64,000 bases of DNA, taken from contig JAWSUS010000002.1 of NCBI GenBank assembly GCA_033549025.1, positions 128,001 through 192,000 of the forward strand, given 5' to 3'. Shown here one piece after another: positions 1 through 64,000 of this stretch. Source of the stretch: Desulfuromonadales bacterium (GTDB taxonomy: Bacteria > Desulfobacterota > Desulfuromonadia > Desulfuromonadales > SZUA-540). Within the stretch, counting starts at the first letter, position 1, and each line of letters starts with the position of its first letter. The position numbers were made by a program, and so were the translations under genes. A model generated the notes under the pieces. That model was not told the DNA's origin. It saw nothing but the letters and a program-made list of their open reading frames with translations, and made no database searches.

Positions 1-443
1 GCTTCATGGTCACCACCGGCGTGGGCTATCCGCCCGCCGAGGTGGAAAAGGCCATCATCAAGGGCGGCAGTCTGCGGGACGAGATCCGCCACATCGAACC
101 CCTCATCACCCTCGAAGATATCCGCCTGGCCCGGCAGGCCGTCAAGAACGACATCCTGCTCTCCGATAAAGTCGTCGACTACATCTTCGCCATCATGGAC
201 GCCACCCGCAATCACCCCCTCATCCTGTCGGGCATCTCCAGCCGTGGCGGCATCAGTCTGGCTGAAGCGGCCAAAGCCGCCGCTTTTCTGGAGAACCGCG
301 CCTACGTCATCCCCGAGGATGTCAAGCTGGTGGCCGGGGCCGTGGGCGCCCATCGCCTCATCCTGCGCCCTGAAAACGAGACCCTGAACAAGGAGGAGGT
401 ACTGCAATCGGTGCTCAAAAGCCTGCCGGTTCCCCTGGTCTGA
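1..443 (+). CDS. MoxR-family AAA+ ATPase, C-terminal part (5' end outside window)
   Basis: Lid-region motifs GISSRGGISL...AKAAAFLENRAYVIPEDVK...AHRLIL; followed by DUF58 and transglutaminase genes, the usual MoxR cluster. Confidence 0.85.
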   Translation, partial: FMVTTGVGYPPAEVEKAIIKGGSLRDEIRHIEPLITLEDIRLARQAVKNDILLSDKVVDYIFAIMDATRNHPLILSGISSRGGISLAEAAKAAAFLENRAYVIPEDVKLVAGAVGAHRLILRPENETLNKEEVLQSVLKSLPVPLV

Positions 444-475
444 AACTGACCCGGGCGGGAGCCCTCTACATCGTC

Positions 476-1312
476 ATGACCCTGCTGCTGGGCTTCGGCG
501 CCGTCAATACCGGCAACAACCTCATCTACCTGCTGGTATCCGCCCTGCTCGGCTTCATGGTCATCTCCGGCATTCTGGGTAAACGCAACCTCGACGGGCT
601 GCAGGTACGTCTGCGCTTTGCCGACGAGATCTACGACGGGCACCCCACCCTGGTCAGGGTCGAACTGACCAACCGGCGCCGCTTTCTGCCGGCCCAGCTC
701 ATCGACGTCCAGCTCGCCTCGGAGCCCGGCGCGGTGCTGTTTCCGTTGGTGCCGTCCGGCGAGCAGGAAGCCGGCCGCCTGCTGCTCACCCTGACCGGCC
801 GCGGGCCGCGGTCCTTTTCGGCCATCCAGATCAGCTCCCGCTACCCCATCAACTTTTTCGTGCGCTCCCGACACATCCCCATCGCGGACCGCTGTGTCGT
901 CTTTCCCGCCCCCCAGCCCTGTCCGCTGCCTGCCGCGTCTTCCGGCCGCCAGCGCGCCGGTGAACGGACCGCCTCCCAGCGCGGCCACGAAGGGGATATC
1001 GACCGCATTCATGAATACCGACCGGGCGACCCCCTGCGGCGGATTCACTGGCGGCTGTCTGCCCGACACGATCAGCTCAAGGTCAAGGATCTCGCCGCCG
1101 CGGCCAGCGAACCCCTGTGGGTCGATCCCCGCGAGTGCCCGGGAGCCAGCCTCGAAGAAAAGCTGCGCTGCGCGGTCTACCTCATCAACCAGGGGGGCCG
1201 GGCGGAGCGGCCCGTGGGCCTGCGACTGCCCGGACAACGCCTGGCACCCGCGACGGGACGGCCGCACCGTCTGAAACTCCTTCATCACCTGGCCGGTTAT
1301 GGTAAAAATTAA
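476..1312 (+). CDS. DUF58 domain membrane protein (true start may be CTG at 440)
   Basis: GAVNTGNNLIYLL N-terminal TM motif; IHEYRPGDPLRRIHWRLSAR signature; frame is open upstream to CTG 440 (LKLTRAGALYIV), which overlaps the moxR stop. Confidence 0.85.
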   Translation: MTLLLGFGAVNTGNNLIYLLVSALLGFMVISGILGKRNLDGLQVRLRFADEIYDGHPTLVRVELTNRRRFLPAQLIDVQLASEPGAVLFPLVPSGEQEAGRLLLTLTGRGPRSFSAIQISSRYPINFFVRSRHIPIADRCVVFPAPQPCPLPAASSGRQRAGERTASQRGHEGDIDRIHEYRPGDPLRRIHWRLSARHDQLKVKDLAAAASEPLWVDPRECPGASLEEKLRCAVYLINQGGRAERPVGLRLPGQRLAPATGRPHRLKLLHHLAGYGKN

Positions 1313-3212
1313 GCGCCTGCTCGATTACTTCACCTACGCAATCGTCCTGCTGGGGACGCTGCCCCTCTTTCCGCACCTCGACCTGCCGGTGCGGCTGCTG
1401 CTTCCCGCTGCCCTGGTCGCCGGGGTGATCGCCGACCAGCGGGAGCGCACCCTGCTGAAAACGTCGGCGGCAACCCTCGTGACCCTGGCTTTTTTCGCCT
1501 ATTACGGCCTCACTCTGTCTTTGGCCAACTTCATTCTGCCGCTGGTCAACGTTCTCGCCCTGCTTCTGGCTGTGCGTCTGGTCACCCCCAGAACCGGCCG
1601 CAACACCTTGCAGGCCTTCGTGCTCTCCCTCTTCGCCCTGGCCAGCTCGACCCTCATCACCCTGAGCCCCTATTTTCTCCTCTTCATGGTGCTGCAGATC
1701 CTGCTCATCACTGTCGGCCTGGTGCTACTGGCCTATTTCGTCGCCGATCCGCACCTGTCCCTGTCCCGCGAGCAGATACGGCGCCTGCTCTCCTTTGCCC
1801 TTATACTGCCGGTGACTTCACTGCTGCTGATGGCGCTCATCTTCCCCATCCTCCCCCGCACCCAGCGCCCCGTCTGGGGCTTTCTCAATCCCGCCATCGC
1901 CGCCACCGCCGGCTTCAGCGAACAGGTCAAGCCCGGCTCCGTCGCCGAGCTCAATGCCACCAAACAGGTGGTTTTTCGGGTCGAAAGCGAGCGCCTGCCC
2001 CAGGGGGAACTCTACTGGCGCGGCATCGTGCTCGATACCCTGCGGGGCAACACCTGGCTGCGCGGCGACGAGTCAGGAGGCCGCGCCAGCCGCCTGCAAG
2101 GCGGCCAGCCGATACGCCAGACCATTTCCCTCGAACCGCAATCGGGCGGCTACCTCTTCGCCCTCGACCGGCCCGAATCCCTGCAGGGCATCCGTCACAG
2201 TAGTTCGCCCGACCTGGTTCACCGCACCTCTCAGGCCGAGCGGCGGCGGGTACGCTACGAAGCGAACTCACGCCTCGGCGCGACCCTGAGAGAAAACGGC
2301 AGCCCTCAGCGCACCTTGCTGACGGTGCCGGCGGCACTGCCCGCCCGGGTTCAGGCTGTGGCCGACCGGATTCGCCAGCAGGGCCGCACCGTCGAGGAAA
2401 AAATCGCCCTGACGGAAGATTTCTTCCGGCAACAGCAACTCTCCTACGCCACCAGCGACCTCCCCGATCCGCAGAACCCCATTGACGACTTCCTCTTCGG
2501 CAAGCGGCGGGGGTACTGTGAATTTTTCGCCTCCTCCTTCGCCGTCATCCTGCGACAGGCCGAGGTGCCCACCCGCCTGGTCGGCGGCTATCTGGGCGGC
2601 GACTACAACGCCCTGGGCGGCTACTACCTCGTCACCGAAGACATGGCCCACGTCTGGGTCGAAGCCCGCCTCGAAGACGGCCGCTGGACACGTATCGACC
2701 CCAGCCGCCTCGCCATCAACGCCGCCACCGCCGTGCGCGGCAGCAACCCCGCCCACCTCGGCGTTCTGCGCCAGCTCGCCGATTCGGCCAGCCATTTCTG
2801 GGCCCACAGCATCCTCAACTACGACCTGCTGCGCCAGATCGAGATTCTGCGCAACACGGGCGAACGCCTGCAAAAACCGACCTGGCGGCCCCAAGAAGTC
2901 CCCCGCGGCCTGCTCCCCCTTGCCCTCGCAGTCGCCGCCATCATTCTGGGCTACACGGTCTGGCACCGGCGCAAAAGCCGCGAGCAAAGACTGGTGGCCC
3001 GCTTTCAGCGCCTGGCTGCCAAGCAGTTGGGCCTGGGGTCCATCCCCCCGCACATCGGGATTCACGAAATCGCCCGCCGCCTGAAAGATCCGCTCGCCCG
3101 CGAATTCGCCGAGCGCTACGGCCAGGCCATCTACCAGGACCGACGACTCAGTCGGGCAGAGATTCGGGAATTGAATGATTTGCTGAGGCGGATGCGAGGT
3201 CAGAAGGTGTGA
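1299..3212 (+). CDS. TgpA-like transglutaminase-domain membrane protein (DUF3488 + transglutaminase core)
   Basis: Multi-TM N-terminus, LYWRG motif, catalytic GYCEFFASSF...AHVWVE...WTRIDPS triad. Confidence 0.88.
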   Translation: MVKIKRLLDYFTYAIVLLGTLPLFPHLDLPVRLLLPAALVAGVIADQRERTLLKTSAATLVTLAFFAYYGLTLSLANFILPLVNVLALLLAVRLVTPRTGRNTLQAFVLSLFALASSTLITLSPYFLLFMVLQILLITVGLVLLAYFVADPHLSLSREQIRRLLSFALILPVTSLLLMALIFPILPRTQRPVWGFLNPAIAATAGFSEQVKPGSVAELNATKQVVFRVESERLPQGELYWRGIVLDTLRGNTWLRGDESGGRASRLQGGQPIRQTISLEPQSGGYLFALDRPESLQGIRHSSSPDLVHRTSQAERRRVRYEANSRLGATLRENGSPQRTLLTVPAALPARVQAVADRIRQQGRTVEEKIALTEDFFRQQQLSYATSDLPDPQNPIDDFLFGKRRGYCEFFASSFAVILRQAEVPTRLVGGYLGGDYNALGGYYLVTEDMAHVWVEARLEDGRWTRIDPSRLAINAATAVRGSNPAHLGVLRQLADSASHFWAHSILNYDLLRQIEILRNTGERLQKPTWRPQEVPRGLLPLALAVAAIILGYTVWHRRKSREQRLVARFQRLAAKQLGLGSIPPHIGIHEIARRLKDPLAREFAERYGQAIYQDRRLSRAEIRELNDLLRRMRGQKV

Positions 3213-3319
3213 TTGAGAGGGTTGGGGGAGGGACCCTCAGGAAATTCCTGATTTCGGATTGATTTTATTTGGGGTAGGATGGTTGGTCAATTTAGGCATG
3301 GATTCAAAAGGGTGTAGTT

Positions 3320-3493
3320 ATGGAGCGCAACAAATCAATGATGAAACGCTTGAGAGGGTTGGACAAAACAGCCTCGGAACAGCCGAAAAGATCGCTGGAG
3401 GAAGCCTTAGCGCAATACGACAGGCAGAATCCGCACTCCCAAGTCGCAAATGTGGCGCAAGGCTCAGTAGAGTCAGGCAATAGAGAAAAATAG
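3320..3493 (+). CDS. Small hypothetical ORF (57 aa, MERNKSMMKRLRGLDK...)
   Basis: ATG 3320 to TAG 3493 read by hand, weak SD-like AAAGGG upstream; no recognisable motif. Confidence 0.25.
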   Translation: MERNKSMMKRLRGLDKTASEQPKRSLEEALAQYDRQNPHSQVANVAQGSVESGNREK

Positions 3494-3495
3494 AC

Positions 3496-3572
3496 CGCCC
3501 TGGATCGCACGCTTAAATCGTGCAAGCCAGGGCGAAGGGGAAGGGAATCAAGTTATGTGCCCCCGGAGTTGC
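3496..3572 (+). mobile_element. Remnant A: 3' end of a Y1/RAYT-like transposase element
   Basis: Translates LDRTLKSCKPGRRGRESSYVPPE, resembling the intact transposase C-terminus LNQILKPGKPGRPRKE; hairpin CGCCCTGG..GCACG/CGTGC..CCAGGGCG (3496-3534); ends TTATGTGCCCCCGGAGTT. Confidence 0.5.
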
Positions 3573-3606
3573 CGGAAAACTGGGGAGTGTCCCTAATTTT
3601 CTTTTG
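3573..3606 (+). mobile_element. Remnant B: copy of the end of the Y1 transposase element at 6073-6827
   Basis: GGGGAGTGTCCCTAATTTT (3582-3600) is identical to 6809-6827; encodes RKTGECP* versus RKETGECP* in the intact gene; 3581-3606 is the reverse complement of 6073-6098 with 1 mismatch. Confidence 0.85.
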
Positions 3607-3696
3607 CAAGAGATAGCGCAAGTTCTCGGGATTCACTCCACAACGGTGAGCAAGGTGCTCAGTGGGGATAAAAACGATATTTCAAGACCTGACCCC
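3604..3696 (+). pseudogene. Remnant C: C-terminal HTH and right end of another Y1/RAYT-like element
   Basis: LQEIAQVLGIHSTTVSKVL helix-turn-helix fragment with no upstream domain, followed by TTTCAAGACCTGACCCC, a terminal motif typical of HTH-bearing Y1 transposase elements. Confidence 0.6.
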
Positions 3697-3699
3697 ATT

Positions 3700-3767
3700 G
3701 ATGTTGAAACCAAATTGCGGTGGTGGCCGTAACTTCGCGTCGCCACCGCTTATCACTACCGTTAGCT
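3700..3767 (+). repeat. attC0: left-truncated integron attC site
   Basis: Ends in L' GCTTATC, 6-nt spacer, core GTTAGCT (3761-3767); 3718-3766 matches the right half of attC3 at 43 of 50 aligned positions; no inverse core upstream. Confidence 0.75.
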
Positions 3768-3784
3768 CTCAATAAGGAAAGCAT

Positions 3785-4399
3785 GTGGCAGAAGAAGTTT
3801 CTCAAGCAATGACAGCATCAGCGTGGTTAGATCCAAAGTTGATTATCCCAGCCATTGGAGTTGTTCTTGCATCAGTGATTGTTCCGATATTGCTTCATAT
3901 CCTCAAAGGAAGACGAGAGCGGGAAGACAAGCTGTTGGAAATACGAACAAAAACATATACCGAGTACTTCAGGAGGTTTGAGGAAGCTGCGCGTGGAGTT
4001 GGTCTTGATTATGAACAATTCTCAAAAGTCACGTTAAAAAGTGCATTCCGTGAGCTCCTGGAATCAGATAATTCTCCCGATGCAATCATTAAGTTCCAAG
4101 ATGAGGTTGGCAAGTTCCCCCATCAAATTCAGGACTCTCATAGAAAAGCAACCGAAGAAATTACAACCTTAAAAGTTCTTGGTTCATCAAAGTTGCTGGA
4201 ACTTACAACTGAGTTTGGGGCGTTGAATCAAGAAATATTAGAAATGTCGTCTGAATGGCTTAATGAAATGCAACAGGCGCTTGCCATGCCAAATTTTGAT
4301 GCCCCGATAGCAAAGAAAATGAAAGAAAAAGGGATTAGAGCCAAAGAACTCAAAGAACAAATAATCAAGCAGATGAGGGCGGAGTTAAAACTTGATTAA
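3785..4399 (+). CDS. Cassette 1: hypothetical protein with N-terminal TM helix
   Basis: GTG start with SD TAAGGA; hydrophobic LIIPAIGVVLASVIVPILL; stop 6 nt before attC1. Confidence 0.8.
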   Translation: MAEEVSQAMTASAWLDPKLIIPAIGVVLASVIVPILLHILKGRREREDKLLEIRTKTYTEYFRRFEEAARGVGLDYEQFSKVTLKSAFRELLESDNSPDAIIKFQDEVGKFPHQIQDSHRKATEEITTLKVLGSSKLLELTTEFGALNQEILEMSSEWLNEMQQALAMPNFDAPIAKKMKEKGIRAKELKEQIIKQMRAELKLD

Positions 4400-4405
4400 G
4401 AAAAG

Positions 4406-4475
4406 AGCTAACAATTCGCTCGTGTGGGACGCTTCGCCGCGTTGCGGCTCGCGCCCCACAGCTTAGCCGTTAGGC
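4406..4475 (+). repeat. attC1 (70 bp)
   Basis: Inverse core AGCTAAC, spacer AATTC, left arm GCT[C]GTG[T]GGG[A]CGC pairing with GCGCCCCACAGC and leaving three extrahelical bases, inner GCCGC/GCGGC hairpin, core GTTAGGC. Confidence 0.92.
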
Positions 4476-4496
4476 CTCAAAATAAGAAGGTGTAAT

Positions 4497-5057
4497 TTGA
4501 GCAATATGAAATATGAAATTTCCTTAGATTTTGCTCGAAAAAAGTACGAGCAAATGAACAAGCAAGTAACACCAAGTATCCGCCAAAGAGAAGATTCATT
4601 GCTTCAGAAATTGCAAAATTCGAAACTTGGTAGGCTAAAAAAACTAGAACTATTTTTTTCAGAAATGGAAGAAATATATAAATTTATTCACAAATTCACC
4701 ATCTGCAAAAAAGGTTGCAACCATTGTTGCCACTATGAAATTGCAATCACTGACCTTGAGGTTGAATATATAAAAAGCAAAGTAAAAATCAATAGATCAA
4801 AAATAATTCCATCCGCACAAGCATGCCCGTTTCTTAAAAATGGCGTGTGTTCGATCTATGAATATAGACCATTTATCTGTCGAAGGCATTTGTCTATAAC
4901 TGACACGCCCGACTGGTGCAAGATTGATGGCTGTAATGATTATACTTTTCCGCTCATAAATTTGTCTGAAATCGACAAATGCTATGCATATTTAGTTGAT
5001 GGTGAACAAGGCATGAAATCGCTAAAAGATATTCGTAAAGCATTTAAAAAGTCCTAA
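4497..5057 (+). CDS. Cassette 2: YkgJ-family cysteine-cluster (putative Zn/Fe-chelating) protein
   Basis: CKKGCNHCC...CPFL...CSIYEYRPFICR motif; TAA stop lies inside the attC2 inverse core. Confidence 0.85.
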   Translation: MSNMKYEISLDFARKKYEQMNKQVTPSIRQREDSLLQKLQNSKLGRLKKLELFFSEMEEIYKFIHKFTICKKGCNHCCHYEIAITDLEVEYIKSKVKINRSKIIPSAQACPFLKNGVCSIYEYRPFICRRHLSITDTPDWCKIDGCNDYTFPLINLSEIDKCYAYLVDGEQGMKSLKDIRKAFKKS

Positions 5058-5158
5058 CAAAAAAAATGAACCGGACGAAAACTACTTGTGCGGTTCACTG
5101 AAAGTATTCTACTTGTTTGAAATGGCGCGACGTCGCCGGTTATCTTTGCCCGTTAGCT
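5052..5158 (+). repeat. attC2 (107 bp)
   Basis: Inverse core TCCTAAC; AT[G]AACCGG pairs with CCGGTTAT; core GTTAGCT at 5152-5158. Confidence 0.85.
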
Positions 5159-5174
5159 TTCAGAAAGAAGAATC

Positions 5175-5864
5175 ATGACCTTCGTTGATGCACTATACGC
5201 AATTTCAATCCTCATAGGAATTTGGGTATCAATTGCGGGCATCAATAATTGGCGGAAAGTTCATACCGGGAAAAGAAAAATTGAACTTGCAGAAGATTCT
5301 TTGGCGTTATTCTACGAAGCCTCTGACGCAATAAATTACCTCAGACATCCCTTCTCTTACTCAAGCGAAACTGAGGAAATCAAACGAGCTGAAAATGAAT
5401 CAGAAGCTGCGTGGGAAGCGCGTAAAAACGCAAGTGTAGTTTTCTATCGGTATAAACAACACCAAGAACTTTTCAACAAACTGTATGCCTCTCGCTACAG
5501 GTTTATGGCCCAAATCGGAAAAGAAAAAGCCAAGCCATTTGAAGACTTGCAGAAAGTAATCAATGACATCGTCAAATCAGCCCGACACCTCTCAAGGCTA
5601 TGGGCCAGAGATCATTTCCGAACAGAAAAACAATGGGAAGATCACCAGCAGCGCGTAGGGGAGCAAGAAGCCATTTTCTGGGCAGATTCAGTCGATAATG
5701 ACCCAATCATCCCACGAGTAACAAAAGTAATAGAAGAAATGGAAGCAATCTGTAGTGACGTCATTAATGGTGAAAAATCCATAGCAGACATATTGAACTA
5801 TCCTTTGCTAAAGAAAGCTAACAAACTAATCAACCGGACGGAAAATACGTCTGTGAATAATTGA
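5175..5864 (+). CDS. Cassette 3: hypothetical protein with N-terminal TM helix
   Basis: 229-aa ORF starting 16 nt after the attC2 core; hydrophobic N-terminus; reads into attC3. Confidence 0.8.
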   Translation: MTFVDALYAISILIGIWVSIAGINNWRKVHTGKRKIELAEDSLALFYEASDAINYLRHPFSYSSETEEIKRAENESEAAWEARKNASVVFYRYKQHQELFNKLYASRYRFMAQIGKEKAKPFEDLQKVINDIVKSARHLSRLWARDHFRTEKQWEDHQQRVGEQEAIFWADSVDNDPIIPRVTKVIEEMEAICSDVINGEKSIADILNYPLLKKANKLINRTENTSVNN

Positions 5865-5927
5865 AAATCGAAATCTCGGTGGTGGCCAAAACTTCACGTC
5901 GCCGCCGGTTATCACGAACCGTTAGCC
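5816..5927 (+). repeat. attC3 (112 bp)
   Basis: Inverse core AGCTAAC, spacer AAACT, AT[C]AACCGG pairs with CCGGTTAT (extrahelical C at L'' position 4), core GTTAGCC at 5921-5927. Confidence 0.88.
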
Positions 5928-5940
5928 ATTGGAAAAGAAT

Positions 5941-6072
5941 ATGCCGACTCCAGAAGATGTACTCAACCAACAGGCAGCAATTACTTGGGACACAATTAAA
6001 AATGCATATGAAAATCAGATTTCATATGGTGAAGACGCTATCACTTCAGTCAATCTACTTTCGCTTAAAAAT
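5941..6072 (+). pseudogene. Cassette 4: 5' fragment of a gene truncated by the Y1 element left end
   Basis: ATG 13 nt after the attC3 core (MPTPEDVLNQQAAITWDTIKNAYENQISYGEDAITSVNLLSLKN); runs into the inverted repeat at 6073; no attC of its own. Confidence 0.6.
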
Positions 6073-6107
6073 CAAAAGGAAATTAGGGACACTCCCCATA
6101 TTATCGA

Positions 6108-6135
6108 TTGCAGCCGTGAAGATTTGAGCTATCAT
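6108..6135 (+). promoter_or_regulatory. Putative sigma70 promoter of the transposase (leaderless)
   Basis: TTGCAG-16-TATCAT ending 7 nt before ATG 6143; no SD. Confidence 0.45.
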
Positions 6136-6142
6136 TTCCGCC

Positions 6143-6823
6143 ATGCCAAGAATTGCACGTATCATAGCTCCCGGTTACCCGCATCACATAACCCAACGTG
6201 GCAACAACCGCGCCACCGTTTTCTTCGATGACGAAGATAGACAAACCTATCTAAAGCTGCTGGCAGACTACACCCAGAAGCATCATGTCCAGATCTGGGC
6301 TTACTGCCTGATGGACAACCATATTCATCTGCTCGCCGTACCAGAGACGGAATCCTCTCTGTCGCGCGGGATTGGGCTTACCAACCAGATGTATACCCAG
6401 TATCTCAACCGTAAGCGAGAACAGTCCGGGCGTATCTGGCAGAACCGTTTTTTTTCGTGTGTTGTCGAAAACGAACAATATCTTTGGGCGGTAGCGCGTT
6501 ACATTGAGCGCAATCCTCTCAAACCCGGGCTTGCCGCGAGCGTGGTTGATTATCGATGGTCAAGCGCCAAAGCGCATGTGAATGGCACTCAGGATTCGGT
6601 GTTGTCAGGGGATTCCTGGCTTTCACTACAGGAGCGAAGCGCGTATGCCGAATTTGTGTGCCTGGAAGACGATGAGACCGATAACACCATCCGCAGAGCC
6701 ACCAAATCCGGCAGGCCATTTGGCTCGGAATCCTTCATTGATATGTTGGAAATTCAGCTGAATCAGATATTGAAACCCGGGAAGCCGGGTCGTCCCCGGA
6801 AGGAAACCGGGGAGTGTCCCTAA
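6143..6823 (+). CDS. REP-associated-type (RAYT/TnpA-Y1) HUH tyrosine transposase
   Basis: MPRIAR..YPHHITQRGNNR, YCLMDNHIHLL (HUH), IWQNRF, RYIERNP (catalytic Tyr), YRWSS. Confidence 0.92.
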   Translation: MPRIARIIAPGYPHHITQRGNNRATVFFDDEDRQTYLKLLADYTQKHHVQIWAYCLMDNHIHLLAVPETESSLSRGIGLTNQMYTQYLNRKREQSGRIWQNRFFSCVVENEQYLWAVARYIERNPLKPGLAASVVDYRWSSAKAHVNGTQDSVLSGDSWLSLQERSAYAEFVCLEDDETDNTIRRATKSGRPFGSESFIDMLEIQLNQILKPGKPGRPRKETGECP

Positions 6824-6925
6824 TTTTGCCTTGAATTATCGGATTTTATAGGTGGGGGAAAAATGAAGGACGCTCTCAGGTTTTAGGGGGGTGAGACTTT
6901 TAAAATCTGAATAAGACGGCAATAC

Positions 6926-7010
6926 ATGACTCATTTATGGGGCTTATTTATCTAATATGATCCATATATGAGTCATTTTTCTTGACAGAACGATTTTCAC
7001 CCAGCATAGT
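6926..7010 (+). promoter_or_regulatory. hipBA-like promoter with paired operator palindromes
   Basis: ATGACTCATTTATGG (6926-6940) is inverted to CCATATATGAGTCAT (6962-6976) with 1 mismatch, directly upstream of TTGACA (6982)-17-CATAGT (7005). Confidence 0.7.
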
Positions 7011-7069
7011 CTTACAGACCAAATGCAGGATTGAACGGCTGCCACCAGAAACCGGGATTGAGAAAAACG

Positions 7070-7402
7070 ATGACGCAGGCACGGCCTTTTTCCAAATACA
7101 CCATAGAAGCGGTCAAGCTGCTCGGCAAGCAGATCCAGCTTGGACGCAAGCAACGTCGCTGGTCGGAAACCGAGCTTGCTGAGCGTGCCGGGATTGCCAG
7201 GGCGACTCTGCAGCGGATTGAAAAAGGGGACATGGCCTGCAAGATCGGGCTTGTCTTTGAAGTCGCGACGCTGGTCGGCATCAAACTGTTTGATGCGAAT
7301 AGCGAAACACTAAGAGGGCGAATCCATGAGGCCGACGAGCGGATCGCTCTGCTTCCCAAGCATATCCACCCCAGCAGAAAACCGGTCGACGATGAATTCT
7401 AA
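7070..7402 (+). CDS. hipB: HipB-like XRE-family HTH antitoxin
   Basis: RKQRRWSETELAERAGIARATLQRIEKGD HTH; overlaps the start of the HipA gene. Confidence 0.8.
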   Translation: MTQARPFSKYTIEAVKLLGKQIQLGRKQRRWSETELAERAGIARATLQRIEKGDMACKIGLVFEVATLVGIKLFDANSETLRGRIHEADERIALLPKHIHPSRKPVDDEF

Positions 7403-8708
7403 GCCAGAAAAATACACCGAAGCCTACGTCTGGATCTGGCTGCCGGGCGAAATCGAGCCGGTCGTCGCCGGAAAACTGACGGCGGAAAAGGACACGCTGG
7501 TTTTCAATTATGGAAAAAGCTATCTCGAACGAAACAACGCCATCGCCATCTATGACCTTGAGCTCCCTTTACGGCCGGGGGTGCTTCCCCTGCCAAAAGG
7601 GCTGACCATCCCCGGCTGCATCCGTGATGGAGCTCCAGACGCCTGGGGTCGGCGGGTGCTGCTGAACCGGTTGCTCGGGCGCAAAGGGAAAAACGCCGAC
7701 GTCTCGGGGTTGGACGAACTGACCTATCTGCTCGAATCTGGCTCCGACCGTATCGGAGCACTCGATTTCCAACGCTCACCGGTCGAATATGCGCCACGGT
7801 CCCCCGTGAACGCCTCTCTGGAAGAGTTACTCCGCTCCGCCGAGCGGGTTGAAAAAGGCATCCCCCTGAACGCAGACCTTGACGAAGCCTTGCATCATGG
7901 CAGCTCGATTGGCGGGGCACGCCCAAAGGCTCTCATCGAACATCAGAACAAAAAATACATCGCCAAATTTTCCTCGACGACCGACATCTACAGTGTCGTC
8001 AAGGCAGAATTTATTGCCATGCGCCTCGCTAAACGGAGCGGACTCCAGGCCGCTGAGGCGGAACTGACCACGGCCCTGGGCAAGGATGTCCTGCTGATTG
8101 AGCGCTTTGACCGCATATGGTGTAAAAAGGGCTGGCAACGACGCCCCATGCTTTCGGCCCTCACCCTGCTGGGCCTGGATGAAATGATGGCCCGCTACGC
8201 CAGCTACCAGGATCTGGCCGAGATTATTCGGCACAAATTCACCGAGGCACCGGCGACGCTGAAGGAGCTTTTTGCCCGCATCGTCTTCAACATCCTCGTC
8301 GGCAACACCGACGACCATGCCCGGAATCATGCGGCTTTCTGGAATGGCGAGACCCTATCCCTAACCCCGGCCTATGATATCTGCCCGCAAGGACGTAGCG
8401 GAAACGAGGCGACCCAAGCCATGCTGATCGGCGGAGACAATCGCATGAGCCGCATCTCTTCATGCCTTGAAGCCGCGCACCAATATCTTTTGTCACCAGC
8501 TGATGCCCGCGAGATTGTCAGCTATCAACTCACGATGATTGGTGATTGCTGGAATGATGTCTGCCAGCAGGCCGATCTGGGCGAAATCGATCGCAGATTG
8601 TTATGGGGTCGACAGTTTCTTAATCCCTTTGCCTTCGACGATCTGTCAGGTGAGAACGCCTCCTTGAGGACACTTTCTGACGAAACCAGAAAGAAAAACG
8701 CTCCTTGA
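7392..8708 (+). CDS. hipA: HipA-family kinase toxin
   Basis: PDAWGR, SIGGARPKA, LLIERFDR, GNTDDHARNH, LTPAYDI motifs. Confidence 0.9.
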   Translation: MNSKPEKYTEAYVWIWLPGEIEPVVAGKLTAEKDTLVFNYGKSYLERNNAIAIYDLELPLRPGVLPLPKGLTIPGCIRDGAPDAWGRRVLLNRLLGRKGKNADVSGLDELTYLLESGSDRIGALDFQRSPVEYAPRSPVNASLEELLRSAERVEKGIPLNADLDEALHHGSSIGGARPKALIEHQNKKYIAKFSSTTDIYSVVKAEFIAMRLAKRSGLQAAEAELTTALGKDVLLIERFDRIWCKKGWQRRPMLSALTLLGLDEMMARYASYQDLAEIIRHKFTEAPATLKELFARIVFNILVGNTDDHARNHAAFWNGETLSLTPAYDICPQGRSGNEATQAMLIGGDNRMSRISSCLEAAHQYLLSPADAREIVSYQLTMIGDCWNDVCQQADLGEIDRRLLWGRQFLNPFAFDDLSGENASLRTLSDETRKKNAP

Positions 8709-8896
8709 GAGCCTATTATGAAACCCACCACTTGCTGGGATTTCAAAACCATCACTGATCATTATTGTGCTCGGAGTCGAACCTGCTAGGCTTTGAAATT
8801 AATACGGGGCAGATTTTGCTCGCAAGTGCACCACCGCTTATTGCATACCTTCCGTCAGCGCCTCCATCCATTCACCCCCGTAAGGAGTTTTCCACA

Positions 8897-9643
8897 TTGG
8901 ATATTCCACGGATCTTCAACATTACCGAAAGTGCTCACCGCATTCATAACCCGTTCACACCCGAAAAGCTCGCCACTCTCGGCGCGGCGCTGCGGCTGGA
9001 AAAGGGAACCCGCGTGCTCGACCTCGGCAGCGGCTCGGGGGAGATGCTGTGCACCTGGGCACGCGATTACGGCGTCATCGGCACCGGCATCGACCTGAGC
9101 CCGTTGTTCACCGAGCAGGCGAAACACCGGGCTGCAGAACTCGGTGTCGCCAACCACGTCACGTTCATCCATGGCGATGCGGCCGGCTATGTTGCTGACG
9201 AGAAGGTAGGCGTGGCGGCCTGTCTTGGTGCTACGTGGATCGGTGGAGGCGTCGCCGGCACCATCGCGCTGCTGGCGCATAGCCTGCGCCCCGGGGGGAT
9301 CATCCTTGTCGGCGAACCCTACTGGCGGCAGCTGCCGCCGACGGAAGAGGTTGCCAAAGGGTGTCTTGCCGGCTCAATCGCCGACTTTCTGCTGCTGCCG
9401 GAGCTTCTGGCGTCTTTCGGCCACCTCGGCTACGACGTCGTCGAAATGGTTTTGGCCGACCAGGACAGCTGGGACCGATACGAGGCGGCCAAGTGGCTCA
9501 CCATGCGCCGATGGCTTGACGCCAACCCCGATGACGAACTCGCCAAAGAGGTTCGCGCCCAACTGACTTTGGAACCCGCGCGCTACGCCGCTTACACGCG
9601 TGAGTATCTCGGCTGGGGTGTGTTTGCGCTGATGACGCGGTGA
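8897..9643 (+). CDS. yjhP: YjhP-like class I SAM-dependent methyltransferase
   Basis: TTG start after SD TAAGGAG gives 248 aa starting MDIPRIFNITESAHRIHNPF; VLDLGSGSG motif; closely resembles E. coli YjhP as I recall it. Confidence 0.85.
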   Translation: MDIPRIFNITESAHRIHNPFTPEKLATLGAALRLEKGTRVLDLGSGSGEMLCTWARDYGVIGTGIDLSPLFTEQAKHRAAELGVANHVTFIHGDAAGYVADEKVGVAACLGATWIGGGVAGTIALLAHSLRPGGIILVGEPYWRQLPPTEEVAKGCLAGSIADFLLLPELLASFGHLGYDVVEMVLADQDSWDRYEAAKWLTMRRWLDANPDDELAKEVRAQLTLEPARYAAYTREYLGWGVFALMTR

Positions 9644-9671
9644 GAAGAGGATTGCCGGACAGGGAGAGGTC

Positions 9672-11018
9672 ATGAACGATTCCGAGGATCGCAAAACCGA
9701 ATACAAGGAAGATAGTTTGACCCTGTTGGGGGCCGTGTCTTTGGGGACGGGGGTCATGATCGGCGCCGGCATATTCGCCCTGACGGGCCAGATGGCGGAG
9801 ATGACCGGGCCGCTCTTTCCTTTGGCGTTTCTTTCGGCGGCTTTGATCGTGGCGTTCAGCGCCTACTCGTACGTGAAGATGTCCAACGCTTTCCCCTCGG
9901 CGGGAGGCATCGGCATGTATCTCTACAAGGCGTATGGCGGCACCTTGCCGACAGCTTTTCACGCCTTGCTGATGTATTTTTCGATGGTGATCGCGCAGAG
10001 TTTTCTGGCCCGCACCTTTGGTTCGTACACCGTTCAGCTTATGGAAGCGGGGGACCAGAGCCTGCTCGTTCCGGGACTGGGGATTGGTCTGCTGCTGGTG
10101 GCTTTCGTTATCAATTTGTCGGGCAACCGCCTGATTGAAGGGGTGGCTTCCTTTATTGGCCTGGTGAAAATCGGCGGCATTGTTCTCTTCGGCGTCGTCG
10201 GCGTATGGCTGGCCGACAACCTGGCGGTGGATTTCACCCGAACACCTTCCGAGTCGACGACCTCCGGCTTTCTGGCCGCCACGGCTCTGGGCATTCTCGC
10301 CTTTAAGGGCTTTACCACCATTACCAACAGCGGCTCAGAGCTTAAAGACCCCCATCGCAACGTGGGCAGGGCCATTACGATATCTATTGCCTTGTGCGTG
10401 GTTATTTACAGCCTGGTGGGGCTGGCGGTGGCCAGCAACCTCTCCCTCAGCGAAATTATCGCCACAAAGGATTATTCGCTCGCGGCGGCGGCCAAGCCGG
10501 TCCTGGGCAAGTCTGGCCTCTGGTTCACCGTCGTTTTAGCCATGGTGGCCACGGCGGGCGGGATCATTGCCAGCATTTTCGCGGTATCCAGAATGCTGGC
10601 CATGCTCACGGAAATGAAACTGGTCCCCCACAGTCATTTCGGCATGCCCGGCCCTATCCAGAAACACACCCTGGTCTACACCGTGGTTCTGGGCCTGGCA
10701 CTGACGGCATTCTTTGACCTGTCGCGGATCGCCGCCCTGGGCATCATTTTCTACCTGATCATGGATATTGCTGTTCATTGGGGCATCCTACGTTATTTGC
10801 GCCAGGACATCGAGGCCAAGGCGTGGGTGCTGATAACGGCCATTGTGCTCGATCTTGTCGTGCTCGCAGGATTTGTCTGGTTCAAACTGACGACGGATGC
10901 TCTGGTTGTCGGCGTGGCAGCCTTGGCCATGACCCTGATTCTGGTGGCTGAAAAAATCTTTCTCAGCCGCCAGCCTGCAACCGAAAGCGAGTCGGATACC
11001 GACCAGGAATCGGACTGA
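9672..11018 (+). CDS. APC-family amino acid permease
   Basis: GVMIGAGIF motif, PSAGG, about 12 TM helices. Confidence 0.88.
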   Translation: MNDSEDRKTEYKEDSLTLLGAVSLGTGVMIGAGIFALTGQMAEMTGPLFPLAFLSAALIVAFSAYSYVKMSNAFPSAGGIGMYLYKAYGGTLPTAFHALLMYFSMVIAQSFLARTFGSYTVQLMEAGDQSLLVPGLGIGLLLVAFVINLSGNRLIEGVASFIGLVKIGGIVLFGVVGVWLADNLAVDFTRTPSESTTSGFLAATALGILAFKGFTTITNSGSELKDPHRNVGRAITISIALCVVIYSLVGLAVASNLSLSEIIATKDYSLAAAAKPVLGKSGLWFTVVLAMVATAGGIIASIFAVSRMLAMLTEMKLVPHSHFGMPGPIQKHTLVYTVVLGLALTAFFDLSRIAALGIIFYLIMDIAVHWGILRYLRQDIEAKAWVLITAIVLDLVVLAGFVWFKLTTDALVVGVAALAMTLILVAEKIFLSRQPATESESDTDQESD

Positions 11019-11078
11019 AAGCCTGGGAGCGGGAACAGCGATGGAATTGAACTTTCCCCTTGTCATGGGAGGTTAAAA

Positions 11079-11486
11079 GTGAAGCACAATCTCTACATTG
11101 TCTGGAACGAGGCGAACAATACGGGCATCCCCATCATTGATGAGCAGCACCGGGCCATCATTTCAACCATCAACACGCTGCACTATTTCATTACGAACAA
11201 AAAGGAAGTTCACGAAATAAATTCCATTATTGTCGTGCTGGATCAATACACGAAATTTCATTTTTCCACGGAAGAGGGAATCATGAAAGATATTGAATTT
11301 CCAGACATTTCAGAACACATCAAATTTCATCATGCGTTGGCTGATACATCCAAAAAGGTCTCTATTCAGGTAAAAGAGGAGAATGACCCGGAAATTCTTC
11401 TGAGGTTTCTGAAGAATTGGTGGCTTGGCCACATCTGCGTTGAAGACCGAAAGTACGCGGACTTTTTGAAGGAAACTCAGAAGTAG
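11079..11486 (+). CDS. Bacteriohemerythrin
   Basis: W...TGIPIIDEQH, HFSTEE, EHIKFH, WWLGHICVED iron-ligand motifs. Confidence 0.9.
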   Translation: MKHNLYIVWNEANNTGIPIIDEQHRAIISTINTLHYFITNKKEVHEINSIIVVLDQYTKFHFSTEEGIMKDIEFPDISEHIKFHHALADTSKKVSIQVKEENDPEILLRFLKNWWLGHICVEDRKYADFLKETQK

Positions 11487-11517
11487 CCGTCAGCTGCAAC
11501 CTCCCTTCCCCCTGTCG

Positions 11518-12810
11518 TTACACTTCGCTTTTAGGTTTGGCCTTGCGGGGCTTCCGCCGTCGTCCCCGCCTTCGGCGGTTAGGCGCTTCGGCTGGCCTGG
11601 CCTCTTCCTGTTCGGCGGCTTTGGCCAGCGCCTTCTGCCAACTGGCGCCCAGCTCCTGCCCTTCTCCCAGCACTTTGGTCCACAGCATGAAAAGCTCGAG
11701 CACCTGCGGGGTAAGGGGATGGCGAAGCAGGCGTTGTTCGCCCCGCTTGCCGCGCCCGCGGGCCAGGCGGTAGCAGCCGACCAGCAGTTCGCGGGCCAGG
11801 TGACGGATGCCGTGGGCGACGTGAAAATAGCCGCAGTGGGGGGACAGCACCAGGTTGGCGATGCGCACGACCTCGGTGATGGGGGCCCCGTCGCCCTGGG
11901 GGCAGGCCCGCCAGAAGCGGGAGAGGTAAAGGGCGGCCAGGGCCAGGTGCTCTTCGATTGCCTGCCCGGAGGCGGTGCGCGCATCGATCAGACTCAGCAG
12001 CTCAAAGGTGTCATTGTCGGCCTCGAACCCCGCCATCAGATAAGAGAGCAGTCCCAGTGACTGGGCCTGGCGCAGCACATCGGCGGCGACCCGGTGTCGG
12101 AAGAGTTCCATGAGTTCTTCCCGAATGCGGGCCGGGGCCGCTTCGGCGATAAGGGGGGCCCGGGCATAGATGCCCTCGCGGGTCTGTTCGTCGAGAGAGA
12201 AGCCGAGCCGCGCGGCAAACTCGATGGCCCGCAGCATGCGCACGGGGTCTTCGGTAAAGCGAACCTCCGGCTTACCGATCACCCGGATGCGGCCAGCCCG
12301 CAGATCTTCGAGCCCGCCGACATAATCGATGATGGAGAAGTCGGCGATATCGTAGAAGAGGGCGTTAATGGTGAAGTCCCGGCGAAAGGCGTCCTCACAG
12401 GGGGTGCCGAAGACATTTTCGGCGAAGAAAAAATGATCATCCGGGTTTTCCGGCAGTTCGTCCTCGCGCGGCAGACGGCGGAAGGTGGCCACTTCCACCA
12501 GGCTGTCCCGGCCGAAACGAATATGGGCGAGCCGGAAGCGACGGCCGACGAGAAAACAGTTGCGGAACAGTTTTTTCACCTGGTTGGGCGTGGCGTCGGT
12601 GCCGACGTCAAAATCCTTGGGCGTGCGCCCCAGCAGCAGGTCGCGGACGCTGCCGCCGACGAGATAGGCCTTGTGCCCGTGGCTACGCAGCCGGTAAAGC
12701 ACCTTCAGCGTGTTTTCGTCGATCTGCTTGCGGGAGATGGTGTGTTCGCTGCGGGGCAGGATGACCGGTGCGGCCGCCTGTCGGGGTATGTTTTGGTGGT
12801 CTGGATTCAT
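11518..12810 (-). CDS. pcnB: Poly(A) polymerase I
   Basis: YLVGGSVRDLLLGRTPKDFDV, LVGRRFRLAHI signature, RRDFTINAL, EDPVRMLRA, Arg-rich tail. Confidence 0.9.
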   Translation of the reverse strand: MNPDHQNIPRQAAAPVILPRSEHTISRKQIDENTLKVLYRLRSHGHKAYLVGGSVRDLLLGRTPKDFDVGTDATPNQVKKLFRNCFLVGRRFRLAHIRFGRDSLVEVATFRRLPREDELPENPDDHFFFAENVFGTPCEDAFRRDFTINALFYDIADFSIIDYVGGLEDLRAGRIRVIGKPEVRFTEDPVRMLRAIEFAARLGFSLDEQTREGIYARAPLIAEAAPARIREELMELFRHRVAADVLRQAQSLGLLSYLMAGFEADNDTFELLSLIDARTASGQAIEEHLALAALYLSRFWRACPQGDGAPITEVVRIANLVLSPHCGYFHVAHGIRHLARELLVGCYRLARGRGKRGEQRLLRHPLTPQVLELFMLWTKVLGEGQELGASWQKALAKAAEQEEARPAEAPNRRRRGRRRKPRKAKPKSEV

Positions 12811-12992
12811 GAGGGGATCGTTTCCTGGTGTTTATCTCGCTGGCGCCTTCGGCGCACCGACTGCACAATCTAGCAAAAACCGCCGGAAGTGAAAAGGATT
12901 TATCCCGATCTGCACCGGCCGTTGATCTTTGTCGGGAAAAACCTTAGATTAACGGACGCGCCATTGATCATTGGCTTGCCATGGAGAGCAGC

Positions 12993-13898
12993 ATGTCCTT
13001 CAATCTTGTTGTCATACTCGGGCCCACGGCTTCGGGCAAAACCCGCCTGGGGGTCGAAGTGGCCCGCGCCTTGGGCGGCGAGATCATTTCCGCCGACTCG
13101 CGTCAGGTATATGTCGGCATGGATATCGGCACCGGCAAGGATCTGGAGGAATACGGCGAGGTGCCCTATCACCTGATCGACCTGGTGCCGCCGGGGCACG
13201 AATTCAACGTCTTCGAATTTCAGCGACGTTTCTACCAGGTTTTCGCCGAGATTCGTTCGCGCGGCGTTCTGCCGATTCTCGTCGGGGGCACCGGTCTCTA
13301 CCTCGACGCCGTTCTGCGCGGCTACCGGCTGGTGGAGGTCCCTGAAAATCCCGCTCTGCGCCACGAACTGGCACCTCTCTCCACCGAAGCGCTGCAGCAG
13401 CGTCTGCTGGAGCTGCGGCCTCAGCAGCACAACACCACGGACCTGGAGGATCGCGATCGCCTGATCCGGGCCATCGAAATCGCCGAGGGAGAAGCAGCCG
13501 CGGCCGCCACGCTGCCGCCGCCCCCCGAAATTCGTCCTCTGATCTTCGGCGTGCGCTGGCCGCGCGAGGTGCTGCGGCAGCGCATCACCCGGCGCCTGCG
13601 CGAGCGGCTGGAGCAGGGGCTGATCGAAGAGGTGGAAAGCCTGCGGCAGGCGGGGGTGCCTTTCGAGACGCTGGAGTTCTACGGGCTGGAATACCGCTAT
13701 GTCGCCCAATACCTGAAGGGGGAACTGAACCGCAACGACATGGTGCAGAAGCTTAACAGCGCCATCCACCAGTTCGCCAAGCGCCAGGAGACCTGGTTCC
13801 GCCGCATGGAGCGCCAGGGGACGACCATTCACTGGGTGGACGGCGGTGACAGATCGGCCGCGGCCATTCTCGCCGGCATCGGAGAAGCCGGGGCATGA
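12993..13898 (+). CDS. miaA: tRNA dimethylallyltransferase (MiaA, possibly a second paralog)
   Basis: GPTASGKT, IISADSRQVY, VGGTGLY, FAKRQETWF. Confidence 0.88.
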   Translation: MSFNLVVILGPTASGKTRLGVEVARALGGEIISADSRQVYVGMDIGTGKDLEEYGEVPYHLIDLVPPGHEFNVFEFQRRFYQVFAEIRSRGVLPILVGGTGLYLDAVLRGYRLVEVPENPALRHELAPLSTEALQQRLLELRPQQHNTTDLEDRDRLIRAIEIAEGEAAAAATLPPPPEIRPLIFGVRWPREVLRQRITRRLRERLEQGLIEEVESLRQAGVPFETLEFYGLEYRYVAQYLKGELNRNDMVQKLNSAIHQFAKRQETWFRRMERQGTTIHWVDGGDRSAAAILAGIGEAGA

Positions 13899-15160
13899 TC
13901 CCGGACAGCATTGGTCGCTACCTTCGCCGCCGGAGCATGGATGGCCCCTGGAAGCTGGAAGGGGCGACGGATCGCCTCTTTGCCGGCGCGGTGGTCATCC
14001 CCGCTCTGGCCGAGGGCGACCACCTTTTCGCCACCCTGGAGAGTCTGGCCGGCGCTACGCCGCCACCCCAGCCCTGGCTGATCATCGTGGTCGTCAACCA
14101 CCGCCGCCAGACGGACCCGCACCGCCAGCAGGTCAACCGGGACGATCTGGACCGGCTGCGCCACAGCGGCGGTTCTTTCCACGGCCTCCCCCTGGCCTGG
14201 GTCGATGCCGCCACCGATGGCCGGGAACTTCCCGACAAAGACGGCGTCGGGCTGGCCCGCAAGATCGGCTTCGACCTAGCCCTGCCCTGTCTCGATTATC
14301 GTGGTGCCCCCCCTTTGCTCGCCTCCCTCGACGCCGACACCCTGGTGCGACCCGACTACTTTCTTGCCCTGCTCCGGCATTTTCCCCAGACCAGGGCGGG
14401 GGCCGCCGTCATTCCTTTTTGCCACCAGCCCGCCGACACCGCGGAAGGGCAAGCCGCCATCGACCGCTACGAGCTCTATCTGCATCACTATGCCCTGGGG
14501 CTCGAGCTGGCCGGCTCGCCCTACGCCTTCTGGACCGTCGGCAGCGCCCTGAGCTTTCGGGCCGAGGCCTACGCCCGCATGGGGGGCATGAACCGCCGCC
14601 AGGCCGGGGAAGATTTCTACTTTCTGCAGCAGATGGCGAAAACGGCCGGGGTCGCCCGCCTGCAGGGCACCGAGGTTTATCCTTCTCCCCGCCTCTCCGA
14701 TCGTACCCCTTTCGGCACCGGGCCGACCGTCGGCCGTCTGCTGGCCGGCGAGCCAGAGGCCGTGCGATTCTACCACCCGGAGTGCTTCCGGCTGCTGGCC
14801 CGTTGGCTGGACCTGGCCGGCAGCGCGTCGGTGCACCCGGCGACCGAAGTCCTCGCGCAGGCCCGCCGCCTCTCCAACGATCTGGGCGATTTTCTGGACG
14901 GGAACGACTTCGGCTCGGTGTGGGAGCGGCTGCAAAAAAATCATCCGCAACAGGAAGGCTTTCGGCGGGCTTTTCACGGCTGGTTCGACGGGTTGAAAAC
15001 CTTGCAGCTTATCCATTGGATGAGTGATCGCCGGTTCGGCCGTCTGGCACCGCCGGCAGCCCTGCCTCCCCTGCTGGCCTGGGCCGGACTGCCGCCTGCC
15101 GACCACTCCGCAGCGCAGCTTGCCGCCCTCAGGCGTCACATGGCCGGCACCTCGACTTAA
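13895..15160 (+). CDS. GT-A fold (GT2-like) glycosyltransferase-like protein
   Basis: VVIPALAE, GVGLARKIG, LDAD (DxD), GEDFYF motifs; ATGA overlap with miaA. Confidence 0.6.
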   Translation: MIPDSIGRYLRRRSMDGPWKLEGATDRLFAGAVVIPALAEGDHLFATLESLAGATPPPQPWLIIVVVNHRRQTDPHRQQVNRDDLDRLRHSGGSFHGLPLAWVDAATDGRELPDKDGVGLARKIGFDLALPCLDYRGAPPLLASLDADTLVRPDYFLALLRHFPQTRAGAAVIPFCHQPADTAEGQAAIDRYELYLHHYALGLELAGSPYAFWTVGSALSFRAEAYARMGGMNRRQAGEDFYFLQQMAKTAGVARLQGTEVYPSPRLSDRTPFGTGPTVGRLLAGEPEAVRFYHPECFRLLARWLDLAGSASVHPATEVLAQARRLSNDLGDFLDGNDFGSVWERLQKNHPQQEGFRRAFHGWFDGLKTLQLIHWMSDRRFGRLAPPAALPPLLAWAGLPPADHSAAQLAALRRHMAGTST

Positions 15161-15244
15161 AAAATCTAAATTTTCTTTGAATTTAAACGGTTTTTTTAAT
15201 ATATTGCCTGTTTAGGAAAATGACCTTCACTGATTGAGGCTCTT

Positions 15245-15619
15245 ATGGGACAGGAAATAAGCGACCAACCGGTACGGGAGAAAGCCGACCCGAGGAAAAA
15301 CCTGCGTTCCCCGCTGATCGCCCTGCGGGTTCGCATGGACGATGGACAGAAGTCCTTTTTCGGCTATACCAAGAATATCAGCCGCAGTGGCATTTTCATC
15401 GGCACCGTCAACCCCCGGGAACCCGGCAGTCAATTCCGGGTGGAGATCCCCCTGCCCTCGCCGTTGAACCGAACGATCGAGTGCACCTGCGAAGTCGTCT
15501 GGAAACGTCACTTTACCAAAGGCGCTCCCTACGAACCCGGCATGGGACTCAGATTTACCGACCTGCCGGATGAAATCGCCAACGCCATTGACACGTGGAT
15601 CGACAGCCAGGAGGGCTAG
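15245..15619 (+). CDS. Single-domain PilZ protein
   Basis: RKNLR (RxxxR) and NISRSG motifs; GMGLRF. Confidence 0.85.
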   Translation: MGQEISDQPVREKADPRKNLRSPLIALRVRMDDGQKSFFGYTKNISRSGIFIGTVNPREPGSQFRVEIPLPSPLNRTIECTCEVVWKRHFTKGAPYEPGMGLRFTDLPDEIANAIDTWIDSQEG

Positions 15620-15776
15620 TTAGCCCCTTTACCCCTCACCTTTCTCACCGCTTCAGGGCCTGGCGCAAGTCGGAGGCGGTTTCCAAGCCGACCGCCCCTT
15701 TCCGGACCCATACGACGACATCCACCATCCGCCTCCTTTCCTGCCTTCACTTGCAACCCGCAACAGGAGTTTTTCC

Positions 15777-17078
15777 GTGAAAAAATCATCTTTGCTCGTT
15801 ATTTTGCTGCTGGTCGCCCTCGGCGCCGGGGCATTTTACTACTTCCGCGACACCAGCGCCCCGACGGTCACCCTCTCACCCGATAGCGGCGCCGTCTCCC
15901 CCGCCCGCCCCCTCGAACTGCATCTTGAAGACACCGGGGCCGGCATCAGAGAGCTGACCGTCGCCCTGCTGCAACAGGGCGCTGCCAATACCCTGCTGAG
16001 CAAAACCTATCCCGCCGGAACCAGCACGATTCGGGAGGACTTGAACCTTGCTGAAACCAGCCTGGCGGAAGGGCCCTTTGAAATCCTGATCACCGCCGGG
16101 GATCATGCCGTCTATCATTTCGGCAAGGGCAACCGGGTCGAGCAGAGTTTCTCCTTTTCCCTTGACCGGACCCCGCCTCTGGCCACCGTCATCAGCACCG
16201 GACACAATTTCGTGCAGGGGGGCGCCTCCCTCGTCACCTTCCGTCTCGCCGAAGAGGTCAGCCAGGCCGGTATCGTCTTTGCCGATCGTTTCATCCCTGC
16301 CCACCGCCAGGATTCCGGACTCTATGCCTGCCTGGTGCCTTTTCCCAACGACCTGCCCGAAAAGGATTTCGTCCCCCGCATACAGGCCGTCGATCTGGCC
16401 GGCAACGAAGCGATGACCGGCATCTTCTACCGGGCCAAGGAGCAGACCTTCCGGCAGCGCCGCATCAACATCGATGACCGCTTCCTGCAGGCCAAAACCC
16501 CTGAGTTCAAGGCCCTGGTGCCCGAGGCCGGCACCCCGGTGGACATCTTTTTAGCCGTTAACCGCCAGCTGCGCCAGAGCAACCGGGAAAAACTGACCGA
16601 GTTTGCCCGGCAGACCTCGGCCGCCCCCCTGTGGGAAGGCGTTTTTCTCCGTCAGCCCCAGTCGGCCACTCTCGCCCTGTTCGGGGACCGCCGCAGCTAC
16701 TACTACAACGACCAGAAGATCGACAGCCAGATTCACCTCGGCATCGACCTCGCCTCCGTCGCCCAGGCCCCGGTTCATGCCGCCAACGCCGGGCGTGTGG
16801 TCTTCGCCGGCTATCTGGGGATCTATGGCCAGTGCGTCATCATCGACCACGGCCTTGGTCTGCAGACCCTGTACGGACATCTGAGCAAAATTGACGTGGC
16901 GCAGGATGAGACGGTGGGCAAAAACCAGGTTATCGGCAACACCGGCCTGACCGGCATGGCGGGAGGGGATCACCTGCACTTCGGCGTCGTCGTGGCCGGT
17001 GTGCCGGTCAATCCCATCGAATGGTGGGATGCCCAATGGCTGAAGAACAATGTCGATTCCCGTCTGTCCGCTCCCTGA
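15777..17078 (+). CDS. M23-family metallopeptidase
   Basis: N-terminal anchor; HLGID, YGHLS, HLHF zinc motifs. Confidence 0.9.
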   Translation: MKKSSLLVILLLVALGAGAFYYFRDTSAPTVTLSPDSGAVSPARPLELHLEDTGAGIRELTVALLQQGAANTLLSKTYPAGTSTIREDLNLAETSLAEGPFEILITAGDHAVYHFGKGNRVEQSFSFSLDRTPPLATVISTGHNFVQGGASLVTFRLAEEVSQAGIVFADRFIPAHRQDSGLYACLVPFPNDLPEKDFVPRIQAVDLAGNEAMTGIFYRAKEQTFRQRRINIDDRFLQAKTPEFKALVPEAGTPVDIFLAVNRQLRQSNREKLTEFARQTSAAPLWEGVFLRQPQSATLALFGDRRSYYYNDQKIDSQIHLGIDLASVAQAPVHAANAGRVVFAGYLGIYGQCVIIDHGLGLQTLYGHLSKIDVAQDETVGKNQVIGNTGLTGMAGGDHLHFGVVVAGVPVNPIEWWDAQWLKNNVDSRLSAP

Positions 17079-17103
17079 GTCCGGGCGGGCAAAACACCAA
17101 AAG

Positions 17104-17138
17104 CAAGGGCCTGGTCGCGACAGCGATCAGGCCCTTTG
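17104..17138. terminator. Hairpin terminator between convergent genes
   Basis: AAGGGCCTGGTCGC-GACA-GCGATCAGGCCCTT. Confidence 0.7.
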
Positions 17139-17143
17139 TGGTT

Positions 17144-18256
17144 TTAGCGGATGTGTACCGGGGCGAAGCCTCCTCCCGGCGTGCGCATATTGGTCACCTG
17201 CCCCTGGTAGAGGCGCGCCGTCACGCCAAGGACGCGGTCGCGATAGACATAGAGGCGGAAATCCGTTTTCATGACTTCGTCGCCGCTGGCGGTGACGGAC
17301 GGTTCCACCAGGCGCTGGACAAGGGTTTGCTCCGGCTCGAGCTGGTCAAAGCGGCTGCGGGAAATCTTGCGGCCCAGCAGGACGCCGCGGCTGCCGAATC
17401 GGTCGACGGGCTTAAAGACCCATTCCTTGCGCTGCTGCCACAGTGTATCAGGGTCCATGGCGGCCATCATCCGGCTCTCGGGCACTGTTTCGGCCAGCAG
17501 ATCGAGCACCGCCGGCGAAACCCCAAGGGAGGCCATGGCTTCCCGGTCCGTCCACAGCGCCAGCCGACGCTTGTCGGCCAGCAGGCCATAGACATGGGGG
17601 TTGGGGGAAAGGCAGAGCTTGCGGGCCAGGTAGGCGGCGCGGAGGCCGGCCATGGCCTCGCTCTCCAGGTAGAAATCGCAATGCCGGTTGTAGATGAAGT
17701 CTACCGGCTCGCCGTCATGAAAGACGCCCTCGGCCCCCGCCACCAGCTCCTGCGGATCGACAATCGCGGCCGGAATGCCCCAGCGCGTAAAAAGCTCACG
17801 AAATGCCAGCATCTCGGGATAGAGAAACTGCTCGCCCGGTTGCTCGTCGACGATGGCGAGACGCCGGGGCAGCTGCTGGCGACCGGCGCTGAAGGCTTCC
17901 ATTTCCCTCAGGAAGGAGTAGCGCAGCAGCTCTTCCAGCCGTCGCGGCAACGCCAGGGTTCCCGCCGCCTCACCGGGATGATGGGCCCAATGGGCGAGCA
18001 GCCCCCCGCCGGCGTTGGTGTTGACCTCGATGAGGCTGGGCACCGCCCCGGTCACATGAAAGTCGAACCCCATCATCACCGCGTCGTGCCCCGGGTCGAA
18101 GCGGGCGACCTCGGGTAGCGACGGGGATAAATACTCTCGGTAACGCCGGTTGCGGCTCAGGGCGAAAAGCGCCTTCACCAGGCGTATCATGCTTTTTAAG
18201 GCGGGACGCGGCAGGGTGACCGGCGCCACACTGACCGCTGCTTCGAAACCGCTCAT
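17144..18256 (-). CDS. Circularly permuted ATP-grasp-like ligase (hypothetical)
   Basis: MGFDFH...LIEVNTNAGG near the N-terminus; IYNR, VFKP...GSRGV, QRLVEP, GGGFAPV at the C-terminus. Confidence 0.6.
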   Translation of the reverse strand: MSGFEAAVSVAPVTLPRPALKSMIRLVKALFALSRNRRYREYLSPSLPEVARFDPGHDAVMMGFDFHVTGAVPSLIEVNTNAGGGLLAHWAHHPGEAAGTLALPRRLEELLRYSFLREMEAFSAGRQQLPRRLAIVDEQPGEQFLYPEMLAFRELFTRWGIPAAIVDPQELVAGAEGVFHDGEPVDFIYNRHCDFYLESEAMAGLRAAYLARKLCLSPNPHVYGLLADKRRLALWTDREAMASLGVSPAVLDLLAETVPESRMMAAMDPDTLWQQRKEWVFKPVDRFGSRGVLLGRKISRSRFDQLEPEQTLVQRLVEPSVTASGDEVMKTDFRLYVYRDRVLGVTARLYQGQVTNMRTPGGGFAPVHIR

Positions 18257-18335
18257 CCTTCCTCCGTCCAGTCAGGTTCAGGCGGTCATCATGCCACACT
18301 CGCGGCCTTTTGCAAATGGTCGGAGGAGCCGGACA

Positions 18336-18363
18336 TTGACAAAGAGGACGTCTGCCGTAAAAT
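18336..18363 (+). promoter_or_regulatory. sigma70-type promoter
   Basis: TTGACA-16-TAAAAT upstream of the cytochrome gene. Confidence 0.5.
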
Positions 18364-18420
18364 TCTTTTCATCTTCGAGCAACACGGTGGTCAACTCTAC
18401 GGCAAAGGAAACGGGCTTCT

Positions 18421-18744
18421 ATGAAATATTCCTGCGTGATTCTGTTTATCCTCATCCTGGGTCAGACCCCGGCCTTCGGCGCCAAGCAGATGGAAAACCT
18501 CGGAGCCATCACCCCGACGACGGTCGATGATTTCCACAGGGTCATCGACAACCGCTGCGGCATCTGCCACTCCCGCGAGCGCGTGGATGTAGCCATTGCC
18601 CAGCGCCGGTCCCTCGAAAAGCTGCAGCAGCAGATGATCGAGCGGGGAGCGGTTCTCGATCCCCGTGACAAGGAGGTTCTGGGCACCTTCTGGGGCCGCC
18701 CCTTCGCGGGCGAGGACAAACCCACCCCGCAGCCGGCCCACTAG
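18421..18744 (+). CDS. Small secreted monoheme c-type cytochrome
   Basis: Signal peptide ending AFG-A; single CGICH; distal Met in QQQMIERGA. Confidence 0.7.
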   Translation: MKYSCVILFILILGQTPAFGAKQMENLGAITPTTVDDFHRVIDNRCGICHSRERVDVAIAQRRSLEKLQQQMIERGAVLDPRDKEVLGTFWGRPFAGEDKPTPQPAH

Positions 18745-18806
18745 CCGTCCCGCCGTCTTTTTACTGCCAACACGCCAGCCTTGCGGCCACTTCCCTCTGG
18801 ACTGTC

Positions 18807-19493
18807 ATGCATCAGATCAAAAACTGGCCCGCCGACGAGCGGCCACGGGAGAAGCTTCTGCACAAAGGGCCCGAAGCCCTGAGCGATGCCGAACTTCTCG
18901 CCCTCATCCTGCGCACCGGCGACGCCTCCAGCCGCTGCAGCGCCCTTGACCACGCGCGCCAGCTGCTGGCACGTTTTTCCACCCTGCGCACCATGGCCCA
19001 GGCTTCAGTGACGGAGCTGTGCGAACTCAAGGGAATCGGGCCGGCCAAGGCAGCCGAGCTCAAGGCCGTCTTCGAACTGGCCCGCCGCTTCGCCGCGGCG
19101 CCTTTGCAGCCCGGGGAAAAGTTCAGCTGCGCCGAAGAGGTCTTCCAGCATTTTCACGAGCGTCTGCGGGATCGGAAAAAAGAGGTCTTTCTGACGGTGC
19201 TGCTTGACAGCAAAAACCGGGTGATCCGCGAAATTCAGGTTTCGGAAGGGAGTCTCTCGGCCAGCATCGTCCACCCCCGGGAGGTCTTCGCCCCGGTGGT
19301 GCGGGAATCGGCGGCCGCCCTTCTGCTCGTGCACAATCACCCCTCCGGCGATCCTTCACCGAGCCGCGAAGATCTCGATATCACCAGCCGTCTCCGTAGC
19401 GCCGGCGAACTCATGGGAGTGCGCGTGCTCGATCACATCATCATCGGCAACGGCACCTATGTCAGTCTGGCCGACCGCGGCCTCATGTCCTGA
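18807..19493 (+). CDS. radC: RadC/JAB-domain protein
   Basis: ERPREKL, HhH KGIGPAKA, HNHPSGDPSPSRED, LDHIIIG. Confidence 0.93.
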   Translation: MHQIKNWPADERPREKLLHKGPEALSDAELLALILRTGDASSRCSALDHARQLLARFSTLRTMAQASVTELCELKGIGPAKAAELKAVFELARRFAAAPLQPGEKFSCAEEVFQHFHERLRDRKKEVFLTVLLDSKNRVIREIQVSEGSLSASIVHPREVFAPVVRESAAALLLVHNHPSGDPSPSREDLDITSRLRSAGELMGVRVLDHIIIGNGTYVSLADRGLMS

Positions 19494-20551
19494 CCGACTT
19501 CGGCGTACTCGAAAAAACTCTTCTGCGGCAGGCGCACCTCCTGCTGCAGGAGCAGGTCGTTGATCTCGGCCGGCCCGTAATATTCGGCTTCGGCGGCGCG
19601 GCCGTGGGGCAGCAGGAAACCGAACTGGGGCACGAAGGTGTTGCGCTTGACCGAATGATCCAAAGTCAGGCCGGCGATGGCCAGAATGTTGCGCTCGCCG
19701 CTGTCGAAGGAATCGGTCAGGTAGGAGGCCAGCCGGTGAAACTGCCGCCAGGTGTTGATGTCGGCAAGGCGGCGGTGGGGGCGCTCCGAGGTAACGATAT
19801 CCGGCAGGAAATCGAAGACGGTCACCTCCAGCATCGCCTTGATATCATGACTCTGCGGATCGAGGGCACGGCTGAAGACGAAATATTCGGCGCCGAGCAG
19901 GCTGCCGATGGCCTGGGGCTCGGCGCCCAGCTCCGCCAGCACCACTTCGTTTTTTTCCACAAAGGCCGGATGCAGGCGGTAAACCTTGCCGTGACTCGAA
20001 TCCCGCAGGGCTTCGCCATCCACCAGGCGGCGCAGATGCAGGACGATGCGGGCCTCATCGCTCTGACCGTGCCGAAAGAGATATTTGTAGGGGATCTCAA
20101 CCTTGAGCCCGCCGACCCCGCGAAAGAGCCGAATGGAGGCGGCCGCCCGCCGGTAGATGACCAGATAGCCTTCCAGCAGACGATAGAGAGCGCTGCAGCA
20201 GGGGGCGACCTCGCCGTGAATCCGTTCGACATAGCCGATGCCCTCTTCCTCCCGGATGCCATGATGGCTGCCGCCCAGGATAACGAGATCCTGACCGTGA
20301 TGGGAGGCCGGCACCAGGCGCTGGGGGTCGAGCAGCCCGCCGACGCGACCAAGGTTGAAGACCGGGCAGTCAAAGACATAGCCGAGCAGGGCCTTCTTGA
20401 TCCCCTGGCTTTCGTCCGAGCACTGCCAGACGGCAGGCAAAATCTGGCGGAACCCTTTGTGGGCGGCGAGAGCGTTCATCCGGCCGTAAAGCTCCATCAG
20501 TTCCATGGGGGCCTGGTGCAAAAAGGGTTCGGCAGGGGGGGAAATGGGCAT
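19457..20551 (-). CDS. Hypothetical protein with N-terminal LCIB/theta-carbonic anhydrase-like domain
   Basis: CSDE...FNLGRVGG...H...GSHHGI...GYVER...CCSAL pattern resembles the LCIB-family Cys/His/Cys zinc site; SD GGAG upstream. Confidence 0.55.
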   Translation of the reverse strand: MPISPPAEPFLHQAPMELMELYGRMNALAAHKGFRQILPAVWQCSDESQGIKKALLGYVFDCPVFNLGRVGGLLDPQRLVPASHHGQDLVILGGSHHGIREEEGIGYVERIHGEVAPCCSALYRLLEGYLVIYRRAAASIRLFRGVGGLKVEIPYKYLFRHGQSDEARIVLHLRRLVDGEALRDSSHGKVYRLHPAFVEKNEVVLAELGAEPQAIGSLLGAEYFVFSRALDPQSHDIKAMLEVTVFDFLPDIVTSERPHRRLADINTWRQFHRLASYLTDSFDSGERNILAIAGLTLDHSVKRNTFVPQFGFLLPHGRAAEAEYYGPAEINDLLLQQEVRLPQKSFFEYAEVGQDMRPRSARLT

Positions 20552-20674
20552 GGCTCGTCTCCTTTCGCAAAAAAGAATAACACCGTTCTACCCCGGACGC
20601 CAGATCTAACCTCTCGACTAAGCGCTTGAATTGCTGACCGGGAACATGATATTTTAACGGCCGACTTACCTCAC

Positions 20675-20709
20675 CAGGCCGGGGGAAACCAACCCGGCTT
20701 GTTTTTTTT
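20675..20709 (+). terminator. Intrinsic terminator-like hairpin just upstream of the U32 gene
   Basis: CAGGCCGGG-9 nt-CCCGGCTTG followed by T8. Confidence 0.5.
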
Positions 20710-20725
20710 CAGCAACCGCCAGACC

Positions 20726-23128
20726 GTGGATACCCCTGTGACCTCACCGATTGTACCCGCCACCGCCAGAACCAGACCCGAACTTTTGTCCCCCGCCGGC
20801 AGTCTGGAGGCTTTTTTCGCCGCCATGGAAGCGGGCGCCGATGCCGTCTATGCCGGCCTGCGCGATTTTTCCGCCCGCGCCAAGGCGCGCAATTTCACCC
20901 TCGGCGACATGGAGAGGATGCTGGCCTACGCCCACGGACAGGGGCGCAAGGTCTATGTCACCCTCAACACCCTGGTCAAGGAGACGGAACTGCCGCAGCT
21001 GGTCGACACCCTGAGCGCCCTGGAGGCCATGGGCATCGACGCCGTCATCCTGCAGGATCTGGCCGTGTGGCGTCTGGCCCGCGAGCACTTTCCCGGCCTG
21101 GAGCTGCACTCTTCCACCCAGATGACGGTACACAACGCCGCTGGCGTCCGCATGCTCGAACGCATGGGCTTTTCGCGGGCGGTGCTGGCCCGCGAGCTGA
21201 GCCTTGAGGAGATTGCTGCCATTCGCGCCCAGACCAGCATGGAGCTGGAGCACTTCATCCATGGCGCCCTTTGCTTCTGCTTTTCAGGTCAGTGTTATTT
21301 CTCCTCCTATCTCGGCGGCAAGAGCGGCAACCGCGGGCGCTGCGCTCAGCCCTGCCGGCGGCGCTACCGCTATCGCCAGCAGGAGGGCTACTACTTCTCC
21401 ACCAACGATCTGTCCGCCATCGATCTGCTGCCGGAGCTCACCGAGGCGGGCATTATCAGCCTGAAGATCGAAGGGCGCATGAAGAGTGCCGAGTACGTCT
21501 CCAACGTGGTGTCCGCCTACCGCCTGGCTCTGGACGCGGCCCCCGCCCAGCGGGCCGAAGCGGTACGCCAGGCCAAGGAGCATCTCAAGGCCTCCTTCGG
21601 CCGCAACCCCACCAAGGGTTTTCTGCCCGGCGGTATCCCGCACGACATCGCCATCCCCTCGGTCAAGGGGGCGACGGGTCGCTTTCTCGGTGATGTCAGT
21701 CAGGTCAAAGGGGGAACCATCTCTTTCAAGACCCGCGACCGTCTCCATATCGGCGACCGTCTGCGCATTCAGCCGAAAACGGACAAGGCGGGCACGGCTT
21801 TCACCATCAAGGAACTCCAGCAGGGACGCCGGCCGGTCAAAAAAGTGGCGGCGGGCACCTTTGTCTCCGTGCCTTCCCCCTTTGAAAACACCTTCAAGGC
21901 GGGGGACGCCGTCTTCAAGGTGTCGTCCGAGCAGGCTTTCACCCTGAGCGAAACGGCCTGCCGCCGCAAACTGGAGCAGGCCGGCCCCGTCCCCGAAAAG
22001 GTCGACCTGGTCGTCTCTCTTACGGCAGATCGCCTGACCCTGCGCGCCCAGGTCGACGACTTCGATCTGGAGCAGAGCTACCCCGTCGAAACCTTTGCCG
22101 CCGAGGAAAGTCCCCTCAGCCACCAGACCCTGGAGGCCGTTTTCGCCAAGAGCGGCCCGGAGCCTTTCCGGCTGGGCGACCTTGCCACCGGCGACCTGCC
22201 GCCGGTAATCATCCCGCCCAGCCAGCTCAAGCAGATCCGCCGCGATTTTTATCAGCAGCTTGCCCAGGCGCTGCGCCGGGAACGTCAGACCCGGCAGAAC
22301 CGCCGGCGCCAGGCCGCCCTCGCCGCCCTGCTGCCGGCCGGCCAGCCCCCGCAGGAACGCCGCCAGCTTACCCTGGGCTTGCGCGATCCGCGGGATATCG
22401 GGCTGCTCCTCGACCCGGACGTGGACCGGGTCATGCTGCCGCTGACCCCGTCCAACGTCAACCAGCTGCGCCTCGGCAAGGGACTGTCCGGCAAAGAGGA
22501 CCGCATTATCTGGGATATCCCTTTTGTGCTGCTGGGGAATCAATGGAACGATACGCGCAAGGCCATCCGAATTCTCGTCAGCCGCGGCTTCAGCCATTTC
22601 AGCCTGGGCAACCTCGGGCATTTCCCGCTTTTTGACGGGCTCGACGGCCTGCATCTGCACACCAGCTACCGCCTCTTCAGCCTGAACAGTCAGGCCATAC
22701 TCGCCTGGCGTGAGCTGGGCGCCGAGGAGGTCTCCCTCTACATCGAGGACGACAGGGACAACCTCGCCGAACTGCTGGCGCGGGACACGGGCGTTTCCGC
22801 CGCCGCCACCGTCTACACCCGCGTCCCCCTTATCACCTCGCGCATTCCGATCCGCTCGGTGCGCGCCGATCAGCCGGTGGTTTCCGACCGCGGCGACACC
22901 TACCGGGTCGACCAGCGCGGCGGCCTCACGGTTCTCTCCTCCACCGTCGACTTCTCGCTGCTCGGGCAGCTGGATGTTCTGCAGTCCCTGGGCTGCCACC
23001 GTTTTATCGTCGACCTCTCCCACCTGGGCCCCCATTCCCCCGAAGGTAAAAAAGTGCTGCAGGTGCTCAAAAAGGGGGGAGAGGTGCCGGGAACCTCTTC
23101 CTTCAACTTCGAGCAGGGCCTGGAATAG
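20726..23128 (+). CDS. rlhA: Peptidase U32-family RNA hydroxylation protein with DUF3656 (RlhA-like); start uncertain
   Basis: PELLSPAG, GADAVY, HGALC..SGQC..NRGRCAQPCR, LKIEGRMKS; long (about 800 aa) form. Confidence 0.75.
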   Translation: MDTPVTSPIVPATARTRPELLSPAGSLEAFFAAMEAGADAVYAGLRDFSARAKARNFTLGDMERMLAYAHGQGRKVYVTLNTLVKETELPQLVDTLSALEAMGIDAVILQDLAVWRLAREHFPGLELHSSTQMTVHNAAGVRMLERMGFSRAVLARELSLEEIAAIRAQTSMELEHFIHGALCFCFSGQCYFSSYLGGKSGNRGRCAQPCRRRYRYRQQEGYYFSTNDLSAIDLLPELTEAGIISLKIEGRMKSAEYVSNVVSAYRLALDAAPAQRAEAVRQAKEHLKASFGRNPTKGFLPGGIPHDIAIPSVKGATGRFLGDVSQVKGGTISFKTRDRLHIGDRLRIQPKTDKAGTAFTIKELQQGRRPVKKVAAGTFVSVPSPFENTFKAGDAVFKVSSEQAFTLSETACRRKLEQAGPVPEKVDLVVSLTADRLTLRAQVDDFDLEQSYPVETFAAEESPLSHQTLEAVFAKSGPEPFRLGDLATGDLPPVIIPPSQLKQIRRDFYQQLAQALRRERQTRQNRRRQAALAALLPAGQPPQERRQLTLGLRDPRDIGLLLDPDVDRVMLPLTPSNVNQLRLGKGLSGKEDRIIWDIPFVLLGNQWNDTRKAIRILVSRGFSHFSLGNLGHFPLFDGLDGLHLHTSYRLFSLNSQAILAWRELGAEEVSLYIEDDRDNLAELLARDTGVSAAATVYTRVPLITSRIPIRSVRADQPVVSDRGDTYRVDQRGGLTVLSSTVDFSLLGQLDVLQSLGCHRFIVDLSHLGPHSPEGKKVLQVLKKGGEVPGTSSFNFEQGLE

Positions 23129-23139
23129 GAGCGGGCGCC

Positions 23140-25077
23140 ATGCCGGGCACGTCGGGATATCTTCTCCTCGCCGAAAAGACCGCCGCCGAACCGGAGGGGC
23201 TGGCGGATGTCCTCCGCTTTTTGTCGGCGCAGTACGGACTCGACATCTATCAGGCCCGCCAGCGTCTGCTCGGCGCGGGCAAAGCTCTGCTGGCCCGGGG
23301 CGATCATGACCGCCTGACCGCCATGGCCGCGCCTCTGCGGCAGGCGGGTGTCGCCGTCTGGGTGGTGCAGCCGACCCGGCCCGCTTTCGTTCCGGCCCGG
23401 GTGCGGGAGATCCGCGTCACGCCGGAGACACTTTTTTTCACGACCGAAAAAGGCACGACCGCGCTGCCTAAGGGAGCCGCCGTCCTGGCCGTGCTTGCCG
23501 ACCTCAGCGGCACCCTGGCCAAACGCCACATCAAGAACCTGCTGGCCCAAAACGCCTACCGTGGCCAGGAGCACATCGTCCCTCTCGACTCCCGCCAGCA
23601 CTACCGCATCATCCTGCGGGCCCGGCCGGTGCTGGACGTCTATCGGCTGGATGACGAAGGGCGGATCGCTGAAGCCCTGCGCTTCGTACCCGGGCGCTTC
23701 AACCCCCAAGGGCTGGGTGAGCTGGCGGGCCTGAGCGGGGCGGAAAACCTGCATCAGCTGGTGCAGCTCCTGCGGCGCCAAGCCGGCGAGTTTACCCTGA
23801 ACACCGAGTTCGGTCTGGCCCAGCTGCCAGGCTGCCAGCTCGACGAAACGAAACTCGGCGAAAAAGCGTCACCGGAGAATCTCAACCGCCTCACCCTCTT
23901 CGGCTGGCGCCTGGCCGATCTGCGGCGGGCTCAGGCCGAACAGAAAGCCGGCGACGCCGGGCCGGAGGCAGACGTCGCCCCCCTGCTGGCGGCCGTCGCC
24001 ACCGTAACAAAGATGGACGAGGCGACTACCGACGCGGACCCGGCGACGGCGCCCGACCCTTCATCCTGGCGGGGCCTGCCGCCCCCGCCGCCGGACCACC
24101 GCCAATCGCGGCACTTTTTCACGCGGCCCGTCCCGGTCTTTTTTACCATGGCGGCCCTCGGCGCCGGTTTCGCCCTGCTTATGGGGCACAACGACCGACT
24201 GCTGGGCGAACTGTTCCGCCAAGGGATGAAGACAGGGGTGCTGCCGGCCCTCCTCTCCGCCATTCTGCTGGCAAGCGGCTTTCATTTCATCCGCCTCAAG
24301 CGTCTGCTTGAGAACACCCCCACCAGCCGCATACGCTCCCTGGCCCTGGGGATGGTCGAGGTCCACGGCCGCGCCCGGCGCCGCTACGCCCTGGTCTCCC
24401 CCATGACCCAGTCCCCCTGCGTCTATTACCGCCTTAAAAAATATCGGCGCGACGACCGTGACCACACCTGGAGCCTGGTAAGCACGCTGGACAGCGGCTA
24501 CGTCTCTTTTCTGCTCGACGACGGCAGCGGCCGCGTCATCGTCGACCCCCAGGGTGCTCGTGTGCGGCCCAAGTCGAGCCAGGAAGGCTACCCCGGCCAG
24601 ACGGGTCTGCTCGTGCGGGGCAACGAGCCCGATGAAAAATGGGTGGAGGAGTTGATTCACGAGGGGAGCCCGGTCTATATTCTCGGGCAGGCCTACCAGG
24701 AGCGCTCCCCGGCACCGACCCTGCGGGAACGCACCCGCGCGATTCTGCAGGGCTATAAGCAGGATCCGGCTAAACGGCAGCGGTTTGACAAAAACCGGGA
24801 CGGCCATCTCAGCCCGGATGAGTGGGACGAGGCGCGGCAGGCCGCCGAGCAAGAGGCCCTGCATCAGGCTCTGCACGCTACCGGCAGTAGCGGGCGGGGC
24901 GCGGTGATTATCGGCCGTGACCCGCACCGACGCCTGCCCTTTATTATCGCCGAAACGCCCTCGGAGGCGCACCTGACCCGCAACTACGGCCTGACCGCCA
25001 TTCCCCTTTTCCTCGCCGCCGTCGCGGCGGCTTTCTGGTCTCTGACCCGGCTGGTCCCGCTGCTGACCGGCCCTTAA
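23140..25077 (+). CDS. Membrane protein with GIDE-like domain and EF-hand
   Basis: ENTPTSRIRSLALGMVEVHG, FLLDDGSGRVIVDP, VYILG; EF-hand loop DKNRDGHLSPDE; lies upstream of lemA. Confidence 0.7.
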   Translation: MPGTSGYLLLAEKTAAEPEGLADVLRFLSAQYGLDIYQARQRLLGAGKALLARGDHDRLTAMAAPLRQAGVAVWVVQPTRPAFVPARVREIRVTPETLFFTTEKGTTALPKGAAVLAVLADLSGTLAKRHIKNLLAQNAYRGQEHIVPLDSRQHYRIILRARPVLDVYRLDDEGRIAEALRFVPGRFNPQGLGELAGLSGAENLHQLVQLLRRQAGEFTLNTEFGLAQLPGCQLDETKLGEKASPENLNRLTLFGWRLADLRRAQAEQKAGDAGPEADVAPLLAAVATVTKMDEATTDADPATAPDPSSWRGLPPPPPDHRQSRHFFTRPVPVFFTMAALGAGFALLMGHNDRLLGELFRQGMKTGVLPALLSAILLASGFHFIRLKRLLENTPTSRIRSLALGMVEVHGRARRRYALVSPMTQSPCVYYRLKKYRRDDRDHTWSLVSTLDSGYVSFLLDDGSGRVIVDPQGARVRPKSSQEGYPGQTGLLVRGNEPDEKWVEELIHEGSPVYILGQAYQERSPAPTLRERTRAILQGYKQDPAKRQRFDKNRDGHLSPDEWDEARQAAEQEALHQALHATGSSGRGAVIIGRDPHRRLPFIIAETPSEAHLTRNYGLTAIPLFLAAVAAAFWSLTRLVPLLTGP

Positions 25078-25102
25078 CCTTCCCTTTCACAAGGAGATAC
25101 CT

Positions 25103-25672
25103 ATGACAGGCTGGATCGTTCTCGCTGCTTTCCTGTTGATTCTCGCAGCCCTGATTCTGTACGCCGTAATCCTGTACAACGGTTTTATCCACCTGAAAAA
25201 CACCATCGACAAAGCCTGGAGCAATATCGACGTGCTGCTCAAACAGCGCTTCGACGAATTGCCCAAACTCATCAAGGTCTGCGAAGGCTACATGCAGCAC
25301 GAGCAGAAGACCCTGGAAGAAGTCGTCAAGGCCCGCTCGGCTATCAATAACGCCGGCAGCGACCAGGAGAGGATGGGAGCCCAGAACGCCCTGACCGAGA
25401 CGTTGCGCTCTCTCTTCATGGTGGTGGAGCGCTACCCCGACCTCAAGGCCGATGTCGCCTTCCGCAATCTCGGGGCCCGCATCAGTGAGCTGGAGGACCA
25501 GATCGCCGACCGGCGCGAGCTGTACAACGAGTCGGTCACCTTCTACAATATCCGCCTCGACCAGTTCCCCGACCTCGTCATCGCCCGGCTTTTCCACTTC
25601 ACGCCCCGCACCCTCTGGCAGATCGACCCGGCCCACCGGCAGGATGTTCAGGTCGCTTTTGCCCACCACTAA
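25103..25672 (+). CDS. lemA: LemA-family protein
   Basis: YN..AWSNIDVLLKQRFDELPKL, ERYPDLKA, YNESV..FP. Confidence 0.92.
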   Translation: MTGWIVLAAFLLILAALILYAVILYNGFIHLKNTIDKAWSNIDVLLKQRFDELPKLIKVCEGYMQHEQKTLEEVVKARSAINNAGSDQERMGAQNALTETLRSLFMVVERYPDLKADVAFRNLGARISELEDQIADRRELYNESVTFYNIRLDQFPDLVIARLFHFTPRTLWQIDPAHRQDVQVAFAHH

Positions 25673-25753
25673 AGAGAAGGGCGGAGGTGCTGACCCCGTT
25701 CTTCATGGAGTCTTTTTCGTGTTCCGATTTGTGAAACAGCCTGGAGTCCGCCC

Positions 25754-26236
25754 ATGAGCGCCGTCGGCATGACCTACCTGGTCCTCATTCTGATTGCCTA
25801 CGGCTTCAGCTCCAGCAATTCCCCGGAGAAGACGCGAAAGAGTCTCAAGATCGCCGGGCTGTCCCTGTGGCGCCTCTTTCCCCTGCTCGTCGCCGTCTTC
25901 GGCCTGGTCGGCCTTTTTCAGGTCTTTATCCCGCCGGAACTGATTGAAAAAATTCTGGGCGAATCTTCCGGCCCCATCAGTCTTCTGCTCGGTGGCGGCA
26001 TGGGTGCTATCGCCATCGGCCCGCCGGCGGCGGCCTTCCCCCTGGCCGGCACCCTGCTCACCGCCGGCGCCTGGCCGCCGGCCATCGCCGCCTTCATTGT
26101 CTCCTGGGTCTCCGTCGGCGTGGTGACCCTGCCTTTTGAGATGGGCGTCTTCGGCGCCCGCTACGCCCTGCTGCGCAACGGCATGGCCTTTGTCGCCGCC
26201 CTCGTCATCGGGCTGCTCATGGGAGCGATTCTATGA
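25754..26236 (+). CDS. Predicted permease subunit (DUF318/ArsP-like half)
   Basis: Hydrophobic; GPPAAAFPLA, LPFE, RN motifs. Confidence 0.65.
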   Translation: MSAVGMTYLVLILIAYGFSSSNSPEKTRKSLKIAGLSLWRLFPLLVAVFGLVGLFQVFIPPELIEKILGESSGPISLLLGGGMGAIAIGPPAAAFPLAGTLLTAGAWPPAIAAFIVSWVSVGVVTLPFEMGVFGARYALLRNGMAFVAALVIGLLMGAIL

Positions 26237-26784
26237 CACCGGCGGCCGCCCTCCTCGACAAAGGGATCAAGCTGCTGCGCTCCCAGTGGCTGCTGCTGTC
26301 CGTGGTCGTCCTCTACCTGTGGGCCTTTCAGGTCGCCCCGGAGCGGGCGCAGGAAGCCCTGGCGGTGAGCGGACGTACCTTTGGCTCCGTGCTGCTCATC
26401 ATTATTTCGGTCTTTGGTCTGATGGGATTGCTGCAGGTGTGGATCAGCCGCGACAAGGTCGCCGCCATGCTGGGCAAGGAAGGGGGCTGGAAAGCCCTGG
26501 TGATCGCCGCTGCCTGCGGCACGGTGCTTATCGGGCCGGCCTACATCATCTTCCCCCTGCTGCAGAGCATCCGCGCGCAGGGCGCGCGCTGGGCGGTCAT
26601 TACCGCCGTGCTGGCCGCCTATGCCGTGAAGATTCCGATGATTCCCCTGGAGGTGCAGTTTCTCGGCTGGAGCTTCTCCATCTCCCGCTCCGTCCTTACC
26701 ATTCTCACCGCCATCCCCATCGGCCTGCTGGTCGAAGCCCTTATGGAATGGCGGCCTGCGCCCTATGGCAACAGGCCGCGCTGA
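26233..26784 (+). CDS. Predicted permease subunit (paralogous half)
   Basis: Hydrophobic; GPAYIIFPL, KIPMIPLE; ATGA overlap with the previous gene. Confidence 0.65.
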   Translation: MTPAAALLDKGIKLLRSQWLLLSVVVLYLWAFQVAPERAQEALAVSGRTFGSVLLIIISVFGLMGLLQVWISRDKVAAMLGKEGGWKALVIAAACGTVLIGPAYIIFPLLQSIRAQGARWAVITAVLAAYAVKIPMIPLEVQFLGWSFSISRSVLTILTAIPIGLLVEALMEWRPAPYGNRPR

Positions 26785-26924
26785 AGAGAATCCGCAAGGC
26801 GCCAAGGCTTCCGCACCCCTTCGAAACAGCGATACAAGGCGTCGCTGCCGGTGGAAACCCATTTTTTCGTAAACCTTTTTCAGCTGCAGCCGTCCAATGG
26901 GTATCTTCGTCTCCAGGAGAATCC

Positions 26925-27134
26925 ATGTCCGCTGAATCCAGATGGCTCAAAACCCTGAAGCAGGTCCAGCGCTGGGAGGCTACCAGCGACCCGGAATATC
27001 CCTTCTCCACCACCTGGTGCAACCAGGAACTGCACATCCGCTTCAACCGCGCGAAAAACACCACCTCCATGACCCTCTTGGTTGACGGAAGCCCCGTTCT
27101 CGATTTTGACGACTGGCCTGACCGCTCCTTCTAA
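26925..27134 (+). CDS. Small hypothetical protein (69 aa)
   Basis: SD AGGAGA, ATG 26925; WEATSDPEYPF...IRFN...TLLVDG..DFDDWP. Confidence 0.6.
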   Translation: MSAESRWLKTLKQVQRWEATSDPEYPFSTTWCNQELHIRFNRAKNTTSMTLLVDGSPVLDFDDWPDRSF

Positions 27135-27826
27135 GTTTTGTCGGCGGGGGATGGCGGCGGGCCTTGCAGACCCAGCGCCCGCCAGTCGCAGGCCGTGTAA
27201 TCGGCCAGCAGAGCGAGGGGGATGAAGGTGTCGACCTCGTGAACGGGATATCCTGTCAACTGCTGCGTCAACTCCCGCATCAACTGGAGCTGCTGGAGAA
27301 AGGTCTGCCGAAAGTGCCAGCGCAGCTCGGCCTTTTGGCGCGGATCCTCCCCTACAAAGTTCAAGGTACACCATTCCTCGGCAAAAACCTCCCCATTCAC
27401 ATCGACATGGGGCAGACCGTGCAGACGGCAGGTCAGTGGCCGCGCCTCATAGACCAGGCACAGCCCCTGTTCATCGAGCAGGGGGCAGGGAGTGAGATCG
27501 TCTTCGGGGGTCTCCATCCACTCTTCGTGGGGGAGCAGGTTGAGAAGATAGGGGGGTCGCAGCTGCGGCCACTCCTTCTGCAGGGCCTGCAAACGCACCT
27601 GCGCCTTGGCCAGCACCGGCTGGCGCACCGCGGCGGGCAGGCGATCGAAAGCCTCTTTGAGCAGCCAGGCATCGAGCAAGGTGATATCGAAGAGGCCCCG
27701 GCAACACTGGGCGCACCCCTTTCGGCAGGCGATGGCCTCTCCGGCTGACTTGACAGCCCCGTCGAACCAGCGATCCACCCTCTTCAGCAATTGTTCGTAG
27801 TCCCGCAGAATCGAGCTGGTTTCCAT
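27131..27826 (-). CDS. YkgJ-family cysteine-cluster protein
   Basis: CRKGCAQCC...CPLL...CLVYEARPLTCR. Confidence 0.85.
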   Translation of the reverse strand: METSSILRDYEQLLKRVDRWFDGAVKSAGEAIACRKGCAQCCRGLFDITLLDAWLLKEAFDRLPAAVRQPVLAKAQVRLQALQKEWPQLRPPYLLNLLPHEEWMETPEDDLTPCPLLDEQGLCLVYEARPLTCRLHGLPHVDVNGEVFAEEWCTLNFVGEDPRQKAELRWHFRQTFLQQLQLMRELTQQLTGYPVHEVDTFIPLALLADYTACDWRALGLQGPPPSPADKT

Positions 27827-27838
27827 GGCGACCTCGAC

Positions 27839-28978
27839 TCAGGCCCCTTGGGGGCGGGGTATGCGCTGCACGGCGACCAGTGAAATCAGGCTCATCACCG
27901 CCCCGGCCACAAAAGGAATACTGTAGTCGACCATCCACAGGGCGCCGCCGATGGCGGGGATGACGACAGCGGCGATGTGGTTGATGGTGAAGCTCACGGC
28001 CATACTCGGGGCGATATCCCCCGGCTCGGCGATCTTCTGGAAATAGGTGCGGATGGCGATGGCGAAGTTGAAAAGGATATGGTCAAGGATGTACATCACC
28101 ACGACGACCCAGCGTGACTCGGTGGTGGCATAAAGCAGAAAGATGACAATCAGGCCGGCATATTCCACCGAGAGGACGGCGCGCTCGCCGAAACGCACGA
28201 TGGCCCGGCCGATGGCGGGACTGAGAAAGAAGTTGATGGCGTTGTTGACGACGAAGAGCAGGGTTATCTCCGTCACCGAGAAGGCAAAGACCTTGACCAT
28301 GAGAAACACGGCAAAGGCCATGAAGATCTGACGCCGCGCTCCGGACATGAAGGTGAGGAAATAGAAGAGGGCGTATTGGCGGCGGAAAACCATCTCGGTG
28401 CGCTGGGGGGCCAGGTTGCGGTGGGTGGGATCCTGCCAGAGCCCCCAGATGCCGGCCGCCGTCACCAGGGCGCCGATGACCAGAAACATGGTGCGGTAGC
28501 TCAGGCTCTGGCCCATGAGGAAGATCAGCAGGCCGACGAGGATGCTGGTGGCCGCCGCCAGGCTGCGCAGGCGGCCGAAGATGAGGGGCGAGACGGCGGT
28601 GCTGAAATACTGCAGGGTGAGGGACTGGTTGGTGGTCTCGTAGTAGTGAAAGCCGAAGCTCATGATGAGGGTGGTCAGGATGAGGCCAAGATAGCTGGGG
28701 AAAAAGCCCGTCAGCCCGACGCCCAGACCGAGCAGGGTCACGGACAGGGCCGACAGGCGGTGCTCCCGCAGGACGAGCAGGACGAAAACGGCCAGCAGGG
28801 CCAGAAATCCGGGAACCTCGCGGATGGAGCCGAGCATGCCGATCTGCTGTCCGTTGAGACCGGCTTCCTCGACGGCGAAATTGTTGAAGAGGATCATCCA
28901 GCCCTGCAGGCCGACCACCGAGGCCGTGCTCTGGACGATCAAAAAGCGCAGCATAGGCCGCTGTTCATCGCGAATCAT
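27839..28978 (-). CDS. MFS transporter
   Basis: About 12 TM helices; REVPGFLA, GARRQIF. Confidence 0.8.
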   Translation of the reverse strand: MIRDEQRPMLRFLIVQSTASVVGLQGWMILFNNFAVEEAGLNGQQIGMLGSIREVPGFLALLAVFVLLVLREHRLSALSVTLLGLGVGLTGFFPSYLGLILTTLIMSFGFHYYETTNQSLTLQYFSTAVSPLIFGRLRSLAAATSILVGLLIFLMGQSLSYRTMFLVIGALVTAAGIWGLWQDPTHRNLAPQRTEMVFRRQYALFYFLTFMSGARRQIFMAFAVFLMVKVFAFSVTEITLLFVVNNAINFFLSPAIGRAIVRFGERAVLSVEYAGLIVIFLLYATTESRWVVVVMYILDHILFNFAIAIRTYFQKIAEPGDIAPSMAVSFTINHIAAVVIPAIGGALWMVDYSIPFVAGAVMSLISLVAVQRIPRPQGA

Positions 28979-28996
28979 AGTCGATCAGCCAGCCCG

Positions 28997-30205
28997 TTAT
29001 TTTTTCTTCTTGCGGTCGGCCTGACGCAGCAGATCGCCCAGGGTTCCCATGGAGGAGGCAGGCTGCTCCTGCAGGTAGGCGCCGAAATCCTCCTGAGCCT
29101 CGACCACTTTGCTCTCGGTTTCACTGCCGACCAGAGCCAGGGAGATGCGGCGGCTCTGACTATCCACCGATTCGACCCGCACCTCCAGCTGTTGCCCTTC
29201 CTGCACGACCTCGCGGGGATGGTTGATGCGCTTGCCGCCGCCCAGCTTGGAGATATGAATGAGGCCGTCGATACCGTCGGCGAGGGTGACAAAGGCGCCA
29301 AAAGGCGTTAGGCGCGCGACCTTTCCCTGCTGCACGGAGCCTTCGGGGAACTGCAGGGGCGCCCGCTCCCAGGGATCGGCCAGGGTCTCTTTCAGACTGA
29401 AGGAAAAGCGCTGATTGTCCCAATCGAGCTTCTTGATGACCACCTGGACCTGCTGGCCGACGGCGAGGGCCTCGCCGATATCCTCGACCCGGCCCCAACC
29501 GACTTCCGAGATAGGCAGCAGCCCCTCCAGACCGCCGATGTCGACAAAGGCGCCGAAATCGCGCAGAGAGGTGACGGTGCCGGCCACGGTCATCCCTTCC
29601 TGCAGGGTCTGCCGCAGCTGCTCCCGCTGCTGTTGCTGCTCCTCCTCCAGAATAGCGCGGTGCGATACCACGATATTGCGCCCCTGCTCTTCATAGCGGC
29701 TGATTTTGAAGGGCAGATGGCGCCCGACGAACTGACCCGGATCCTCGGTGCGGCGCAGGGCCATCTGTGAATAGGGGCAGAAGGCCCGCGCCTGGCCGGC
29801 CAGCTTGACCTCGTAGCCCCCCTTGATCTCCTTTTCCACCAGTCCGTCCACGGGGATGCCGCTGCGCCAGGCTTCTTCCAGCTGGGCGCTGCCGGTGCCG
29901 GCGCCTCCCATGCGGGTGGTGAAGCGCAGCTCCCCGCCGCGGCGGGAGACGAAATAGGCCGCGATGACCTCGCCTTCGGCGACGGTCAGCCGGCCCTCGG
30001 CATCGAGAAGCTCCTTGCGATCGAGCACCCCCTCACCCTTCTGGCCGACGTCAAGAAAGATCCAATCGGCGGTAATCTTCAGGATGTTTGCCTCTACCTT
30101 CTGTCCCGGCGTCAGCTCCATCCCACCGACAAAGCTCTGTTCGAGCAAATCGGCAAAGCTCTCTTCCCCGTCGTTTTCTTCGTCTTCCCAGCGATCATCC
30201 ACCAT
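28997..30205 (-). CDS. rpsA: Ribosomal protein S1 paralog (short, four S1 domains)
   Basis: Repeated S1 motifs FGAFVDIGGLEGLLPISE and FGAFVTL.DGIDGLIHIS; C-terminal GTLGDLL. Confidence 0.8.
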   Translation of the reverse strand: MVDDRWEDEENDGEESFADLLEQSFVGGMELTPGQKVEANILKITADWIFLDVGQKGEGVLDRKELLDAEGRLTVAEGEVIAAYFVSRRGGELRFTTRMGGAGTGSAQLEEAWRSGIPVDGLVEKEIKGGYEVKLAGQARAFCPYSQMALRRTEDPGQFVGRHLPFKISRYEEQGRNIVVSHRAILEEEQQQQREQLRQTLQEGMTVAGTVTSLRDFGAFVDIGGLEGLLPISEVGWGRVEDIGEALAVGQQVQVVIKKLDWDNQRFSFSLKETLADPWERAPLQFPEGSVQQGKVARLTPFGAFVTLADGIDGLIHISKLGGGKRINHPREVVQEGQQLEVRVESVDSQSRRISLALVGSETESKVVEAQEDFGAYLQEQPASSMGTLGDLLRQADRKKKK

Positions 30206-30385
30206 GGTTTCCTCCCCCGCATATTCTGAAATGCTGGTCCCTATGAACCTGGCGCATTCTACGTGCCCCCCGGAAAAAGTGCAAGCAGACCCTCTCCGTC
30301 GCGCCGAAAAAAGACCTTGTTAGCACAAACTGGGACATGATAAAGTATTTGATTTTCAACCGCCAAATCACAGAAAGAAATCCAT

Positions 30386-32893
30386 TTGTCCCACAACGAC
30401 TTACACCATATTTTTTCTCAGATCAATCGCCCTTCGCGCTACCTGGGCGGCGAACTGGGCAGCATCAAAAAAGACGAGGAAACGGTCGACCTGCGCTTTG
30501 CCCTGGCCTTCCCCGATGTCTACGAAGTGGGCATGAGCCACCTGGGCTTCGCCATTCTCTACTCGGTGCTCAACGCCCAGGCGTCCATTGCGGCCGAGCG
30601 CGTCTACGCGCCCTGGCCCGACATGGAGGCGCATCTGCGCGCCAGCGGCACCCCCTTGACCTCTCTGGAAACGGAACGTCCCTTAAGCGACTTCGACCTG
30701 GTCGGCTTTACCCTGCAGTACGAGTTGTCCTACAGCAACGTGCTCAATATGCTCGATCTGGGCGGCATCCCCCGCCGGCGCCAGCAACGCGACGACACCC
30801 ACCCCCTGGTGGTCGTTGGCGGCCCCTGTGCCTACAACCCTGAACCGCTGGCCGACTTCTTCGACTGCGCCGTCATCGGCGATGCCGAGGAGGCGGTGAT
30901 CGAACTCTGCGAGGCAGTCCGCGTTTCCAAGGCCGCCCAGGAGGATCGCGACACCTTGCTGCGGCGGCTGAGCGCCATCGAAGGCGTCTACGTACCCTCT
31001 TTGTTCGAGGTGCGCTATCACGAGGACGGCACCATCGCCGCCATCGAGCCCGAAAGAGCTGAATACGCCCGCGTCCAGCGGCGCTTTCTCGATGACCTGG
31101 AGGCCGCCCCCTATCCCACGGCGCCCATCGTCCCCTTCATGAATACCGTGCATAACCGCGTCGCCATGGAAATCGCCCGCGGCTGCACCCGCGGCTGCCG
31201 CTTCTGCCAGGCGGGCTATATCTACCGGCCGGTGCGCGAGCGCAGTCCGCAAAAGATCGTCGAACTTATCGACCAGGCCCTGGAAGGTTCCGGCTACGAG
31301 GAAGTCTCCCTGCTCTCCCTGTCGACCGGCGACTACAGCTGCATCGAGCCGCTGCTTAAAGAATTGATGGACCGCTACGCCCGCCGCAAGGTAGCCGTCT
31401 CGCTTCCCAGCCTGCGCGTCGGCTCGCTGACGCCGGAGCTGATGGAAGAGATCAAAAAAGTGCGCAAGACCGGCTTCACCCTCGCCCCCGAGGCCGGCAC
31501 CGAGCGACTGCGCCAGGTCATCAACAAGGGGATCACCGAAGAAGACCTGCTCACCGCCACTCACAACGCTTTCACTTTGGGCTGGCGCCGCATCAAACTC
31601 TATTTCATGATGGGCCTGCCGACGGAAACCGATGAGGACATCGCAGCCATCATCGACCTGGCCGTCATGGTCAAGCGCAGCGGCAAGGGGACGGAAGGCG
31701 GCGCCGACGTGGCCCCATCCGTGTCGACCTTCGTGCCCAAGGCCCACACCCCGTTTCAGTGGGAAGCGCAGATCGGTATCGACGAGACCCGGCGACGCCA
31801 GCATATCCTGCGCGAGGGCCTGAAAAACCGCAAAATGCGGCTGAAATGGCACGACGCCGAGCTCTCCTTTCTCGAAGGGGTCTTCGCCCGGGGCGATCGA
31901 CGCCTGGGCCGGGTGCTCGAACGAGCCGTCGATCTCGGCTGCCGTTTTGACGGCTGGCAGGAGCATTTCGACTTTGCCCGCTGGATGCAGGCCTTCGCCG
32001 AGAGCGGCCTCGAACCCGCCTGGTATCTGCGCGAGCGCTCGGAGGAGGAGATCCTGCCCTGGGACCACATCGACTGCGGCATCCCCAAGACCTTTTTCAG
32101 ACAGGAGCGTCAACGGGCCCTGACGGGGACCTATACCCCCGACTGCCGCACAGGGCCCTGCAGCCAGTGCGGCGTCTGCGATTTCGACCAGCTGCGCATG
32201 CGTCTGACCGCAACGACGGCAGCAGTCAAGGCCCTGGATACCGCGGCGGAATCACCGGTCAGCGAGGAGCGCTACAAGGTGCGCCTGCGGGTGCGCAAAG
32301 AGGGCAAGGCCCGCTTCGTCGGCCATCTCGAATTCATGACCCTCTTTCACCGGGCGGTGCGCCGGGGGCACATTCCGGTCCGCTTCTCGGCCGGGTTCAG
32401 CCCGCAGCCGCGCATCTCTTTTCCCGACGCGCTGCCGACGGGGGTCGAGAGCGACGCCGAGATTATTGACCTCGAGCTCTTTCAGCCCTGGACGGCCCAG
32501 CAGGTCGTCAGCACCCTCAATGATCAACTGCCCGAAGGCTTCCGGGTGCTCGAAGGCGCCGGCCTGCCCTGGCAAACCCCTTCGCCCTCGGCCTGCATTC
32601 GGGAAGTTATTTATCGCGTCGAATTACCGCCAGAGATCCCCGTCGAGCTGCCGGAACGCCTCGCCGCCTTTCTGGACGCGGCCGAAGTGCCCTACAGCAA
32701 GGAAAAGGGTCGCCAGACCGTCACCGTCGACATGCGCCCCTGGGTTCTCGGTCTGGACCTGGCCGACGGCGCCCTGGTGCTGCACATGAAGCAAGGCAGC
32801 CCCACCGCCCTGACCGCCCACCTGCTCGGCCTTTCGCCGGACCAGGTACGGGCGCTGCGCATCCGCAAGACGGCGACGGCTCTCGACCAGTAA
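30386..32893 (+). CDS. B12-binding radical SAM protein fused to a radical SAM-linked DUF2344 domain
   Basis: PDVYEVGMS, CTRGCRFC, C-terminal RFVGHLE...GFSPQPRISF; usual position upstream of rng. Confidence 0.88.
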   Translation: MSHNDLHHIFSQINRPSRYLGGELGSIKKDEETVDLRFALAFPDVYEVGMSHLGFAILYSVLNAQASIAAERVYAPWPDMEAHLRASGTPLTSLETERPLSDFDLVGFTLQYELSYSNVLNMLDLGGIPRRRQQRDDTHPLVVVGGPCAYNPEPLADFFDCAVIGDAEEAVIELCEAVRVSKAAQEDRDTLLRRLSAIEGVYVPSLFEVRYHEDGTIAAIEPERAEYARVQRRFLDDLEAAPYPTAPIVPFMNTVHNRVAMEIARGCTRGCRFCQAGYIYRPVRERSPQKIVELIDQALEGSGYEEVSLLSLSTGDYSCIEPLLKELMDRYARRKVAVSLPSLRVGSLTPELMEEIKKVRKTGFTLAPEAGTERLRQVINKGITEEDLLTATHNAFTLGWRRIKLYFMMGLPTETDEDIAAIIDLAVMVKRSGKGTEGGADVAPSVSTFVPKAHTPFQWEAQIGIDETRRRQHILREGLKNRKMRLKWHDAELSFLEGVFARGDRRLGRVLERAVDLGCRFDGWQEHFDFARWMQAFAESGLEPAWYLRERSEEEILPWDHIDCGIPKTFFRQERQRALTGTYTPDCRTGPCSQCGVCDFDQLRMRLTATTAAVKALDTAAESPVSEERYKVRLRVRKEGKARFVGHLEFMTLFHRAVRRGHIPVRFSAGFSPQPRISFPDALPTGVESDAEIIDLELFQPWTAQQVVSTLNDQLPEGFRVLEGAGLPWQTPSPSACIREVIYRVELPPEIPVELPERLAAFLDAAEVPYSKEKGRQTVTVDMRPWVLGLDLADGALVLHMKQGSPTALTAHLLGLSPDQVRALRIRKTATALDQ

Positions 32894-32943
32894 CAACGCA
32901 TTTTCAGAAATTTCATATAAACCTTTTTTGACAGGGAGGAACC

Positions 32944-34455
32944 ATGACCAAAGAGCTGGTCATCAACACCACCTCCCACGAAACCCGTGTCGCCCTGCTG
33001 GAAAGCGGGCACATCGCCGAACTCTATATTGAACGGAGTCGGGAACGGGGGATCGTGGGCAACATTTACCAGGGGAAGGTCATCCGGGTTCTGCCCGGTA
33101 TGCAGGCAGCCTTCGTCGACATCGGCCTGGAAAAGGCCGCTTTTCTCTATGTGGCCGACGTCCTCGATGAAATGGAAGCCGTCGAGCAGTTCGTCGAAGG
33201 GGCCAGCCAGCACGCCAAGCCCAGCGAAGGCGGGGACGACGATCGACCGCCGCTGCCCCCCATCGAAGACCTGCTGCAGGAAGGACAGATCATCCTGGCC
33301 CAGGTCGCCAAAGAGCCCATCGGCACCAAGGGCGCCCGCATCACCTCCCACATCTCGCTGCCGGGCCGCCACCTGGTCTACATGCCGACCGTCGATCACA
33401 TCGGCATCTCCCGCCGCATCGAGAATGAAGAGGAAAAGGATCGCCTTCGCCTCATCATCGAAAGCATCCGCCCCCAGGGCACCGGCTTCATCGTGCGCAC
33501 CGCCGCCGAAGGCAAGAGCGAGGAGGATCTGCGCGCCGACGTCGAGTTTCTGGTCGGCCTCTGGAAGGATATCGCCAAACGCAAGGAGAACAAAAAGGCG
33601 CCCTGCCTCATCCATTCGGATCTCGACGTCACCAGCAAGGTGCTGCGCGACATCCTGACCGAGGATGTACGCCGCATCGTGGTCGACAGCCAGGAAGAAC
33701 ATGACAAGATCGTCCGGTTTTTGCAGACCTTCATGCCCAAACTGAGTGTGGACATCGAGCTCTACGACCAGGACGAACCGATCTTCGACGCCTTCGGCCT
33801 GGAGGTGGAAATCGCCCGCGCTTTAGGACGCAAGGTGTGGCTCAAGAGCGGCGGCTACATCATCATCGAACAGACGGAAGCCCTCAACGCCATCGACGTC
33901 AATACCGGCCGCTTCGTGGGCAAGCACAACCTGGAGGACACCATCCTCAAGACCAACCTGGAGGCCGTCAAGGAGATCGCCTTTCAGCTGCGCCTGCGCA
34001 ACATCGGCGGCCTGATCATCATCGACTTCATCGACATGGAAAAGGAGCTGCACCGGGAGAAAGTCCATTCAGCCCTGGAAGAAGCGCTGAAGAACGACAA
34101 GAGCAAGACCAACATCCTGAAGATCTCCGAGCTGGGATTGGTGGAAATGACCCGCAAGCGCGTGCGTGAGAGCATTGGCCGCACCCTCTGCGAACCTTGC
34201 CCCTACTGCGAAGGCAAGGGTTACGTGAAAAGCCGCACCACCCTGGCCTACGAGGTCTTTCGGGAAATCCGCCGCGAAATCCGCGACCTGCCCGGCTACC
34301 GCCTGACCCTGCAGGTCCACCCGGACATCGCCGCCCTGCTCTACGACGAGGAACGGCACGGCATCGAGGAGTTGGAAAGACAGTTCGAAAAGCAGATCAG
34401 CATTACGGCGCGCCCGAACTTCCATATCGAGCAGTTCGATATCCTGGTTGGCTGA
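32944..34455 (+). CDS. rng: Rne/Rng-family ribonuclease (RNase G)
   Basis: GNIYQG.V..VLPGMQAAFVDIG, KEPIGTKGA, IDVNTG, IIIDFIDM, CPYC. Confidence 0.92.
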   Translation: MTKELVINTTSHETRVALLESGHIAELYIERSRERGIVGNIYQGKVIRVLPGMQAAFVDIGLEKAAFLYVADVLDEMEAVEQFVEGASQHAKPSEGGDDDRPPLPPIEDLLQEGQIILAQVAKEPIGTKGARITSHISLPGRHLVYMPTVDHIGISRRIENEEEKDRLRLIIESIRPQGTGFIVRTAAEGKSEEDLRADVEFLVGLWKDIAKRKENKKAPCLIHSDLDVTSKVLRDILTEDVRRIVVDSQEEHDKIVRFLQTFMPKLSVDIELYDQDEPIFDAFGLEVEIARALGRKVWLKSGGYIIIEQTEALNAIDVNTGRFVGKHNLEDTILKTNLEAVKEIAFQLRLRNIGGLIIIDFIDMEKELHREKVHSALEEALKNDKSKTNILKISELGLVEMTRKRVRESIGRTLCEPCPYCEGKGYVKSRTTLAYEVFREIRREIRDLPGYRLTLQVHPDIAALLYDEERHGIEELERQFEKQISITARPNFHIEQFDILVG

Positions 34456-34478
34456 GCTTCTGACACTTTTTTTATTCC

Positions 34479-34507
34479 TTGACAGACAGGTGAATTGGGC
34501 TTATAGT
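34479..34507 (+). promoter_or_regulatory. sigma70 promoter of rplU-rpmA
   Basis: TTGACA-17-TATAGT followed by a GC-rich discriminator. Confidence 0.8.
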
Positions 34508-34556
34508 GCCGCGTTACCTATCTAAAAAGCACAGAGAGAGTGAGGTGAAACGCATT

Positions 34557-34865
34557 ATGTACGCGGTGATCAAAACCGGAGGGAAACAGTACAAAGTATC
34601 CGAAGGCGACCTGTTGAAGGTCGAAAAGCTGGAAGGCGCGGTGGGAGATTCCATCGAGCTGACCGAGGTCCTCATGGTTGGCGGAGAAGAGGTTAAAATC
34701 GGAGCACCTCTATTGCCTGGCGCGAAAGTCAAAGCGCGGATCGTCGAGCAGGATAAAGACAAGAAAGTTCTCGTCTTTCATTCCAAGCGGCGCAAAGGCT
34801 ATCGCAAGACCTATGGACACCGTCAGCCTATCACTCGCCTGAAAATTACAGGTATTGAGGCGTAA
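34557..34865 (+). CDS. rplU: 50S ribosomal protein L21
   Basis: [14 protein letters not shown]...GHRQ. Confidence 0.97.
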
Positions 34866-34876
34866 GGAGATTTACC

Positions 34877-35131
34877 ATGGCACACAAAAAAGGAGTTGGT
34901 AGCTCTCGTAACGGCCGCGACAGCGCTGGCAAACGTTTGGGCGTCAAGCGCTTTGGTGGTGAAGCCGTAACCTCCGGATCCATCCTGGTCCGGCAGCGCG
35001 GCACGACCTTCCACCCCGGCAACAACGTGGGCTGCGGCAAGGATTACACCCTTTACGCGCTGATCGACGGCAAAGTCAAGTTCGAGCGCAAAGGCAAAGA
35101 TCGCCAGAAAATCAGCGTCTACGCTGACTGA
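34877..35131 (+). CDS. rpmA: 50S ribosomal protein L27
   Basis: [22 protein letters not shown]. Confidence 0.97.
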
Positions 35132-35158
35132 TCGTCCTGCCGACAGATCCAACCAAGG

Positions 35159-35197
35159 AAAAACCCGAGGTTCGCATTGAGAACTTCGGGTTTTTTT
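35159..35197 (+). terminator. Rho-independent terminator after rpmA
   Basis: AAAAACCCGAGGTTC-loop-GAACTTCGGG followed by T7. Confidence 0.8.
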
Positions 35198-35269
35198 ATG
35201 GTAAAAATGGAGACGAAAAGCGCGCCCGCCAAATTGCGGCTGGCGCTTTTGCTTTTGGTCTCCAACTGA

Positions 35270-36356
<1,087 letters not shown>

Positions 36357-36406
36357 GGCCTTTCGTTTTTCGTCCTGATTTCAAACACTTTACGCGCATA
36401 TCTACC

Positions 36407-37525
36407 ATGATCAAGAATCTGCTTTCCCACGTGCGACGGGTCGTCATCAAGATCGGCAGCGGCGTCATCTCCAGCGAGGAAGGCCTCGACCCCGCCGTTA
36501 TCGCCAATCTGACCGACGAGGTCGGCCACCTGCTCGACCGCGGCTTTGAAGTCATCCTCGTCTCCTCCGGAGCCGTGGCGGCAGGCAAGGGCGCCCTCGG
36601 CATCAGCGGCCGTCCCCAGACCATTCCCCTGAAGCAGGCCGCCGCCGCCATCGGCCAGACTCGCCTGATGCGCTGCTACAAGGACGCTTTTCTCGAACAG
36701 GGGCGAACGGTCGCCCAGGTCCTGCTTACCCGTGACGACCTAGCCAACCGCCGCCGCTACCTGAATGCCCGCAATACCCTGATGACCCTGCTCGACCACC
36801 GCATCATCCCCATCATCAACGAAAACGATACGGTCGTGGTCGAAGAAATCCGCTTTGGCGACAACGACAACCTCTCCGCCATGGTCACCAACCTGGTGGA
36901 AGCCAACCTGCTGGTCATCCTCTCCGACGTCAATGGCCTGCACGACCGGGACCCGCGCAAGGACCCCAAAGCCCAGCTGATCCCCGTGGTCGAGCGCATC
37001 ACGCCCGAGATCGAGGAGATGGCCGGCGGCAGCGGCACCCTGGGTACCGGCGGCATGGGCACCAAACTCAAGGCCGCCAAACGCGCCACCCTCTACGGTG
37101 TCGGCACCGCTATCATCAATGGCACGGTCCCCGGCAACCTGCGTCGCCTCTTTGACGGCGAAGAGGTCGGTACCTATTTTCTGCCCGCCCGCAACCGCAT
37201 GGCGGCCAAAAAACACTGGATCGCCTTTACCAAGAAGCCGCGCGGCAAACTCTTCCTCGACGAAGGGGCCGTCAAAGCCCTGCTCGAAGGGCACAAGAGC
37301 CTGCTTCCTTCCGGGATCAAGGGCGTGGAAGGGGGCTTCGACCGCGGCGACGCCGTGCGCCTCTACACCCTGGCGGGCGAGGAACTGGGCAAAGGGGTCA
37401 CCAACTACTCCCTGGCCGAACTCCTCCCCATCATGGGAAAGAAGTCGACGGAAATCGAAAAAATTCTCGGCTATAAATATGGCGACGAGATCATCCACCG
37501 GGACAACCTCGTTCTCAACGGCTGA
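36407..37525 (+). CDS. proB: Glutamate 5-kinase
   Basis: VIKIGS, SSGAVA, NENDTV, FGDND, TGGM.TK, C-terminal PUA domain. Confidence 0.96.
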   Translation: MIKNLLSHVRRVVIKIGSGVISSEEGLDPAVIANLTDEVGHLLDRGFEVILVSSGAVAAGKGALGISGRPQTIPLKQAAAAIGQTRLMRCYKDAFLEQGRTVAQVLLTRDDLANRRRYLNARNTLMTLLDHRIIPIINENDTVVVEEIRFGDNDNLSAMVTNLVEANLLVILSDVNGLHDRDPRKDPKAQLIPVVERITPEIEEMAGGSGTLGTGGMGTKLKAAKRATLYGVGTAIINGTVPGNLRRLFDGEEVGTYFLPARNRMAAKKHWIAFTKKPRGKLFLDEGAVKALLEGHKSLLPSGIKGVEGGFDRGDAVRLYTLAGEELGKGVTNYSLAELLPIMGKKSTEIEKILGYKYGDEIIHRDNLVLNG

Positions 37526-37601
37526 TTGCGGCCAGTGGATATTGACCCTGGTTCAACAGCCACCGGCGCCGGCAGGTGGCAGTTAAGACAAGGAGACAAC
37601 G

Positions 37602-38858
37602 ATGAATTTGGCAGAGCAGATGGTTCAACTGGCCCGCGCATCCAAAGAGGCCGGGCGCGTCCTGGCGCGACTCTCCTCGGCGGTAAAAGACGACCTCCTG
37701 CGGCAGATGGCCGACGCCCTGGAACACAACGCCCAGGTTCTGATTTCCGCCAACGAGAAGGATCTTGCCGCAGCCCGCGACAAGGGGATGGCGCCAGCCA
37801 TGGTCGACCGGCTGGTGCTGGATGAAAAACGCATCGGCGCCATGGCCGACGGCCTGCGCGAAGTGGCGGCGTTGCCCGATCCCGTCGGGGAGATCACCGG
37901 CATGTGGCGGCGCCCTAACGGCATCCAGGTCGGCCGCATGCGCATCCCCCTAGGCGTCATCGGCATCATCTACGAATCGCGCCCCAATGTCACGGCCGAC
38001 GCCGCCGGTCTCTGCCTGAAGAGCGGCAATGCCGTCATCCTGCGCGGCGGTTCCGAAGCAATTCACTCCAACACGGCCATCGGCGACATCCTGCGCCAGC
38101 AGCTGGAAAAGCTGGGTCTTCCCAAGGCCGCCCTGCAGGTCGTCCCCGTGACCGACAGGAACGCGGTGCTCGAACTGCTCAAGCTCGAAGAGGAGATCGA
38201 CCTGATCATCCCCCGCGGTGGCGAAGGGCTCATCCGCTTTGTCAGCGAGAATTCCCGCATTCCGGTCATCAAGCACTACAAGGGGGTCTGCCACACCTTT
38301 ATCGACGCCAGTGCCGATTTCGACATGGCCGAGAAGATCTGCGTCAACGCCAAGGTACAGCGCCCCGGCGTCTGCAACGCCATGGAGACCCTGCTCATCC
38401 ACAAGGACATCGCCGAAACCTTCGTCCCGCAGATTGCCGCCGTCATGCGCAGCCACGGCGTCGAACTGCGCGGCTGCCCCCTCACCCGTTCGTTTGCTCC
38501 CCAGATCAAGGCGGCGACGGAGGAGGACTGGTCGGCGGAGTTTCTCGATCTCATTCTGGCTGTACGCGTGGTTGAAGATATTGAGGAGGCCATCGCCCAT
38601 ATCCAGCGCTACGGCTCCCTGCACACCGAGACCATCGTCACCCGCGACTACGAGAATTCCCAGCGCTTTCTGCGCGAAGTCAATTCCAGCGTGGTCATGG
38701 TCAACGCCTCCTCCCGCTTCTCCGACGGCAACCAGCTGGGACTCGGGGCGGAAATCGGCATCTCCACCACCAAACTGCACTCGTTCGGGCCCATGGGGCT
38801 GGAAGATCTGACCACCCGGAAATTCGTCGTACTCGGTGACGGGCAGGTCAGGGCATAG
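37602..38858 (+). CDS. proA: Gamma-glutamyl phosphate reductase
   Basis: [32 protein letters not shown]. Confidence 0.96.
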
Positions 38859-38884
38859 GACGGGCGACCCAAGGTGAAGGCGCT

Positions 38885-39529
38885 ATGAAAACCGGCATTT
38901 TAGGGGGAACGTTCAACCCGATTCATTACGCCCACCTGCGCATCGCCGAAGAGGTGCGGGAGGTCTGCGGCCTCGACCGCATCCTGTTTCTTCCCGCCGC
39001 CACCCCGCCCCACAAGGAGGTGGCGGCCAACATCGCCTTTGCCCATCGTCTGGCCATGGTACAGGCCGCCATCGCCGACAATCCCTTTTTCGAGGCTTCC
39101 GATCTCGAGAACCGGCGGCCCGGCAAGAGCTACTCGGTCCACACCCTGGAGATTCTTCGCGAGGAAAACCCCGGCGATGACTTCTATTTCATCATCGGCA
39201 TGGATTCTTTTCGCGACCTCTCCACCTGGAAAGAATATGACCGCCTCTTCGCGCTCGCCCACCTCGTGGTTGCCAGCCGACCGGGCATTGCCTGCACCGA
39301 TCCCGCCAGCCTGCTTCCCGTTGCCATCCGGGGGGACTTCTGTTATCATGACTCCTCCCAAAACCTGAGGCATCGCAGCGGAAATCACGTCATTTTTCTG
39401 GAAGAGACGTTTTTGGACATCTCCTCCACCGACATCCGTCACCTGATCGCCAACAGACGCTCTATCCGCTACCTCCTTCCCCCCGCGGCGGAAGAATATA
39501 TCTTCAAAAAACGCCTCTACCAAGGCTGA
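38885..39529 (+). CDS. nadD: Nicotinate-nucleotide adenylyltransferase
   Basis: GGTFNPIHYAH, PPHK, IIGMDS, ISST.IR. Confidence 0.94.
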   Translation: MKTGILGGTFNPIHYAHLRIAEEVREVCGLDRILFLPAATPPHKEVAANIAFAHRLAMVQAAIADNPFFEASDLENRRPGKSYSVHTLEILREENPGDDFYFIIGMDSFRDLSTWKEYDRLFALAHLVVASRPGIACTDPASLLPVAIRGDFCYHDSSQNLRHRSGNHVIFLEETFLDISSTDIRHLIANRRSIRYLLPPAAEEYIFKKRLYQG

Positions 39530-39546
39530 GAAAGGTTTTCTGACTT

Positions 39547-39927
39547 TTGCAATCCAAAGACCGCGCTATACTGTGTGCAGCCTACGCACTGGAAAAAAAG
39601 GCCGTCAACGTCCGGATTCTCGAAGTGCAGGGGATTTCCTCCCTGACGGATTATCTGGTCATCGCATCCGGTTCGTCCGACCGCCAGGTACAGGCCATCG
39701 CCGAATCGGTACACCTCGGCCTGAAAAAGGAGCATGCCACCCTGCCTCTCGGCGTGGAAGGAATGAACGAAGGCCGCTGGGTTCTGATCGATTACGGCGA
39801 TGTCATGGTGCACGTCTTTCAGGAAAACGTCCGGGAGTTTTACGATCTGGACGGCCTGTGGTCGGAAGCCGCTGAAATCGACATCCCTGAGAAGTACCAC
39901 TGGGAGCGCAAGGCCAAGAGCCTGTGA
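39547..39927 (+). CDS. rsfS: Ribosome silencing factor
   Basis: EKKA, DYLVIASG, WVLIDYGDVMVHVF, FYDLDGLW. Confidence 0.93.
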   Translation: MQSKDRAILCAAYALEKKAVNVRILEVQGISSLTDYLVIASGSSDRQVQAIAESVHLGLKKEHATLPLGVEGMNEGRWVLIDYGDVMVHVFQENVREFYDLDGLWSEAAEIDIPEKYHWERKAKSL

Positions 39928-40397
39928 AACTTCACCTGGTTTGCGTTGGCCGACTGTCCGAATCCTACTTGCGCGATGCCGCCGAGGATTTCAGCCGTCG
40001 CGTCCAACGCTACCTTCCTCTGACGGTCACCGAACTCAAGGAGGAAAAAGGGGGAAAGAAGGCGGACCCCGGTTTTTTCCGGGAGCGGGAAGGGGAACGG
40101 CTGCTGGCCCGAATACCCGATGAAGCCTTCGTGATTGCCCTGGATGAAAAAGGGAAGATGCGCAGCTCGGAAGAGTTGGCGGATTTTCTCGGACAGCATA
40201 TGGTGCAGGGGACCGGAGAGCTGGCCTTTGTCATCGGCGGGGCCTACGGTCTAAGTGACGCCGTCCGGCAAAGAGCGAACCTGGTGCTGTCCCTCTCGCC
40301 CCTGACCTTTACGCACCAGATGGCCCGGGTTATTCTGCTCGAACAGATCTACCGCGGCATGACTATTTTGCGTAACGAGCCGTATCACAATCGTTAA
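39924..40397 (+). CDS. rlmH: 23S rRNA pseudouridine-1915 N3-methyltransferase
   Basis: FVIGGAYG, LTFTHQMARVILLEQIYR, PYH. Confidence 0.94.
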   Translation: MKLHLVCVGRLSESYLRDAAEDFSRRVQRYLPLTVTELKEEKGGKKADPGFFREREGERLLARIPDEAFVIALDEKGKMRSSEELADFLGQHMVQGTGELAFVIGGAYGLSDAVRQRANLVLSLSPLTFTHQMARVILLEQIYRGMTILRNEPYHNR

Positions 40398-40425
40398 TCC
40401 GATCTTGTCACAGGAGAGCCGGACC

Positions 40426-40779
40426 ATGGATCAACAGGAACAGGACCGCATCGAAAAGCTGTTGCTCGATCTTCGCCGCAGCGTCATACGCGAAGTCAGC
40501 GAAGCCAATGCGGCTTCCCAGGAACTGGGCACCGACGGTGTTCCCGACATCGGGGATGCGGCCGCCAACAGCTATCACCGGGACGTCCTGATGAATCTCA
40601 ATGAAGCCCAACGCCAGAAGCTGCGCGACATCGACGCCGCCCTGGATCGACTGGCCGACGGCGAATATGGCATCTGCGCCCGCTGCGAAGAGGAAATCGA
40701 CCCCCGCCGTCTGCTCGTACGTCCTTTTTCACGCTATTGCATTGAATGCAAATCGGATATTGAAAAATTCGGAGAATAG
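40426..40779 (+). CDS. DksA/TraR-family C4 zinc-finger protein
   Basis: DIGDAA (DxxDxA) coiled-coil tip; YGICARC...RL...CIEC. Confidence 0.85.
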   Translation: MDQQEQDRIEKLLLDLRRSVIREVSEANAASQELGTDGVPDIGDAAANSYHRDVLMNLNEAQRQKLRDIDAALDRLADGEYGICARCEEEIDPRRLLVRPFSRYCIECKSDIEKFGE

Positions 40780-40827
40780 TCCGTCCAACCCTTGGAGACC
40801 CTTCGGGACCCAGCCCAGGAGAAGAAC

Positions 40828-42207
40828 ATGACTCTCATGGCCTTTCTGTTGCTTATCATCCTGTTCCTTGTCTTTTTCATCTATTTCCTGGGCCTTAATC
40901 CTCAGGACATCACCCTCTTTTTCCTGCCTGACCAGCCACTGACCTATCCGGTGGCCATTGTTGTGGTAGGAGCCGTCCTGCTCGGCCTTGTCCTGGGGTA
41001 CGGCGCTTATATCTACAGCACCTTTTCCGGCTTTTTTCGCACCTGGCGCAAGGATCGCGCCGAGAAAAAAACCAAGGAAGTCACCTCCCTCTATCGTGAA
41101 GGGGTAGGGCGTCTTCTCTCCGGCGACATCAAAAAGGCCCACACGCTGCTCCAGAAAACCCTCGACCGGGATCCGGCCCGCGTGGATACCTATATCGCTT
41201 TGGCCAGTGTCTATATTCAGGAAAGCGAGCCTCGCGAAGCGATCAACCTGCTGCTGAAAGCCAAAAATATTGATCCGAGAAACCTCGAGATCTTTTTCAA
41301 AATGGCGACGACCTACGAAGAAATGGGCCTTCTCGACGACGCCGCGCTGGCCTATCAGGAGATCATCACCCTGGAGAGCGACAACCGCAAGGCGCTCAGA
41401 GCCCTGCGTGACATCCATCTCAACAGTCAGCGCTGGCCGGAGGCCCTGGAACTGCAGAAACGGCTGCTGAAGGTGGGGGTCAGCAAAAATCGACAGGCGG
41501 ACGAAAAAACCAAGCTTCTGTTTATCCGCTATGAAGTGGCCGCGCAGGCTATTGCCGCCGGCAAGGGCGCCGAGGCGAAGGACACGCTCAAAGATATCAT
41601 CAAACAGGACTCCGGCTTCACGCCGGCCCGGGTTTCCCTGGGTGACATCTACCAGGCTGAGAACAAAGCCGAAGAGGCCGCCCGTATCTGGCAGGAGGGC
41701 TATAAGGCGCTATCCAAAAGCATTTTCCTGTCGCGCCTGGAAGAGCTTTATATGGGCGAAGAAGATCCATCCACCCTGCTGGCCTTCTATCGCTCGGCGA
41801 TTGTGGAAAAACCGCAGGACCTTCTGCTCCGGCTCTTTTTCGGCCGCCTCTGCCTGCGCCTTGAAATGGTCGATGAAGCCCTGGAAAACCTCTATGCCGT
41901 TGAAAGCTCGGGGATTGAATTTCCCCAGCTGCACAGCCTGCTTGCCGAGGCTCATCGCCGCCGCAACCGGTTTGACGATGCCATTCGTGAGTATCAGAAA
42001 GCTCTCGGGATCAACGCCCATCTCAACTTCGGCTATGTGTGCGAAGAGTGCGGAGAAGAAGAAGCGAACTGGAAGAGCCGCTGCGCCCATTGCGGTACCT
42101 GGGGCAGTTTTGCCTTGCCTAACCGCTCCTTGATCACCGGGGCCCGCCCCCTGGAAGTGCGGGAAATCCATCATGGGGAGAGAGAGGCATGGCAGGAAGA
42201 GGACTAA
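40828..42207 (+). CDS. LapA-LapB-like fusion (membrane anchor, TPR repeats, C-terminal rubredoxin-type knuckle)
   Basis: LapA-like N-terminus ([13 protein letters not shown]), TPRs, YVCEECG...CAHCGTW. Confidence 0.75.
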
Positions 42208-43742
42208 AAAGACCGGTCGCCCTGGTTATTCTCGACGGCTGGGGCATCAACGACACCTGCGCCAACAACGCTGTCTGCCAAGCCAAAAAGCCTGTCCTTG
42301 ACGACCTGTTCAGCCGCTATCCTTCCACCCGGCTGAATGCCTCGGGGCTCGCCGTCGGCCTGCCCGAGGGCCAGATGGGCAACTCGGAGGTCGGCCATCT
42401 CAATATTGGCGCCGGCCGCATTGTCTATCAGGATCTCACCCGTATCAGCAAAAGCATCCGCGAGGGGGATTTTTTCCAGAATCCCGTGCTTCGGCAGGCG
42501 ATGGAAAAGGTCAAAGATAGCGGGGGTACGCTCCATCTCATGGGACTGCTCTCCGATGGCGGCGTCCACTCGCACAACACCCATCTCTATGCCCTGGTGC
42601 GCCTGGCCAAGACCTTCGGCCTTTCCCAGGTCTGCATCCATGCCTTTCTAGACGGTCGCGACACCCCCCCCAAAAGCGGCGCCGGATACCTGCAGGCTCT
42701 GGAAGAGGAGCTGGCAGCCATCGGGATGGGACGGGTTGCGACCGTCAGCGGCCGCTTCTGGGCCATGGACCGCGATAACCGCTGGGACCGGGTCGAGAAA
42801 GCCTACCGTGCCCTTGCCCTCGGCGAGGGGACGCGCTCCGAGTCGAGCGCCAAAGCCATCGAAGAGGCCTATGCGGCCGGGCAGACGGATGAATTTGTCG
42901 AGCCCCACGTCATCGCGCCAGCCGACCTGACCGCCGGCACCATAGACGATGGCGACGGCATCATCTTCTTCAACTTCCGCGCCGACCGCGCCCGTGAAAT
43001 TACCCGTGTTTTTACGGGCCCGGAATTTTCCGGCTTCATCCGTCCCAAAACGCCTGAACTCAGCGCCTTTGTCTGCATGACCGAGTACGACGAGACCTTT
43101 GGCCTGCCCGTCGCCTTTCCGCCCGAAACCTATCCCAACCTGCTGGGCGAAGTGATTTCCAAAGCCGGCCTAACCCAGCTGCGCATCGCGGAAACGGAAA
43201 AATACGCGCATGTCACCTTCTTCTTCAACGGGGGCAGCGAAACGCCTTTCCCTGGGGAAGATCGCGTTCTCATTCCCTCGCCCAAAGATGTGGCTACCTA
43301 CGACCTGAAACCCGCCATGAGCGCCCCGGCTGTCACCGCCGAGGTCGTCGATCGCGTCATGTCCGGCAAATATGACTTCATTGTTCTCAATTTTGCCAAC
43401 CCTGACATGGTCGGTCACACCGGCAATCTCGAAGCTGCTACCACCGCCATGGAAACGGTCGATGCCTGCCTTGGCCAGGTGGTGGAGACCGTTCTTGCCG
43501 CCGGCGGCTCTCTGCTGATCACGGCCGATCACGGCAATTGCGAGCAAATGACCGACGGCAGCGGGCAGCCCCACACGGCCCACACCGCCAATCCCGTCCC
43601 TCTGCTGCTGATCGACCCCGAGCTGTCCGGGGCAACCCTGCAAGAAGGCATCCTGGCCGACCTGGCTCCCACAATCCTTTCACTCATGAAACTTGAAACG
43701 CCTGAGGAAATGACGGGGAAGAGCCTGCTGGTCAAGGCCTGA
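42189..43742 (+). CDS. gpmI: 2,3-bisphosphoglycerate-independent phosphoglycerate mutase
   Basis: [43 protein letters not shown]. Confidence 0.97.
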
Positions 43743-43758
43743 AAAAAATCGGAACCCT

Positions 43759-44535
43759 ATGCGCCGTGCCCGCCGCTTAGCCTTCAGGCGCCTGAGGCCA
43801 CTCCTGGCGGGCTTCAGGCGAGAAATCGGCGGGTTGATCGACTGCTTCCTGCCGGTCAACTGCGCTTTTTGCAACACGCCCCTCGCCAGCTCAGCCCAAC
43901 CGGCCATCTGCTCAACCTGCCAACGCACCCTGGCTGAGAACAGACCGGCCTCCTGCCCGCGTTGCGCCCTGCCCTACCTTGACTACGGAGGCAGCGATCA
44001 TCTGTGCGGGGACTGTCAGCGGCAGCCGCCTCACTACAGAACCGTTTGTGCGCTGGGCGTTTATGAGGGTCCGCTGCGCCAGGCCATTCACCGCTTCAAA
44101 TATCAGAAAGACTTCACCCTCGCCACCCCCTTGGGGCACCTCCTCGCGGCTGCCGTGCGGCAGCGGGGTCTTTTGCATGCCGACCTTATTCTGCCTGTCC
44201 CTCTGCACCCCAGTCGACTTCGCCAGCGAACCTTCAATCAGTCGCTGCTGCTGGCTCGCATCCTCGGCAAGCGGAGCAGCACCCCCGTTGCCGGGAACCT
44301 GCTGCGTCGCCTTCGGCCCACCCCTTCCCAACAGGGCTTGTCCCTGGAGGACCGCCGCCATAACCTCCACCAGGCTTTTGCGCTGCACGCCCCTCTTAAT
44401 GGGGAGTCGGTCCTGCTGGTCGACGACGTCATGACCTCCGGGGCGACAATAGCGGCTTGCACCAAGGCGCTACTGGAAAATGGCGCGCAAACCGTGGATG
44501 TCGCCATTCTGGCTCGCGCCGCCAAAGGCCTGTAA
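43759..44535 (+). CDS. comF: ComF-family protein (double zinc ribbon + PRTase)
   Basis: Four CxxC pairs, PVPLH, FNQS, LVDDVMTSGAT. Confidence 0.88.
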   Translation: MRRARRLAFRRLRPLLAGFRREIGGLIDCFLPVNCAFCNTPLASSAQPAICSTCQRTLAENRPASCPRCALPYLDYGGSDHLCGDCQRQPPHYRTVCALGVYEGPLRQAIHRFKYQKDFTLATPLGHLLAAAVRQRGLLHADLILPVPLHPSRLRQRTFNQSLLLARILGKRSSTPVAGNLLRRLRPTPSQQGLSLEDRRHNLHQAFALHAPLNGESVLLVDDVMTSGATIAACTKALLENGAQTVDVAILARAAKGL

Positions 44536-44678
44536 AACATCGGTGATTTTCTACTTCATGAGAAAAAAGAACTATGTTATAAGAGTTCTTGATTGTTCTA
44601 CTCTTCTTCTGCAGGGCCAGAGACAGCCAAGAAGATCCCTGGCGGCTGGCACAGAAAAACCGCACGACCAGCTAGACC

Positions 44679-46172
44679 ATGACAGAGGAAATCCCTATGC
44701 CCGACCTCCTCAGCACTCTTGGCCTTGAACACGTCCTGCAGACCATTCCCAGCGGCCTTTTTCTGGTCGACCTGAATCGAAATATCGTTTATTGGAACGC
44801 CGAAGCGGAGCGCCTGACCGGCTATGCTGCCTCTGAAATCGTCGGCAAGCCCTGCACAGCGCTGGAAGGCATCGAATGCGACCTGACCTGCGGCCTCTAC
44901 AGTGGTACTCTGCCCAAGCCGATTATCGGGGCACGCTGCACCATCAAAACCCGCAGCGGCGCTCCCTTGATTCTGTGCAAAAACATCGACTACCTCCGGG
45001 ACAAGGATGGCCGCATTGTCGGCGGCATCGAGTCTTTTATCGACCTCAGCAAGCAGGTGGAGCTTGAACAGCAGCTGCGCGAGCAGACGGTCCACCTAGA
45101 AGCCGCTGTGCGCCAGCGTACCCTTGAGCTCGAGAACGAACGAACCCGTCTGGTCACCGCCCTCGACGCCATGACGGACTTCGCCTATATCGCCTCGGCA
45201 GACTACCAGGTACAATTCATGAACAGGGCCATGCGCGAGGTTTTCGATCCCACCGAAGGTCGTCCATGCTATACCACGCTGCATGGACAGCAGCGTCCCT
45301 GCTCAAGCTGTCCTATGCAGAAAGTGCTGGCGGGAGAAACAGTCAAAGAAGAGCGACAGTACGGTAGTGAAGGCCGGACATTTGAAATCATCCACACGCC
45401 ACTGATCACCGCGGATGGCACCACCCAAAAAATGGCGGTTTTTCGTGATATCACCGAGCGCAAGGGGGCCGAAGAGAAACTTCGCCATGCCAATCGAGAA
45501 CTTGATGCCTTTGTCTATACCGTCTCCCACGATCTGAAAACGCCTCTGACGCCCATTCTCGGCTATGCCGAATTTCTCCGCGACGAATATGCCGGCAAAC
45601 TCGACGAGCGGGCCCTGGATATTTTAGCGGAGATCGAAGGGCAAGGTCGCAAGATGCTGGCCCTGATGGAAGATATTCTCGCTCTGGCCAGGCTGGGCAA
45701 GGTCGAACTTCCATCTGTTCCCGTCGACCTCAACCGGGTCGTGGGAGATATTCTTGGCGATTATCAGGCTCTGCGGCAAGAAATGAAGGTGGATATTCAG
45801 CGTGACTCCCTTCCCGCCCTTCGTTTTCCCGAAACCCTGCTATCCTCCCTCTTTTCCAATCTCATCGGTAACGCCCTGCGCTACGGCGCCAAGCCTGGCG
45901 GCTCCATCGAGATTGGCTCCCTCTGTGAAGGCGGCACCTATCGCATTTTCGTGCGCGATCACGGTCCGGGACTTGATGATGAAGACAAGGCGCACATCTT
46001 CGATCTCTTTTACCGCTCCCGAACTACCCGCAACAGACCCGGCACCGGGGTGGGTCTGAGTACGGCCAAAAAGATCATGAACCTTTATGAAGGCCAGATC
46101 CGTGTAGAAGACACGCCGGGCGGAGGCTGCACTTTCTGGCTAGACTTCCCCGCTTCCGACGATTCTGTTTAA
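44679..46172 (+). CDS. Cytoplasmic PAS-PAS sensor histidine kinase
   Basis: Two PAS domains; SHDLKTPL H-box; NLIGNA, DHGPG, GTGVGL. Confidence 0.9.
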   Translation: MTEEIPMPDLLSTLGLEHVLQTIPSGLFLVDLNRNIVYWNAEAERLTGYAASEIVGKPCTALEGIECDLTCGLYSGTLPKPIIGARCTIKTRSGAPLILCKNIDYLRDKDGRIVGGIESFIDLSKQVELEQQLREQTVHLEAAVRQRTLELENERTRLVTALDAMTDFAYIASADYQVQFMNRAMREVFDPTEGRPCYTTLHGQQRPCSSCPMQKVLAGETVKEERQYGSEGRTFEIIHTPLITADGTTQKMAVFRDITERKGAEEKLRHANRELDAFVYTVSHDLKTPLTPILGYAEFLRDEYAGKLDERALDILAEIEGQGRKMLALMEDILALARLGKVELPSVPVDLNRVVGDILGDYQALRQEMKVDIQRDSLPALRFPETLLSSLFSNLIGNALRYGAKPGGSIEIGSLCEGGTYRIFVRDHGPGLDDEDKAHIFDLFYRSRTTRNRPGTGVGLSTAKKIMNLYEGQIRVEDTPGGGCTFWLDFPASDDSV

Positions 46173-46222
46173 AAGCTCGGTTTCCCCAACCTGTCACTTT
46201 CACTTTTGCCAACAGGATAACT

Positions 46223-46846
46223 ATGGACCGTTTGTTCAAAGGACACATGAAGTTCAGAGAAGAGGACTTCGAAGGTCATCGGCAACTCTTCAAGGAACTC
46301 GGCAGGACCCAGAAGCCCCACACCCTGTTCATCGGCTGCTCCGACTCGCGGGTTGTCCCCAACCTCATTACGCAGACTCACCCCGGCGAACTCTTTATCG
46401 TTCGCAACGTCGCCAATATCGTGCCCCCCTACCGTCAGACCGAAGAATACGTGGCCACCACTTCGGCTATCGAATATGCGGTGCAGGCTCTGGAAGTCGA
46501 CACCATCGTCATCTGCGGCCACTCCAACTGCGGAGGCTGCGCGGCTATGAACCTGCCGCCGGAGAAACTTGACCACCTGCCCCATGTCCGCAAGTGGCTG
46601 GAAGTTTCGAAGGAAGTCAAGGGGCGGGTCGACCGCCTGATGACCGACGACTCCCCCGAGGAACGCGAGTGGCTCACCGAGCAGATCAACATCCTGGTGC
46701 AGATGCGAAACCTGCTGACCTATCCCTATATTGAAGAGAAATATCGCCAAGGCACTTTGAACATCTACGGATGGCACTACATCATCGAAACCGGTGAAAT
46801 CTACAATTTCAACGATGCCAAAGAGGTTTTCGAGCTGGTCAGCTGA
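46223..46846 (+). CDS. Beta-class carbonic anhydrase
   Basis: IGCSDSRV, RNVAN, IEYAV, CGHSNCGG. Confidence 0.94.
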   Translation: MDRLFKGHMKFREEDFEGHRQLFKELGRTQKPHTLFIGCSDSRVVPNLITQTHPGELFIVRNVANIVPPYRQTEEYVATTSAIEYAVQALEVDTIVICGHSNCGGCAAMNLPPEKLDHLPHVRKWLEVSKEVKGRVDRLMTDDSPEEREWLTEQINILVQMRNLLTYPYIEEKYRQGTLNIYGWHYIIETGEIYNFNDAKEVFELVS

Positions 46847-46996
46847 CGCCTCCCGGTGGGCCTGCCTTCACAAGCAGGCCCGCCCTCAGCCCGCCCCCCC
46901 TTACCAGCTTCCCGCCCCTATTTGTCCCAAAAATTTCCGCGCCCCCTATAACATGAGAAAGGCGGCGTCCCTTTCCCTTAAATAGTAATTTTTACC

Positions 46997-47024
46997 TTGA
47001 CTATTATCGGGCGAGTGATAGATT
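46997..47024 (+). promoter_or_regulatory. sigma70 promoter (extended -10) upstream of the 60-aa ORF
   Basis: TTGACT-16-TAGATT with TG at the extended position. Confidence 0.5.
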
Positions 47025-47069
47025 ACCTGCAGAATTTCACCTCATCTCCCGCCATTACAGGAGGTCCTC

Positions 47070-47252
47070 ATGGAAGACCTGTGGAAGCTGCACACCATGG
47101 AATATCGTCTCACCGACTTGGCCGAAAGAGCCGAATATGAGAAAATCGTCCGGCGCTTTCACCAGGAAGAAGAAAGCAGCCACCGGTCCCAGCTTCTCTA
47201 CGGTCAGGCCAGTCTGCGTCCGGTCACAAAATCGGAATCGGATCAGGACTGA
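47070..47252 (+). CDS. Small hypothetical protein (60 aa)
   Basis: Strong SD AGGAGG with correct spacing; own promoter-like sequence. Confidence 0.6.
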   Translation: MEDLWKLHTMEYRLTDLAERAEYEKIVRRFHQEEESSHRSQLLYGQASLRPVTKSESDQD

Positions 47253-47395
47253 ACTTCTTCACCCGCTTTCGTCAAAAATCAGCTTGAGCGCCTATCCTCA
47301 TTAGCAGCGCCAAAATTCTTGCCTGCTCCCGCTTTCCTATGTTAAAAATTGCTCTTCCCTGATTCACCCCCTACACCCTTCGGAGGTTTTCATCT

Positions 47396-48460
47396 ATGGA
47401 GCTGCAAATACTTCCCCTCACCGGGCAGAAGCCCCGCGTTACCGACGAGAGCAAACTGGTCTTTGGAAAGCAGTTCACTGACCGCATGTTCATCATGGAA
47501 TTCGACCGGCCCAAGGGCTGGCATTCGGCGCGCATCGCTCCCTACGCCCCCTTTTCGCTGGACCCGGCCGCTCTGGTTTTGCACTATGCCCAGGAAATCT
47601 TCGAAGGGCTCAAGGCTTTTCGCCGTCCGGACGGCAGCATCGCCCTCTTCAGACCCATGGACAACATCCAGCGCTTCAACCGCAGCGCCCGCCGCATGTG
47701 CATGCCCGAGGTGGACGAGGCTTTCTTCTTCAAAGCCCTGAAAGAACTGATCCGCCTGGAGGCCGACTGGGTTCCCCACAGCGAAGGGACCAGCCTCTAC
47801 ATTCGCCCGACCATGATCGCCACCGAACCGGTGCTTGGCGTCAAACCGGCGGACCAATATTTTTGCTACATCATCCTGTCCCCGGTCGGCGCCTACTACA
47901 AAGGGGGACTCAATCCGGTCAAAATCTGGATTTCCGATGAGTACATCCGGGTTGCCCCGGGCGGCACCGGTGAAGCCAAAACCGGCGGCAACTACGCGGC
48001 CAGCCTCTATGCCTCGACGGAAGCCGGCGCCCAGGGTTTCGATCAGGTACTCTGGCTCGATGCCGTCCACCGCAAGTACGTGGAGGAGGTGGGCAGCATG
48101 AATATCTGCTTCCTTTATGACGGCAAGGTCGTCACTTCCCCCCTCAAAGGCACCATCCTGGACGGCATTACCCGCCGTTCCATCCTCACCCTGATCCGGG
48201 AAATGGGTCTGGAGATTGAAGAACGCGCCCTCTCCGTCGATGAAATCCTTGAGGGCGCCGAGAATGGGCGCCTGCAGGAAGCCTTTGGCACGGGCACCGC
48301 CGCCGTCGTCTCTCCCGTCGGCCAGTTCACCTTCCGTGACCGGACCGTGAGCCTGAGCAATGGTCGCATCGGGGAACTCACCCAGAAACTCTACGATACC
48401 CTGACGGGCATTCAGTATGGCCGCCTCCCTGATTCCCACGGCTGGATCGAAATGATCTGA
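47396..48460 (+). CDS. ilvE: Branched-chain amino acid aminotransferase
   Basis: LHYAQEIFEGLKA, LYIRP, AKTGGNYA, EEVGSMN, ILDGITR, GTGTAA. Confidence 0.95.
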   Translation: MELQILPLTGQKPRVTDESKLVFGKQFTDRMFIMEFDRPKGWHSARIAPYAPFSLDPAALVLHYAQEIFEGLKAFRRPDGSIALFRPMDNIQRFNRSARRMCMPEVDEAFFFKALKELIRLEADWVPHSEGTSLYIRPTMIATEPVLGVKPADQYFCYIILSPVGAYYKGGLNPVKIWISDEYIRVAPGGTGEAKTGGNYAASLYASTEAGAQGFDQVLWLDAVHRKYVEEVGSMNICFLYDGKVVTSPLKGTILDGITRRSILTLIREMGLEIEERALSVDEILEGAENGRLQEAFGTGTAAVVSPVGQFTFRDRTVSLSNGRIGELTQKLYDTLTGIQYGRLPDSHGWIEMI

Positions 48461-48484
48461 ACCCGTCTCAACTCCTTTCGTACC

Positions 48485-48525
48485 AAAAACCTGTTCAGGC
48501 TTCGCGCCTGAACAGGTTTTTTTTT
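48485..48525 (+). terminator. Rho-independent terminator after ilvE
   Basis: AAAAACCTGTTCAGGC-TTCGC-GCCTGAACAGG followed by T9. Confidence 0.9.
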
Positions 48526-48712
48526 GCAGCACCCCCCCCACGCCGCCGCTTGCCCCCTGCCTAACAATTAACCTTCCACTGAGTACAATAGAAGCACACA
48601 AAAAACTCTACACGCAGCAACACGTCCCTCTCTATCTCGCTTATAAACGCAACTCCACTCCTAACAATCTGTTTTTATTCGTCTTTTAATTTTAAAATTT
48701 TAAATTATTTCA

Positions 48713-48729
48713 TGGGCATGTTTATTGCT
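48713..48729 (+). promoter_or_regulatory. sigma54 (-24/-12) promoter of the glutamate synthase operon
   Basis: TGGGCATGTTTATTGCT gives GG-N10-GC with the GGCA and TTGC elements; preceded by a very AT-rich tract. Confidence 0.65.
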
Positions 48730-48791
48730 TTTGAGTTGCTTGACAATCCAAGACTCTCTGCCGCCCTTAAACCCTGCCTGGAGGTATCGCC

Positions 48792-49898
48792 ATGTGTCGA
48801 ATCGGCGCCATTAAAAGCCGGAATTATGTCCACCCGAGCCAGGCCTTGCTGCTCATGCAGTCTCAACAGAAAGGCCACGACAACTCGGGTTTCGCCATGG
48901 TCATGCATGATCTTGGCGGCATCTTTGAAGGGTACAAACATCTCCCCACGCTCTCCCTCGCCTGTACCGACGAGGGCCTGAAAATCGCTGAAGACATCCT
49001 GCATGCCGCCGGCTTCCAGCGCGTTCTGCAGTGGGTCCCCGAAACCAATGATCAGCCCGGGCTCGATATCATCACCATGCCCAACTACGTCTTTGAGACC
49101 TTCGACTATCCCAAGCACTACAAAAAAGCGGAGCAGCGGGAAAAGGAGGAACTCCTGCTGGACATGCGCCTGAAAATTCGCCGCGCCCTGGAGAAGGACG
49201 AGACGGGTTTCGTCTATTCCTTCTGGCCCGACGTTCTCACCCTGAAAGAAATCGGCGATCCGCGCGATATCGGCACCTACTTCAACCTGTGGGAAGTGGA
49301 TAAGCGCTTCATGGCGAAGGTCATCACCGCCCAATGCCGACAGAATACCAACTACGACATCGTGCGCTATGCCGCCCACCCCTTCTTTCTGCAGGGCTAT
49401 ACGGCGCTGGCCAACGGCGAGAACACCTTCTACCTGAAAAACGTTGAGTTTCAGCAGAAACTCCACCGAGGTTATATCGGCTTTGAGTCGGACTCCCAGT
49501 GCTTTCTCTACACGCTGCACTACGCCCACCGGGAACTCGGCTGGCCCCTTTCCTACTTCAAGCATGTCATCACCCCACTCCCTTTTGAGGAGATCGAACA
49601 CCGCGACGACAAGGACTCCCTCCTTTCCATCCGTCAGTCTCTCGCCCATCTGGAGATCAACGGCCCCAACACCATCATCGGCGTGCTGCCCGACAACACC
49701 CTCTTCACCTGCTGCGATGCCAAGAAGCTGCGCCCCATCGTGGTCGGCCGTTCCGAGGACATGGTGGTCTTTTCGTCCGAAGTTTGCGGCATCAACGAGA
49801 TTCTGCCCGAACGGGACTGGGAAACGGACATTTATCCCCACGAGCGTGAAATCGTGGCTATTGATGAGAACCTGGAGGTTCACCGATGGAGACAATGA
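48792..49898 (+). CDS. Glutamate synthase, class II glutamine amidotransferase subunit (split GltB, part 1)
   Basis: N-terminal Cys nucleophile (MCRI), RQNTN, AHPF, NGE, SDS, KLRP, SSE. Confidence 0.85.
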   Translation: MCRIGAIKSRNYVHPSQALLLMQSQQKGHDNSGFAMVMHDLGGIFEGYKHLPTLSLACTDEGLKIAEDILHAAGFQRVLQWVPETNDQPGLDIITMPNYVFETFDYPKHYKKAEQREKEELLLDMRLKIRRALEKDETGFVYSFWPDVLTLKEIGDPRDIGTYFNLWEVDKRFMAKVITAQCRQNTNYDIVRYAAHPFFLQGYTALANGENTFYLKNVEFQQKLHRGYIGFESDSQCFLYTLHYAHRELGWPLSYFKHVITPLPFEEIEHRDDKDSLLSIRQSLAHLEINGPNTIIGVLPDNTLFTCCDAKKLRPIVVGRSEDMVVFSSEVCGINEILPERDWETDIYPHEREIVAIDENLEVHRWRQ

Positions 49899-51529
49899 GA
49901 ATCCAAGACATCACGCCCAATGACCTGCCCTGGAAAATCCGCTACGACGCCAGTCGCTGCACCTTGTGCGGTTCCTGCGTGGCGGCCTGTTCCTTTCGGG
50001 CCATTGTTCCCAAGGTCGAACGTCGCCGCCTGGTCTTTTCGGAAGGGGATCTACCCGAACCGAAGGCTCGCTTCAGTGCCGTGCCCGTCATCCGTCAGGC
50101 CCACTCCATCAAGAACTACTGCCGCGGCTGCGGCATCTGTGAAAAGGTCTGCCCCAACGACGCCATCGGGCCTTTGCGCAACGTGGACAACCGCCACCCT
50201 ATCGTCACCCGCTGTCTGGGGGGCGATTCCATCAAGCGCGGCGGCCGCAAGAATCTGGAGGGGACCGTCCGTACCCTCGACCGCCTGCGCGTCGGCCGCA
50301 TCTCCCAGATGACCGACCCCAGCCTCGACGCCCAGCGCCACACCTTTGACCTGCTGGCCCCATTCGGTCGCATCATGCCGGCGAACAAGCTCCCCTTTGC
50401 CGTCAATGAGACCGGGCAGCTGGCGGCCTCCGGTCAGACGCCGCCGGTACGCTGGATCTACCCCGTCATCATCGGCGACATGTCCATCGGCGCGCTCTCC
50501 TGGCGCATGTGGGAGGCCGTTGCCATGGCCGTCGCTTATCTCAACGAGGAGTGCGGCCTGCCTGTACGCATGTCCTCGGGCGAAGGCGGCGTGCCGGAGC
50601 GCCTGCTCAAAAGCCGCTACCTCAAGTACATGATCCTGCAGATCGCCTCCGGCCATTTCGGCTGGAACCGTATCGCCAAAACGATGCCGTACATGACCGA
50701 AGACCCGGCCGGCATTCTCATCAAGATCGGCCAGGGAGCCAAGCCCGGTGACGGCGGTCTGCTCATGGCCCAGAAGGTGGCTGAACACATTCAGGCTATT
50801 CGCGGCGTCCCCAAGGCGGACCTGCTCTCGCCTCCCAACCATCAGGGGCTCTACTCCATCGAGGAGAGCGTGCAGAAGATGTTCCTTTCCTTCAATGCCG
50901 CTTTCAAGTTCCGCGTACCGGTCGCCATCAAGGTCGCCGCCTCGGCGACTTCGGTCTCGGTCTTTAACAACCTGGTGCGCGACCCCTACAATATTGTCGG
51001 CGGCTTCTTCCTCGACGGCATCGACGGCGGCACCGGCGCCGCCCATGAGGTCTCCCTCGACCATACCGGCCATCCTATCGTCAGCAAACTGCGGGACTGT
51101 TACCTGGCGGCGGTGGCCCAGGGCCGACAGGGGCAGATTCCCCTGTGGGCGGCCGGAGGACTGGGCAAGACCGGCGACCTGGCCGCCGATGCCTTCAAGA
51201 TGATCTGCCTGGGGGCCAACGGCGTCTTTACCGGCAAACTCATTCTGCAGATGGCCGGCTGCGTCGGCAACGAGATGGGTCGCTGCAACGCCTGTAATAC
51301 AGGCCTGTGTCCCGTCGGCATCACCACGCAGGAGCCGGCTCTGGCCCATCGCCTCGATGTGGAGAGGGCGGCCCAGAACATCGTCAACTACTTCCTGGCC
51401 ATGGATCAGGAGCTGAAAAAGCTCATGGCGCCCATCGGCAACTCGTCTCTGCCCGTCGGACGCGCCGACGCCCTTATTTCCACCGACCGGGCTGTAGCGG
51501 AGCGCTTGCAGATCCAGTACGTTTGCTAG
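49886..51529 (+). CDS. Glutamate synthase FMN-binding subunit with N-terminal 2[4Fe-4S] ferredoxin (split GltB, part 2)
   Basis: CTLCGSC..C, CRGCGIC..CP; MSIGALS, SGEGG, IKIGQGAKPGDGG, CPVGITTQ. Confidence 0.88.
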   Translation: METMRIQDITPNDLPWKIRYDASRCTLCGSCVAACSFRAIVPKVERRRLVFSEGDLPEPKARFSAVPVIRQAHSIKNYCRGCGICEKVCPNDAIGPLRNVDNRHPIVTRCLGGDSIKRGGRKNLEGTVRTLDRLRVGRISQMTDPSLDAQRHTFDLLAPFGRIMPANKLPFAVNETGQLAASGQTPPVRWIYPVIIGDMSIGALSWRMWEAVAMAVAYLNEECGLPVRMSSGEGGVPERLLKSRYLKYMILQIASGHFGWNRIAKTMPYMTEDPAGILIKIGQGAKPGDGGLLMAQKVAEHIQAIRGVPKADLLSPPNHQGLYSIEESVQKMFLSFNAAFKFRVPVAIKVAASATSVSVFNNLVRDPYNIVGGFFLDGIDGGTGAAHEVSLDHTGHPIVSKLRDCYLAAVAQGRQGQIPLWAAGGLGKTGDLAADAFKMICLGANGVFTGKLILQMAGCVGNEMGRCNACNTGLCPVGITTQEPALAHRLDVERAAQNIVNYFLAMDQELKKLMAPIGNSSLPVGRADALISTDRAVAERLQIQYVC

Positions 51530-51568
51530 GATCGTGAGGCCAAACCTCACTTTTTACGGGAGTTTACC

Positions 51569-53881
51569 ATGGCGGCTCAAATCATCGGTTTCGACGAAAA
51601 AAAACAGCGCATTTCCACCCAGAAACTGCTGCAGCAGATCTATGCCTCCCTGGAGAAGGGCGAGACGGAGTTTGAAATCCTCTCCTCCGGGCATCACAAT
51701 ATCGGCGGTCCCCTGTGGACCGCGGACGGCACGCCCCTGCGGTTCAAGGTAAAAAACCCCGGTCAGCGCGTCGGCTCTTTTGGACTCGACGGGACCGAGA
51801 TCATCGTGGAAGGCTCGGCCCCCGCTGATGCCGGCTGGCTCAATGCCGGCGCCACGCTGGTCATCAAGGGGGATGGCGGTGACACCACGGCCCACTGCGC
51901 CGCCAGCGGCAAGATCTACGTGGCCGGCCGCGTCGGTACGCGTTCCGGCTCACTCATGAAGCACGACCCGGCCTATGAGCCCCCTGAATTTTGGATTTTG
52001 AAGAATACCGGCAGTTTTTCTTTCGAATTCATGGGAGGCGGCCTCGGCATTGTCTGCGGTATCGACTGTGAGGAGATGGACTCGGTTCTGGGTGATCGGG
52101 CCTGCATGGGCATGGTCGGCGGCACCATCTATGTACGCGGCCCCGTCCGCGGCCTTTCCGAGGATGTCTGGCTGCTCGACCTCGACGAGGCGGATCGCGC
52201 CTTTTTGAAAGCCGGTCTGCCGGTCTTTCTCGAAAAAGTCGACCGCCTTCATCGGCTGGAAACCCTGTCGGACTTTTCCACCTGGCGCAAGATTGTCGCC
52301 AAAACCTATGAAGAGAGGCAGGTACACCACCGCATCACCATGCGGGAGTTCCGCCAGCAGAAATGGGTGGAAGGCGGCATCTTCGGCGATGTGGTCAAAG
52401 ACGACTACCTGCATGTCGCCGGCCTGGTCAACAGCGGCGACGATCGTCTTAAAATCCCCCATTGGCAGGACAAAAAGTATGGTGCCCCCTGCCAGACTTC
52501 CTGCCCTTCGGCCATCCCCACCCAGGAACGCATCAAACTGCTGCGCCAGGGCAAGGTCAAAGAAGCCCTGGAACTGGTCCTGCACTATTCGCCCTTTCCG
52601 GCCAGCGTTTGTGGCGAGGTCTGTCCCAATCTGTGCATGGATGCCTGTACCCGCCAGTTTCTCGATCACCCGGTCGCCATGAAGGAACTGGGGCGCCTGT
52701 CGCTGGAAGCCGCGTCCCCCCGCCCCCAGGCAGACAGCGGCAAGTCCGTGGCCATCATCGGCGGTGGCCCGGGAGGACTTTCCGCCGCCTGGCAGCTGCG
52801 CCTGGCCGGTCATCAGGTCACGATCTACGAAGCTGACCAGGAGGTTGGCGGCAAGCTGCGCCAGGCTATCCCCTCGTCACGACTGCCGGAAAACTCCCTG
52901 AAAGCCGAGATCGAGCGGGTCAAAGACCTGGGGATCACCATCCACACCCATACGCGGGTCGATGCGAAAAAGTTTGAGGAGATCCGCCACAGCAGTGACG
53001 CCGTGGTCATCGCCAGCGGCGCGCACAATGCGGTCGTCATCCCCTTCCCGGGCCACGACCGTCTGGTCAAGGGCCTCGACTTCCTCAAGGAAATCAACGC
53101 CGGCCACCGTCCCGCCGTCGGTGAGAAGGTCGTGGTCATCGGAGCCGGCAACGCCGGTATGGACGTCTGCCTCGGCGCCTACGCCATGGGCGCCAAAAAA
53201 GTCACGGCCATCGACATCCAGCGCCCCGCCGCCTACAAGCATGAAATCGATGGCGTCAAAGCCCTTGGCGGCGAAATCCGCTGGCCCGTCTTCACCGAGA
53301 AAGTGGACGCCAAGGGATTGTGGACCAAGCATGGCGAACTGATCGAGGCCGATATGGTCATCATCGCCATCGGTGAGCGCCCTGACCTCTCCTATCTCCC
53401 CCGCGAATGGCTCACCGACCGGGGCATGATGGATGTGGACGCCTGCGGACAGGCGGTCAAAGCTCCCGGCGTGTTCGCCCTCGGCGACACCATCAAGCCA
53501 GGCCTGTTGACCCACGCCATCGGGCAAGGCGCCGATGTCGCCCGGATGATCCACGATTATCTGGCGGGCAAGGAGCTTACGCCCGTCAAAAAGCCGGAGG
53601 TCATCCCGCAGAGCTGTCTCTCCAAGGAGCTCTTCCGGCCCCAGAACCGCGGCCGTTTCTGCCTCACCGACGCCAAGGGCGAAACCGGCCGCTGTCTCTC
53701 CTGCGGCACCTGCCGCGACTGCTCCATGTGCCTGGAAGCCTGCCCTGAAGGGGCTATAAAACGGCTGGAGAAGGAGGACGGCTCCTTCGAATACCTATCG
53801 GACGACCACTACTGTATCGGCTGCGGCATCTGCGCCGGTATCTGCCCTTGCGGCATCTGGGCCATGGAACAGGTCGTCTGA
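51569..53881 (+). CDS. Glutamate synthase GXGXG domain fused to a GltD-like FAD/NAD(P)H oxidoreductase and ferredoxin
   Basis: N-terminal GXGXG beta-helix repeats (FEFMGGG, GMVGG); PCQTSCP, CGEVCP; GGGPGG and GAGNAG; C-terminal CxxCxxC ferredoxin motifs. Confidence 0.85.
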   Translation: MAAQIIGFDEKKQRISTQKLLQQIYASLEKGETEFEILSSGHHNIGGPLWTADGTPLRFKVKNPGQRVGSFGLDGTEIIVEGSAPADAGWLNAGATLVIKGDGGDTTAHCAASGKIYVAGRVGTRSGSLMKHDPAYEPPEFWILKNTGSFSFEFMGGGLGIVCGIDCEEMDSVLGDRACMGMVGGTIYVRGPVRGLSEDVWLLDLDEADRAFLKAGLPVFLEKVDRLHRLETLSDFSTWRKIVAKTYEERQVHHRITMREFRQQKWVEGGIFGDVVKDDYLHVAGLVNSGDDRLKIPHWQDKKYGAPCQTSCPSAIPTQERIKLLRQGKVKEALELVLHYSPFPASVCGEVCPNLCMDACTRQFLDHPVAMKELGRLSLEAASPRPQADSGKSVAIIGGGPGGLSAAWQLRLAGHQVTIYEADQEVGGKLRQAIPSSRLPENSLKAEIERVKDLGITIHTHTRVDAKKFEEIRHSSDAVVIASGAHNAVVIPFPGHDRLVKGLDFLKEINAGHRPAVGEKVVVIGAGNAGMDVCLGAYAMGAKKVTAIDIQRPAAYKHEIDGVKALGGEIRWPVFTEKVDAKGLWTKHGELIEADMVIIAIGERPDLSYLPREWLTDRGMMDVDACGQAVKAPGVFALGDTIKPGLLTHAIGQGADVARMIHDYLAGKELTPVKKPEVIPQSCLSKELFRPQNRGRFCLTDAKGETGRCLSCGTCRDCSMCLEACPEGAIKRLEKEDGSFEYLSDDHYCIGCGICAGICPCGIWAMEQVV

Positions 53882-53890
53882 CGCTCGCCC

Positions 53891-53932
53891 TTGCGGCTCC
53901 CGGGGCCAACCATCCATCCCCGGGAGCCGCAA
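53891..53932. terminator. Perfect 15-bp stem hairpin after the glutamate synthase operon
   Basis: TTGCGGCTCCCGGGG-12 nt-CCCCGGGAGCCGCAA; no clear U-tract. Confidence 0.5.
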
Positions 53933-54103
53933 CCCTCCTTAAAACGCTTCTGATTTCCCACCCAAATCTCTGTCTTTGCACGCGGCCTTTCCCGCAAAAA
54001 CCTTGACCGCACGAGGTTTTTGCCTTAATTATTGTACTGTGCGCCGGCAGAAAAGGCTCTTTTTCCTGCCATCAAACGGCCGATGCGAAACCGACGGAGT
54101 TTC

Positions 54104-56230
54104 ATGACCAATACCCTGCCCTTACGAAAACCCCTGATTCTTGTGGTCGATGATGCGGCGGTCATGCGGGAATTCTGTCGCCAGGTGCTGACCGAAGCCG
54201 GTTTCGACGTGGCCCTGGCGGAAGGGGGAGAGGAGGCTCTCGAACTCTTCGCCCTGCTCAAGCCCGACCTGGTGCTGCTCGACGTGGTCATGCCGGGCAT
54301 GGACGGCTTTGCCGTCTGCAGCGCGCTGCGCCAGGTTCCCCACGGCGCCGGCATCCCCATCATCATGGTAACAGGCCTGGACGACCCCGAGTCCATTCAG
54401 AATGCCTTCGAAATCGGCGCCACCGATTTTATCACCAAGCCAATCAACGAAATTGTGTTGGCCAATCGTACCCGCTATGTCCTGCGGGCCAACAAGGCCT
54501 TTTCCGACCTCGCCGAAAACAAAACGCGACTGGCCACCGCTCAGCGCATCGCCCGTCTCGGCTACTGGGAGCTCTCGTCGGAGGAGAATCTCTTCCGGTT
54601 GTCGGCCGAAGCCAGTTGCCTGCTGGGATTGGGACTTTCTTCCATGGAAGTCAATTACGGCGACTTTTTCAGCCATATTCACCCGGATGACCAGATACGG
54701 GTCAAGGAAGTCTTCCGATCGTCCCTCACGGCGCGCACCCCCTTCAGCCTTCACTACAAGGCGCTCCTGCCCCAGGGGCACGAACGCATCATTTTCAGCC
54801 AGGGCGAGTTCTCGCACGAGGGGGAAAAAGACAGCTTGCCGCTGATTGGCATCATCCAAGATGTCTCCGCCTTCAAGCAGGCGGAAGAGCAGATCCGTAT
54901 GCTGGCCTTTTACGATAGCCTGACCGGCCTGGCCAACCGGTTGCTTTTCAAGGACCGCTGCGAGCAGGCGCTATCCTATGCCGCTCGCCAGGACCGTCAT
55001 GCGGCGTTGCTCTACCTCGACCTCGACCGTTTCAAGCGCATTAACGACACCTTCGGCCACTCCATCGGCGATCTCCTGCTGCAGGAAGTGGCCAAACGGC
55101 TCAACCACTGCCTGCGCCGGACAGATACCGCCTCGTTCATCGGCGCGGCCAGCCTCGATTCCTGCGTTTCGCGCCTAGGCGGCGATGAATTTTCCATCCT
55201 CCTCGGCGACCTGGGCAGTCCCCGCGATGCGGCGAAAATCGCCCGGCGCCTCATTGCCGCCGTCTCCCAGCCCCTTCACCTTGAAGGCTTCGAATTGTGC
55301 GTCACCACCAGTATCGGCATCAGTCTTTTTCCCGCCGACGGCAACACGGTCGACACCCTGCTTAAAAACGCCGATACCGCCATGTATTATGCCAAGGACC
55401 ATGGACGGGACAACTTCCAGTTTTATCAGGAGTCGATGAATGCCTCGGCCCTTGAGCGCCTGGGCCTTGAACGGGACATCCGCAAGGCCCTGGAAAGAAA
55501 CGAATTTGTACTCTATTTTCAGCCTCAGCTGAACTGCGATACCGGTGAGGTGGTTGGCGGCGAGGCCCTGATCCGCTGGAATCACCCCGAACGGGGACTC
55601 ATCTATCCCGACGAGTTTATCCCTGTCGCCGAAGACTCGGGCCTGATCGTCGCCATCAACGAATGGGTGCTACGGGCCGCCTGCCAGCAGAGCAAAGACT
55701 GGGCCGAGATCGGCTATGGCCGCATACGCATCGCCGTCAATCTGTCCGGCCGGAATACGACCATCCTGCAGATCGCCGAAACGGTGACCCGCGCCTTGCG
55801 CGAAAGCTGTCTTGACAACCACCGCCTGGAGCTGGAAATCACTGAAAGCACGATCATGCAGAAAGAAGAGGAGACTACCGCCGCCCTGCACATGCTCAAG
55901 GACATGGGGATGCAGATCGCCATCGACGACTTCGGCACCGGCTACTCTTCCCTGAGCTATCTGAAGAACTTTCCCATCGACACCCTCAAAATCGACCGCT
56001 CCTTTATCACCGACCTCTCTGCCGGCAACAAGAACGCCGCCATTATCAAGTCGATTATTACCATGGCCCACAGCCTGGAACTCAACGTAGTCGCCGAGGG
56101 CGTGGAAAACCAGGGGCAGCTCGCCTTTTTGCGCAAGCTCGGCTGTAACGAGATCCAGGGATTCCTCTTCAGCGGCGCCGTTCCCGCCGACATTTTCGTC
56201 GGGCTGCTCAAGCGGGATCACGTCTGGTAG
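54104..56230 (+). CDS. Response regulator REC-PAS-GGDEF-EAL (c-di-GMP turnover)
   Basis: LVVDD, LLDVVMP, FITKP; RLGGDEF; EALIRW; DDFGTGYSSL. Confidence 0.92.
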   Translation: MTNTLPLRKPLILVVDDAAVMREFCRQVLTEAGFDVALAEGGEEALELFALLKPDLVLLDVVMPGMDGFAVCSALRQVPHGAGIPIIMVTGLDDPESIQNAFEIGATDFITKPINEIVLANRTRYVLRANKAFSDLAENKTRLATAQRIARLGYWELSSEENLFRLSAEASCLLGLGLSSMEVNYGDFFSHIHPDDQIRVKEVFRSSLTARTPFSLHYKALLPQGHERIIFSQGEFSHEGEKDSLPLIGIIQDVSAFKQAEEQIRMLAFYDSLTGLANRLLFKDRCEQALSYAARQDRHAALLYLDLDRFKRINDTFGHSIGDLLLQEVAKRLNHCLRRTDTASFIGAASLDSCVSRLGGDEFSILLGDLGSPRDAAKIARRLIAAVSQPLHLEGFELCVTTSIGISLFPADGNTVDTLLKNADTAMYYAKDHGRDNFQFYQESMNASALERLGLERDIRKALERNEFVLYFQPQLNCDTGEVVGGEALIRWNHPERGLIYPDEFIPVAEDSGLIVAINEWVLRAACQQSKDWAEIGYGRIRIAVNLSGRNTTILQIAETVTRALRESCLDNHRLELEITESTIMQKEEETTAALHMLKDMGMQIAIDDFGTGYSSLSYLKNFPIDTLKIDRSFITDLSAGNKNAAIIKSIITMAHSLELNVVAEGVENQGQLAFLRKLGCNEIQGFLFSGAVPADIFVGLLKRDHVW

Positions 56231-56310
56231 CGGACGCATTTTCCCCTTGATCCCTCCATCCCCTCTCTGTTTTAATCCTGGGGCGTATCCCGCCATAACA
56301 TCGACTTTTC

Positions 56311-57129
56311 TTGAGCACGGAGATCCTCTTGCCCGTTTTGGAAGATAAACTTTTTCAGCGCATCAAAAAGCTCACCGGTCAGGCCATCGGCGACTTCAAT
56401 CTCATCGAGGACGGTGATCGCATCCTCGTCGGTGTCTCGGGAGGGAAGGACTCCTACACGCTGCTGCACATTCTCGACCGCCTGCGCCGCCGCGCCCCCA
56501 TCCGCTATGAGCTCGTGCCCGTCACCGTCGATTCCGGCTACCCCGGTTTCCGCACGGACATCATCGCCGAGCACCTGCGCGAACACGGCTTTGCCGACCG
56601 CGTGGAGAATACGGACTGTTACCGCATCATCACGGAAAAAAGGCGGCCCGGCTCTTCTTTCTGCGCCTTCTGCGCCCGTCTGCGCCGCGGCGTGCTGTAC
56701 AGCGTGGCGGACGAACTCGGCTGCAACAAGCTGGCGCTGGGACACCATCTCGACGACGTCATCGAGACCCTGCTGTTAAACCAGTTCTACATCGGCACCT
56801 TGGGGGCCATGAGCCCCAAGCTGCTGGCCGACAACGGCCGTCACACGGTCATCCGCCCCCTCGTCTACGTCCCCGAAGCTGACATCGTCGAATTCGCCCG
56901 GCAAAACGCTTTCCCGCTCGTGTGCTGCTCCTGCCCGGCCCATGCCCGTCAGGACCAGAAACGCCAGCGCATGAAAAAGCTGATCAGCGATCTTTCCATC
57001 GAGATCCCCCATATCCGTCAGAGCATGATTGGCGCTCTCGCCAACGTCCAGCCTCGCCACCTGCTCGACCGCCAGCTGAAGGATTTTGGGACCGTGGAAA
57101 AATCGGCAAAGTCCGGTAAAGTGGACTGA
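56311..57129 (+). CDS. ttcA: tRNA 2-thiocytidine(32) synthetase
   Basis: SGGKDS PP-loop, CAFCARLRRG, GHHLDD, IRPL, CSC. Confidence 0.92.
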   Translation: MSTEILLPVLEDKLFQRIKKLTGQAIGDFNLIEDGDRILVGVSGGKDSYTLLHILDRLRRRAPIRYELVPVTVDSGYPGFRTDIIAEHLREHGFADRVENTDCYRIITEKRRPGSSFCAFCARLRRGVLYSVADELGCNKLALGHHLDDVIETLLLNQFYIGTLGAMSPKLLADNGRHTVIRPLVYVPEADIVEFARQNAFPLVCCSCPAHARQDQKRQRMKKLISDLSIEIPHIRQSMIGALANVQPRHLLDRQLKDFGTVEKSAKSGKVD

Positions 57130-57197
57130 AAAGGCCAACAGGGAGCCATTCAGGCTCACTGTGCCGGATCACCGCCCCTTTTCGAAACGATCGTACG

Positions 57198-57848
57198 ATG
57201 CTGACAGATGCCATTCGCCCGACTTCGGCCGCCAAAACCGTCTTTCTCGATCTGCCGCAGGCATCCCTGCATAAAGTGCTGCGCAGCCTGCTGCGACAGT
57301 GGCACTTTGACCTGACCGAGTCCTCCACAAAGGCGGGCCTGCACCTCACCGCCCCCTCACCCCACCAGCTGACCCTCCATGGGCCAGCCGGTCTTTTGAC
57401 CTCTCTGCCCTTCCCCCTGCGCATTGAAGAGCTGTGGCGGGCCGTCGAAGGGCCTTTTTATCCTTTTCCGCGCGCCCACATCCGCCTGAACCTGGAGCAG
57501 GCCCTTCTGCTGCACCTGCGGGGCCAATACGAGGAAACGAGCCTGTCCAGTCTTTCGGACCGTGGCATGCGTTGTTTCTGCAAGCGGGAGCTGGTCCCGG
57601 AGGAAGAGTTGGAAGTCGAGATGGAGCTTGAGAGGGAGGTCCTGCGATTGAAGGGAACGGTCATCTATGCGCAGAGTCGCACCGACTGCTGGGAAACAGG
57701 GGTTGTTTTTCAGCACATCACCCCGGCTGAGCGCCTGCGGGTGCGAAACTTCATCGTCCGCACCCTGCTGACACGAGCGCGGTCCGAGGTGGGGGAAGAC
57801 TCTTTCCACGAGGCGAGCGAGTTCTTTTACCTGCCCGCGCCGGGCTGA
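57198..57848 (+). CDS. PilZ-domain protein
   Basis: RAHIR (RxxxR) and SLSDRG (degenerate DxSxxG); GVVF. Confidence 0.6.
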   Translation: MLTDAIRPTSAAKTVFLDLPQASLHKVLRSLLRQWHFDLTESSTKAGLHLTAPSPHQLTLHGPAGLLTSLPFPLRIEELWRAVEGPFYPFPRAHIRLNLEQALLLHLRGQYEETSLSSLSDRGMRCFCKRELVPEEELEVEMELEREVLRLKGTVIYAQSRTDCWETGVVFQHITPAERLRVRNFIVRTLLTRARSEVGEDSFHEASEFFYLPAPG

Positions 57849-57855
57849 ACGGCAC

Positions 57856-60800
57856 CTAGTCGGTGCACAGCAGCCGGGAGAAGACCTCGCGGATGTTTTC
57901 CGTGGTGCAATGATACTCTTCGAGGAAGACCTCATCGGGACGGCGGGGGCGCTCGGGATAACCCAGACGCCGGGCCAGCTTGAGCAGATATACGCGGTCG
58001 CTGGACAGCTCGCTGATCGACTGATCGTGCACCAGGCGTAATTTGTTTTCCAGGCGACGCAAGAACTTGTAACCGCTATCCAGCGCATCGAAGTCGTCAT
58101 CGGACAGCTTCTTGTGTCCATGAAGCACCTCGAGGGCCTTCAGGGTATTGGTTACCCTCAGCGCCTGGATGCGACCGCCATGCCGCAACTGCAGATACTG
58201 GGCGATGAACTCCACATCTACCAGCCCGCCCCGGCCGGTCTTGATGTTGAACCGACTGGCGCCTTCGCGGGCGATTTCACTCTCCATACGATTGCGCAGC
58301 CGGCAGATCTCCTCCCGCAATTCCCCGGGCAAGGGTCTTTCATAGACGATATGCTCGGTGACCTTGGTGATGCGGCGGGCCAGCGTCTCGGGGCCGACCA
58401 CCACCCGGGCCTTGGTCAGGGCCTGGCGCTCCCAGATCTGGGCTGAAGACTGATGGTAGCGCTCATAGGCTGACAGGCTCGTCACCAGCGGGCCCTGATT
58501 TCCCGAGGGCCGCAGCCGGGTATCGATCTGATAGACATAGCCCTCACGGGTCATGAGGGTCAGTACGGAAATGATGCGCTGGGCCAGACGGGCGAAATAT
58601 TCCTGGTTGCTCTGCGGGCGAAAACGGTCGGGTTCCGTCCCCTCCACCGGCCGCGTCTGCCCTTCGCCCTCATAAATGAAGATGATGTCGAGATCCGAGT
58701 GGTAGTTCAGCTCCATCCCCCCCAGCTTACCCATACCGACAACGGCAAAAGCCGCTTCATGCACTTCTCCCTGTTCGTCGGCGCAAAACGGCAGCCCGAA
58801 GCGGGGGATGAGTTCGGCCCGGCTGATGCGATAGGCCTTTTTCAGGCAGATGTCCGCCAGCTGGGACAACTGCAGCGTGCCTTCCCCCTGGGGCGTCTTG
58901 CCGTAGATGTCGTTCAGAGCGATGCGCAGCATTTCCTCGTTGCGGAAGCGTCGCAACACATCGAGCTTGTCCTCGTAGTGCGGCGCCGTCTGCATCAGCG
59001 AGGTCAGGTCTTTCTCCATGTCCTCGGGCGGCTTGAAAGAGACGGCATAGGAGCGGGAGACGAGGGAATCGAGGATTTCCGGGTGCTGGATAAAAATACG
59101 GGAGAGGAACTGGCTGGTACCGAAAAGAGAGATGAGGACGCGGATGATCTCCCGATTCTCGGCCAGTAGCGCGAAAAAGGTGCCGCGGGCCCGCAGCGCC
59201 CCGAGGAAGCGCTCGAGATTGAGCAGAGCCATATCGGGCTCGGGGGAGTCGAGTCCCTCCTGCATGAGCAGGGGCGCGATGCGTTCCAGCTGCCGGCGGG
59301 CCTTCTGGGTCAGATGGGCGTGGGGCGGGCCATCCCGTAAAACCAGGAGGACCTCGTAAGCGGCATCGGGGTTTGTGCAGCCTTTCGATTCCAGAATATC
59401 CTTGACGTAATCAACGTCGGCGGCCGGGTCAAAAAGAAATCTGATTTCCGGGCGCACCTCTTCGCGAATCTCCTCTTCCGAGGTGTAGAAGAGGTCGAGA
59501 TAGATGGCTTCCACCGCCTGACGGTGCTCTTCGAGGCAGCGGGAAAAAGCCCCTGCATCCGGAAAACCGCAGCGCCTGGCCAGACTTTCGAGTTCCCGCC
59601 TGTCGACGGGCAGCGAATGCGTCTGCCGCTCCTGCACCACCTGGATGCGATGCTCCACCGTGCGCAGAAAAATATAGGCGCCGGTCAGCACCTGGTAGTC
59701 GGCCTCCTCGATCAACCCTTCCTTATGCAGCACGGTGAGGGCCCGCAGGGAGTTCTTCTCGCGCAGAGCCATATTTTTGCCGGCATAAATCAGCTGCAGA
59801 GCCTGGATGAAAAACTCGATTTCGCGGATGCCGCCGCGCCCCAGCTTCAGGTTGAGCTCCCCCTCCTGTTCGCGCGTGAGGCTCTGGTTGATCTTCTGCT
59901 TCATGGTCTTGATGTCCTCGACCATGGCGTAATCGAGATAGCGGCGATAGATGAAGGGCTCCAGATTCCGCAGCAGGCGCTCCCCCAGGGCGATGGACCC
60001 CGCCACCGGGCGGGCCTTGAGCATGGCGGCCCGCTCCCAGCTCTGCCCCCAGCTTTCGTAATAGACCTCGGCGCTGCGCAGGGAGTTGGCCATCTCGCCG
60101 CTGTTCCCTTCGGGCCGCAGGCGCAGGTCGACGCGGAAGACAAAGCCATCGGCCGTCACCTCGCCGATGGCCCGGGTGATCATCTCGGAGAGTTTGACAA
60201 AGTATTGGTGCAGATGAAGGCTGTTCTTGCGACCGCCACGCCCATCGTCGATGCCGGTGGTGCGGCCCCGTTCGGAAGAGTAGAAGTAGATGATATCGAT
60301 ATCGGAAGAGAAGTTGAGCTCGCGCCCGCCGAACTTGCCCATGCCGAGGATGGTGAATTCCGGCTCCATCGGGCAGGTCCCGTCGGGGGCGTCGAGGAGA
60401 GGCGTGCCGCATTCTTGCCGCAGCAGATGGTCACAGACTTCATAGGCGCGCTGCAGGGTCGCCGCCGCCAGGGCGGAGAGTTCGGCGGTGACCTCCTGCA
60501 GGTTGGCCAGACCGCAAAGATCCCGACTGCCAATGCGCAGAACCTCGCGGGCCTTGTACTGGCGCAGTCCCCGCTGCAGATCGTCAAATGAGGCGTCGGC
60601 GGCGAGGCGCTGCCGCAGCTCGTCGAGCATGGCCGCCTCGTCCTTGGCCCGATCAAACTCACCGCCGGCAAAAAGGTCGTGAAAATAGATGGCTTTGCGG
60701 CAGAGAATCGCCGTCAGAAAAAACGATGCCCCCACCAGGGTCAAAAAGCGCCGCCGCTGAACGGGGTCGCGCATGACCGCCAGAAAGGCATCGCGGGGCA

Positions 60801-61041
60801 GAGTATCGGCCAGGCGCTCGCTGCCGTTGAGACATTGGTCGGGATCGGCGCTGTCGAGGGCTTCGGCCACCACATCCGCCAGCAGGGCGGGATCGTCCAG
60901 CAGCTGCCCCAACAGCCGCAGATTGGTGGCGCTCTTTTTTGGCTCGGCAAAACCGAGCTCCGCCGCCAAGACCTGCAGCGCGGCAGGACCCTTTTCCCGA
61001 TCGATCTCCCCAAGGCGGCGTCTCAACCCGGCAGGATCCAT
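57856..61041 (-). CDS. glnE: Bifunctional glutamine synthetase adenylyltransferase/deadenylase
   Basis: Two nucleotidyltransferase domains: GMGKFGGRELNFSSDID/VDLRLRPEG and GMGKLGGMELNYHSDLD/IDTRLRPSG. Confidence 0.95.
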   Translation of the reverse strand: MDPAGLRRRLGEIDREKGPAALQVLAAELGFAEPKKSATNLRLLGQLLDDPALLADVVAEALDSADPDQCLNGSERLADTLPRDAFLAVMRDPVQRRRFLTLVGASFFLTAILCRKAIYFHDLFAGGEFDRAKDEAAMLDELRQRLAADASFDDLQRGLRQYKAREVLRIGSRDLCGLANLQEVTAELSALAAATLQRAYEVCDHLLRQECGTPLLDAPDGTCPMEPEFTILGMGKFGGRELNFSSDIDIIYFYSSERGRTTGIDDGRGGRKNSLHLHQYFVKLSEMITRAIGEVTADGFVFRVDLRLRPEGNSGEMANSLRSAEVYYESWGQSWERAAMLKARPVAGSIALGERLLRNLEPFIYRRYLDYAMVEDIKTMKQKINQSLTREQEGELNLKLGRGGIREIEFFIQALQLIYAGKNMALREKNSLRALTVLHKEGLIEEADYQVLTGAYIFLRTVEHRIQVVQERQTHSLPVDRRELESLARRCGFPDAGAFSRCLEEHRQAVEAIYLDLFYTSEEEIREEVRPEIRFLFDPAADVDYVKDILESKGCTNPDAAYEVLLVLRDGPPHAHLTQKARRQLERIAPLLMQEGLDSPEPDMALLNLERFLGALRARGTFFALLAENREIIRVLISLFGTSQFLSRIFIQHPEILDSLVSRSYAVSFKPPEDMEKDLTSLMQTAPHYEDKLDVLRRFRNEEMLRIALNDIYGKTPQGEGTLQLSQLADICLKKAYRISRAELIPRFGLPFCADEQGEVHEAAFAVVGMGKLGGMELNYHSDLDIIFIYEGEGQTRPVEGTEPDRFRPQSNQEYFARLAQRIISVLTLMTREGYVYQIDTRLRPSGNQGPLVTSLSAYERYHQSSAQIWERQALTKARVVVGPETLARRITKVTEHIVYERPLPGELREEICRLRNRMESEIAREGASRFNIKTGRGGLVDVEFIAQYLQLRHGGRIQALRVTNTLKALEVLHGHKKLSDDDFDALDSGYKFLRRLENKLRLVHDQSISELSSDRVYLLKLARRLGYPERPRRPDEVFLEEYHCTTENIREVFSRLLCTD

Positions 61042-62085
61042 CTAGTTCCCCTGAGCCAGCGCCCGCAAGCCCCGCAGATAATCGCCTTTGACCACGCCGC
61101 GTTCGGTGATAATCGCCGTGATCAAGCGGGCCGGGGTCACATCGAAGGCCGGATTGCGTACGTCGATACCCTCCGGGGCCAGCTGCTTGTCGCCGACGTG
61201 CGTCACCTCGCGGCGGTCCCGCTCCTCGATGGGAATCAGGCTGCCGTCGGCCAGGCTCAGGTCGAGGGTGGATATCGGCGCCGCCACATAGAAGGGCAGT
61301 CCGTGCTCGCGAGCGAGCACCGCCACCGTATAGGTGCCGATCTTGTTGGCCGTGTCGCCGTTGGCGGCAATACGATCGGCGCCGACGATGACACAGTCGA
61401 TCTCCCCGCGGCTCATGAGGTAGCCCGCCATGTTGTCACAGATGAGAGTCACCGGGATGCCGTCCTTGTGCAGTTCCCAGGCGGTCAGGCGGGAGCCTTG
61501 CAGAAAGGGACGGGTCTCGTCGGCGTAAACGCGGTTTACCTTGCCGGCGGCGGCCGCCGCCCGGATTACCCCCAGAGCCGTACCATAACCCCCGGTCGCC
61601 AGAGCACCGGCATTGCAGTGGGTGAGAATTCGCGCCCCGGCCGGAATGAGGGGTTCGCCGTGGGCGCCCATGGTCCGGTTGATCTCTTCGTCTTCGCGGC
61701 CGATCTCCTGAGCCTCCGCCAGCAACAGACGCTTGACCTCGGCCAGGCTCTGCTCCTGATGACGGGCGGCGCAGGCCTTCATGCGGTCGAGGGCCCAGAA
61801 GAGGTTGACGGCGGTCGGCCGGGTAGCGGCCAGCTCGGCGCACACCTGCTCCCATTCCCGGAAAAAGTCCTCGAACCCTACCGTCTCGATGTCCCGGGCC
61901 CCGAAGGCCGCCCCGAAGGCCGCCGCCACGCCAATAGCCGGCGCCCCGCGTACCACCATGGTCTTGATCGCCTCGGCGACCCCCTGGTAATCGGTGTATT
62001 CGAGCCAGACTTCCTCGGTGGGCAGCAGGCGCTGATCGATCATGCGCAGGCGGCCGTCCTTGAATTCAATCGGTTTGATGGACAT
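61042..62085 (-). CDS. mtnA: Methylthioribose-1-phosphate isomerase
   Basis: [48 protein letters not shown]. Confidence 0.95.
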
Positions 62086-62094
62086 GAGCACTCC

Positions 62095-63543
62095 TCACCC
62101 TTTGAGTTTCTTCAGGAGCAATTCGTTGACGAGGGCCGGATTGGCCTTGCCCCGACTGGCTTTCATGACCTGGCCGACCAGGAAGCCGAGAACCTTCTCC
62201 TTGCCGCCGCGGTACTCTTCCACCTGATCGGCATTGGCGGCCAGTACCTCATCGATAATCTGCTCGATGGCTCCCGTGTCGGTCACCTGCTTCAGGCCCT
62301 TTTCCTCGATAATGGCGTCAGCCGCCTTGCCCGTGCGCCACATCTCCTCGAAGACCGTCTTGGCGATCTTGCCGGAGATGGTGTTGTCATCGAGGCGGGC
62401 CAGCAGAGCCGCCAGCCCCTCCGGCGTCACGGGACTGTCGCCAATGGCGATGCCGTCCTCGTTGAGGCGGCGCTGCACCTCGCCCATGACCCAGTTGGCG
62501 CAAAGCTTGCCGTTGCCGTGCCTGGCGACTGTCGCATCGTAATAATCGGCCATGGCCCGATCGGCGGCGAGCACTTCGGCATCGGTACGGTTCAGGTCGA
62601 AGTCGCGCACGAAACGCTGAATCTTGGCCTCGGGCAGTTCGGGCAGCTCACGGCGGACCGCCTCAATCCACTCGGGGCTGACCACCAGGGGAACGAGGTC
62701 GGGATCAGGGAAGTAGCGGTAGTCGTGGGCTTCCTCCTTGCCGCGCATGGAGCGGGTCATGCCGGTGGCGCTGTCGAAAAGACGCGTCTCCTGCACGACC
62801 TTGCCGCCCTCGTCGAGTAGGTCGGCCTGGCGCTCGACCTCGTATTCGATGGCCTGTTTGATGAAGCGGAAGGAGTTAATGTTTTTGAGCTCGGCGCGGG
62901 TGCCGAACTCCTTCTGCCCCCAGGGCCGGATGGAGACATTGGCGTCGCAGCGGAAGGAGCCCTCTTCCAGGTTGCCGTCACAGACGCCGAGGTACATGAC
63001 GATCTGGTGCAGCTTCTTCAGGTAGGCGATGGCCTCGTCGGCGCTGCGCATGTCCGGTTCGGAGACGATTTCCAGCAGCGGGGTACAGGCGCGGTTCAGG
63101 TCGACAAGAGAGCTGTTTTTGGCCTCGGGACTGTCGCCGTGCAGCAGCTTGCCGGCGTCTTCCTCCATGTGAATGCGGGTGATGCCGACCCTTTTGTTCC
63201 CCGCCTCCGTCTCGATATCGAGATGGCCGTGCTCGCAGATCGGCAGTTCAAACTGGGAGATCTGATAGCCTTTGGGCAGATCGGGATAGAAGTAGTTCTT
63301 GCGGGCGAAAATGGAGCGCGGCGCGATGGTGCAGTTCGTCGCCAGGCCGGTACGGATGGCGTATTCCACCACCTGCCGGTTGAGAACCGGCAGAGCGCCG
63401 GGCATCCCCAGACAGACGGGGCAGGTCTGACTGTTGGGGGCGCTGCCGAAGCGGGTGGAGCAGCCGCAGAATATTTTGGTCTTCGTCGTCAGCTGGACAT
63501 GCACCTCCAGCCCGATGACGACTTCATATTGGGAAGATTCCAT
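62095..63543 (-). CDS. gatB: Asp/Glu-tRNA amidotransferase subunit B
   Basis: [44 protein letters not shown]. Confidence 0.97.
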
Positions 63544-63563
63544 GATTGAACCTTTCTTGCCGT

Positions 63564-64000
63564 TTAGATGTCCGCTTTGCGGGTGTGCCAGTCCGTCACC
63601 TGCTCAAAAGCATAGCCTGTACGCAGCAGGGTCTCTTCCTCGAAGGGGCGGCCGATGAGCTGCAGCCCGATGGGCAGGCCCTCCCCCGAGAAGCCGCAGG
63701 GCAGGCTCAAGGCACAGGTGCCGGCCAGGTTGACGGGGATGGTGAAGATATCGGACAGGTACATCTGCAGCGGATCGGAAACTTTTTCCCCCAGACGGAA
63801 AGCCGGGGTGGGGGCCACCGGCGTCAGCAGAACATCGACCTTTTCGAAAGCATCGAGGAAATCCTGGCGGATGAGCGTACGCACCTTCTGGGCCTTGAGG
63901 TAATAGGCGTCATAGTAGCCGGAGGAGAGGGCGTAGGTGCCCAGCATGATGCGGCGCTTAACCTCGGCCCCGAAACCGGCGGCGCGGGTCTGCTCATACA
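63564..64000 (-). CDS. gatA: Asp/Glu-tRNA amidotransferase subunit A, C-terminal part (5' end outside window)
   Basis: [44 protein letters not shown]. Confidence 0.95.

What the first reader, a model, noticed from the sequence alone, without database searches (positions are those of the whole stretch)
3573..6827. Integron cassette array bracketed by ends of a HUH/Y1 transposase element: a candidate integrase-free cassette-mobilising composite element
Seen: an intact RAYT-like Y1 transposase (6143-6823) sits between 18-bp inverted repeats. A second copy of the same end lies 2.5 kb upstream on the far side of the cassette array. It is identical to the right end over 19 bp (3582-3600 = 6809-6827), is a 25/26 inverted match to the left end (3581-3606 vs 6073-6098), and still encodes TGECP*. 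Both array boundaries are breaks at Y1-type ends: attC0 loses its left half just after ...CAAGACCTGACCCC, and cassette 4 is cut exactly at the left inverted repeat. Established: HUH Y1 transposases and IntI both act on folded single-stranded DNA hairpins, and CALINs are thought to arise by loss or displacement of intI. Inference: these Y1 elements may excise, capture and relocate pieces of integron arrays, possibly drawn to attC hairpins, giving a route of cassette spread that needs no IntI. I know of no demonstrated system of this kind.
Basis: partly seen in the sequence, partly recalled or inferred. Interest (0 to 1): 0.85.

Follow-up and report, generated by a model that had tools for sequence, protein, structure and literature searches.

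The report
Transposon ends trimming a cassette array
A leftover integron gene-cassette array has been cut down at both edges exactly at the ends of a known but little-studied jumping gene; a sister species indicates that the ordinary integron enzyme filled this array in place, so the jumping gene looks like a trimmer rather than the carrier.

Summary
In detail: an intact Y1/HUH gene in perfect 18-bp inverted repeats, an orphan right end upstream, and both array edges broken at Y1-type ends. The element is a TIRtron/TIRYT, a described kind. The composite-carrier reading is not supported here. Both ends face the array with their outer tips. The orphan end exists in sister G001 without any array. 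Sister G002 has, at the same site, an attI, 17 attC sites and the same TIRtron. Its cassettes are 99%-identical blocks of the intI-bearing array elsewhere, joined at attC GTT points, so IntI in trans is the likely filler. The window's genome has lost most of its intI. What survives: rearrangement joints fall repeatedly on the repeat tips, and ends are enriched near attC in five array-rich genomes (8 of 18 clusters; other IS 5 of 35; background 1.4%). In wider sets they are mostly elsewhere (7 of 79, 6 of 40, 3 of 80). The joints hit attC at varying positions. The scan noted TIRtron-attC pairings before in other genomes. Best reading: a satellite integron trimmed into a CALIN at TIRtron tips.

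The parts
1299..3212 (+). tgpA-like gene, left flank of the island
   Evidence: Pfam TgpA_N and Transglut_core. Lies within 200 bp of pcnB in 11 of 27 other-family genomes of the order.
3235..3290 (+). Palindrome plus promoter-like unit that opens the island; also opens a second TIR/attC island in this genus; role unexplained
   Evidence: 11 motif hits at up to 1 mismatch in G000; alignments to L123 and L017.
3320..3493 (+). 57-aa ORF shared with sister G001, no family
3553..3570 (+). Possible right-end remnant of a third Y1 type; unverified
   Evidence: Resemblance recalled and read from the sequence; no parent gene found among the fetched loci. Shared with G001.
3573..3600 (+). Orphan right end of the same TIRtron type, still encoding TGECP*; outer tip faces the array
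   Evidence: Present in G001 without an array and there split by an IS110.
3604..3698 (+). C-terminal HTH tail and right end of a second, HTH-type TIRtron; true left edge of the array
   Evidence: The 33-aa tail matched 10 of 232 other genomes. In 6 of 9 fetched loci it ends a 170-314-aa frame with the Y1 tyrosine motif, and most of these loci show the same end sequence after it.
3702..3767 (+). attC0, right half only
   Evidence: Profile positions 43-105 of 106, 35.8 bits; weak model hit.
3785..4399 (+). Cassette 1 gene, 204 aa, no family
4406..4475 (+). attC1 (short type)
   Evidence: Heuristic; in the model's training set.
4497..5057 (+). Cassette 2 gene, CxxCxxCC (YkgJ-like) protein
   Evidence: PF03692 E 1.4e-07.
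5052..5158 (+). attC2
   Evidence: bottom strand folds with R and L boxes paired.
5175..5864 (+). Cassette 3 gene, 229 aa; a 71% homologue is a single cassette in another genome's array
   Evidence: G058:C1:25306-26087, inside an attC cluster.
5816..5927 (+). attC3
   Evidence: matches attC sites in 74 of 232 other genomes of the order.
5941..6075 (+). Cassette 4 gene, first 45 of about 269 codons (PF20320 family), cut at the element's left tip
6080..6097 (+). Left terminal inverted repeat of the TIRtron
   Evidence: motif found upstream of 71 of 79 related genes.
6143..6823 (+). TIRYT Y1/HUH transposase-like gene, intact, 226 aa; HIH at residues 60-62, catalytic-type Tyr at 120
   Evidence: 93.4% nt and 209/226 aa identical to the copy at the same site in G002; residues 1-131 identical.
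6809..6826 (+). Right terminal inverted repeat, overlapping the stop codon
   Evidence: motif found downstream of 65 of 79 related genes.
6830..6850 (+). Left end of an HTH-type TIRtron lacking its first bases, fused to the right tip; G002 has it intact 1.7 kb beyond its TIRtron
7031..8708 (+). HTH + HipA-type toxin-antitoxin pair, absent at this site in G001 and G002
11518..12810 (-). pcnB, right flank of the island
   Evidence: Pfam PolyA_pol.

Best explanation
This is the cut-down remnant (a CALIN) of a satellite integron that sits in the tgpA-pcnB island of this genus, interleaved with TIRtron ends. Step 1 (shown in sister G002): the site carried its own attI and a long array but no intI. 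Step 2 (strongly implied): the host's IntI, encoded elsewhere, copied cassettes into it. Step 3 (shown): a TIRtron has sat at the tail of this array since before G000 and G002 split, with its catalytic half conserved. Step 4 (shown): in the window's lineage the attI and the head of the array were replaced by a stack of TIRtron right ends, cassette 4 was cut at the left tip, and DNA beyond the right tip was lost; the host's intI was also largely deleted, freezing the array. Step 5 (inferred): the TIRYT enzyme nicks single-stranded DNA at or beside its repeat tips and rejoins it to nearby DNA, often within attC sites, giving adjacent deletions, swaps, tip duplications and short end-bounded units. 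The element trims and reshuffles arrays locally; nothing shows that it carried this array.
For: G002 has an attI-like site at this locus, aligned over about 100 bp with the attI of its intI-bearing array and ending at the same GTT, followed by 17 attC hits (16 were in the model). Three blocks of 440, 2132 and 3390 bp are 98.6-99.1% identical to the intI-bearing array, in reversed block order; four printed block edges break at GTT. All 3 sister genomes have intI over the cut-off elsewhere; G000 has none over the cut-off and a truncated one on C9. Homology between the G000 and G002 TIRtrons starts at 6077 and ends at 6826, at the tips; G000 and G001 part at the orphan tip. Contigs of related organisms also leave the window at 6080 and 6826. 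Tandem duplications lie at a tip in 30 of 79 loci against 5 of 79 random controls. End clusters lie within 2.5 kb of attC in 8 of 18 cases in five genomes, background 1.4%. 38% of CALINs have a neighbouring IS (PMC4889954). Related TnpA-REP enzymes cleave and rejoin ssDNA near their repeats (PMC8266576).
Against: No activity of any TIRYT was tested or found in print. Whether the array or the first TIRtron came first is not shown, and how the attI segment reached this site is open: in G002 it is joined to a repeated unit that elsewhere ends in a TIR. The G002 block copies could also have arisen by recombination between attC repeats. The window's own cassettes were not found in the sisters' arrays, so filling in trans is transferred from G002. 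Generic IS are also enriched near arrays (5 of 35), and whole Y1 genes are no more so (3 of 16, p 0.69). G000 is in 78 contigs, so a second intI could be unassembled.
Confidence: 0.62

Rival explanations
1. Composite or one-ended carrier: TIRYT moves pieces of arrays, with or without attI, between sites; the right end - array - TIRtron layout is the footprint of a circle integrated at a right end.
For: Arrays lie between two like-oriented right ends here and in G007. Tips are fused to attC fragments in several genomes. A ~100-bp unit with one end of each type recurs at 87-95% identity in G000, G001 and G002, so end-bounded units do move or copy. All 12 attC hits in 7 TIRtron loci lie on the gene's strand. 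The satellite attI in G002 follows a repeated unit that elsewhere ends in a TIR.
Against: No left partner for the upstream end; that end is in G001 without an array. The block was found in no other of 233 genomes and no contig of 4 runs bridges or skips it. Duplicated blocks in G002 end at GTT, not at tips. The TIRtron has stayed at this site across species. No relative above 36% identity among 72,556 plasmids. 72 of 79 TIRtron loci and 77 of 80 metagenome end loci show no attC. An HTH-type gene in G085 lies opposite to its attC sites.
Confidence: 0.15
2. Passive pile-up: TIRtrons, like other IS, survive in neutral AT-rich islands; host recombination or replication slippage at the short GC-rich repeats makes the deletions, with no TIRYT action.
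For: rve-type IS are about tenfold enriched near arrays too (5 of 35 against 1.4%). Joints fall at attC model positions of about 25, 43, 69, 72 and 88 and 1-150 bases past the right box, so there is no fixed target. The repeat folds as a small terminator-like hairpin.
Against: Joints fall at the outer tip within a few bases, mostly without a second repeat on the other side. End clusters exceed the rve control (8 of 18 against 5 of 35, Fisher p 0.022, on non-independent, hand-picked genomes). The gene's catalytic half is conserved.
Confidence: 0.17
3. IntI makes the joints: it recombines attC or attI with the ends as secondary sites and spreads end-bearing cassettes between arrays.
For: An end sits 9-17 bases behind a complete attC inside a cassette on G000 C45, a cassette that lacks it in G002, and right beside one in G071. 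Many right tips contain GTT.
Against: Most joints lie inside attC or inside cassette genes, away from the GTT where IntI exchanges strands.
Confidence: 0.06

Closest known systems
TIRtron / TIRYT (PMC3733652), largely TnpA-Y1 subclass 2.1 (PMC6006769)
   Same: RAYT-like HUH/Tyr gene between terminal inverted repeats with a GGGGWSAS-like motif, no REP; loose repeats as singles, dimers and clusters; HTH-tailed forms.
   Different: The passages read report no link to integrons ('integron' occurs 0 times in either main text) and no activity. Here the tips mark joints in attC arrays.
CALIN made or cut by neighbouring mobile elements (PMC4889954)
   Same: At least two attC sites, no intI nearby, a mobile element at the edge; half of CALINs lie in genomes with IntI elsewhere.
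   Different: The neighbour is a TIRtron, and a sister genome shows the intermediate: attI plus array without intI, holding copies of the main array's cassettes.
IMU and MITE-flanked integrons (reviewed in PMC3184786)
   Same: Short repeats on both sides of a cassette array lacking a working integrase.
   Different: IMU has two identical complete 288-bp units, a 5-bp target duplication and shown transposition by a transposase in trans. Here there is a lone right end, no duplication, a HUH enzyme and no shown move.
IS1111-attC group
   Same: Mobile element gathered in attC arrays; IS110-family genes lie near attC in 9 of 13 cases in the same five genomes.
   Different: Those elements are recalled to insert at a fixed attC position; TIRtron joints vary, and most TIRtrons are away from arrays.
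IS200/IS605 beside a CALIN (PMC7923331) and IS91/ISCR one-ended transposition
   Same: HUH enzyme next to a CALIN; that paper already speculates on CALIN transfer without IntI.
   Different: IS200/IS605 have subterminal hairpins and no inverted repeats; ISCR needs ori and ter sites. Neither was shown here.

Membership tests
TIRtron / TIRYT | RAYT-like Y1 transposase with HUH and catalytic Tyr | tested here: met
   PF01797 and NF047646 over cut-off; NHIH at 59 and RYIERNP at 119, a spacing of about 60 residues, inside the 58-67 range given in PMC6006769.
TIRtron / TIRYT | Gene flanked by terminal inverted repeats | tested here: met
   Perfect 18 bp; both repeats in 59 of 79 related loci.
TIRtron / TIRYT | GGGGWSAS motif in the repeat | tested here: met
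   7 of 8 positions in the window's repeat (first G is A); several relatives have all 8. The motif is shared by only some TIRs in PMC3733652.
TnpA-Y1 subclass 2.1 | Clustering with subclass 2.1 and its C-terminal extension | not tested
   No subclass profiles at hand; supplements not read. The protein extends about 100 residues past the core but has no Pfam HTH; the neighbouring remnant is HTH-type.
REPtron (RAYT with REPs) | GTAG/GTGG-tagged REP hairpins flanking the gene | tested here: not met
   None seen by eye in the flanks; repeat search gave only the inverted repeats. No dedicated REP scan was run.
IS200/IS605 | Short TnpA, subterminal hairpins at both ends, no inverted repeats | tested here: not met
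   226 aa, 57.7 bits against 129.9 for the IS200-like gene on C8; left end folds at only -2.3 kcal/mol; inverted repeats present.
CALIN | At least two attC sites | tested here: met
   Three complete and one half site. IntegronFinder itself was not run.
CALIN | No intI nearby | tested here: met
   No TIGR02249 match over the cut-off in G000, and none on this contig.
Composite transposon / IMU-type unit | Two complete elements, or a left and a right end, enclosing the cargo | tested here: not met
   Upstream copy is a right end only; array faces the outer tips.
Composite transposon / IMU-type unit | Same unit at another site, or an empty site with joints at the outer ends | tested here: not met
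   Not found in G000, in 232 other genomes or in 4 runs; sisters show other contents, not a clean empty site. Only one genome per species is held.
Composite transposon / IMU-type unit | Mobilisation by the transposase shown by experiment | not testable with these tools
   Needs bench work.
attC-targeting element (IS1111-attC type) | Insertion at one fixed position of attC | tested here: not met
   Joints at about positions 25, 43, 69, 72, 88 of 106 and beyond the site.

The most novel reading that the evidence does not exclude
TIRYT enzymes are ssDNA cut-and-join enzymes drawn to folded attC DNA. They join their repeat tips to attC sites and so lift attI-plus-cassette segments out of integrons, found satellite arrays at new loci (such as tgpA-pcnB and the second island of this genus), and later trim them. 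This would be a second, integrase-independent layer of cassette traffic working alongside IntI.
Probability: 0.17. Interest if true: 0.8.

Novelty: new member of a known kind. Interest (0 to 1): 0.36.

Why it matters
As it stands, the locus gives a rare three-species series for how an integrase-less array forms: an empty site, an attI-headed satellite stocked with copies from the main integron, and a trimmed remnant whose breaks sit on TIRtron tips. It also gives exact substrates (tips and joints) for a transposase family with no reported activity in the papers read. If TIRYTs also relocate attI and cassettes, cassette genes could spread in hosts that lack an integron integrase; that step is not shown.

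Tried and rejected
(1) Composite transposon: rejected on orientation and on sister genomes. (2) A fixed attC target: rejected, joints vary. (3) A dedicated integron partner: rejected; 7 of 79, 6 of 40 and 3 of 80 loci have an attC hit. The model was trained on 21 sites of this genus and will miss distant attC types; the pairing heuristic found 0 of 85 in the metagenome set against 3 of 85 in reversed controls, so it added nothing. (4) Constant co-orientation: 7 of 7 loci, but one HTH-type gene is opposite. (5) A parent gene for the remnant at 3553-3570: none found. (6) The window's cassettes in the sisters' intI arrays: none. (7) Public runs: no run holds half of the stretch; the four laid are contigs of other organisms or strains, leave the cassette genes largely uncovered and show no joint between the two right ends; lack of cover proves nothing. 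(8) Plasmids: 7 records, best 35.8% identity. (9) Defence-family scan of the cassette genes: nothing convincing. (10) Paper search was swamped by unrelated words and is uninformative. (11) Look-ups of earlier findings by place and by sequence were empty. (12) The intI loss on C9 shows no TIR at its break by eye.
Full report
Observation. Every coordinate claim checks out. The repeat copies match as stated and the upstream copy reads TGECP*. The gene is an intact Y1/HUH protein. The array has three complete attC sites and a half site, lies in a 34-48% GC trough of a 58% GC genome, and has no intI over the cut-off anywhere in the 78 contigs. Cassette 4 keeps 45 of about 269 codons and stops at the element's left tip. 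Two points change the picture. The array's left edge is the right end of a second, HTH-tailed element, not the matching copy. And both matching ends turn their outer tips to the array, so the array is outside both.

Identity of the element. PMC3733652 (passages) named RAYT-like genes between terminal inverted repeats TIRtrons/TIRYTs, with a GGGGWSAS motif. PMC6006769 (part 2 of 10, passages and section 20) places most of them in subclass 2.1. The window's element meets the tested features. Among 79 related loci (best 80 of 192 kept by the tool) the left repeat is found in 71, the right in 65, both in 59. I did not read the supplements or figures of these papers; they may list this very repeat type.

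Sister genomes at the same site. tgpA and pcnB lie within 200 bp of each other in 11 of 27 other-family genomes of the order, so the island is an addition. G003 has an unrelated gene there. G001 shares window 2500-3590, including the orphan right end, which is split by an IS110; after its tip come a cation transporter and the methyltransferase, with no array and no Y1 gene. G002 leaves the window at 3286 and carries an attI-like site, 17 attC hits (16 in the model's training set), an end-bounded mini unit, one ORF, a TIRtron 93.4% identical to the window's, a 534-aa gene and an intact HTH-type left end. The G002 site aligns with the attI beside its intI and with the attI on G000 C9, all ending at the same GTT.

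Who filled the array. In the single-contig G002 genome three blocks of this array (440, 2132, 3390 bp) are 98.6-99.1% identical to the array next to intI about 2.6 Mb away in coordinates, in reversed block order. Four printed block edges break at the GTT of an attC; the remaining starts lie within attC or were not resolved. That is the signature expected of IntI acting in trans (established integron mechanism, PMC4889954, passages), though recombination between attC repeats is not excluded. All three sisters have intI elsewhere. G000 keeps the attI and the start of intI on C9 but lacks about 1.1 kb of it. The window's cassette 3 has a 71% homologue as a single cassette in G058's array. The window's cassettes are not in the sisters' arrays, so the step is carried over from G002 by inference.

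What the ends do mark. Homology between the G000 and G002 TIRtrons runs from 6077 to 6826, tip to tip, with different DNA on both sides; the window's right tip is fused into an HTH-type left end that G002 has intact 1.7 kb further on; G000 and G001 part at the orphan tip. Contigs from 4 public runs of other organisms or strains also leave the window at 6080 and 6826, one into the same transporter gene as G001 (weak support). Short tandem duplications sit at a tip in 30 of 79 loci against 5 of 79 random controls. Tips fused to broken attC sites occur in G002, G007, L042, G001 and one metagenome locus, at about model positions 25, 43, 69, 72 and 88, or 1-150 bases past the site. These cases were found by looking for attC pieces, so their share is biased upward.

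How general is the link. In five genomes that I chose for having both ends and many attC sites, 8 of 18 end clusters lie within 2.5 kb of attC, against 1.4% of the DNA, 5 of 35 rve-type IS, 3 of 16 Y1 genes and 9 of 13 IS110 genes (positions). I merged clusters by hand, kept two probable chance hits and added the IS-split G001 end; kin are not independent, so p 0.022 against rve overstates. Wider sets are lower: 7 of 79 gene loci, 6 of 40 end regions from 17 genomes (the 14 matches of G040 were not fetched, G000 and G002 were left out, and G007 and G071 overlap the five-genome set), and 3 of 80 metagenome loci with weak hits, of at least 125 found. A rough hand estimate of background (461 hits in 81 genomes, stricter filters) is about 1-2% for such windows. 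So the link is real but modest, and most TIRtrons are away from detectable arrays.

Mechanism. Shown: satellite attI array in G002, copies from the main array, long residence of the TIRtron, joints at tips, loss of intI. From established knowledge: HUH enzymes cleave and rejoin ssDNA, and TnpA-REP does so near its repeats and at some distant sites (PMC8266576, passages). Inferred: TIRYT makes the tip joints. The gene's first 131 residues are identical in G000 and G002 despite 23 synonymous codon differences over the gene (17 non-synonymous, all later), which fits a maintained enzyme. I give this reading 0.62, passive decay 0.17, carriage 0.15 and IntI at secondary sites 0.06.

What keeps the bold reading alive. 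Like-oriented right ends enclose cassettes here and in G007. A hybrid end-bounded unit recurs in all three species. The G002 satellite attI follows a repeated unit that elsewhere ends in a repeat, and its origin is unexplained.

Literature. Searches (attC, integron, RAYT: 0 papers; TIRYT: the two papers above) found no paper linking TIRtrons to integrons; the library lacks most subscription journals. PMC7923331 (passages) already speculates that an IS200/IS605 element could move a CALIN without IntI. PMC3184786 (passages) reviews the IMU, shown to move a defective integron. The IS1111-attC group is recalled, not read. The scan's own notes report TIRtron-attC pairings in other genomes; I had reached the TIRYT identification before reading them, and they are leads only.

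Verdict. Observation confirmed; interpretation partly supported; new member of a known kind; interest 0.36.

Noticed in passing
L099 1210-2664; also L040, L064, L075, L079, L091 and a contig of run X4: An IS110-family element sits in the middle of the TIRtron repeat at the same point in several genomes, with like terminal sequence (read by eye). It looks like an IS110 that targets TIRtron repeats.
   Followed up: partly
L100 930-8340 and L119 4400-11710 (G002): An intI-less attI array holding 99%-identical blocks of the main integron array in reversed block order: a clear natural case of a satellite integron.
   Followed up: yes
L123 4330-10760 (G002), L125 5900-9400 (G001), L017 6000-6700 (G000 C32): A second island in this genus, behind what appears to be one core gene, packed with TIR ends, broken attC sites and cassette-like genes; contents differ between species.
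   Followed up: partly
L123 7796-7900, 10449-10551, 10654-10741; L100 8601-8704; L125 6254-6355; L019 213-301: A ~100-bp mini unit with the left end of one TIRtron type and the right end of another, 87-95% alike across copies.
   Followed up: partly
window 3235-3290: A palindrome followed by a promoter-like stretch opens both islands; in L123 and L125 the unit ends in a right repeat just before cassette-like genes and might drive their expression. 11 motif hits in G000.
   Followed up: partly
L016 1783-1835 (G000 C45): About 55 bp holding a left repeat and an attC tail lie at the head of a cassette that lacks them in G002.
   Followed up: partly
G000 C9 105-550: attI and a truncated integron integrase gene; about 1.1 kb missing against G002; an IS-like end follows the attI at the contig start.
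   Followed up: partly
window 8765-9643 and L157 2560-3310: The same methyltransferase family gene lies at the tail of a TIRtron-bearing array in another family (G007), there behind a short attC-like site and followed by two right ends.
   Followed up: no
window 7031-8708: HTH + HipA-type pair inserted between 6996 and about 8808, absent in both sisters; near-identical pieces occur in contigs of several public runs.
   Followed up: no
L005 and L006 (G000 C13, C58): Another TIRtron type (HTH-tailed) in at least two partial tandem copies at contig ends, away from any attC hit.
   Followed up: no
window 6926-6976: A 23-bp inverted repeat with a 5-bp spacer, conserved in G002, upstream of the toxin-antitoxin pair or methyltransferase; perhaps an operator.
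   Followed up: no
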